This document shows, piece by piece, positions 1 through 34,963 of a stretch of DNA of 34,963 nt (position 1 is the stretch's first letter; every line of letters starts with the position of its first letter). The notes under the pieces are model-generated. The model did no database searches. It was not told where the DNA came from and saw nothing but the letters and a program-made list of their open reading frames with translations. Made by a program: the position numbers and the translations under genes. Source of the DNA: a virus (taxonomy: Duplodnaviria > Caudoviricetes); the IMG/VR virus record IMGVR_UViG_3300037519_000043, positions 1-34,963 of that record; one strand, given 5' to 3'.

Positions 1-127
1 ATCAAACTGCATTGCTATCATCCAACGATTCCTGTTCTTGTTGTCCTTTTTCATATCCTTTTTTAAATCCCGCTTTAAAAGCCTGTGAGTATAAACATTG
101 TGTTGTTGATTCATAAGTAAAGTCCAT
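1..127. repeat. Terminal overlap copy 1 (identical to 34837-34963)
   Basis: Exact 127-bp match between the two ends; ORFs read through the junction. Confidence 0.97.
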
Positions 128-163
128 CCATGCGTCGTGAGCTGATTCTTCTAATTCTGTCAT
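2..163 (-). CDS. Hypothetical protein (53 aa, MTELEESAHDAW...)
   Basis: ATG at 163 overlaps the upstream TGA (ATGA); shorter than the ORF-track call. Confidence 0.6.
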   Translation of the reverse strand: MTELEESAHDAWMDFTYESTTQCLYSQAFKAGFKKGYEKGQQEQESLDDSNAV

Positions 164-401
164 AACTTCAATAGTTCTTGTTTTACTTCTTGCCAATATT
201 CAGACGTACCGCAATTCTCATATAAATCTTTATCCCAACTTTTAATAAGTTCATCAACTGCAATTAAGGCGCATTGTTTGGCATGCTCCCAAGCCTCTAA
301 AGGAATATAATCTTCTGCATCTTTATACCTTCTAGCATAGTACATCTTATCAACTAATCCTTCTGCTTTCTCTTTAGTTCCTTCAAATTCTGTCATAACT
401 T
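153..401. repeat. 16-bp direct repeat AATTCTGTCATAACTT at 153-168 and 386-401, flanking gene 160-396
   Basis: Read directly from the sequence. Confidence 0.9.
160..396 (-). CDS. Conserved Bacteroidota-phage small protein (KEKA..L / AKQCALIAVDE / YWQEVK..L family), paralog 1
   Basis: Shares motifs and a 29-bp identical DNA segment (251-279 = 469-497) with 393-596. Confidence 0.8.
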   Translation of the reverse strand: MTEFEGTKEKAEGLVDKMYYARRYKDAEDYIPLEAWEHAKQCALIAVDELIKSWDKDLYENCGTSEYWQEVKQELLKL

Positions 402-596
402 TTCTATTTCTGTTCTTACTTCTTCAAAATAACACAATAATTGTATATTATTTGACGTTAGCATTATCTCATCAACTGCAATTAAGGCGCATTGTTTTGC
501 TTGTATGGTATCTATCATTGAAATGCCATCCTGTCTATTTGGATTCTTAGATAGCATTTTATTCAATAATTCTTCTGCTTTTTCTTTAGGTGTCAT
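393..596 (-). CDS. Same family, paralog 2 (MTPKEKAEEL...AKQCALIAVDEI)
   Basis: Paralogy with 160-396; coupled start and stop. Confidence 0.8.
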   Translation of the reverse strand: MTPKEKAEELLNKMLSKNPNRQDGISMIDTIQAKQCALIAVDEIMLTSNNIQLLCYFEEVRTEIEKL

Positions 597-901
597 TGTA
601 TCTGTACTTTAATGTTTTCTTTAAACTCGTCAATCTGCTTGATTATGTTTGAATAAGTCTGAGCCATTGTTTCGTTGTTATTCTCTACAAATGTAGTCGC
701 GAATCTTTCAACACCATTAATGAATTGGTTAATTGTACGTTTGATTTCGTGCTTGTGAAACATATTATCTGATACATCATCAAGGGAATGTAGTGCAGAT
801 TGGCAAAGCATCATTGCACGTGCTATGTGACTGTAATATTCAATCGCCCTTAGGCGTTTAGCCTCAGTCAAATCGCTGAGGCTTGTTGCTTTCTTTTTCA
901 T
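593..901 (-). CDS. Hypothetical protein
   Basis: 102-aa ORF with ATGA overlaps at both ends. Confidence 0.7.
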   Translation of the reverse strand: MKKKATSLSDLTEAKRLRAIEYYSHIARAMMLCQSALHSLDDVSDNMFHKHEIKRTINQFINGVERFATTFVENNNETMAQTYSNIIKQIDEFKENIKVQIQ

Positions 902-1224
902 AATTTTGAATATTTTTCTTTTAAATTTTTAAATTCATATCTCATTGTTACACCAACGTTTCTTATTCCTGAAAGTTGCCGTGGTTCTAATTTTAACAAA
1001 TCTGATAATTTATAATCATAAGAATCCACATCTTTTAAATAAGGTAAAAAATAAGCTAAGTTTGTACGCGCAATATTAAAAAGCCGAGTGCTAATCTCTC
1101 TGGTTGCGGACATATTAACTAACAATTTGTCAGTGTTTGTAACAGATTCTACTTCTGCATTTATTTGACTTTTATATTGCAAACATATTCTTAATGCTTG
1201 TTCATATTCTGCACTTGTTATCAT
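898..1224 (-). CDS. RNA polymerase alpha-CTD-like (HhH) domain protein
   Basis: ISTRLFN...LSDLLKLEPRQLSGIRNVGVTMRYEF resembles alpha-CTD LSVRSxN...DLxxxxxxELLKxxNxGxKSLxEI; likely start MITSAEY. Confidence 0.6.
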   Translation of the reverse strand: MITSAEYEQALRICLQYKSQINAEVESVTNTDKLLVNMSATREISTRLFNIARTNLAYFLPYLKDVDSYDYKLSDLLKLEPRQLSGIRNVGVTMRYEFKNLKEKYSKL

Positions 1225-1225
1225 G

Positions 1226-1519
1226 TTAAAATGGTTCTGTTGATTCAACTTTATTTACTCTCCACGCGTCTATTGACGTGAAATACTTCCCTTGATAATC
1301 GTTTGTTTTAAAGTTAAACAAAACCTCTACTATTTGGTCAACCTTGTTGTATTGGATAAACTTATCTACTTTCTCCGTACCAAAGATTCCAAACTTTACC
1401 GCTTGAGGATATTGCACTTCCGTTTCTGTCACTACAAACTCTACTTTTTTGTTTGCGCCTACTTCAATCACTTCTAAAATGTTGGTAATCTTACCCACGA
1501 ACTTCATTTCATTTTTCAT
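1226..1519 (-). CDS. DUF3127 family OB-fold protein, putative ssDNA-binding protein
   Basis: GKI..I...KVEFVV.E...YPQ.V.F..FG...V.V.F......YQGKYF.SI.AWRV, with an acidic tail ending PF. Confidence 0.8.
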   Translation of the reverse strand: MKNEMKFVGKITNILEVIEVGANKKVEFVVTETEVQYPQAVKFGIFGTEKVDKFIQYNKVDQIVEVLFNFKTNDYQGKYFTSIDAWRVNKVESTEPF

Positions 1520-1536
1520 ATTTATTTTATTTTATT

Positions 1537-2060
1537 GTTAGTGTCAAGCTTAACAAACGTTAGCGATAAACTGACCACTTTCTAATTCTATATGTTTACA
1601 ACCTTTTTGATTTTTCAATTCATCAAGCCATAAATCCCAATTATTTGAAATAAGATTTATAAAAGCATCAGTAGAGCCTCTTTCTTTATATCGTTTCAAA
1701 TATTCTTCTTTCAATTCCTTTTTTGGATAAACTAACGTAAATCCTAATCCATTTTCTACTAAAGCATCTCTAACCTCTTTATGGCTTGAAATGAAAATTC
1801 TTGCATAACCTTCTGATATTTTTTCTTTGATATGCTCAATATAGTTTTGTGGAAAATTAGCCTTATCAAATTTACTACTATCGCTATCGGTTGCAAATCC
1901 TTGTGGCATATAATCAGCATCTCTGTAGCAATAAGATGTTTTACCAGTTCCAGGAAAGCCAGCCACTAACATCGGTTTGGCAAAATTGCCGTTTTTGTTT
2001 TCAATTGACATTTTATCTAAAAATTAAAGTTTGTACTACTATCGAAGTTTTGTATTCGAT
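1537..2060 (+). mobile_element. Integron-cassette-like remnant (attC-like cores GTTAGTG 1537, GTTAGCG 1559; inverse core GCCACTAAC 1962-1970 followed by a truncated attC-like arm)
   Basis: GTT/AAC cores bracket the P-loop gene; complementarity is better on the bottom strand (G-T wobbles). Confidence 0.5.
1550..2011 (-). CDS. P-loop NTPase, nucleotide-kinase-like phage protein
   Basis: Walker A GFPGTGKT; DSDSS.F; SSH..VR; VYP....KEEY..R...RG. Confidence 0.75.
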   Translation of the reverse strand: MSIENKNGNFAKPMLVAGFPGTGKTSYCYRDADYMPQGFATDSDSSKFDKANFPQNYIEHIKEKISEGYARIFISSHKEVRDALVENGLGFTLVYPKKELKEEYLKRYKERGSTDAFINLISNNWDLWLDELKNQKGCKHIELESGQFIANVC

Positions 2061-2074
2061 TCCCTATTCTTAAA

Positions 2075-2227
2075 TCATTTTTGCTCATCTTCTTTTATTT
2101 TATTATTTGCTATTCTAAACGCCTCTTTGACGCACTCTGTTACACTATACTTTTTCTTTTGGTACTTAAGCCGCATCCTTATTTCGTCTATTGGGATGTC
2201 GCTAAAGTCAACTATACTTCTTTTCAT
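2075..2227 (-). CDS. Hypothetical protein (50 aa, MKRSIVDFSDIPIDEIRMRL...), not in ORF track
   Basis: Manual translation; ATGA-coupled to 2224-2307. Confidence 0.6.
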   Translation of the reverse strand: MKRSIVDFSDIPIDEIRMRLKYQKKKYSVTECVKEAFRIANNKIKEDEQK

Positions 2228-2307
2228 AATGTTTTTAAATAATATTCTAAATATTCTCCTTCTAATTGCTGAATCTCATAAGTGGATTCATAATACAAAT
2301 CATTCAT
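2224..2307 (-). CDS. Tyr/Glu-rich mini-protein (27 aa, MNDLYYESTYEIQQLEGEYLEYYLKTL)
   Basis: ATGA overlaps at both ends. Confidence 0.55.
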   Translation of the reverse strand: MNDLYYESTYEIQQLEGEYLEYYLKTL

Positions 2308-2798
2308 TTTATTGCTAAGTTAATGTTTTCTACTAATCTACAACCATAAACTTCTTGTCCACTTTCGATTGCTTTCTTTATCGCTACCTTGTCTGCTGTT
2401 TCAGTAACTTTTACAGTCTTATATTGCTTTGGCAAGTCATTCATATCGTAATCAATAACAACCTGCTTAGATTTACGTGTGCTAAATTTTAAAAAACCTG
2501 CATCATAATTACCGAATATGTTTACAGCTTGTAGCAAGTTTGATTTAAGTCTTGACACCAATGTATCATTGTGCTTTTTAATTGATTGTAATCGCTTAAT
2601 TTCATCATCTATCCTGTCGTTTAAGCTTTCTCTTTGCTTAATAACTTCAACATAAGCAATTGACTTAACTTCTAACTCCGATTTGTTAATGATTAACTCC
2701 TCTTCTAACTCTGGTGTTAATACACCTTCTGCCATTTCTATTCTGCCAAATAACTCCATGTATTCAGCATTTATTTTGTATAGTGATTTTTCTAACAT
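2304..2798 (-). CDS. Siphovirus Gp157 family protein
   Basis: SLY.I...L...E; EIKRLQ..KK; F..RKS..V.I; DK.AIK.A...G..V.G..L; adjacent to ERF. Confidence 0.85.
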   Translation of the reverse strand: MLEKSLYKINAEYMELFGRIEMAEGVLTPELEEELIINKSELEVKSIAYVEVIKQRESLNDRIDDEIKRLQSIKKHNDTLVSRLKSNLLQAVNIFGNYDAGFLKFSTRKSKQVVIDYDMNDLPKQYKTVKVTETADKVAIKKAIESGQEVYGCRLVENINLAIK

Positions 2799-3301
2799 AG
2801 CTCTAATTGTTTAGCTGTTAATTCAAATTTATCTTTTAATTTTTCTATTGTGTACTCCCCTTTTTTAATTTTCTCAAGTGCAGCTTGTAAACGTTCGTCG
2901 GTTATTGTTTCTTTCTTTTTTGGTGTTGGTGCTTTTGAGTCGGGGTCGCTTTCTGTTTCGTCAATTAAGAATAAACCGTTAAGCGCATATTTGCGAGCGT
3001 AACTTGATGCAGTCCCTGTTGTCTGTTCAGAACTCATACCTTTATGCTCTCCCATTTCAGCGTAACCACTTACTTCTACTGTTTGGTCTTGAACGGTTAA
3101 ATAAGCTGTTGCCTTTAGGAATAACTTATTGCCTATCTCAACTATTGAATCAGACATTAACAATAGTGAATCATATTTGTTAAGTAAAGGTTTTAAAGAC
3201 TCTAATATTTGTTCAGCACTTCTATACTTGTACTTCCCAAATGCATTGAATGAACCTTTCGGACATTTCAACTCTGCCTGTATTTTAATTAAATTTTTCA
3301 T
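2792..3301 (-). CDS. erf: ERF-family single-strand annealing protein
   Basis: IQAELK.PK..FN.FG.YKYRS.E.ILE..KPL; Q.TG.ASSYARKYALNGLF.ID. Confidence 0.92.
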   Translation of the reverse strand: MKNLIKIQAELKCPKGSFNAFGKYKYRSAEQILESLKPLLNKYDSLLLMSDSIVEIGNKLFLKATAYLTVQDQTVEVSGYAEMGEHKGMSSEQTTGTASSYARKYALNGLFLIDETESDPDSKAPTPKKKETITDERLQAALEKIKKGEYTIEKLKDKFELTAKQLELC

Positions 3302-3510
3302 GATACAATTAATTTAACATTGTTTTTCTTGAAGATTGTCATTTCTAAATCGTATTCAATTGAATCCCAATTTATATTCAAATGGTCAATTAATACGTCT
3401 TGTTCAAAAGCTCCGAGTACTATCGACCCGTTGTAAATGCTAATTGAAAAAAACTTGCTAGCATCGACCTTCCGAAGTATCAATGCTAATTTTCTAAGGT
3501 TAGTTTTCAT
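3298..3510 (-). CDS. Hypothetical protein
   Basis: First ORF after a consensus promoter. Confidence 0.7.
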   Translation of the reverse strand: MKTNLRKLALILRKVDASKFFSISIYNGSIVLGAFEQDVLIDHLNINWDSIEYDLEMTIFKKNNVKLIVS

Positions 3511-3534
3511 TGTGTGTTTTGTTTAGTTATGTTA

Positions 3535-3564
3535 CAAATATAATCATTAATTATTAATCTGCAA
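3535..3564 (-). promoter_or_regulatory. Bacteroidota primary-sigma promoter (-33 TTG, 19-nt spacer, -7 TATATTTG)
   Basis: Matches TTG-N19-TAnnTTTG. Confidence 0.85.
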
Positions 3565-3820
3565 GTATTTCTTTAAATTTTTCTAAACTTTTTATTAAAT
3601 AATATTTGAAGCCTTGTTCAATCAATTGCTTTTCAACGTATTTCTGTAATTCAGATTGGATGCCACGTTCCGCTTTAAATTCAACAAATATTGTTTTACC
3701 GTCTTTAAATAGAATTGAATCGGACATACCGTTAATATTGCATTTAATAATTTTCAATGCTATCCAACCTTTAGTTTTAGCATATTTTAAACAACTTGCT
3801 TGAATCTTACTTTCTAACAT
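3554..3820 (-). CDS. VRR-NUC domain nuclease (putative resolvase)
   Basis: E..IQ......G.....G..D......G..IFVEFK...G.QS.LQ. Confidence 0.88.
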   Translation of the reverse strand: MLESKIQASCLKYAKTKGWIALKIIKCNINGMSDSILFKDGKTIFVEFKAERGIQSELQKYVEKQLIEQGFKYYLIKSLEKFKEILAD

Positions 3821-4305
3821 AGCTCTTTTAATTTATTTTGATATGCAACCGATGCTGCTAATTCACATTTGAAATAACCAATGGTTATATTTTTACCATT
3901 AAAATGTATTCTAGCTCTCCATTTTTTTGAGTTTTTATGCCAACAAACACCTTTATATTTTGATGAGTATTTACCTTGAGTTTTATATGCGTTTTCTCTT
4001 TGAGTTATTAACTGTAAATTCTCTAAACGATTATCAGTAGAATCATTGTTTATATGGTCTACTACTACTTTATATCCACAAGGTGTGTGATTTAAAAAAG
4101 CCATTGCTACAAGTTGATGAACCTTGTATTTTTTTTTAATATTATTTTTACACAAACCGACATAATAACGATTTTGATTTTTTACAATCGCTTGTTTTAA
4201 AATTCTTTCTTTACGTGTTTTATCACTACCTAATGACTTTACACTACCTAATGAACTTACTTCGTAAAGCCCTTCATAATTCGGAATTGATTTCCATATT
4301 TCCAT
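3814..4305 (-). CDS. NUMOD4-HNH homing endonuclease with C-terminal AP2 domain
   Basis: EIWK.IP.YEG.YEVSS.G.VKS; VH.LVA.AF; VDHINN...DN.LENLQ; SKYKGV.W....KWRA.I. Confidence 0.92.
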   Translation of the reverse strand: MEIWKSIPNYEGLYEVSSLGSVKSLGSDKTRKERILKQAIVKNQNRYYVGLCKNNIKKKYKVHQLVAMAFLNHTPCGYKVVVDHINNDSTDNRLENLQLITQRENAYKTQGKYSSKYKGVCWHKNSKKWRARIHFNGKNITIGYFKCELAASVAYQNKLKELC

Positions 4306-4390
4306 AAAAAACAAAACCCCGAGTATCCGTGGTGGTAGTCACTTCAACTCGAGGAATTTAATAAGTTTTTAATATAGCTACCACACTATG
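4306..4390 (-). ncRNA. Kissing-loop leader RNA, copy A
   Basis: P1 loop GUGGUAG (4378-4384) is complementary to distal loop CUACCAC (4332-4338); stem CCUCGAGU/ACUCGGGG followed by a U-tract; -7-like TATCTTTA at 4394-4401. Confidence 0.8.
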
Positions 4391-4401
4391 CAGTAAAGAT
4401 A

Positions 4402-5622
4402 CTAATAATCTTTCTTAAACACACTCAAAGTGTAATTTTTTTTATTCATTACAGCTTTGTATATTTTATCTTCTATTCCATTTTTAGCAAAAAACCAATA
4501 TATATTATTTTCAGGTCTTTGCATGGTCGTTAACCTATCTCTACTTTGCCAATATGATACCGCGCTAAAATCAATGTTGTAATAAATTAAAGAACTTGCA
4601 AGGCTTAAATTAACCCCCTCTCGTCCCGAAACTATTTGGTAAGCTATTGATTTATTTGTGTTGTTAAATTCATCTAACTCAGTTGTTAATGCATCACCAA
4701 AAACAACTTTTAAAGCATCTAATTCAGCTTTAAATTTATAAAAAATAGCTATCTTTTTATTATGAAACATATCTTTAATAGCAATAGCTTTTGAATAATC
4801 TAATACAAATGTTTTACCGCTTTCAAATTTTATTGTTCCTGAATATAATTGATGTAACTTAGACATTAATTTAATTGCAGAATCAGCTAATATAACATCG
4901 TTTTTTCCTTGAACAATTAAATCTCGTTCTAATCTTTTTATAACATCGTATGTTGGTTTTTTCATATCTACATACACTATATTTTCATTTATTTTAGAGA
5001 CAAAGCCAGCTTGTTCTTGAGTAAAAGAAATTTTATAAGGTTTTAATACCGCTTCAATTAAATCATTTTTTGCATCTTTATAATCTTTTATAACTCCATA
5101 CCCTAAGTTTTTTGTTTTAACATTTACAAAAGTAGAAGCCCATTTATAAAATGTAGGGTACTGATGAAATGGTGTGTATTTACTAACAAAGAATTGATGA
5201 TATATTTGAGAGTAACTTTCAGGAGTTGGAGTTCCGCTTAAAAAGATCATCGGTAAATGAGAATATCTTTTTTTTAGTTCCTTTGCTCCTTTACTTGGTT
5301 TTGGAAAACTTCCGTATTTGTGATGCTCATCACTAATAACTATATCAAACACTCCATTTACTTTATGGATTGATTCTGTATTTGTAACCGTTAGATTAAA
5401 CGTATAACCAAAGTTAGTGTAATCGCTTTCAATCGAGCTTATAGCTTTCTTTTTAGTTAAGAATAGAACGTTGTTAGCTCCGTATAGTTTAGCGGTGTTA
5501 AGTGCCATAAGTGTTTTCCCTGTCCGTACTTGGCAAATAAGATAAACAAGTTTTTTATCTCTTAATATATTAACTGCTTGCTCAGATATCTTTACTTGAT
5601 AATCTCTTAAAACTAAATCCAT
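4402..5622 (-). CDS. Superfamily 2 helicase
   Basis: LRDYQ Q-motif; RTGKT; DEHH; LSGTP; GREGVNL; QSRDR. Confidence 0.92.
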   Translation of the reverse strand: MDLVLRDYQVKISEQAVNILRDKKLVYLICQVRTGKTLMALNTAKLYGANNVLFLTKKKAISSIESDYTNFGYTFNLTVTNTESIHKVNGVFDIVISDEHHKYGSFPKPSKGAKELKKRYSHLPMIFLSGTPTPESYSQIYHQFFVSKYTPFHQYPTFYKWASTFVNVKTKNLGYGVIKDYKDAKNDLIEAVLKPYKISFTQEQAGFVSKINENIVYVDMKKPTYDVIKRLERDLIVQGKNDVILADSAIKLMSKLHQLYSGTIKFESGKTFVLDYSKAIAIKDMFHNKKIAIFYKFKAELDALKVVFGDALTTELDEFNNTNKSIAYQIVSGREGVNLSLASSLIYYNIDFSAVSYWQSRDRLTTMQRPENNIYWFFAKNGIEDKIYKAVMNKKNYTLSVFKKDY

Positions 5623-6134
5623 TTTTGATATGTTTTATTGTTAATAATAAGACTTATTATGCTTTGTGATACATTATACATTTTAGATATTTCTCTTTGT
5701 GTAACTCCATAAATATGCATACTTTTTATTTTTTGTATTTCATTTAAGGGTATTTTCCTTGATTTTATACCATTTGTTTTTTTTCCTAATACTTTGTATG
5801 AATGAATTTCGTTTTCAGAATGAGTACACCATTCCAAATTTATAGCGTGATTATTCCATGATTGCCCATCTATATGGTTGACACATGGTTTGTTTTCAGT
5901 GTTAGGTTTAAAATATTCAGCTACCAATCTATGTACTAAAAAGCGTTTTGGCTTATTGTTTACACACAAAGTAACTCTTTTGTAACCCTTACTATTTTCA
6001 AGTTTTAAATACTTTAATTTGTATTTTGTTACTTGACCATTAGAATATACAATAGTACATTCATTTCTTTTAACTCTACCAAAGTTTGAAACTTCATAAT
6101 TCTCAAAACCTTTAATTTTTTTCCAGTTTTCCAT
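5613..6134 (-). CDS. NUMOD4-HNH homing endonuclease with C-terminal HTH
   Basis: ENWK.I.GFE.YEVSN.GRVK; VHRLVA; VNHIDG...NN...NLEW.T.SEN..H; TQREIS..YNVSQS.IS.I. Confidence 0.92.
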   Translation of the reverse strand: MENWKKIKGFENYEVSNFGRVKRNECTIVYSNGQVTKYKLKYLKLENSKGYKRVTLCVNNKPKRFLVHRLVAEYFKPNTENKPCVNHIDGQSWNNHAINLEWCTHSENEIHSYKVLGKKTNGIKSRKIPLNEIQKIKSMHIYGVTQREISKMYNVSQSIISLIINNKTYQKWI

Positions 6135-6219
6135 AAAAACAAAACCCCACTAATCAGAGGTGGACGTCTCATCATAGTAGGGATTTAATAATTTCTTACT
6201 GTAGCGTCCACTCTACAAG
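6135..6219 (-). ncRNA. Kissing-loop leader RNA, copy B
   Basis: P1 loop GUGGACG (6205-6211) is complementary to CGUCCAC (6160-6166); stem CCCUACUA/UAGUGGGG followed by a U-tract; compensatory changes relative to copy A. Confidence 0.82.
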
Positions 6220-6221
6220 TG

Positions 6222-6229
6222 CAAATATA
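6222..6229 (-). promoter_or_regulatory. Bacteroidota -7 element TATATTTG for the HNH cassette
   Basis: Exact TAnnTTTG; no clear -33 element. Confidence 0.65.
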
Positions 6230-6233
6230 CAAA

Positions 6234-6335
6234 TTATTTTTTAATAACTTGCATCATTAAATAAACTATTCGCTTTTCTTTGAGAATACCGCACGCTTTG
6301 TGCGATATCTCAGTTTGGTAATCTCTTAAGAACAT
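6234..6335 (-). pseudogene. Stranded 5' fragment of the helicase gene (MFLRDYQTEISHKACGILKEKRIVYLMMQVIKK*)
   Basis: 16 of 28 residues identical, ungapped, to the N-terminus of 4402-5622; similarity ends just before RTGKT. Confidence 0.88.
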
Positions 6336-8551
6336 TTCACTTCATTTAACATATTATAAATACTTTGTCTACTTACACCCAACAATTCAGCTAATTCTTT
6401 TTTATTAAAGTCAGGGTTTAATTTATAAGCTTCTATAACTGTTTCTTTTTTAGATTTCGTTTTATTGTTAGTAATAACTTGTTTTAATTCTCCTACTTCA
6501 ACACTATCAATCTTAATCTTTTTAGCCATATTGATAAAGTATTTGCTTAATTTTTCAGCAGCTAACATTGATTCCTTAGAAATTACAAACATACTTTTTG
6601 ATTTACCCTCATGTGCGTATAAAACATTTAACATTAATGCAAATCTTGGTATGTAAGATTTTTGTTTTGGCAACATACTTTTCATGTATTCATTTTCAAT
6701 ATCTGAATTTTGAATAGCTGTTATTTCTTTATCTATTCTTTTATACTCAATTTTAGCTTCGGGACTTAATAATGCAACGTGTGATATTATTTCATCATCT
6801 GAATCTTTTAGCAAATATTCTTTTTTTATCTTATCGTAAAAATTTAAAATATAGCTATTATACCATTCGTGTACCTCTTCATCCATTTCAGCATCACTAA
6901 ACTCTTCAATCTTCACATCAGGATAACAAGTTAGCATCCTATCTACAAATCCATTATCTTTATTTTCAGCACTAAAAAAACCATTTAAAATACCCGGTTG
7001 TATACCTCCTAAAACAGGGATGATAGGACTTTCAATAAAAGCATTTTTTGATGTTCTTCTGTTAAGTGAAACCCCCTTGTTTGACCATGTAGACAACCAA
7101 AACTCTAAATCTGAACCTGCTCGATATTTATTCATATCTTTTAACCATCCTGACAACTCATCTTTAAACACTCCAATAGAGTTTTTATTCTCTGAATGTA
7201 AATCAATAAGGGCTTCAAGTGTAATATCGTTTGCGATAAACTGAGTTTTTTTTGGTTGCTTTTGTTCTTCAACACGTTCCTTTTCTTTTTTATCTAATTC
7301 TTGATATTTCTCAAAGGCAGTCATTTTTTTAATGTAATTCTTTATCTCATTACTATTTGCTTTGTGCAATGGGAAAATAACGTTTTCAATGTTTGGCGTT
7401 TTACCAACTCCAGGTTTACCCACTAAAGCCAACCATAAATTAACAGATTCAATCCAACCTGTTTTTACTTGTACTTTTATAGAATTTCCAATAATAACAG
7501 AAAGAACCCACATAAAAGCGCAACCCATATAATCTATTGAACTGTTTAACGTTCTGTTACATTCTAACAAATAGTTTTTAATATTATCAGGGTAAATATC
7601 TAAAGGAAAAGTTAAATCTTCTTGATTTATTATAACCTCTTTTCTTATAGATTCAACTTCTTTTACTATTCTACTTCCATAACCTTTTTTATATAGTTCA
7701 CTTGCTGACTCTGTATAGTCTCCATTATGGTATTTGATAGTGTATAAATTAAATGGACTTAATAATTTTTCATTTGGGTACATTGTACCTGTTGAAAATA
7801 GAAATAAACACCCTGTATTTTTAAATACATATCCTGAATGTGGACTTGTTGCCCCATGTCTTTTTATTACATAAGAGTTTTGTGTATTTCTAACTATTGT
7901 AAATTCATCGTCAATTATGTCAAATACTGAATGTTTATTGTTATAATCTTCCCACGGTGTGATTTCATTTTTTACAATGTATTCAGACTTTTTCGGTAGC
8001 TCTATTGTTTTAGGGTCTTTGTAATCATAGGTCTTAGAAATAGACCAAATTATATCTCTTTCCTCTTCAGTGATATAATCTATTTGGTGATATTCTTTTT
8101 CAGTTAGAAAGTTATCATAAATAACAACAAAACCACCTACACCCCTTGTTTCAATTATTGCCTCAGTCATACCTTCAAGCTTTGCTATTTTGGTATTTCC
8201 AATAATAGTTTTAGACTTATAAAGAATATGATAACCACCCTTTTGAGTTTTAGATATTACTACCTTATCCATGAAGTCCTCTATGTTATCACACAGGAAT
8301 GCAAGGTATTCATCCCACCACTCTTTTTTTTCTGTTACAGTACCTAAAACTTTTAAATCTATGTCTATAACCTCTAAATCATTAAATCCTGTTACAAGTC
8401 CGTATTTAGGGCAATTTAAAAGTTCTATTTGTTCTGTATCTCTTTTAGATGTTTGATAATCTTTCCATACGCCAATAGGTCTTTTATCTTCATCACAGGG
8501 TATAATACTATACCCTATTGATGAAAGTTTTTTTAAATATTCTTTAATCAT
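6326..8551 (-). CDS. Bifunctional primase-polymerase fused to a DUF3987 P-loop ATPase and a C-terminal HTH
   Basis: GYSIIP...K.P...WK.YQ; VIDID; T..GGYH..Y; IETRG.GG; GKPGVGKT; DELSGW; NGF.DR.L; LAELLGVSRQSIY. Confidence 0.88.
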   Translation of the reverse strand: MIKEYLKKLSSIGYSIIPCDEDKRPIGVWKDYQTSKRDTEQIELLNCPKYGLVTGFNDLEVIDIDLKVLGTVTEKKEWWDEYLAFLCDNIEDFMDKVVISKTQKGGYHILYKSKTIIGNTKIAKLEGMTEAIIETRGVGGFVVIYDNFLTEKEYHQIDYITEEERDIIWSISKTYDYKDPKTIELPKKSEYIVKNEITPWEDYNNKHSVFDIIDDEFTIVRNTQNSYVIKRHGATSPHSGYVFKNTGCLFLFSTGTMYPNEKLLSPFNLYTIKYHNGDYTESASELYKKGYGSRIVKEVESIRKEVIINQEDLTFPLDIYPDNIKNYLLECNRTLNSSIDYMGCAFMWVLSVIIGNSIKVQVKTGWIESVNLWLALVGKPGVGKTPNIENVIFPLHKANSNEIKNYIKKMTAFEKYQELDKKEKERVEEQKQPKKTQFIANDITLEALIDLHSENKNSIGVFKDELSGWLKDMNKYRAGSDLEFWLSTWSNKGVSLNRRTSKNAFIESPIIPVLGGIQPGILNGFFSAENKDNGFVDRMLTCYPDVKIEEFSDAEMDEEVHEWYNSYILNFYDKIKKEYLLKDSDDEIISHVALLSPEAKIEYKRIDKEITAIQNSDIENEYMKSMLPKQKSYIPRFALMLNVLYAHEGKSKSMFVISKESMLAAEKLSKYFINMAKKIKIDSVEVGELKQVITNNKTKSKKETVIEAYKLNPDFNKKELAELLGVSRQSIYNMLNEVKCS

Positions 8552-8856
8552 AACTCTATAATTTTACTTCTTTTATGATACACTCTATAAATATCTTCAT
8601 ATGTTTCAGCAAGTTTATTTTTAAAGACAACCTTATTAACTATCTTAGAAATATTAAAGTCATAGTTGACACCATATTTTCTTTTTTCAAATCCTAATTC
8701 AGTCATTACGTCAATTATTTCTTGATTAGAAACGTAAACACCAATTGAACTCTCGCAAATATGCTTTAAACTATAAGAACCTGGAGCATTTGAATTAACG
8801 TTTTTAGTTCTTGTAAGGGCATTTTCCACCCATTTTTTTATGTATTCTGTTTTCAT
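8548..8856 (-). CDS. Conserved hypothetical (SYxLKHxxE...YVSN...M...GF motif)
   Basis: Motif recalled from primase-adjacent phage proteins; coupled to the primase gene. Confidence 0.65.
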   Translation of the reverse strand: MKTEYIKKWVENALTRTKNVNSNAPGSYSLKHICESSIGVYVSNQEIIDVMTELGFEKRKYGVNYDFNISKIVNKVVFKNKLAETYEDIYRVYHKRSKIIEL

Positions 8857-8860
8857 AATC

Positions 8861-9064
8861 TTAAATTGTTGTTACAAATATATACTCTAAATCTAACCAA
8901 TCATTTTTGGATATTTTAATCACTTGGATGACTTCATCATTAAAATCAAATGTGTCTTTCAAATTAATTTCTCCAAAACTTTCACCTACAGGATTAACTT
9001 TCAAATTATCTACGTTAATCATAAGCCTTTGTAATTCCCCTTTTCTTTCTTTAAACTTTTTCAT
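8861..9064 (-). CDS. Hypothetical protein
   Basis: Fills the operon; likely start MKKFKE. Confidence 0.65.
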   Translation of the reverse strand: MKKFKERKGELQRLMINVDNLKVNPVGESFGEINLKDTFDFNDEVIQVIKISKNDWLDLEYIFVTTI

Positions 9065-9066
9065 AA

Positions 9067-9291
9067 TTACCATTCTGTTGTGTTAGTTATACAATAATTA
9101 TCTCCTGGGTGTGCATTCATCCAATCCCCCTCTGTTAGATAAAATGTTTTTAAATTATTAGTGTTTGAATTTCTAATTGTAATAGAGTACTCATGTACAT
9201 TATCACTTACTATTCTACCACACGTTGATGGTTCTTTTGAACAGCTTAACATAGTTAATACTGTTGCTACTGCTAACATTACTTTTTTCAT
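9067..9291 (-). CDS. Small lipoprotein
   Basis: MKK, hydrophobic core, then MLS-C-SKE lipobox. Confidence 0.75.
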   Translation of the reverse strand: MKKVMLAVATVLTMLSCSKEPSTCGRIVSDNVHEYSITIRNSNTNNLKTFYLTEGDWMNAHPGDNYCITNTTEW

Positions 9292-9293
9292 GA

Positions 9294-9455
9294 TTACTTG
9301 TTTAATGATGGGTTGTGTACTACACTTAAAGTTGTGCCGTCTTTTAATACTGTCGTTTTAATTGTGTAAGCCACACTTTTTAACGATCTTGTTTGTTCTT
9401 TTGTCGAACAACTTGCTAAAGCTAACAAGCCTAAAGCAATTACTAGTTTTTTCAT
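9294..9455 (-). CDS. Small lipoprotein (53 aa, MKKLVIALGLLALASCSTKE...), not in ORF track
   Basis: Manual translation; LAS-C lipobox. Confidence 0.75.
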   Translation of the reverse strand: MKKLVIALGLLALASCSTKEQTRSLKSVAYTIKTTVLKDGTTLSVVHNPSLNK

Positions 9456-9473
9456 ACTGTACTTATGTTAAAT

Positions 9474-9566
9474 TAAAAAACCCACATTGTGCTTTCGGAG
9501 TACAGCCTACTAACACAATATGGGTTTACAAATGTCTTTTGTTTTACGATGCCTGTACTTCATCTT
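9474..9566 (-). ncRNA. Kissing-loop leader RNA, copy C
   Basis: P1 GAUG/CAUC with loop AGUACAG complementary to CUGUACU (9499-9505); 16-bp stem, AGUA/GAA internal loop, U-tract. Confidence 0.75.
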
Positions 9567-9575
9567 AACACTCTA

Positions 9576-9606
9576 CAAATATAACTGCTATTTTCTTTGT
9601 TTGTTT
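9576..9606 (-). promoter_or_regulatory. Promoter of the replication operon: -7 TATATTTG overlapped by a near-match late motif AAACA-N16-GTTAT
   Basis: CAAATATA at 9576-9583; ATAAC at 9581-9585 and TGTTT at 9602-9606. Confidence 0.65.
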
Positions 9607-9654
9607 CACTTAAATAAAAAATAATGTTAATTTATAATCGTTCTAAATAATATT

Positions 9655-9826
9655 TGTAAAGTAGTGTAAAGTAGTGTAAAGTAGTGTAAAGTAGTTTTGG
9701 ACACTACTTTGTAGGTTTTATAGGGTTTGTAGCGTTTTTTTACACTTTTTACACGAAATAAAAAATTAAAAATATTTTTACGTTTTGTTTTATTTATTTG
9801 TTGGTGTAAAGTGTCCAAAGTGTAAA
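9655..9826. repeat. Candidate replication origin with iterons
   Basis: 4x tandem TGTAAAGTAG (9655-9694); inverted TTTTTACAC x2; 10-bp inverted repeat TTTGGACACT/AGTGTCCAAA; AT-rich centre. Confidence 0.65.
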
Positions 9827-9839
9827 ATTATACACACAC

Positions 9840-9866
9840 AAAAAAACCGACTTGTTAGGTCGGTTT
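9840..9866 (-). terminator. Intrinsic terminator of the early operon
   Basis: AAACCGAC/GTCGGTTT stem plus T-run on the minus strand. Confidence 0.8.
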
Positions 9867-9886
9867 AGTTGGTTATAAAACTTTTT

Positions 9887-10147
9887 TTAATAGGTAAAGT
9901 AATTCTTTAATTTGTTTATGTGCATTTGCACCACTCTTTTTAATCCTTCTACTTCTGATTTAAATTCGTTAACTCTTTGATTATGGTTTGCTGCTATTCT
10001 TGAGTTTCTTCGCTTTAAATAAGAACCACCAACTCCATTCTCATTATGTTTTAAAGCCGTATTGTTATCAATGTAACTTTGAAGATATTCAATCCTTTCG
10101 TTTATTTCGTTTATTCGCCTGCTGTGGTGTTCTTCTACTGTTTCCAT
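9887..10147 (-). CDS. Hypothetical coiled-coil protein
   Basis: 86-aa ORF with coupled start. Confidence 0.65.
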   Translation of the reverse strand: METVEEHHSRRINEINERIEYLQSYIDNNTALKHNENGVGGSYLKRRNSRIAANHNQRVNEFKSEVEGLKRVVQMHINKLKNYFTY

Positions 10148-10512
10148 TAAAACTTTTTTAACATTTCAATATAGCCCTCATCTTCTGCGTATCCTATCTT
10201 TTGTAAGAATACGTAATAATCGCCTTTAACGTATCTTTTATCTTGCCAAGTCTTGTAATACTCTACGCAAGCGTCAACGCTCTTAAAACGCATTAAACGA
10301 CCCTTATATATGAATCCAAACGCGTTGTTGTACTCCGTGAATGCTCTGCTAACTCCATTTCCTGTTTCAAGGCGATATTGTGCGTAAACAATCTCAGGAT
10401 GTTTTATCCCCTTGTCTTTGATTTGCTGTAAAGTCAATTGAGCGCCACAGATACTGCTCATCAGGAGACAACTCGTCATAAGTAGGGGTTTTATAAATGT
10501 AATCTTCTTCAT
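10147..10512 (-). CDS. GH73/glucosaminidase-like peptidoglycan hydrolase with signal peptide
   Basis: HP.IV.AQ..LETG; NNAFG; GYAED..Y; hydrophobic N-terminus. Confidence 0.75.
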   Translation of the reverse strand: MKKITFIKPLLMTSCLLMSSICGAQLTLQQIKDKGIKHPEIVYAQYRLETGNGVSRAFTEYNNAFGFIYKGRLMRFKSVDACVEYYKTWQDKRYVKGDYYVFLQKIGYAEDEGYIEMLKKF

Positions 10513-10702
10513 AATATGCTTCGTTTTTATGCCCAAAATATAGGCTTGTTATATACTTTTTTCCTTCCCATGTTGCGATTGCGTGTCCAACGGTCGCAAC
10601 AGGAACGTTTAAATGTTTAGCGATGTCCAACTGAATCCAGCCTGCTTCGAGCATATTACGCACACGCTCGTAAATGTAATCATAACTCGAAGGGCTTTTC
10701 AC
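10394..10702 (-). CDS. HTH-domain protein
   Basis: MLEAGW.Q.DIAKHLNVPVATVGH. Confidence 0.65.
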   Translation of the reverse strand: MKSPSSYDYIYERVRNMLEAGWIQLDIAKHLNVPVATVGHAIATWEGKKYITSLYFGHKNEAYYEEDYIYKTPTYDELSPDEQYLWRSIDFTANQRQGDKTS

Positions 10703-11009
10703 AATAACAATTTATTAAAATGTTTTGAAACGGTGCGTCTTGGTCGTAATCGGTAACCATGTACTCACCTGACCCTCCACACGTTGTACATTGGTTAATT
10801 TCTTTGAAGTTGTCAAATTGTTCTAACTCCATCGTTGTACAGATACGGTCGCCTATTTCATCGTAAACTAATCCGTCTTGTATGTAAAGACGCTCTCTAA
10901 GGTCTTCAAATGATGCGTATACACTATCAGCATCAAGGCTTACAAATTCAACGTCAGAAGGCATAATTAACGTGTCTACCTTGAATATTTTTTTAATTAA
11001 CTTCCTCAT
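10680..11009 (-). CDS. Hypothetical protein with a DnaJ-like Cys motif
   Basis: CTTCGGSG...CYC. Confidence 0.65.
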   Translation of the reverse strand: MRKLIKKIFKVDTLIMPSDVEFVSLDADSVYASFEDLRERLYIQDGLVYDEIGDRICTTMELEQFDNFKEINQCTTCGGSGEYMVTDYDQDAPFQNILINCYCEKPFEL

Positions 11010-11145
11010 AACTTCTACCTATTAAATAACAACCTAATAATCCAAATGCAATCCATATTGCTGTGGATGTATTCCAGTAGCGATTTACAAATCCTACTGA
11101 AATAATACATATTAAAATGTAAAGTAAAGTTCTAGCGTGCTTCAT
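10993..11145 (-). CDS. Small two-TM membrane protein (50 aa), not in ORF track
   Basis: MKHARTLLYILICIISVGFV...AIWIAFGLLGCYLIG. Confidence 0.65.
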   Translation of the reverse strand: MKHARTLLYILICIISVGFVNRYWNTSTAIWIAFGLLGCYLIGRSYEEVN

Positions 11146-11308
11146 GACCCATAATTTTTAAAATGAATAAATAATTTTCTCCTACAAGTTTTTGTACTTC
11201 GGTTTTTAACTTTTCTGAATACGGTACTTTTTCGCATTTGTTACCATAACCAAAATTTTCTCTAATTTCGGTAATTTGGCTTTCAATTAAATCTGCTGTT
11301 TTCATCAT
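11132..11308 (-). CDS. Hypothetical protein (58 aa, MMKTADLIESQ...), not in ORF track
   Basis: Manual translation; coupled start. Confidence 0.6.
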   Translation of the reverse strand: MMKTADLIESQITEIRENFGYGNKCEKVPYSEKLKTEVQKLVGENYLFILKIMGHEAR

Positions 11309-11568
11309 TTTTCTCCAAATAAATTTTCAAAATAATTATCTTCTTCATATTTTTTTTCGCATTCTGCTTTATCATCATTTTGCCCCGGGTAATAATAATC
11401 AACATGACTTACCATTCCCGTTACAAAAGCTGATTTTATAAATGCTTCAAATAACATTTCGGCTTTTTGATATGAATTTAACATATCTACATTAATTTTA
11501 GTTCTAAAATCTTTACCAAATAAATCACTCATTAAAGTTTCTATTGGTGTTTCTCTAAATTTTTTCAT
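11305..11568 (-). CDS. Hypothetical early protein
   Basis: ORF in the early operon. Confidence 0.65.
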   Translation of the reverse strand: MKKFRETPIETLMSDLFGKDFRTKINVDMLNSYQKAEMLFEAFIKSAFVTGMVSHVDYYYPGQNDDKAECEKKYEEDNYFENLFGEK

Positions 11569-11572
11569 GATT

Positions 11573-11785
11573 TTAAATATTATAAGCGTTATAATTAATA
11601 TCGTAATTGCCTACATCATTTGATTTTTCAACTAATATAGTCGCAATTGCTAAACTTTTGCTATCTCCTAATCTAACTAAACAGTTAAATGTTTCAATTT
11701 CCTTTTTTCCTTCCCAAGAAAATAAAATATTTTCTATTTGTTTTTCTGTTAGTTCAGATGCAAGCGTGTAAATTTCATTTTCCAT
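11573..11785 (-). CDS. Hypothetical early protein
   Basis: First ORF after a consensus promoter. Confidence 0.7.
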   Translation of the reverse strand: MENEIYTLASELTEKQIENILFSWEGKKEIETFNCLVRLGDSKSLAIATILVEKSNDVGNYDINYNAYNI

Positions 11786-11810
11786 TGTGTTTATGTTTTT
11801 AATTATATTA

Positions 11811-11841
11811 CAAATTTAAACATTTATTATTAATACGCAAA
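11811..11841 (-). promoter_or_regulatory. Early promoter TTTG-N19-TAAATTTG
   Basis: Bacteroidota -33/-7 consensus. Confidence 0.85.
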
Positions 11842-11850
11842 CTTTTAAGC

Positions 11851-11880
11851 AAAAAAAAAGCGATTTATTTCTAAACCGCT
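11851..11880 (-). terminator. Terminator at the end of the late/lysis operon
   Basis: AGCGGTTTA/TAAATCGCT stem plus T-run. Confidence 0.8.
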
Positions 11881-11902
11881 CCAAAACACACGTATAAAGG
11901 TA

Positions 11903-12490
11903 CTAAAATTCTTCTAATAAACAGTATGTTATCCTATTTTGATTTTTAATCATGTTAATGATCATGCTGTATTGTTCTACATTATTACACACTTGGCACC
12001 CTGCTGAATAGCCACCGATATTTTCACCAATCTTTTTTACGGATAAATCATTTGAAATACTGTGAAAGTTGATTCCGTAACCACTCCCCTTGATAGGTAT
12101 TCCAATTTCCTCACTTTTACCATCACGGTCTCCGTCACGGTAAACGATAAAGTTACCAACTTGACGTAATGCAGGCATTTTACCTTGGTGTAAACCATAA
12201 GCCCAAACATCGTAATACCATTCGTTGGATTTAACAACTGCTGCACCTACTTTGTTATACTTCAAATAACCACCTTCTAAAATTGGTGTACCGGGGTTAG
12301 TTGTACCTGTAACAACTTTTACAAATTGTTCACCGTTAAATAAGTAAAACTTGTCGTCGTACTTGTTTGGTGCATCCTCATTGCTTCTAACTCCAAGAAT
12401 CCAATATCCTAATGGAATAGTTTTGAACGACTTCAACTCTTCTACTCTATCAAGTAGTTGGTCTGTTGTGTAGTTTCTAACGTTGCTCAT
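11903..12490 (-). CDS. Putative endolysin with L,D-transpeptidase-like His/Cys motif
   Basis: GINFH...SAGCQV; last gene of the late operon, after a holin-like gene. Confidence 0.65.
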   Translation of the reverse strand: MSNVRNYTTDQLLDRVEELKSFKTIPLGYWILGVRSNEDAPNKYDDKFYLFNGEQFVKVVTGTTNPGTPILEGGYLKYNKVGAAVVKSNEWYYDVWAYGLHQGKMPALRQVGNFIVYRDGDRDGKSEEIGIPIKGSGYGINFHSISNDLSVKKIGENIGGYSAGCQVCNNVEQYSMIINMIKNQNRITYCLLEEF

Positions 12491-12683
12491 CTACTGTAAG
12501 TTGTGATAATACTCCTGCTACTGAACCAACTGCAACCATATAAGGTGCAATTGCCAAACCAAAAGGCGGTGCGATTAAGACTGCTCCTATTCCTCCGATT
12601 GCTATTCCAACACTTTGCACTTTTTTCCAAAAGTTGGGCGTCGGTGCATTCCATCTATTTCTTAATAACTTCAAAACTTCCAT
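12477..12683 (-). CDS. Holin-like two-TM protein
   Basis: RW.APTP.FWKKVQ followed by two hydrophobic segments; next to the lysin. Confidence 0.6.
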   Translation of the reverse strand: MEVLKLLRNRWNAPTPNFWKKVQSVGIAIGGIGAVLIAPPFGLAIAPYMVAVGSVAGVLSQLTVDEQR

Positions 12684-12777
12684 CTGTAAATTTTATCATG
12701 TAATTACCTGAGTCGCTCCAAACCGTTTGAATGACTTTATTATTTATTATTTGCCCTTCGTAGAATTTACGCTTCAT
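12655..12777 (-). CDS. Mini-protein (40 aa, MKRKFYEGQIIN...), not in ORF track
   Basis: Manual translation; TAATG coupling. Confidence 0.55.
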   Translation of the reverse strand: MKRKFYEGQIINNKVIQTVWSDSGNYMIKFTDGSFEVIKK

Positions 12778-12983
12778 TACGGTAGTTCTGTTATTACTGG
12801 GTTATAGTCTATTTCGGGTAAAGTCCAACCAAATAAAATATCTGTTGTGCAATTGAAATACTCTTCATTTGAAATAAACCATACGCCGTTAGCGTCTAAT
12901 GTAGGATTGAAAAATTGAACACCGTCATATGTTTGCCCTACTAACTGTTCTTTTTGTTCTTGTGTCAATTGTCTTACTTTCAT
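12777..12983 (-). CDS. Small protein paired with the upstream fiber-like gene (possible chaperone)
   Basis: LT.EQKE.L.GQ....FFNP..D..G.WFIS.EE. Confidence 0.65.
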   Translation of the reverse strand: MKVRQLTQEQKEQLVGQTYDGVQFFNPTLDANGVWFISNEEYFNCTTDILFGWTLPEIDYNPVITELP

Positions 12984-13774
12984 TATACTTGACGAGATAA
13001 AGTTGTTTGAAATGATTGTACTGCTGAGTATAAATTAGCTGCTTCTGTGTCTGATAGGTCGTCACCGATTGATGCGAATGCACATTCTTTAGATGAAAAA
13101 TTAGCTGCACTTGGATTTTCATTTCTTGCACCGATGTATATTAATTTATTAGGATTCTCAGTAAGGTCTAATGTAGTATATGTACCTTCAGAAGTTCCAT
13201 TTTTATAAACTTCTTTATCTGAGGTTGACCTTCTTGTGCCTAACCAAAAACCTCTAGAATCAGTAGTAGATGTAAAGTTAGTACCTCCAGCTAAATTCCC
13301 AGATTGATAAGAATTTGCAACTCTTAAGTGTTGTATTTTAAGTGATGTGCTATCGTATATACCCATCTCAACTTGTATCCCACTTACATTGGTTCTTGAA
13401 TAATAAGATAAATGATTTATTAATGGTATAACTACTGAAGGGTTTAACTTAGTGTCAGCATAAGATGTTGTTCCATTTGGTAATGCACCAGTGCTTGAAT
13501 GTGTCCACCCACCATTAAAAACTAATCTATAAGCTGCATCTAAATCCCTTGAGTCTTTTAAATTCCACTTATGAGTTGAAGCAGTACCTCCTACGAATGG
13601 ATAAAGAGCTTTCATTTTAGTCCAAATGTTATAAGTTTTCAAATCAGTTACAAGCGTGTTAATCGCTGTTTGTTGTGTTGAATCTGAAATACTTGCGGCC
13701 GTAATGAATGAAAGTGCATCCGCATCAAAAGTTCCCCCACTACTTGCTATTATTCCGTGACTTGCTAATATCAT
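12983..13774 (-). CDS. Virion fiber or receptor-binding-like protein (beta-sandwich, lectin-like)
   Basis: DADA..FI.AA.I....Q..AI..LV..LK...IW.KMKA.YPFVGG; G/S/T-rich. Confidence 0.6.
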   Translation of the reverse strand: MILASHGIIASSGGTFDADALSFITAASISDSTQQTAINTLVTDLKTYNIWTKMKALYPFVGGTASTHKWNLKDSRDLDAAYRLVFNGGWTHSSTGALPNGTTSYADTKLNPSVVIPLINHLSYYSRTNVSGIQVEMGIYDSTSLKIQHLRVANSYQSGNLAGGTNFTSTTDSRGFWLGTRRSTSDKEVYKNGTSEGTYTTLDLTENPNKLIYIGARNENPSAANFSSKECAFASIGDDLSDTEAANLYSAVQSFQTTLSRQV

Positions 13775-13838
13775 TTAGGTAAATTTTAAGTTTAATTATG
13801 TTTTCCTCCTTTGGTTTATACTCTTTCTTTTTCTTCAT
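13740..13838 (-). CDS. Basic mini-protein (32 aa, MKKKKEYKPKEENIIKLKIYL...)
   Basis: ATGA-coupled to the adaptor gene. Confidence 0.55.
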   Translation of the reverse strand: MKKKKEYKPKEENIIKLKIYLNDISKSRNNSK

Positions 13839-14335
13839 AAATACCAATTAGTTAAATAGTTATTATGTTGTGGGTAAACATCACCATTCTCATTCGTTGT
13901 ATACTCAGGAAATAAACTATTGTTTTTACAAATATAGTCTAAAAATCTTTGCGAGTAACTTTCAGCAATACGTTTTTCTTTTTCAATTAAGTAGTCAACT
14001 TCTTCCTTAGATACGATTTCACTATTTTCAGATTGGTGCTTATAAATCCCTTTATTTGAAATTGTGTAAGCGCAAAACGGTAAATATTCAACCATAGTGA
14101 AATGAATCAACATAGGCTTTAAATACGACCTTACAAGCGTTATATAATTACCCGACAAAGTGTTGTTGGTAATATCCGTTTTAATCTTATCCAATAGCTT
14201 ACTCCCCGTGTATTGTTGAATCCAAATGTTTTGCGCAACAAGAACAAATTGAATCACTTTGTCAACGTCTGTATTTGCGTTCAAAGAAGTGTATTCTTGT
14301 AGGTCTTTTTTTGATATTAATAATGCTTCTGCCAT
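13835..14335 (-). CDS. Head-tail adaptor/connector
   Basis: Follows the portal; AQ...I....G..L; RF.DY......FPEY. Confidence 0.65.
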   Translation of the reverse strand: MAEALLISKKDLQEYTSLNANTDVDKVIQFVLVAQNIWIQQYTGSKLLDKIKTDITNNTLSGNYITLVRSYLKPMLIHFTMVEYLPFCAYTISNKGIYKHQSENSEIVSKEEVDYLIEKEKRIAESYSQRFLDYICKNNSLFPEYTTNENGDVYPQHNNYLTNWYL

Positions 14336-14344
14336 GTCTTAAAA

Positions 14345-16078
14345 TTATTTAGGTAAAAATCCCTTGTTAGGCATATCAATCGGGCGTGTGTAAACTTTTT
14401 TGTCGTTCACGGGTACAATCTCACCTAGTTTGCGAGCTATGGAAGGTCTAAACTCCTTCATGTATTTTTGTGCAATTGGTGAATTAACGTCTGATTTTCT
14501 TAAGTAAGTTTCGCGAACCCATTTATGATGGCAAGCTCCACCGCCTTTGTACAACCATATATCGTATGTAGTCGCTCCACGTGGCCCTAAACCACCAACC
14601 GTACCATCTGAACGTGTACGTGTTTGGTTTACAATCTCACTACTCATTCTAACAATGTCTTCTTTACGATAAACCTTATTCGCTTGAATCATTTTCTTAC
14701 AAAATAAACGTGACTTTTCAGTTATTTCGCCAACGTATCTGTATCTATGTTTAAATAGTTTACCGTCTTGAATTGATGTTGCGTTTGGTCTTGCCGTACC
14801 TGTTTTTACAAAATTTAAAACCTTAGTCAGATTTGTAGGTTCGTTTAGTTTTTCAAGCTCTGCATCCAACTCATCCTCTAAATCATAATCAACCTCTCTA
14901 CTGTCAACTAATACCCATTCATCTAAATCAATGTCTTCACCATACTTCGCAACGTCTAATTCGTCTTGTGCGCTCATCTTAACCTCTTGTACAGGTTGTG
15001 GCTCGTCCCCTTGTAAAGGGTTTAAAGTTTTAAATTTAAGATTTAAAGAAACACCATTAAATGATAACACTTTTTTAATCATTTCAGTAATCATTTGTTG
15101 CTTTGGCTTTATAACCATGTTTTCAAATAACAACGCTCCTGTTTTCATCTCATCTGCATTTGAACTAAACCCTGTCGCAACCGATACACCAAATAATAAA
15201 GGAGTAGTAACGTTATGTGAACGTAATATTTTAAACGTAGATTCTTCACTCAAATATTGGTAATGGTCTGCAGCATTATTTAAAGGTATTGAATCTATTG
15301 TTGTTTTGGTAGCTTCATTTTCATTAAAGGATATTACTACTTTTTTACCTTTTGAACCTGTAAGCTTACTAATTACTTGAGCTGAAATTTCATCCTTCAT
15401 CTCGTCAGTTGGGGTGCCGTTGTTAAAGTTTATTATACTTGTTGGTGAAAAAGAGTTACTAACCTCATTTATAAGGTATTCAGCCATTTTTTCTTCTAAC
15501 AATGCGTAATCAATACCACCTTGATAATCTACATTTGAAAAGTATTTCATCCCAGCAGTGTAAGGAGCTAAATATAAAATCTCTACTTCTTTTTTAGACG
15601 TTCCAAACGCATCGAATCTTTTAGGTACGTACTTCTTTGGGTCGCTCCAATTGTCAGAATAGAAATACCCTACAATATCCCCATCCTTATTGCATTTCTC
15701 AGGTCTTAATAATTGAATAGGGGTATGAAAAGCCCTTGTAATCGCTTTATGTCCTTTATCGTAGTGAATCTGTAATGCACACTGCCCAAGTGCGTACAAA
15801 TCAAAGATTATACGTCTTAAATCATCCTCTTTAAGAATAGATAATAGTTGCGCCCATTCGTTTGGCTTCATCGCGCTATCCGTAGCTGTTAAGCCTTGAC
15901 CGTAAATTAGTCTACAAATGTTATTAATTACAGCGTTATTCGTTGCTGAATTACTATATCTGTCGATTAAGAATTGATAGTAGTTATTATCTTCACCATA
16001 TTCTACCCATTCGTTGCGATTATTTTCGACAATTACAGGAGCAGTATATGAAGATAGTTGTATAATGTTATTATTCAT
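14345..16078 (-). CDS. Portal protein with a C-terminal head-morphogenesis-like extension
   Basis: WV.YG.DN.Y...L...Y..S.T..A; H.VT.P.LFG; SNADE; C-terminal SR.FC..M / YKGG..C.H.W. Confidence 0.8.
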   Translation of the reverse strand: MNNNIIQLSSYTAPVIVENNRNEWVEYGEDNNYYQFLIDRYSNSATNNAVINNICRLIYGQGLTATDSAMKPNEWAQLLSILKEDDLRRIIFDLYALGQCALQIHYDKGHKAITRAFHTPIQLLRPEKCNKDGDIVGYFYSDNWSDPKKYVPKRFDAFGTSKKEVEILYLAPYTAGMKYFSNVDYQGGIDYALLEEKMAEYLINEVSNSFSPTSIINFNNGTPTDEMKDEISAQVISKLTGSKGKKVVISFNENEATKTTIDSIPLNNAADHYQYLSEESTFKILRSHNVTTPLLFGVSVATGFSSNADEMKTGALLFENMVIKPKQQMITEMIKKVLSFNGVSLNLKFKTLNPLQGDEPQPVQEVKMSAQDELDVAKYGEDIDLDEWVLVDSREVDYDLEDELDAELEKLNEPTNLTKVLNFVKTGTARPNATSIQDGKLFKHRYRYVGEITEKSRLFCKKMIQANKVYRKEDIVRMSSEIVNQTRTRSDGTVGGLGPRGATTYDIWLYKGGGACHHKWVRETYLRKSDVNSPIAQKYMKEFRPSIARKLGEIVPVNDKKVYTRPIDMPNKGFLPK

Positions 16079-16388
16079 AGATTATAAATTCGTTGGTTGT
16101 TACCGTTTGAGTAAAATTTGAGCTTGGGTTATTCGTACAAAATATACGCCCGTAAAATCTAATGTCGTTTGTTTTACCTATCTTACAAACATACGTATGA
16201 CCTTCTTTTAATCCAAAGGTAGCAGTCGCTGTATGGTAATAGTCACCTGTTGTGTAGGTAGTGATATTAATCGTTGTAGTGACGTTTGTCTGTTCGTCTG
16301 TTAAGAATATCTTATCGGAGTTTCCCGAGCCTTCACGTGGCACGAAGTAAACTATTTGGGGCGATGTGGATGTCGTTAATACTATCAT
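16071..16388 (-). CDS. Virion-associated hypothetical protein
   Basis: Directly after a late-promoter motif and before the portal. Confidence 0.7.
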   Translation of the reverse strand: MIVLTTSTSPQIVYFVPREGSGNSDKIFLTDEQTNVTTTINITTYTTGDYYHTATATFGLKEGHTYVCKIGKTNDIRFYGRIFCTNNPSSNFTQTVTTNEFIIYE

Positions 16389-16396
16389 GTAATAGT

Positions 16397-16422
16397 ATAA
16401 CTAAAAAAGAGTGTTTTTGTTG
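16397..16422 (-). promoter_or_regulatory. Late promoter motif CAACA-N16-GTTAT (copy 1)
   Basis: 8 nt upstream of ATG 16388. Confidence 0.8.
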
Positions 16423-16423
16423 C

Positions 16424-16454
16424 AAAAAAAAAGAGGGGTGTTTTAAGCCCCTCC
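16424..16454 (-). terminator. Terminator after the tail tube genes
   Basis: GAGGGG/CCCCTC stem plus long T-run. Confidence 0.85.
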
Positions 16455-16459
16455 GTGTA

Positions 16460-17047
16460 TTAACTTGTTACAATTGTCGATGCTGCTGACAAAGGTATAG
16501 TCGAAGCCTGTCCAACTCTAAATGAATTAGTGCCATTTATTACAAATGGTGAAGGTAGTAGCTCTTCAGCTTGGAAGGTCAAGGAATATCCATTAAAACC
16601 ACCTAAATCCCCACCATTGTTTATGCTTCCTGCTGTTAAATCACAACCTCTGTACATACCAACTAAGAAAAATTGCCCTTCGTTGTTTTCAACTAAAATT
16701 CTTGGCTTTGCATACGCTAAAGTCTTAACTTCTTTGTGCGTTGCAATGTCCTGTTTTTTTAGTTTTATAGTCAATGTTTGACGGAAGAATGTAGTACCAT
16801 TTTCACGTGAACTTACTATCTCTTGGTCGTAAACATTCTCGTTAGATTTTAGCTCATATTTGTAAATTGAATTAACAAAATTTACATAATAAACTTCATC
16901 AGTATTTACAAAAGGGGGTGTACCTGAAGGGTCGTAAAATACAATATTTCCTGATTGTAAATCTTGATTTATAAAGTAAACGTTTCGTAGCCCTGCAAGG
17001 CTATCCTTACAAGGCTCTGAACGTCCAAGTGTTATTAAACAAGGCAT
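16460..17047 (-). CDS. Major tail tube-like protein, paralog 2
   Basis: C...GR...CK...GL..VYF; SRENGT.FF.Q.L; NGY.LTF. Confidence 0.7.
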   Translation of the reverse strand: MPCLITLGRSEPCKDSLAGLRNVYFINQDLQSGNIVFYDPSGTPPFVNTDEVYYVNFVNSIYKYELKSNENVYDQEIVSSRENGTTFFRQTLTIKLKKQDIATHKEVKTLAYAKPRILVENNEGQFFLVGMYRGCDLTAGSINNGGDLGGFNGYSLTFQAEELLPSPFVINGTNSFRVGQASTIPLSAASTIVTS

Positions 17048-17049
17048 GA

Positions 17050-17592
17050 CTAAGCAGTTGTTACTGTTGCACCTGTGAAACAGTCAGAAACGATAGTTGT
17101 TGAACTTGTTATGTCCGTGAATGGTGCAGGTAAAGCCTCCTCCGCAACAAAAGTTAAAGAGTAACCATTAAAATCACCAAGCGCCCCACCATTATTAATA
17201 CTTCCTGCCGTTAAATCAGCACCTCTAAATAAGCCCATAACAAAGAATTGACCGTTATTATTTTCTACTAAAACGTGAGGTCTTGAGTAAGCCAACAATT
17301 TGATTTCTTTGTGCGTTGTAGCATCTTGTTTTTTCAATTTAATTGTTAACGTTTGACGAAAGAATGTTGTCCCAGCTTCACGGCTTGATACAATTTCTTG
17401 ATCAAATACGTTTTCGTTAGATTTTAACTCATATTTATACAAGTTATCAACGTTAATTACTGCCGTTATTAAGTCATTTGAGAAAGTAACATCACCAGGT
17501 ACTATTTGATAGTTAATGAAGTACACTGCTTTCAGTCCTCCGATTGCTTCTTTGCACGCCTCCGCGCGTCCTATTGATAAATTACAAGCCAT
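17050..17592 (-). CDS. Major tail tube-like protein, paralog 1
   Basis: Same motifs; follows the capsid gene. Confidence 0.7.
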   Translation of the reverse strand: MACNLSIGRAEACKEAIGGLKAVYFINYQIVPGDVTFSNDLITAVINVDNLYKYELKSNENVFDQEIVSSREAGTTFFRQTLTIKLKKQDATTHKEIKLLAYSRPHVLVENNNGQFFVMGLFRGADLTAGSINNGGALGDFNGYSLTFVAEEALPAPFTDITSSTTIVSDCFTGATVTTA

Positions 17593-17605
17593 AAAAATAA
17601 AGTTT

Positions 17606-17640
17606 AAAAAAAAAGGAGGGAAGTTAAACCCCCTCCCTTT
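17606..17640 (-). terminator. Terminator after the major capsid gene
   Basis: GGAGGG/CCCTCC stem plus T-run. Confidence 0.8.
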
Positions 17641-17661
17641 AATTGGTTATTAATTAGTTAA

Positions 17662-18621
17662 TTAGTTAGCTGAGTTAGGAATGTTATAAGTTACGATGTC
17701 AGACACTGAATGGTAATTAACTGCCATACCAGCTCTCAATACAAAACGTACATTTTGTGAACCGTCCAATGGACTCATGTCTAAAAGCGCGATTTCATTT
17801 GTATCATTTAATAAACCGCAACCGAAGAACAAGTTTGAAGTCTCAGCAGCAATAGCAGTGTTTGCAGCCAATCCGTTAGCAACGAAAATCGGAATACCAT
17901 CGAAAGTTAAAGCACCACCATTATACCATTGTGTTCCTTTAGCATCTGTACCAGAGTTAGAAGTAGCAGCAACTGAGAAACCACCCAACGCTCTAATGTA
18001 AGCCTTCATAACACCTTGAGGAACATAGATTTTTAAATCAGGTGAACCGTACAATGCATTAGGAATTGCATCTACAATTTTACCTAATTCAGCGATTACC
18101 GTAGCAGAAGCAGAAATAGCAGAAGAACCTGCAACCTCGTTCGCAGTTGGTAAAGCAGCGTCAGCAGCTAACAAAGTAGAAATACCATCAATTTGACCCG
18201 CTGTTGCGTTTGTACCTCTCCAAATAGACACCTCTACAGATGAAGCAACCTTATCAGTGATGTAAGCTAACAAGTAGTCAACAAATGATTTTGCCAAAAC
18301 TTTGTTTGCACTGAAGCCCATTTCTTCAGCTTGAAAAGTAGCCAAAAAGTCTTTTTTACACAATTGTAAATTTACTTGAAATTGCTCTAAAGTCAAACTT
18401 CTTTCAGAAAGTGTTACAGTAGATGTAGCATCAAAATCACACGTAGCGTTCTTTAAAATGTCGTCCGTTCCAATTTTGAACATTGTTGTTTTGTATGCAA
18501 TGTTAGGAATGATAGTCATCCCCCCATTTGCCAAAGTGTTACCGCTTAATAAAGCAGCTTTTACCCATAGCTTAGAATCTTGCCCAGCATATGAAGTTGA
18601 AATGTTAATTGTTGTAGCCAT
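17662..18621 (-). CDS. Major capsid protein
   Basis: SYAG; A.CDF; L.ER.L....FQVN.QLCKKDF; LLDM...DGS.NVR; follows the scaffold gene. Confidence 0.85.
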   Translation of the reverse strand: MATTINISTSYAGQDSKLWVKAALLSGNTLANGGMTIIPNIAYKTTMFKIGTDDILKNATCDFDATSTVTLSERSLTLEQFQVNLQLCKKDFLATFQAEEMGFSANKVLAKSFVDYLLAYITDKVASSVEVSIWRGTNATAGQIDGISTLLAADAALPTANEVAGSSAISASATVIAELGKIVDAIPNALYGSPDLKIYVPQGVMKAYIRALGGFSVAATSNSGTDAKGTQWYNGGALTFDGIPIFVANGLAANTAIAAETSNLFFGCGLLNDTNEIALLDMSPLDGSQNVRFVLRAGMAVNYHSVSDIVTYNIPNSAN

Positions 18622-18632
18622 TTTTTATTTGT

Positions 18633-19190
18633 TTATTTGTTATTGTATACTTCCTCTAAAATCTTATCTCTTGTTGATTTACCTGTGTTTATCGCTAAAT
18701 CCATATGCTCAATTGGTTTTGCGTTTTCAGGGTTGTACTGAATTGGTTTAGGCTCTTCAGTCAACTCGATTACTTCTGGAGTCATTGCAGCTAACTTAGT
18801 TTCAAGCTCAGCAATTTTTGATTCCATTTCGGCGAAGTGTTGCTCAGTGATGCTTACAACTTTTTTAGGTTGTTTTACTTCAACTTCTGGAGTAACATCA
18901 GCTTCAACAGGCATCTCTTCTTCTTCTGATTCAGCAGGCATCTCTTCAATTGAAGCAATTAATCCTTTTTCTTCAACGATAAGTAAACGACCATCTTCAA
19001 GCTCGTATTTACCAACCTCTAAAGGTACAGGTTCACCTTCAGGAACTACAATCATAACACTAGCACCAACTTCAAATGAATCCGCTTCGATTAATGTGTT
19101 GCCATCTACTAACTTCATTTGCTCTAACTTCACTTCCATTCCTAAGAAGGTCTTGATAGTTTTCAACGCGTCTTTTATTTCTTTAGTCAT
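18633..19190 (-). CDS. Scaffolding protein
   Basis: Acidic; P..G.YELEDG..L.V.E.G.I; upstream of the capsid gene. Confidence 0.7.
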   Translation of the reverse strand: MTKEIKDALKTIKTFLGMEVKLEQMKLVDGNTLIEADSFEVGASVMIVVPEGEPVPLEVGKYELEDGRLLIVEEKGLIASIEEMPAESEEEEMPVEADVTPEVEVKQPKKVVSITEQHFAEMESKIAELETKLAAMTPEVIELTEEPKPIQYNPENAKPIEHMDLAINTGKSTRDKILEEVYNNK

Positions 19191-19204
19191 AGCTTTTTTC
19201 TTTA

Positions 19205-19230
19205 ATAACTTTATTAACCTCTTTCTGTTG
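19205..19230 (-). promoter_or_regulatory. Late promoter motif CAACA-N16-GTTAT (copy 2)
   Basis: 14 nt upstream of the scaffold ATG. Confidence 0.8.
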
Positions 19231-19375
19231 TAATTTGCCTTACTTCAATAGTATGGTTTACATTACTAATTGTTTGTTGGTTAGTGTTTCCAACCCCTTG
19301 AGAGTTACCATCGCAACACTCTTTACTGTACGTGCCGTCTTTACATTGGCAACCTTTTTTACCTCCTTTTCTCAT
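19214..19375 (-). CDS. Cys-rich small protein (53 aa, GGKKGCQCKDGTYSKECCDG), not in ORF track
   Basis: Manual translation; ATGA-coupled. Confidence 0.75.
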   Translation of the reverse strand: MRKGGKKGCQCKDGTYSKECCDGNSQGVGNTNQQTISNVNHTIEVRQITTERG

Positions 19376-19986
19376 AACATTAATATATTACCTATTTCGT
19401 TTGTAAACTCTTTAAACTCCTTAAAATCAATCTCTGTACACTTATTTTCTTTCACGTAGTCAATCCCTATGTAAGCCACAAAATTTCCTTTCTTAAAATA
19501 TGGTGCTATGCATATAGAGTGTATACCTTGTCTTAATAACGATGCTTTTGTTGTTTGCTCTTTAATGTTGTTTATTTGGCAATAGTTCATTCTTTCTAAC
19601 ATTATTTGTTGTAAGAACATCGGGTACAAGCTAACAGGAATGTTTTGTAAATTGTGCGCTTCCGAACTAATACCATTGTTGCAAACTTCAAATGTCATTG
19701 ATTGGTGGTTACGGTGTGTTCCATCGTAGTACTTAATAGTATTGTGAAATTGAAATATATAAGCCCTATCAGCATTATATTTTAGCATCAATTCATTTAA
19801 CATCTGTTGAATTAAAACATTGTTGTTAATGTCTCTTTTGACTTCGTCAACAGTTTCAATTTTTTTAACTACTACTTGAGTGACCAATGACTTGTAATAA
19901 AAAAGAATGAAAGCAAGCAGAATTATAATTAGCACTATTGTTTTTGTCTTCCTGATTTGCTCTAAAATGTACTTGACTTCATTCAT
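19372..19986 (-). CDS. Single-TM protein with a GAF-like domain (possibly T4 T-holin-like)
   Basis: N-terminal TM; ADRAYIFQFHN; APYFK.G.F..YIGIDY. Confidence 0.55.
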   Translation of the reverse strand: MNEVKYILEQIRKTKTIVLIIILLAFILFYYKSLVTQVVVKKIETVDEVKRDINNNVLIQQMLNELMLKYNADRAYIFQFHNTIKYYDGTHRNHQSMTFEVCNNGISSEAHNLQNIPVSLYPMFLQQIMLERMNYCQINNIKEQTTKASLLRQGIHSICIAPYFKKGNFVAYIGIDYVKENKCTEIDFKEFKEFTNEIGNILML

Positions 19987-19992
19987 AATTAT

Positions 19993-20018
19993 ATAACCTT
20001 TCTTTAAGGTCTTTGTTG
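19993..20018 (-). promoter_or_regulatory. Late promoter motif CAACA-N16-GTTAT (copy 3)
   Basis: 6 nt upstream of ATG 19986. Confidence 0.8.
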
Positions 20019-20022
20019 TAAA

Positions 20023-20172
20023 TTAGATGTAATCATTTATGATAGTTTCTTGAGCTGTTATTTCGGTTGTTACATCAGCATTTAAAACCTCATTTCCTAC
20101 TCTGATTATATTTGAGTAGCTACTTTCTACATAGGTGTAAGCTCCCCTTACTTCTTGGTATACCTCTATCAT
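20023..20172 (-). CDS. Small protein (49 aa, MIEVYQEVRG...) after the fiber gene, not in ORF track
   Basis: ATGA-coupled. Confidence 0.6.
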   Translation of the reverse strand: MIEVYQEVRGAYTYVESSYSNIIRVGNEVLNADVTTEITAQETIINDYI

Positions 20173-21197
20173 GCCAAACAGTTTAATGTTAATTGTGAAA
20201 TATCAAAACTACACGCGTTTGATGTTGCTCCCGAAGTTCTAACCGCTTGCATAGTTATCGGTGTAGTGTCGTTTGGTAAATTCGTAGTGATTGACCCCTC
20301 AACTGTTACATTATTTTCTAAAGACGTAACTTTATAAAATACGGTCATTGAATTAAATGGGTTGTACAATTCAAAAACAAAAAAATCAGTTGCTGCACTT
20401 CCCGTTCTGTTTGCAGGAAAATTAGCCCCTAAATCTATTTTTGTAGCTGTTCCTGTTGCATCGTTATGAAATATCTGTAAATTAGTATCCAAAGCATCCG
20501 ATCCAATACCAACTATGTTAGTCAAACTTTCAACGTGAACAGTAGACGATATTCCCAACAAAGTTGTTACCGAAGTCATTCCGTAAAATTGTCTTGCTCC
20601 TGTATTTAAGGCTGTATCTGATACACCAAACGCAACGCAAAACCTCCAGCCCATGTCTATAATATTAAACGCACTTGTTGACCTGTAACCACAAATACCG
20701 TTAGCTGCAGGAGTTGAAACACCTATTTTTAAGCGTGTTTTTTTAGTTTGTATGGAAGTTGTTGATACCGCCACCGCTGTTGCTGTACCTTGTAGTGTTC
20801 CTGTTGCAATATTTTCAGCTAATACGGTTGTTGAGTTGTGTTGCGCCCTGTAGCCCCTTGCAATTTCTGAACTTGCTACATTCCAATAGCCAGTGCTTAC
20901 AAGTTTAGCGTCAATTTGATTTTCGACCGCTTGAGTCGTTGGGTACTTAGTGTTATTTATTACACTAAAATTTGTAGCTTTATTTGCTAATACTTCAAAG
21001 TCTGCTACGTTATAAATAATTTCCGAAATCCCACTTAATGTACGCGTGTATATCTTTCCATTTGCAGTGTTCATGTAGAATTCACCAATGTATAAATCAG
21101 TGTACAACCATGTACCATCTCTATGGTCTGATGTTGCAGGAATAGTCGCAATGCCTGACCCTTTTTTAATTATAATTCTCTTTGTTATATCGCTCAT
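20169..21197 (-). CDS. Tail fiber/spike protein
   Basis: N-terminal RIIIKKG...GE...NT..GKIY anchor-like segment; T/S/G-rich. Confidence 0.6.
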   Translation of the reverse strand: MSDITKRIIIKKGSGIATIPATSDHRDGTWLYTDLYIGEFYMNTANGKIYTRTLSGISEIIYNVADFEVLANKATNFSVINNTKYPTTQAVENQIDAKLVSTGYWNVASSEIARGYRAQHNSTTVLAENIATGTLQGTATAVAVSTTSIQTKKTRLKIGVSTPAANGICGYRSTSAFNIIDMGWRFCVAFGVSDTALNTGARQFYGMTSVTTLLGISSTVHVESLTNIVGIGSDALDTNLQIFHNDATGTATKIDLGANFPANRTGSAATDFFVFELYNPFNSMTVFYKVTSLENNVTVEGSITTNLPNDTTPITMQAVRTSGATSNACSFDISQLTLNCLA

Positions 21198-21439
21198 AAA
21201 TTGTATATATCTGAATTAATACTCGCGCCAACGCCACCTGTTAAACTGTAAACATCTTCATCTGCACTAGTGCCACCAAATAGAACACCGTTATCCTCAT
21301 CACTTAAATTTGTAATGAGTATTTTTTTTGGTATGCCACTATTGAATGGTTGTATAAATAAAGAGTCACTATCCAATGCGGTAGTGACTTCTTTAAATCT
21401 TATAAATGAAGGTGTTAAATTGCCGTTAAACTCAGTCAT
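21194..21439 (-). CDS. Small virion-associated protein
   Basis: Between fiber genes, coupled. Confidence 0.6.
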   Translation of the reverse strand: MTEFNGNLTPSFIRFKEVTTALDSDSLFIQPFNSGIPKKILITNLSDEDNGVLFGGTSADEDVYSLTGGVGASINSDIYNL

Positions 21440-21440
21440 T

Positions 21441-22157
21441 TTATAATGCTAAATTACCAAACACATACGCTTCAGTTGCTGAAATAAACAGAATTGTAGC
21501 ACTTGAATATTGACTATTGATTTTAAGTTTTCCACCGTCACTTCTTAACGTTACACCTGCTCCAGCAATTGTAGTTTGACCTGCTCCATATTGTGTAACC
21601 AAAACTTGTTGACCTATTGTAAAAACTCCTGAAGGAACGGTTAAAGTGTTAGCAGTTGCTTTGTTCATTTCAACAACTTGTCCGTTATCAGCAGCTACTA
21701 AAGTGTAAGAATCAGTTTTACGTGCTAATGTTAAATCAATTACTTTTTGTTGTGTGTACGTTGCCCAACTTGTACCATTCCATCTGTAAGTAGTGTTGTT
21801 TTTAACTCCAGTCACCAATGTACCAACCGTTGCCGCTGAGTTTTGCAATACATAAGTCCAAAATGTACCATCCCATTCAATTACACCAGCATACGTACCA
21901 CTTGCAAATAAATAACGGTCTCCAATCGTTGGTGAAACTGGCACCTCTGTTATTCTATCTAACACGGTAATTCCGTAATCAACACCAACCCCTAATTCTT
22001 TAATAGAACCGTCAACATGGTATTTTAACTTACCATCAATGTAATGGATAGTTCCGTTTTCTTTTACTATTCCGCTTTCGGATGCAAGCACGTCAGGCTG
22101 CACCTTCCATGTTGCATTGTTAATTACTTGCGTGTTGTCAATTATTGTTACTCCCAT
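21441..22157 (-). CDS. Tail fiber-like protein (DUF2793-like plus C-terminal fiber domain)
   Basis: P.SP..GDRY; WDG..W; Y.WNG..W; YTLV..D.G; Q.GAGQ.TI. Confidence 0.6.
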   Translation of the reverse strand: MGVTIIDNTQVINNATWKVQPDVLASESGIVKENGTIHYIDGKLKYHVDGSIKELGVGVDYGITVLDRITEVPVSPTIGDRYLFASGTYAGVIEWDGTFWTYVLQNSAATVGTLVTGVKNNTTYRWNGTSWATYTQQKVIDLTLARKTDSYTLVAADNGQVVEMNKATANTLTVPSGVFTIGQQVLVTQYGAGQTTIAGAGVTLRSDGGKLKINSQYSSATILFISATEAYVFGNLAL

Positions 22158-22158
22158 T

Positions 22159-22725
22159 TTATATTGATTTTAAAAGTTCCTTGATTTCGTTTATTATATC
22201 CTCATGACTTTCTGCTTCAAGTTGGTCTAACCCATCAAATTTTCCTTCAATACTAAAGCCCTTGAATTTACCGTCTTTAATTTGTTGCCACACCTCTTCA
22301 TTGTAAACTTTCATCTTAACAACCCATGAGCCCTTAACAGCATCTAGTTTGTAAAGGTTAGATTTATCGTGTTTCTCATCTTCAACTATCCAACTTTCGA
22401 TTAAGCTAACACCATCAACATTGTGGTCGTGGTCAACTGTTACGTTGTTATTGTAATTCTTTTTAAGATAAAGTTCTTGCACCTTAGCGATTGTTTCCTC
22501 ACTAAATGAAATAGTAAACTCCTTATCTTTGATACGTCTTAAAATCTGTTTGTTAGGCACCAAAGCAAGCCCCACAACCTCGCGTTTTTCATCGTTGGTA
22601 ACTTGCAACTCAACATCCAATGCGCTTAAAAAAATAAACGTCTCTTCAATGGCAGGTCTGTCTACAAGTGAAATTGCGAAAACCCCTTGTTCATCATCTT
22701 TAATTGTTAGCTCTATGTTCTGCAT
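22159..22725 (-). CDS. XkdF-like prohead serine protease
   Basis: AISLV..PAIE..F; ESWIVE; G.W....KV...VW..IK.G..KGFSIEG.F. Confidence 0.8.
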   Translation of the reverse strand: MQNIELTIKDDEQGVFAISLVDRPAIEETFIFLSALDVELQVTNDEKREVVGLALVPNKQILRRIKDKEFTISFSEETIAKVQELYLKKNYNNNVTVDHDHNVDGVSLIESWIVEDEKHDKSNLYKLDAVKGSWVVKMKVYNEEVWQQIKDGKFKGFSIEGKFDGLDQLEAESHEDIINEIKELLKSI

Positions 22726-22731
22726 ATCTTT

Positions 22732-22757
22732 ATAACTTAATTTTAATTAAAATGTTG
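22732..22757 (-). promoter_or_regulatory. Late promoter motif CAACA-N16-GTTAT (copy 4)
   Basis: 6 nt upstream of the protease ATG. Confidence 0.8.
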
Positions 22758-24384
22758 CATTTCTTACTCTATTACGGTCTAAGGCTTGCGCTGTTGATAC
22801 CTCACCACTCACTACATAGGCTTTAACAGGCTGTTGTTGTAACGCTCCTAACTGCATTTGTGGTTGTGCTTGAATAATGTCAAAACTTGGTGTACGTGGC
22901 GCTGTTGGTGTACTTGTTGCTGTATCTCCACCACCGCCACTGCTCTGAAATTGTGTGTTAGCAATTTTTGCGATGTTTAAAGCTCCTAATGTACCCACTA
23001 AACCAGCTTGTATAATTTGCGCACCGGGAAACAAAGGTACTTGCGTTAATGCAGCTGTAACACCTTGAGCAGTGTTAACAATAGCTTGACCTAAACTTGC
23101 CGCTTTGTTTAGTTGAAATGCTTTACGTTGGTCTGCTTCGTTACCTTGAGCGAATAAGTCAGCAACACTCCTAATGACATCAAAAGACATTGCTGTTAAT
23201 TCTTGTTTCTTTCTATTTTTATCCTCTTCTAATCTTAATTCGGCTTCGTTATGAGCTTCAATCTGTTTTACTTTTTCTTCATTAATAACATTTTGCGCTT
23301 CCATCAGTTTTCGAGCGTCTCGAATAGCTTTCTTTGTAGGGTCTTCTAATTCTTTTTTCTTTAACGTATTTTTTTCGGCTTCTTCAAGCATCTTTGCTTG
23401 GTTTTCATAGAAATCCTTTTCAGCTTGTTTTTGTTTTTCGTTTGCGTTTTTTCTTTTTTCTTGTGCGTCTTCTATTCTTTCTTGTTGATTTTCTCTTAAT
23501 TGTCTATTGTAAGACGCATCTAAAGATTTAGACTCAGCATATAAATTTTTTAAATTCTCTTGAGCTTCTTTTCTTTTTTGTTTTTCAGCAGCATTGTTTC
23601 CAATAAAAGTGTTTAACAATACATTTTGGTCAAATATTCGTTTATTAATTATTTCCTTCTCTTTTTTGTAAACATCTTGCTCACTTGCCCCTCTTGCCCT
23701 TAGTAGTTGTAATTCTCTTTCTTTATCATTTAATCCCCCTTTTGAAGCGTTACGGTCTTTTTGCCTTGCATCAGCAACTTTACCTAATTCTTCAGCATAT
23801 TTTTTATTCTCTTCATTTAACCGTTTTTGTTTTTGAATATTATCTTCTATCTCATCGTTGTACTTATCCATTAAATAAATAGCAGTACCAATTGCAGCAA
23901 TTACCAAGCCTATTCCAGTAGCCATTAATGCTCCTTTTAACGTTGCAAAAGCTGTAACAACTTGGTTTTTAACAACTGAAGCTAAAGCTATCATTGAATC
24001 TTTTAAACCTCCTAAAGATTGCAAGCCCTCAGCCAAAGCCATAGCACTCTGAACTTTCAATAATTGAGCTTCAACTTCTTTGCTTTCAACACCAATCAAT
24101 CCTAAAGCTCCCTGATAAGCAGCGAATCCACTCGCAACACCCCCCAACGATGAAGATAAGGCTTTGAATTTTGCATCAGGGTTAAAGGCATCTGTTAAGG
24201 CTTTAGCATCTTCAATTTGATCTTTTAGTTCCGCTGCTCTTTTCGCTGCATTTGCTGCCTCTTTAGATGTCACACCAAACTGCTCCGACAACTTAGCTAC
24301 TTCAGCCTGTGCTTCTCGTAATTGTGATTTAAGCGACCCTAAATTATTCTTTACCTCTAATTCAATTATTTTCTTTTCTGCCAT
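22747..24384 (-). CDS. Tape measure protein
   Basis: Ala-rich helical/coiled-coil with hydrophobic segments; C-terminal KAYVV...V..AQ. Confidence 0.8.
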   Translation of the reverse strand: MAEKKIIELEVKNNLGSLKSQLREAQAEVAKLSEQFGVTSKEAANAAKRAAELKDQIEDAKALTDAFNPDAKFKALSSSLGGVASGFAAYQGALGLIGVESKEVEAQLLKVQSAMALAEGLQSLGGLKDSMIALASVVKNQVVTAFATLKGALMATGIGLVIAAIGTAIYLMDKYNDEIEDNIQKQKRLNEENKKYAEELGKVADARQKDRNASKGGLNDKERELQLLRARGASEQDVYKKEKEIINKRIFDQNVLLNTFIGNNAAEKQKRKEAQENLKNLYAESKSLDASYNRQLRENQQERIEDAQEKRKNANEKQKQAEKDFYENQAKMLEEAEKNTLKKKELEDPTKKAIRDARKLMEAQNVINEEKVKQIEAHNEAELRLEEDKNRKKQELTAMSFDVIRSVADLFAQGNEADQRKAFQLNKAASLGQAIVNTAQGVTAALTQVPLFPGAQIIQAGLVGTLGALNIAKIANTQFQSSGGGGDTATSTPTAPRTPSFDIIQAQPQMQLGALQQQPVKAYVVSGEVSTAQALDRNRVRNATF

Positions 24385-24538
24385 TTGTAGCTTGTTTTAA
24401 GTATAACTCACGTTTAGCTTGTTTGTAGCTTTCACGAATAGAATTAGTAAGTTTATATTTGCCTTTAGCAATGTCGATAATTTCGCTTTGACCGTAGAAG
24501 TCACTTGACTTCAATAGTTGTATAATTGTGTTAAGCAT
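24362..24538 (-). CDS. Small conserved tail-region protein (IDIAKGKY)
   Basis: Likely start MLNTII overlapping the upstream stop. Confidence 0.65.
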   Translation of the reverse strand: MLNTIIQLLKSSDFYGQSEIIDIAKGKYKLTNSIRESYKQAKRELYLKQATNGRKENN

Positions 24539-26756
24539 CTTGGTAAATTGTTGTGTATGGTATGCCGTCACGTGTTAACGATGTTGTAACAGGTACACCA
24601 GACGTGTTAGTTGGTAAAGTAACCGATATTAATTGCTCTGATGTGTAAGTTGTGCAAGTAGCACCCACGCATATCTCTGTTGATGTTTGACCATTTTCAA
24701 TGAATACTGGCACTTCAACTGTCGTTGTTGCGGCTTGTTGAATCGGTAAATTAACGTTAGCAATAGCTCTAAAATCATTGATTAAAGATAAATCAACTTC
24801 ACCGCTTGTTAAGTTTACTTTCATCTCATTAATTATATATCGTTTGTCACGTATAATTAACCTGTCATTTAACTTTAAACTTGTAAGTAATGAAATTGGA
24901 AACAATGCTTTAACGTTGGTTAATCTGTTCTTTTGGTTGTACAGGTTTTTTAAATAGCTATCGTAGTATTGTGAGTACAAAGTATTTGTAATGTAAGTTG
25001 CATCAAATGGACTACCCTCTACTGCAAAATGATTAGAGTACAATACGTTATTATATGTTAATTGATTTGTCAAAGGCATGTACTGAGTAACTTGGCTTAC
25101 CGTACTACCATTATCAAAATAAAACGACACACCTGTTTTTAACGCATCTAAATACAATAATATAGGTTTGTTATCATAAGCTTCATTTGATGTCTTTTCG
25201 TTAAGTATAAAAGCAACAGGTGGCTCTGATGTATTACTTGTTAATTCTTTTGAGAATCGTATGTTTTCAAATGGTAAATTAATTGTATATTCTCCACCAT
25301 CATAATTTGAATTTGTTTCTTTGTAGCTTCCAAACTCTTTAGGTGTGTTTTTTTGAGAATCAAAATATTCTTGATTTAAAAAACTTTCTGACTTCTCATA
25401 ATCAAAAGATATTTCTTTGTAAAGTTTGTGTCGCTCTATTGTTATTTCATCCGTATCAACGTGTTCTGTAATATCTATAACCGCTCCACGTGTATACCAA
25501 TCGTCTAAAGGTTCTACTTGAAAGTTGTCTACTGATGTAGCATAGCAAGTAAGATTGAACATTTTAAATACACCGCTAACAAAGTCACTAATCTTCATAT
25601 TAGGAATGTAAACAGTGGGGTCAACTGTTGCCTCTACAAATGTTTTGTTTAAACATCTAAATTGCAGTGCTTTTAGTGAATTTAAATTGCCAGCCCCTAT
25701 GTTTTTATACTCTATTCTTATACCCACAACTGTTGCAGTACACGGAACCGAAGCTCTAATTTTGAAACTCATTATATTTGTCCCATTATATGTCGTTCGT
25801 GGTATAATTTGGTTGTCTCTGTAAACCCCTGTACTTTTTAGCTCAAATGTATTTATTAAACTATTGTTTACGTAAACGTCTAAATATAATTTTGCTGTCG
25901 GTACATTTGCGCTTCCTTGTGCGTACACAAAAACGCTTTCTGTATTACTTAAATCAACCGTGTCAGTAGTAGTGTTTACTCTGCTACCGTCGTTTACTTG
26001 CAAGTCATCAACCGTTAGTTGCAATGTTTCGGTCAAGGCTTGCATTGTTTTTGCATTCTTTAACCATAAAAATAATTCAGTAAATAGCTTTTGATTAAAG
26101 AAATTAGAGTTAAAAGATACATTATACTTTGTTTCTATAGCTTCAAATATCTTTTTTACACGTAATGCAGGGAATAATTCAGTGTAAACAATAGGGTAAC
26201 TACTATTATTTATATCTGTATTTGCACCAATATTATAACTCCATAGCCTACTTGATGAAATTAAAGGGTAACGAATATCTGAATCACTTGCATTTACTAG
26301 CCTTGTACGTACTGTTGTCCCATTGTATGGCTGGCTATATACACTCAAATCTAAATCCTTTAGAGTATCATCCCCGAACGCATCCTTTAGGCTCGTTAAA
26401 TCACCGTAAAACGTAATAGAATAGCTTTCAACTCTGCCCTTAACAACGTTTGAACTTTCGATTGATATCTTCCCACTCCTAAATGGTATCGTACCTATCT
26501 CTATAAATCCGTTGCGCTTAATGTTAGGGTTGTCATTTGCATTCACATCCGATTGATAAAAATGTTCAAACAGTCTGTTGTTACGTGGTGAAGCAGGAAT
26601 TGTAAACGACTGCGTGAAATCAGTGTAAACTTTTGCTAAGTCTTGAACATTTTGTATCGAACTATTAATCTGAATCTCTTCATCGTTAAATAACTCTAAC
26701 TTTTCATAGTTGCCTGAATTAGCAATAACTTCTATATATACGTCTACCTTTCTCAT
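24531..26756 (-). CDS. Tail tip/hub protein
   Basis: LELF.DE.I; FTQSFTIPAS..NN..F; FKMFNL; L.LND..II....Y.IN. Confidence 0.7.
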   Translation of the reverse strand: MRKVDVYIEVIANSGNYEKLELFNDEEIQINSSIQNVQDLAKVYTDFTQSFTIPASPRNNRLFEHFYQSDVNANDNPNIKRNGFIEIGTIPFRSGKISIESSNVVKGRVESYSITFYGDLTSLKDAFGDDTLKDLDLSVYSQPYNGTTVRTRLVNASDSDIRYPLISSSRLWSYNIGANTDINNSSYPIVYTELFPALRVKKIFEAIETKYNVSFNSNFFNQKLFTELFLWLKNAKTMQALTETLQLTVDDLQVNDGSRVNTTTDTVDLSNTESVFVYAQGSANVPTAKLYLDVYVNNSLINTFELKSTGVYRDNQIIPRTTYNGTNIMSFKIRASVPCTATVVGIRIEYKNIGAGNLNSLKALQFRCLNKTFVEATVDPTVYIPNMKISDFVSGVFKMFNLTCYATSVDNFQVEPLDDWYTRGAVIDITEHVDTDEITIERHKLYKEISFDYEKSESFLNQEYFDSQKNTPKEFGSYKETNSNYDGGEYTINLPFENIRFSKELTSNTSEPPVAFILNEKTSNEAYDNKPILLYLDALKTGVSFYFDNGSTVSQVTQYMPLTNQLTYNNVLYSNHFAVEGSPFDATYITNTLYSQYYDSYLKNLYNQKNRLTNVKALFPISLLTSLKLNDRLIIRDKRYIINEMKVNLTSGEVDLSLINDFRAIANVNLPIQQAATTTVEVPVFIENGQTSTEICVGATCTTYTSEQLISVTLPTNTSGVPVTTSLTRDGIPYTTIYQDA

Positions 26757-27775
26757 TATACAACGCTATTAATTAAGTCATACGCAAATTCAAATTCCAA
26801 ACTATAATTAATCTGTTTTGTATTTATAGACTTGTTTAGTTCAATAGATTTAGTTTTAAGGATCGCAGGCTTTTCATCTACCAACACTTTTTCACTCAAC
26901 ATTAATTGCTTTAAGTTGTCCTTAAAATCTTCTTCAACCCATCCACTATTAACCTTTATACTTTGTTTTCCGTTTTGGTTATACGTTGTTCTTTGCCCCC
27001 CTGTTAAGCTATAATTGTACGGTTGCATTAAGTTGTAATCTTTGTTAGTCACTTCAATATTATCGTTTGAAGCCTTAAAGAAAAACTCACGTTGGAAGGC
27101 TCCATGTTTGTTTATAAAATCAACCTTAACAGGTGTGTACAAACATTCCTCAATAGGTTTAAATGTCCATGTTGCTTGAACTGCACTTCCTGAGTCAATT
27201 ATCTGCGTTATCCATTTTTCAGTAAACCTACTATTATAGCAACGTGGAAAATAATAGAAACCTTGAGTAAGTGATGAACTTAAATATATAACTCCTTCAG
27301 GGTCTGTCCATCTTACTTTATCACCTGTTTGAACGTAAGCCAATATAAAACCAGCATTTGACCCACTATGATAGTAGTAAGTTTTTTCATCTAATAAGTA
27401 ATCAACAGCATTATTATTTATCCCATCCGAAAAATCATTATATCCATCCGTTGCGATTTCGTCTGTTGTATCAATTAAGGTCTCCGTAATTCCTACGGTC
27501 TTATATCTCTTTACCCTAACATTTAGCTTTTGAACACTAAGGTATGTAGATGTTAAGGTTGTGATATTAGTATAAACAGTATGGTCAAAGTATTCACGAA
27601 TGTAAGGCGCAATGTCGTAGTAAGTTGTTGGGGCGTTTGAAGCAGGAATAGCTTTACTAAGTGTATATTGTGGTGTACCGGAGAAAGTTGTTGCACTGAT
27701 AAACAATTCAATCTTTGTACTAACTTGACTTGCTTCATTAATACTAATAATATAAGGTGACCTTGCTCTAATCAT
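26756..27775 (-). CDS. Tail tip (distal-tail-like) protein
   Basis: ARSPY; F.NK.GA.Q; NSGWV.E; L..SE.V. Confidence 0.65.
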   Translation of the reverse strand: MIRARSPYIISINEASQVSTKIELFISATTFSGTPQYTLSKAIPASNAPTTYYDIAPYIREYFDHTVYTNITTLTSTYLSVQKLNVRVKRYKTVGITETLIDTTDEIATDGYNDFSDGINNNAVDYLLDEKTYYYHSGSNAGFILAYVQTGDKVRWTDPEGVIYLSSSLTQGFYYFPRCYNSRFTEKWITQIIDSGSAVQATWTFKPIEECLYTPVKVDFINKHGAFQREFFFKASNDNIEVTNKDYNLMQPYNYSLTGGQRTTYNQNGKQSIKVNSGWVEEDFKDNLKQLMLSEKVLVDEKPAILKTKSIELNKSINTKQINYSLEFEFAYDLINSVV

Positions 27776-28350
27776 TTCGGTTGTTTAATTGAATAGTTAA
27801 ATATCTTTTCTAAATCTATTTTCAAGTCATTTACTAATTCTTGAGGTAAACGCTTGTAAGCTGCTTCAAATGGTTTAGTAAAAAACAAAGTAGGTCTTAA
27901 CCCTTTAGCGTAGATTGAACGTGTTATTATCCATGCTGTAGCATCATACGATAAGAATTTACCCGTTGACTTCTTTGTTTCGGGGTCACGTTGTCTAAAT
28001 TGAAATTTGCGTGCCTTAACCCATCGTTGTATTCCTTCCGTTAATCCTCCTTTTGCTCCCGTTCCGCTACCGAATTTGTATGGTGACTTTGGCGCACGTG
28101 TGTTTGAACGTTTACCCCTTACCCCTTTATCTTGATAGTTACCGTACTCCTCCATTTGGAAGTTCAAGAAGTAACCTTTAGCATAAACTTTTGCTTCACC
28201 TTTTAAAGAGTTGTATAACTTTCGCGTGTTGTTGTGGCTGCCAAAGGGTGCTCTTCCTTTAGTTAAGTTAGTACGCGCTTGTTTAATTACCGAGGCTTTG
28301 AACTTATCCAACGCAGCTTGTAGCCCCGACTCCCTTAAATCTGCTAACAT
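27772..28350 (-). CDS. Tail completion/neck protein
   Basis: L..SL; M..YG...D.GV.G; I.RSI...G..P..FF..PF. Confidence 0.65.
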   Translation of the reverse strand: MLADLRESGLQAALDKFKASVIKQARTNLTKGRAPFGSHNNTRKLYNSLKGEAKVYAKGYFLNFQMEEYGNYQDKGVRGKRSNTRAPKSPYKFGSGTGAKGGLTEGIQRWVKARKFQFRQRDPETKKSTGKFLSYDATAWIITRSIYAKGLRPTLFFTKPFEAAYKRLPQELVNDLKIDLEKIFNYSIKQPK

Positions 28351-28802
28351 ATTGTCATCTCGTTTGGTGCTAATATGTCAAAGGTCATTGTCCAACCTGC
28401 AACAGCATCCGTAAACCTATCAACAAATGGCTCACAACTTGCTGTGTCATCCAATACTTCATAGCCTAAATCGTAAATATCACCACGTCGAACCCTCTCA
28501 AATACCCTATTTAGTATGCTTAACGTAGTATTTAACACGTCGTCCTCATTGTCATTACCCTTAAATATATCCGTTACATCGTCTTTACTAATATCTACTA
28601 TTGACATCATAACCAATGATATGTTATACACCGTTGTATTTCCCCTAAATGCTACATCATTAAATATAATGTGACAAAGTGGGTACATGTCTTGCTTTGC
28701 ATTTGTGATTTTATCAAGGCTGCCTTTCGTTACTCTATTCACTAAAGGGTCTGCAAGTATATAATCATGCAATAATGTAGATAGGTTATAATAATTTTTC
28801 AT
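28344..28802 (-). CDS. Tail terminator-like protein
   Basis: V..VT.G; YPL.H; EPF.DRF...VAGW. Confidence 0.65.
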   Translation of the reverse strand: MKNYYNLSTLLHDYILADPLVNRVTKGSLDKITNAKQDMYPLCHIIFNDVAFRGNTTVYNISLVMMSIVDISKDDVTDIFKGNDNEDDVLNTTLSILNRVFERVRRGDIYDLGYEVLDDTASCEPFVDRFTDAVAGWTMTFDILAPNEMTIC

Positions 28803-29052
28803 GTGATCGCTTTAATTGTTTAACCTCGATTCTGCTTTTTTGTTGTTCAAAGGTTAAAAATGTTAAGCACTGATGAAGCCCCAACGCTGTAACTTCGTCA
28901 AATCTTCTAATGTCTCCTTGAGCGACGTGATAGATTGAGCTATACCATCCCCATTGTTTGCTGAATTGAACATTTTCTGAATATGGGTTTTGTTCTTCAT
29001 TTTCTCCAAAGAGGACAGCGTACTGCTTATTAACCCTATTCCTAAAGTCCAA
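28786..29052 (-). CDS. -1 frameshift extension of the tail assembly chaperone (gpT-like)
   Basis: Begins in the -1 frame at a T9 run, with no ATG; WGWY..IY. Confidence 0.75.
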   Translation of the reverse strand: MDFRNRVNKQYAVLFGENEEQNPYSENVQFSKQWGWYSSIYHVAQGDIRRFDEVTALGLHQCLTFLTFEQQKSRIEVKQLKRSHEKLL

Positions 29053-29540
29053 AAAAAAACAGATGCAGGAAGTACAACGTCTAAGGGTGCGTATTTAAGA
29101 ACCTCTGAGTAACTTAAATCACCTTTGTAAGGTTCTATCTCATATTTGCCTTTAACGTCCTTAACAATTGGTCTGTACATTACAGCTAGTGCTTTGTGTA
29201 TGTTTTGAAAATCTCCAATGTTAGATTCAATGTCGATGTATTCCCCCCAACTTATTTCTTCAAGGTCTGGAATGAATCCAAACTCAACACCATTCATTTT
29301 GAATCTATGTTTGAATGCAGTCTTTTCGTTAAACAATTTATCAAAGTGTTGCACCAATTCGATAACGGTCGATGCTTTCATTTTAACAACTTCCTTTAAT
29401 TCAAGACCGCAAAATATTTCAATCATTTTTTGAAACACAAACTCTTTATCGTCAGAGTTGTTAAGCGTTAGCATATACTTTTGATACCTATCTAAACTAA
29501 TCTCGGATAAGTTGGAAGGAATATCTATTTCTACTCGCAT
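28863..29540 (-). CDS. Tail assembly chaperone (gpG-like)
   Basis: IP..L.EI.L..YQ; FGFIP.L..IS.GEY.D; A..YRPI; VFF slippery site. Confidence 0.75.
   Translation of the reverse strand: MRVEIDIPSNLSEISLDRYQKYMLTLNNSDDKEFVFQKMIEIFCGLELKEVVKMKASTVIELVQHFDKLFNEKTAFKHRFKMNGVEFGFIPDLEEISWGEYIDIESNIGDFQNIHKALAVMYRPIVKDVKGKYEIEPYKGDLSYSEVLKYAPLDVVLPASVFFWTLGIGLISSTLSSLEKMKNKTHIQKMFNSANNGDGIAQSITSLKETLEDLTKLQRWGFISA
29051..29059 (-). promoter_or_regulatory. Programmed -1 ribosomal frameshift site (T TTT TTT)
   Basis: GTT TTT TTT TGG; the -1 frame is open to 28786. Confidence 0.75.
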
Positions 29541-29923
29541 ATTAATTCTTCTTCATTTAAAGCGTAATACAAGTTCTGCAATTGATGAATATATTTAAGT
29601 TCCGTTACAAAATAACACGCAGCATCTGAATAATCATTATTGTAACACCAGTAGCCATCTATTTTTTTAATAGAGTTATTATTTTCTTGTTTAGATTTTA
29701 CAACATAGTTTTTATAAGATGCTTGATAATAAAATCCTAATTTTAACAACCATTCTTCTGTAATTGGAATGGGTTTATAAAAAACATCAACATTACAATC
29801 AAACGTGCTTTTAGTCACTGTTGTGCAAATACCTTTTGAATCTGTTATTTCAACCCAATTCCCTATTCTTAATTCTTCTGCTCTCATCGTTTTGTTAGTG
29901 TTAACAATTTGTTCAATCTTCAT
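29531..29923 (-). CDS. Conserved Bacteroidota-phage protein
   Basis: ELRIGN.V; PIP.TEEWL.K.GF; Y.HQLQNLY.AL. Confidence 0.8.
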   Translation of the reverse strand: MKIEQIVNTNKTMRAEELRIGNWVEITDSKGICTTVTKSTFDCNVDVFYKPIPITEEWLLKLGFYYQASYKNYVVKSKQENNNSIKKIDGYWCYNNDYSDAACYFVTELKYIHQLQNLYYALNEEELICE

Positions 29924-30104
29924 AAATACTTTCTATTTCTACTTCATAACCTAACTTTTCAAGAATGCCCCTAACTATTGTTTCAGCGTCTGTATTTCTG
30001 AACTCAAGTTCTTCACCATTTACCGTTGTAATCATTCCGTAATCATAACAACAACCATCACCACAATTGCTTTCGTATTCTTTAAATGTTATTTTTACTT
30101 TCAT
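29913..30104 (-). CDS. Hypothetical protein (CGDGCC motif)
   Basis: Coupled ORF. Confidence 0.7.
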   Translation of the reverse strand: MKVKITFKEYESNCGDGCCYDYGMITTVNGEELEFRNTDAETIVRGILEKLGYEVEIESIYED

Positions 30105-30412
30105 TCTGCTATGTAAATATAAGTTGGTCTTTCGTAGTGAACTATCCCACTTTCACCTGTTGTATGGTCGTTAACTATTTCTTTAACTGGTTTAATATCT
30201 GATTTTAATGCGTAGTGAATTTGACACCCTGCAATAATAACATGGTTTTCTTCAGTGCCTACTTTAGCGAACCAATTAGATGAATTACGGTTAGTTTTAA
30301 CACCTAAAAAAAAATCCTCTAAAATTTCCACATTTCCCCAAACTGATTTATATTGTCGACCATCAGGTGCAAAAAACCAAGCATCTGTTGTAATTAAATA
30401 TTTGCCTTTCAT
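30101..30412 (-). CDS. Hypothetical protein (WF.APDG..Y..VWG; IAGCQIHY)
   Basis: Coupled ORF. Confidence 0.75.
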   Translation of the reverse strand: MKGKYLITTDAWFFAPDGRQYKSVWGNVEILEDFFLGVKTNRNSSNWFAKVGTEENHVIIAGCQIHYALKSDIKPVKEIVNDHTTGESGIVHYERPTYIYIAE

Positions 30413-30600
30413 TTTGCTATCATTACTTTAGCCCTTACACCCTTCCAATATTTCAATGACGCTTCAGCTTTCGCTACTTCGTTGTCGATTGACTCAACGC
30501 ATTGGAATTTCCAATTGTCTCCGTATTCGTCTTTATAAGCATCTACAACCTTTGCGCTGCTCTCATTAATCATTTGTCTTAGTGATTTACCTGATTCCAT
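30409..30600 (-). CDS. Hypothetical protein
   Basis: Overlaps the terminase end. Confidence 0.6.
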   Translation of the reverse strand: MESGKSLRQMINESSAKVVDAYKDEYGDNWKFQCVESIDNEVAKAEASLKYWKGVRAKVMIAK

Positions 30601-31792
30601 ATTTACCTTTATTTGGGTTACTTAATTGATAACTAACTGCATATCTTAACGCATCTAACGCGTGGTTATATTTGTCTATCGGTGTTTCTGATTTCTTTTC
30701 AAGCCAACAATAGTTATTTAATTCTTTTATCAAATCTACTGAATTTTCGTCAATAATTAAGTCGTAATCTTGTAATAAACTTATCCCATATTTTACTGAG
30801 TCAGCTCCTTTGATTGTAGGTACAATGTTAAGACCTTGAGATTTTAATTCGTTAATCAAACGTGGCTCTGCATTATCCGCAACTATTAAGTCACGTCCTG
30901 CAAATTGTCTATTTAGTTGTGCTAATTGTGATGTAGTCAATCCTGTTTGATAAATATGCAATCTAACATAAATAATCTTGTTAGTCTTATCTATTGAAGT
31001 TTCTACCAATGTGGATGGATCGTTACTAAATCCATAATCCTGCCCGAATACCGAACCATTATCTTTATTATATTCCCCAATCCTCCAATTAGTAAAGATA
31101 ACTCCTTCTGCTTTCTCTAACCATCCCCCGAGTATTGTGTGTTTATACTTATCAGGTCTACGTTCTTTTATCGTTTGTATTTGATTTAAGAAACTTTCTG
31201 ATAGGTTTGATATATTATCCTTATACGTTGTATGAATATACGTTGTATCGCCTTTAATTGTATTTACTCCAGCTTCAACTCCTCTACTCTCGAAAAACTT
31301 TTGATAGATGAAATGTTCTTTAGTAGCAGGGTTAAGAATAAGTATTACCCTGTTTTGTTTTTCTTTATGTCTTATCGAGTAATCTATTTTGTCAAATACA
31401 TCTTCATCTGTTAACTCTTCAGCCTCATCTAACACCCATGTAGTAACTCCAGCCAAAGATTTTAAATTTGCTGTTTGGGTTCCGCTCGATGTCTTAATAC
31501 CTTTGAATAGTATCTTACTTCCTGTCCTTAGATTTATTATTTCATCCTTTGTTATATGGAAGTCTTTATGCTTATCTAATATATCAATCTTATCAATAAA
31601 TTCAGGTATAATAGAGATGTGAGCAGAAGTAAGGGTATAACGTGTAAATAAAATAACATGGTTGCTTTCGTATGTAAGGAGTAGTAATAGTAGATTAATA
31701 GAATATGACTTACCACTACCCCTACCACCTGTGACAATGAAATATCTAGAATCATTTGCAAATGTTTTATATTTCGGGTTCAGTACTACCAA
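30587..31792 (-). CDS. terL: Terminase large subunit (PBSX family)
   Basis: GGRGSGKS; LDEAEE; LNP; G.DYG...DP; DNAEP; NH..DALRY. Confidence 0.95.
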   Translation of the reverse strand: MVVLNPKYKTFANDSRYFIVTGGRGSGKSYSINLLLLLLTYESNHVILFTRYTLTSAHISIIPEFIDKIDILDKHKDFHITKDEIINLRTGSKILFKGIKTSSGTQTANLKSLAGVTTWVLDEAEELTDEDVFDKIDYSIRHKEKQNRVILILNPATKEHFIYQKFFESRGVEAGVNTIKGDTTYIHTTYKDNISNLSESFLNQIQTIKERRPDKYKHTILGGWLEKAEGVIFTNWRIGEYNKDNGSVFGQDYGFSNDPSTLVETSIDKTNKIIYVRLHIYQTGLTTSQLAQLNRQFAGRDLIVADNAEPRLINELKSQGLNIVPTIKGADSVKYGISLLQDYDLIIDENSVDLIKELNNYCWLEKKSETPIDKYNHALDALRYAVSYQLSNPNKGKYGIR

Positions 31793-32066
31793 AACTGATT
31801 AAGTCTTTTAATGTTGTTGTGTTAATGTTAATGTCTTGTTCAACATGTTCTTTTGGTTTACCACAACCATATTCGATTAGAATCTTTGCACTTGCTATCC
31901 TATCTGATGGTCTTTTAGCTTCATCAATCATTATTTCAGCTAATACTCTGAAAGCATCTTCAACATGTGGTTGTGCTAAAGTAAAACCTTTTATCTCGTC
32001 TGATAAAGGCTTTCTTCCTGCTTTGCCTGCTGTTGAATGTCCACCGTTGTTTTTTCTATTATCCAC
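31767..32066 (-). CDS. terS: Terminase small subunit (putative; GTG start)
   Basis: D.R.NNGG....AGRKP; G.PK; directly upstream of terL. Confidence 0.65.
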   Translation of the reverse strand: MDNRKNNGGHSTAGKAGRKPLSDEIKGFTLAQPHVEDAFRVLAEIMIDEAKRPSDRIASAKILIEYGCGKPKEHVEQDININTTTLKDLISFGSTEPEI

Positions 32067-32086
32067 TTTTAATAAAATTTAATTAA

Positions 32087-32155
32087 TTAAATTATAGCGT
32101 CTCTTATTAACCTAAAAATCGCTAAAAGTGAAACAATAATTAATATTATAATCAT
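32087..32155 (-). CDS. Hydrophobic 22-aa peptide MIIILIIVSLLAIFRLIRDAII
   Basis: ATGA-coupled to the upstream gene; fills the gap before terS. Confidence 0.4.
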   Translation of the reverse strand: MIIILIIVSLLAIFRLIRDAII

Positions 32156-32547
32156 CCTAAAAATCCGCCTTGCCCTTCTGGAAAAGACTCTTTGTTATAT
32201 TCATTAAAAACTATTCTAACTTTACGTAACATGTCATTCAAACATGAAGCACATGAAGTTGGTCGTTCGTTTGTTTTAAATACTCTATTGTAAACCTTTA
32301 AAAACTCTATTTGTTGTGATGGTTTAATCTTAACTGAAATTTGAGGTAATAGTTCTTCCAATAGCTTATATTCAGGTTCTGTTAAACATTCAGGTGTTTT
32401 ATAAGGAAATAGTTTATTTAATACTTCTTTACGTTTATCACATCCACAATCTTTACCTGCAATGAATTTAACTGCCTTGTCAATCCCTGTTGCTTCAGTA
32501 AACTTAGCTACTGTATCTCCAAATCCTTTTGATACTCTTTTTGCCAT
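32152..32547 (-). CDS. Conserved Cys-containing phage protein (G.GDT..K.T..TGI; DCGC..R...LN; C.SC)
   Basis: Motifs; located between the sigma gene and terS. Confidence 0.75.
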   Translation of the reverse strand: MAKRVSKGFGDTVAKFTEATGIDKAVKFIAGKDCGCDKRKEVLNKLFPYKTPECLTEPEYKLLEELLPQISVKIKPSQQIEFLKVYNRVFKTNERPTSCASCLNDMLRKVRIVFNEYNKESFPEGQGGFLG

Positions 32548-32990
32548 ATCTTTAATTTTCGTTTGCATTTTTTAATTGTGTGAAAAATAGAGGTCAAACT
32601 TATCTTAGTTTCTTTTTCTAATTCTCGCATACTTTTTCCGCTTCGCAAATATAATAAGAATAGTTGTTGGTCGAACCATTCCCATGATTTTATTTCATCT
32701 TCAACACTCTGATAGTATAACTCAATTTCATATGTTTTGTTGTTTTGGTCTTCTGATAGATCAACAAGAAGGTCGATGTCTACTGTTGAAACATTCCGCT
32801 TGCATGAATCGTAAAAAGAGTTACGCAGCATTATCCAAATGAATGATTTGGTTACTACTTGACCTTTGCCGTATTTGTGAAAACGAAGATACATATCTTG
32901 TACAATGTCTTCAGCATCGGTCTTGGCTCCAAAGCGTTTAACAATTCTTACCCATTCATCATGATACTGCGCTACTTCTTTTAAATCCAT
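32508..32990 (-). CDS. ECF-like sigma-70 factor (late regulator)
   Basis: Region 2 AEDIVQDMYL; region 4 HTH SMREL.KET.IS..SI..TI. Confidence 0.75.
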   Translation of the reverse strand: MDLKEVAQYHDEWVRIVKRFGAKTDAEDIVQDMYLRFHKYGKGQVVTKSFIWIMLRNSFYDSCKRNVSTVDIDLLVDLSEDQNNKTYEIELYYQSVEDEIKSWEWFDQQLFLLYLRSGKSMRELEKETKISLTSIFHTIKKCKRKLKIWQKEYQKDLEIQ

Positions 32991-33000
32991 GTGTATAAAC

Positions 33001-33033
33001 AAAAATACCCTTACAACAATCGCTGCAAGGGTA
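33001..33033 (-). terminator. Intrinsic terminator immediately upstream of the sigma gene
   Basis: 12-bp stem TACCCTTGCAGC/GTTGTAAGGGTA, 4-nt loop, then TTTTTGTTT. Confidence 0.75.
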
Positions 33034-33043
33034 GTAAACTATT

Positions 33044-33223
33044 CTATTGATTTATTTCTAATTCACTTTCAACTATATCAAACCCATTACCCATTTGACG
33101 ATTAAATTCATAACCGTGTTTTTCAGCATCTTCGAATGTTGTGAAAGATTTAACTTCATTTTGAAATACTTCAACACCATTAGAGAAATAAGGGATTACT
33201 GTATATATTTTAATTACTTCCAT
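33044..33223 (-). CDS. Hypothetical protein (59 aa, MEVIKIYTVIPY...), not in ORF track
   Basis: Manual translation. Confidence 0.6.
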   Translation of the reverse strand: MEVIKIYTVIPYFSNGVEVFQNEVKSFTTFEDAEKHGYEFNRQMGNGFDIVESELEINQ

Positions 33224-33378
33224 AAATCTTCTGCGTATTTAACTATAAAATCTTTTTTTAGTTTTTCGATGTCTTCAGGTCTATAAAAACTATCAGGGTG
33301 TTCAGAGTTTCTCGTTCCATCAGCACGATAAAACTTAACGATACCATTAGGGCATATAACTGCAATTTCTCTGTTCAT
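33214..33378 (-). CDS. Hypothetical protein (54 aa, MNREIAVICPNG...), not in ORF track
   Basis: Manual translation; TAATG coupling. Confidence 0.6.
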   Translation of the reverse strand: MNREIAVICPNGIVKFYRADGTRNSEHPDSFYRPEDIEKLKKDFIVKYAEDLWK

Positions 33379-33662
33379 TACTCTTTTATGAACGTACCGT
33401 TTTCGGTTTTGCCTTTTCTGTATTCAATAACTTTAAACGCTCTATTTGCACAGTCTTCTAACGAGTAGCCCATTTGATTGGCCAATATAACAAGTGTGAT
33501 GTAAGTATCTCCAAGGGCGTCAATCGTTTCTGAAATATCTCGCTTTAATATTGCAGAGGATAGCTCCCCAACCTCTTCCATGACCTTTGCAAGCTGTTGA
33601 AACTTATTATCTGGATTATCTAACTTTCTAGCCTTAGCCCAATTTATTATTTCTCTTTCCAT
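33378..33662 (-). CDS. MazG-like nucleotide pyrophosphohydrolase
   Basis: WA..R; K..EEVGEL; DALGD..I.L; I..RKG...NG.F.K. Confidence 0.88.
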   Translation of the reverse strand: MEREIINWAKARKLDNPDNKFQQLAKVMEEVGELSSAILKRDISETIDALGDTYITLVILANQMGYSLEDCANRAFKVIEYRKGKTENGTFIKE

Positions 33663-33997
33663 TCTTTTAAGTATAAATCAATTAAAAATTTTGTCTTTTC
33701 TAAATCCTGTACAAAGTTGCCTTTTTTTCTGCATCTTATAATCCTTTTGCATAAATCAAATTCATATGCATTTAGTCCTTGTTGTTCTGCAAACTTGTAC
33801 AAACTACCTTTCTCATTATTGTAATAACTTGGTGCGTTATCTGTAACTACTTCAAAGTAGTTCTCGAAAGTATCAAATTGATGATCTTGCCCTTTGTCGT
33901 TTATCACCCAAATATAGCTCTTTGTTTGCCCGACAACTTCGTAAACTTTACCGTACGTAAAATTAGCAAAGTATTTTTCTATACATCTTAATTTCAT
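33647..33997 (-). CDS. SH3-like N-terminus plus DUF3310-like domain
   Basis: FT.GK.YEV; P.YY; K...R..KKG...QDL.K. Confidence 0.65.
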   Translation of the reverse strand: MKLRCIEKYFANFTYGKVYEVVGQTKSYIWVINDKGQDHQFDTFENYFEVVTDNAPSYYNNEKGSLYKFAEQQGLNAYEFDLCKRIIRCRKKGNFVQDLEKTKFLIDLYLKEWKEK

Positions 33998-34356
33998 AAA
34001 TTATACATTTTTGATATTTCTTCATTAATACCGTAATCAATTAGGTATCTTTTACCGTTTAATTCTCCCCAGTTTGCTTTATTATAAAGGTCGCACATAT
34101 CAATATCAAGCTCTTTAATCGCTTTTTTTACAACTGATATGTCGTAGTGGTCAACTGCATTAATAGGGTCGTATCGTTTCATTCTGATTATTCCACGTTT
34201 GTAACTGTATAGCTCACCTAATAAGCCTAAGTGCTTGTACTTATCCCATATATAAGCTTCTTGTAAACATTGTAAGTACCCACGTAAACTTATGGGTACT
34301 TTAACAACATGGCTTTTAAATATGAAAACAATTCTTGTACTAACTTTAATTTTCAT
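33994..34356 (-). CDS. Minimal protein-kinase-like protein
   Basis: R.V....VVK.P; E..IW; DL....NWG; LIDYG. Confidence 0.6.
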   Translation of the reverse strand: MKIKVSTRIVFIFKSHVVKVPISLRGYLQCLQEAYIWDKYKHLGLLGELYSYKRGIIRMKRYDPINAVDHYDISVVKKAIKELDIDMCDLYNKANWGELNGKRYLIDYGINEEISKMYNL

Positions 34357-34574
34357 TTTAAAAAGTGTTTTATTATTTGAATCTTGGTTTTTTCTATTGT
34401 TATAAACTTCCCATCTACCCTTGCAAAGATACTATTTGTTTTTAAACTTCGCTTTATATTGCACACCCTGCATACTTTTGTTTTGCCTTTTTCGGCTTTG
34501 ACTTGGTATTTGGAATCGTCTTTTAAAAACAAAAACAAGGGTAAATTTCGCTTGCAGCTAAAACACTTTTTCAT
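34353..34574 (-). CDS. Zinc-finger protein (CxxC...CxxC)
   Basis: KKCFSCK...CRVC. Confidence 0.7.
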   Translation of the reverse strand: MKKCFSCKRNLPLFLFLKDDSKYQVKAEKGKTKVCRVCNIKRSLKTNSIFARVDGKFITIEKTKIQIIKHFLK

Positions 34575-34751
34575 TTACGAACCGCAAAAAATACAACCGT
34601 CTTCATCTTCGTCCGCTTCGGGATTTGTTTCTATTTCGGGATTAAGTTGTTTCTTCAACTCATAAATTTCCATCATTAGCTCCCCATCTTCAAAAAGGTT
34701 GCCTGTTAACTTTGCTTTTAGTTCTTCTATTTCTTCTTTAATTGTTGTCAT
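34575..34751 (-). CDS. 58-aa protein ending DEDEDGCIFCGS, not in ORF track
   Basis: Manual translation; its stop abuts the next ATG. Confidence 0.75.
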   Translation of the reverse strand: MTTIKEEIEELKAKLTGNLFEDGELMMEIYELKKQLNPEIETNPEADEDEDGCIFCGS

Positions 34752-34890
34752 CGTATTTGTTATAAAAGGCTTTTCTTATCATTCTGCCTAGGTTAATTAC
34801 TCCTTTTCTGTTCTCTCTAAACTTCCAACGGTCGACATCAAACTGCATTGCTATCATCCAACGATTCCTGTTCTTGTTGTCCTTTTTCAT
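34738..34890 (-). CDS. Basic hypothetical protein (likely start MKKDNKNRNRW or MIAMQ)
   Basis: Overlaps both neighbours; start uncertain. Confidence 0.5.
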   Translation of the reverse strand: MKKDNKNRNRWMIAMQFDVDRWKFRENRKGVINLGRMIRKAFYNKYDDNN

Positions 34891-34963
34891 ATCCTTTTTT
34901 AAATCCCGCTTTAAAAGCCTGTGAGTATAAACATTGTGTTGTTGATTCATAAGTAAAGTCCAT
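34837..34963. repeat. Terminal overlap copy 2 (identical to 1-127)
   Basis: Exact match. Confidence 0.97.

Follow-up and report, generated by a model that had tools for sequence, protein, structure and literature searches.

Covarying kissing-loop leader RNAs ahead of endonuclease and replication genes in Bacteroidota phages: candidate transcription attenuators

Three leaders of one design

To our knowledge, how the replication genes of Bacteroidota phages are timed and limited is poorly known. The window analysed here, a whole stretch of 34,963 nucleotides from a Caudoviricetes virus (IMG/VR record IMGVR_UViG_3300037519_000043), raises this question at three sites on its minus strand. According to the original prediction, a -7 element is followed at each site by a short 5' hairpin (P1) and a long stem with a U tract and the ATG, and the 7-nt loop of P1 (the code) is perfectly complementary to the tip loop of the stem. 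Do these leaders form one family, is the loop-loop pairing (the kiss) maintained, and what could it do to the genes behind it?

A descriptor combining P1, a 7-nt Watson-Crick loop-loop match, a tip stem, an outer stem and a U tail picked out copies A, B and C alone on both strands of the whole window, whereas 40 dinucleotide shuffles gave 0.175 matches per window (maximum 2); exactly three minus-strand leaders of this design are thus present against 0.175 expected. Significance belongs to the full architecture, the 7-nt kiss alone being not significant with 7.2 chance matches per shuffled window. On the minus strand each code complement occurs solely in its own tip loop, and no separate RNA carrying one was found elsewhere in the window.

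Copy A is headed by a putative -7-type promoter box of the variant sequence TATCTTTA (4394..4401, minus strand, as are all features below). Its P1 hairpin (4374..4389, AUAG/CUAU, code GUGGUAG at 4384-4378), identified from sequence, descriptor and covariation, is followed by a terminator-like hairpin and U tract (4309..4354), in which the long stem (4354-4317) comprises an 8-bp lower stem, a 4x4 internal loop (UGAA/GGAU) and a GUG/CAC tip stem with the tip loop CUACCAC (4338-4332). Copy B has a match to the -7 promoter box, TATATTTG (6222..6229), a P1 hairpin recognised by the same three kinds of evidence (6200..6217, UGUAG/CUACA, code GUGGACG at 6211-6205) and a terminator-like hairpin with U tract (6138..6182; stem 6182-6145, internal loop UGAU/UGAU, tip stem GAG/CUC, tip loop CGUCCAC at 6166-6160). 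In copy C, the box match TATATTTG (9576..9583) precedes a P1 hairpin identified from sequence and descriptor (9548..9564, GAUG/CAUC, code AGUACAG at 9559-9553) and a long terminator-like hairpin with U tract (9474..9524; stem 9524-9481), which has a 13-bp lower stem, an AGUA/GAA internal loop, a GG/CC tip stem and the tip loop CUGUACU (9505-9499). Loop complementarity and internal loops are as originally described. The boxes are also present as claimed, although that of copy A is of the TAnnTTTA variant, with a final A in place of G, which occurs in 11 of 194 catalogued elements; taken by itself, TAnnTTTG shows no enrichment across the window (57 versus 60 expected). The start codons lie at 4305 (A), 6134 (B) and 9455 (C), 10–11 nt past the stem in copies A and B, and the U tracts of these two copies are interrupted by an internal G.

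Copies A and B are homologs with 75% identity, and to that extent the proposed three-copy family stands. A model built from the A/B superfamily gives copy C a score of only 11.4 bits (E 4). By sequence comparison, copy C represents the same architecture on a different scaffold and is no third member of the A/B sequence family.

Behind copy A lies a NUMOD4-HNH-AP2 endonuclease gene (3814..4305, 163 aa) and behind copy B a NUMOD4-HNH endonuclease gene (5613..6134, 173 aa); an SF2 helicase gene (4402..5622) is located downstream of the latter and upstream of copy A. The gene run starting behind copy C contains a Prim-Pol/DUF3987 primase-helicase gene (6326..8551), which, like the preceding three, was assigned with PHROGs and Pfam. 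Its first gene, a 53-aa ORF read directly from the sequence (9294..9455), has a lipoprotein-like signal and no PHROG or Pfam match. At the copy A site, the 13 closest relatives carry either leader and HNH gene together (3, each with another code) or neither (10), and an HNH gene lacking the leader was found in none of 32 loci; the copy A junction in relatives L002, L004 and L018 holds TATATTTA/TATATTTG/TATCTTTA. The promoter-leader unit, proposed to be portable, moves with homing-endonuclease genes, yet it also heads core replication genes.

Covariation and distribution of the leader

The catalogue of related elements comprises 194 distinct elements with 69 code strings on 41 scaffolds, and is biased towards the A/B-type and NUMOD4-start patterns that seeded it; 11 of 205 caller matches were filtered out before counting, of which, by eye, about 7 looked real and about 4 chance-like. 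Catalogued elements precede HNH, GIY-YIG, primase, helicase, initiator and methylase genes. A scan of the genes downstream of 53 cluster representatives returned nucleases, replication genes, methylases and unknowns, and the idea of a leader specific to nucleases was abandoned on this tabulation. The element is present in four of the nine cultured Flavobacteriia phages checked, including Cellulophaga and Flavobacterium phages, and is therefore open to experiment. For the window itself, no close cultured relative was found by primase or helicase comparison; blastn of copy B against GenBank phages gave no match, and an IMG/VR search with the HNH of copy B returned one distant locus. In bacterial genomes (37 of 64 parts scanned), 3 of 121 matches to the A/B-type pattern were true elements; therefore, the A/B type is rare in chromosomes.

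The dimensions of the 194 elements vary little: the code lies about 10 nt after the box, the code-to-stem distance is 24 nt (IQR 23–26), and the tip-to-stem-end distance is 15 nt (IQR 15–16). A P1 of 3 bp is absent in 10 of 194, and the 5'-side hairpin is therefore not universal. Internal loops recur, with GA on both sides in 109 and AGUA/GAA in 20 of the 194 elements. Tuning of the linker to the stem was rejected, the two lengths being uncorrelated over the 41 scaffolds (rho -0.08).

The kiss was examined in 93 unique sequences chosen on the box and 5' hairpin alone. An exact 7-nt complement was found in a downstream loop of 91 of them, over 14 codes, and an enclosing stem with a U tail in 90; none of the 91 kisses contains a G-U pair, versus 57 of 716 pairs in the lower stem. 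In an earlier subset, the complement was present in 71 of 72 sequences with the box versus 1 of 27 without it. Selection from the other side, on the 3' end alone, gave 27 of 38 sequences passing the strict descriptor. Among 44 diverse A/B-type sequences, double changes were observed at six of the seven kiss pairs, at all four P1 pairs and at all three tip-stem pairs, bearing out the covariation first noticed between copies A and B; 98.7% of cells pair, and slid controls drop to 29–56%. Therefore, both hairpins and the kiss are maintained. An extended 5'/tip helix, which appeared in nested folding of partial transcripts, was treated as a by-product because the covarying pairings are those of P1 and the tip stem.

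Searches with Rfam 15 gave no match in the window, nothing but chance snoRNA/miRNA matches at E 0.5–9 between 4000 and 10000, and a single tRNA match across 20 related loci; Flavo-1 (RF01705) had no match at E 10, and the RT-19 model had none either. Large catalogues of phage structured RNAs have reportedly been compiled by Fremin and colleagues. A description of the element was not found in the literature titles and abstract openings searched, and an earlier uncurated listing is possible. By its sequence pattern the element is a portable, strongly covarying leader RNA absent from Rfam, in agreement with the original failure to assign it to a known family, and its interest lies in its abundance and its position ahead of replication genes.

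Candidate attenuation by the kiss

The long stem and U tract recur across the catalogue as a terminator-like end. At least 5 U occur within 8 nt in 183 of 194 elements; U tracts are often interrupted, and the average for one scaffold of 16 is 4.9 U in 8. An ATG lies within 30 nt in 178 of 186 elements. The short spacing of the ATG from the stem in copies A and B would suit purely translational control, in which the long hairpin beside the start codon would tune ribosome access with no termination, and these phages commonly have U-rich stretches ahead of AUG. A-3 and mRNA structure are described as tuning initiation in Flavobacterium (PMC6847099). Such control is nevertheless highly improbable: in nearly all scaffolds a G-C-rich stem base runs immediately into U (T 83–95% at +2 to +5), 8 of 194 elements have no ORF start within 70 nt, and one has its start 54 nt away.

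We give a probability of about one half to the reading that the leaders are transcription attenuators whose kiss promotes read-through at a terminator close to the promoter. On emergence of the tip from RNA polymerase, the kiss would form and hinder closure of the stem base, resulting in read-through; if the kiss were missed, the terminator would fire and an RNA of 80–100 nt would be released. The footprint of RNA polymerase is close to 15 nt; given the similar distance from tip to stem end, the kiss would form just when the polymerase reaches the U tract. As a first choice, the balance could be tipped by folding kinetics in cis, setting a read-through fraction and, for copy C, a short translation window; as a second choice, by a same-code short RNA competing in trans.

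That the kiss would be the ON state we infer from the guanidine-IV (GGAM-1/mepA) riboswitch, which has the same topology. In its descriptions (PMC7736828; PMC11611296), the 5' hairpin loop likewise kisses the terminator-hairpin loop across an inter-stem linker, a U tract and then the start codon follow, the kiss blocks full terminator assembly, and stem growth shortens the linker. The leaders share with guanidine-IV the pairing of the P1 loop with the terminator loop. The two differ in that 97% conserved loop positions are given for the riboswitch (PMC7736828), whereas the leaders have 69 code strings and, in a crude anchored profile over 41 scaffolds, no code position conserved above about 55%. 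Moreover, the leaders are borne by Bacteroidota phages, start at the promoter, have no known ligand, and precede no guanidine-related genes among the 53 cluster representatives.

The shared topology also invites the idea that read-through is set by a metabolite, an ion, or a protein of host or phage bound at the kiss junction, the internal loop or the A/U linker. In the A/B superfamily, conservation exceeds 90% at code positions G7, U8 and G13, at a few linker A and at the tip-closing G-C; however, part of this conservation is imposed by the search pattern, the profile over all scaffolds argues against it, and the downstream genes have no metabolite in common, which makes such a switch improbable.

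Against the read-through direction stands a rough rod/linker estimate of 0.55–0.79 for the three copies, by which the linker is long enough for the kiss and the full stem to coexist. They might then form a compact fold that tucks in the 5' end. The leader would have no switch; as a constitutive leaky terminator, it would set the dose of downstream genes and give rise to a stable small RNA or a stabilised mRNA end. The joint covariation of all helices and the recurrence of ordered internal loops agree with this, and T4 mobE offers a precedent, a free-standing HNH gene whose transcripts are limited by an intrinsic terminator close to its 5' end (PMC2790892). However, an exact 7-bp kiss would be needless for a plain leaky terminator, timing would matter for the primase, helicase and initiator genes that several scaffolds head, and the second target of C-type copies described below implies two states; we regard the compact fold as doubtful. 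T4 mobE is promoterless and its terminator internal, whereas the cassette studied here brings its own promoter box and a kissing leader, a leader found ahead of non-nuclease genes as well.

If the attenuation reading is true, the topology of a kiss over a terminator, which is known from a single riboswitch class, would be a general ligand-free control module. Its pairing letters would be freely exchangeable, and a phylum short of genetic parts would have in these leaders a natural collection of candidate orthogonal regulators.

Predicted second target, possible pairing in trans and code evolution

In copy C, the code AGUACAG is repeated at -8 to -2 before the AUG (9457..9463), where it is a predicted alternative partner of the tip loop. 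Among 11 distinct C-type sequences the repeat is exact in 9, has one change in 1 and is lost in 1; its retention spans three variants of P1, three of the lower stem and several downstream genes. In the relative L532, the 5' code, the tip and the 3' repeat change together, and over the 27 columns that follow the stem the change in the 3' repeat is all that separates L532 from the window; this three-way covariation is one event, reached by 39 of 500 shuffles. With a cut-off of -10 kcal/mol, chosen after data inspection, pairing between tip and start region is predicted in 3 of 40 scaffolds versus 0.35 expected, and the second target is absent from copies A and B and from 37 of 40 scaffolds. This putative target over the start region of C-type copies is newly recognised here. 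Under attenuation, a tip loop freed by loss of the kiss would mask the start region, including A-3, a position that tunes initiation in Flavobacterium (PMC6847099), and translation would also be off; a target that would shut off kiss-less transcripts fits the kiss as the ON state and gives direct experimental access to both states.

For C-type copies the suggested analogy with P4 CI RNA gains support. CI acts on seqA and seqC, which flank it (PMC4825925); the leaders resemble it in having a loop complementary to an upstream and, in C-type copies, a downstream sequence, in their position ahead of replication genes, and in premature termination, predicted for the leaders. They differ in using a single 7-nt loop on the terminator itself, in their 80–100-nt unit with no Rfam match, and in that both targets are present in 3 of 40 scaffolds, that of copy C among them, copies A and B lacking the downstream one. 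CI is a processed RNA that acts in trans to bring about termination, whereas for the leaders such processing and action are hypothetical. A further likeness is to the ColIb-P9 repZ pseudoknot and Inc antisense RNA, where a cis loop pairs near the start codon and is competable at the same loop (PMC4705826); the leaders differ in lacking a leader peptide, a Shine-Dalgarno sequence and enrichment of antisense promoter boxes. Antisense -7 boxes occur in 18 of 192 elements versus 24 of 177 in a control stretch, a count that does not exclude a transcript.

Feedback in trans, for which P4 CI with its flanking seqA and seqC is a precedent (PMC4825925), we consider unlikely. The terminated short RNA would accumulate, and its tip loop would pair with the 5' loop of newly made transcripts of the same code, and in C-type copies with the start-region repeat, switching its own unit off; each code would be a separate channel and possibly an exclusion signal between co-infecting phages. 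The strictly Watson-Crick kisses are consistent with this, the C-type second target needs a state with a free tip loop, and over all co-resident pairs 2 of 91 cross-pair over 6 nt versus 7.3 expected (p ~0.02). However, within the A/B superfamily 2 of 17 co-resident pairs cross-pair versus 2.5–2.8 expected in a low-powered test, and the contig L217 carries one code twice; selected orthogonality of the codes, part of the original prediction, is unsupported once scaffold is controlled. Similarly tentative, and in our view unlikely, is an address-coded RNA layer in Flavobacteriia phages, in which each early promoter would produce a short RNA whose 7-nt loop would open its own terminator in cis and, once released, repress same-code transcripts and start regions in trans. 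If true, each genome would have 2–4 independent timers, and same-code phages or endonuclease cassettes would silence each other.

The evolution of the codes also argues against feedback in trans, as diversifying selection is not seen: the rate of change per site is 0.055 in the kiss (about 0.10 if its four free positions are taken alone) versus 0.146 in the lower stem, and the single most common code accounts for 34 of 93 sequences.

Phage genome and its three leaders

The window is a complete virus record of 34,963 bases with direct terminal repeats, whose annotated genes lie on the minus strand and include those for terminase, portal, primase-helicase, SF2 helicase, Erf, Gam, and SSB. TAnnTTTG is the Bacteroidota promoter box consensus, and the presence of such boxes ahead of gene runs suggests that the host belongs to this phylum; searches by primase and helicase found no close cultured relative. 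A phage-encoded sigma-70 region 2 protein (32508–33002) could regulate late transcription, and a strong terminator (17611–17640) follows a 319-aa gene of the structural module (17662–18621).

The three minus-strand leaders of the original prediction, A (4306–4390), B (6135–6219), and C (9474–9566), were all borne out on reading the sequence: in each, a promoter box precedes hairpin P1, whose 7-nt loop (the code) pairs with the tip loop of a downstream terminator-like stem (the kiss). They are the sole matches of the architecture descriptor in the window (shuffles give 0.175 per window), and a second, independent promoter-anchored caller returned the same three and nothing else. The proposal of a three-copy family holds for A and B, which are homologs, but not for C, which scored only 11.4 bits (E 4) with the A/B-superfamily covariance model, built on P1 and the tip stem only; no fourth copy in the window scored with this model. 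Another TATATTTG box (3535–3542), which has no kissing leader, stands before the small ORF that lies upstream of Erf and Gam.

No Rfam 15 family matched the leaders in the window or related loci, and no description of them was found in the literature searched, mostly at listing level, or in term searches of the main texts of PMC2864571 and PMC5737381. Sequence comparison thus far indicates that this kissing-loop leader is real, widespread, and uncatalogued, with a predicted function.

Conservation of the loop–loop pairing

As a guard against circularity, homologs were picked on one half of the element only. With the 5'-half pattern TTTG-N-GTAGAGTNNNNGCTAC and the complement sought within 70 nt, an exact 7-nt complement was present, among the matches listed, in 71 of 72 unique evaluable sequences with a TAnnTTTG box and in only 1 of 27 without it. 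Adding further loci to these matches gave 91 of 93, with 14 codes; of the two exceptions, one is a chance match and the other an element whose kiss has one mismatch. The A/B-type element of locus L315, with a single kiss mismatch, may be a code-change intermediate or a decayed copy. When selection used only the terminator end and a NUMOD4 start, 27 of 38 sequences passed the strict descriptor.

The expected loop–loop covariation was found in 44 diverse A/B-type sequences, with double changes in 13 of 14 pairs of P1, kiss, and tip stem; 98.7% of cells in these helices were paired, falling to 29–56% when the partner was slid. Since these rows came from a caller that requires the kiss, the weight rests on the half-selected figures. 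The lower stem contains 57 G-U among 716 pairs, which, together with the U tract and box orientation, suggests that this strand works as RNA.

Over 104 nearest-neighbour edges, change per site was 0.055 in the kiss, 0.146 in the lower stem, and 0.188 in the linker, and the codes look as though they drift slowly by compensatory change while purifying selection on them is strong. Orthogonality of the codes stood in so far as co-resident codes nearly always differ (cross-pairing over 6 nt in 2 of 91 de-duplicated pairs versus 7.3 expected), but within the A/B superfamily the count (2 of 17) is near that expected (2.5–2.8), and selection for orthogonality is only a possibility. Different genome slots carry different scaffolds by descent, and one contig, L217, has the same code twice.

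Distribution, gene context, and mobility

Run on IMG/VR loci and on 50 retrieved records, the caller yielded 205 unique elements. The 194 left after filtering carry 69 code strings and fall into 41 scaffold clusters. Shuffling the 5' 28 nt cut the caller's recall to 4.5 of 219. At least one element occurred in 131 of 163 contig regions examined, and two to four in 69. The median layout is fixed: the box, 10 nt, the code, 24 nt, and a stem with 16/15-nt arms, then 8 nt of which 6 are U, and an ATG 10–27 nt later. Three scaffolds (L027, 11863; L036, 4685; L288, 1190, minus strand) have no clear 5' hairpin, and an 8–10-nt code at the predicted transcript start pairs with the terminator loop.

Bacterial genomes seldom carry the A/B type (3 of 121 pattern matches were true in the genome parts scanned). 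Four of nine cultured Flavobacteriia phages checked carry an element: Cellulophaga phi19:3 (KC821608, near 4112, minus strand), phi10:1 (NC_021802, 10239), and phi19:1 (NC_021799, 10353), and Flavobacterium phage 11b (NC_006356, near 33621; 28 bits, E 0.05).

First genes behind the leaders, from one representative scanned in each of 53 clusters and weighted by cluster size, comprised 73 NUMOD4-HNH (a sample biased towards HNH by the search seeds), 10 GIY-YIG-type, 13 primase-helicases, 5 helicases, 7 initiators or loaders, and 4 methylases, besides Erf, an antirepressor, RNase H, and many unknowns. Copy A lies directly after the helicase stop. At this site, three of the 13 closest relatives have box, leader, and HNH, each with another code, and ten have none; among 32 evaluable loci, leader and HNH were found in 5, a leader before another gene in 5, neither in 22, and HNH without a leader in none. 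By this comparison, copy A is a cassette. Depending on the phage, C-type leaders (homologs of C) precede HNH genes, the gene of a T5orf172 protein, or small ORFs that are lipoprotein-like. Behind C itself, two such ORFs come first (9067–9455); the one of 74 aa weakly matches Cor superinfection-exclusion proteins (E 1e-4).

Possible mechanism and the start region of copy C

Box, P1, kiss, stem, U tract, and gene context are established at the sequence level. Transcription would start from the box and terminate at the U tract. By its predicted mode of working the leader resembles a guanidine-IV-type attenuator, yet it is not a member of that family. In guanidine-IV, according to PMC11611296 and PMC7736828, the kiss interferes with formation of the full terminator, and the linker comes under strain as the stem grows; by analogy, the kiss would be the read-through state. 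With a 15-nt 3' arm, the tip would emerge just as the polymerase reaches the U tract. Guanidine-IV has a conserved pocket, whereas no pocket is conserved across the phage scaffolds, which favours ligand-free kinetic control of read-through. Since the linker has the length needed to bridge the rod, the RNA might also be a compact fold that forms constitutively on a leaky terminator. The main rival to kinetic control is that the released RNA acts in trans, as P4 CI RNA does on seqA/seqC (PMC4825925).

The code of copy C recurs at 9463–9457, positions -8 to -2 relative to the AUG. True homologs made up 8 of 12 viral and 10 of 10 metagenome matches in C-tip scans, on partly shared contigs, giving 11 distinct C-type sequences, window included. 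The second copy is exact in nine, has one change in L527, and is lost in L544. In L532, the 5' code, tip, and second copy are all changed together (GGUACAG/CUGUACC/GGUACAG), and over the 27 columns that follow the stem L532 is otherwise identical to the window; this three-way covariation is one event, and 39 of 500 shuffles reach that level. In two scaffolds unrelated to C, the code abuts the AUG (L004) or a 10-nt match runs right across the AUG by way of a U-G pair (L288/L039). Against 1,200 unrelated start regions, tip pairing at -10 kcal/mol, a cut-off chosen post hoc, occurred in 3 of 40 scaffolds versus 0.35 expected (P about 0.005).

The two duplexes predicted for copy C are of similar strength (-12.2 and -11.2 kcal/mol, flanks included). 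Flavobacterium initiation is tuned by A-3 and local structure, as stated in PMC6847099, and therefore tip pairing over the start region would repress translation; in C-type leaders the start-region copy may serve as an OFF lock after the kiss is lost. By eye, a conserved UAACAUA (9464–9470) ahead of the second copy could pair with UGUGUUA (9509–9515), part of the long stem's 5' arm, and so lengthen the predicted OFF fold.

Just upstream of the C promoter lie four tandem copies of the 10-nt unit TGTAAAGTAG (9655–9695) and further TTTACAC/GTGTAAA repeats with an A/T-rich stretch (9720–9830), a region that looks like an iteron-type replication origin. Locus L038 has a similar array. A bidirectional terminator-like hairpin (9844–9866) closes the upstream gene run ahead of the repeats and copy C.
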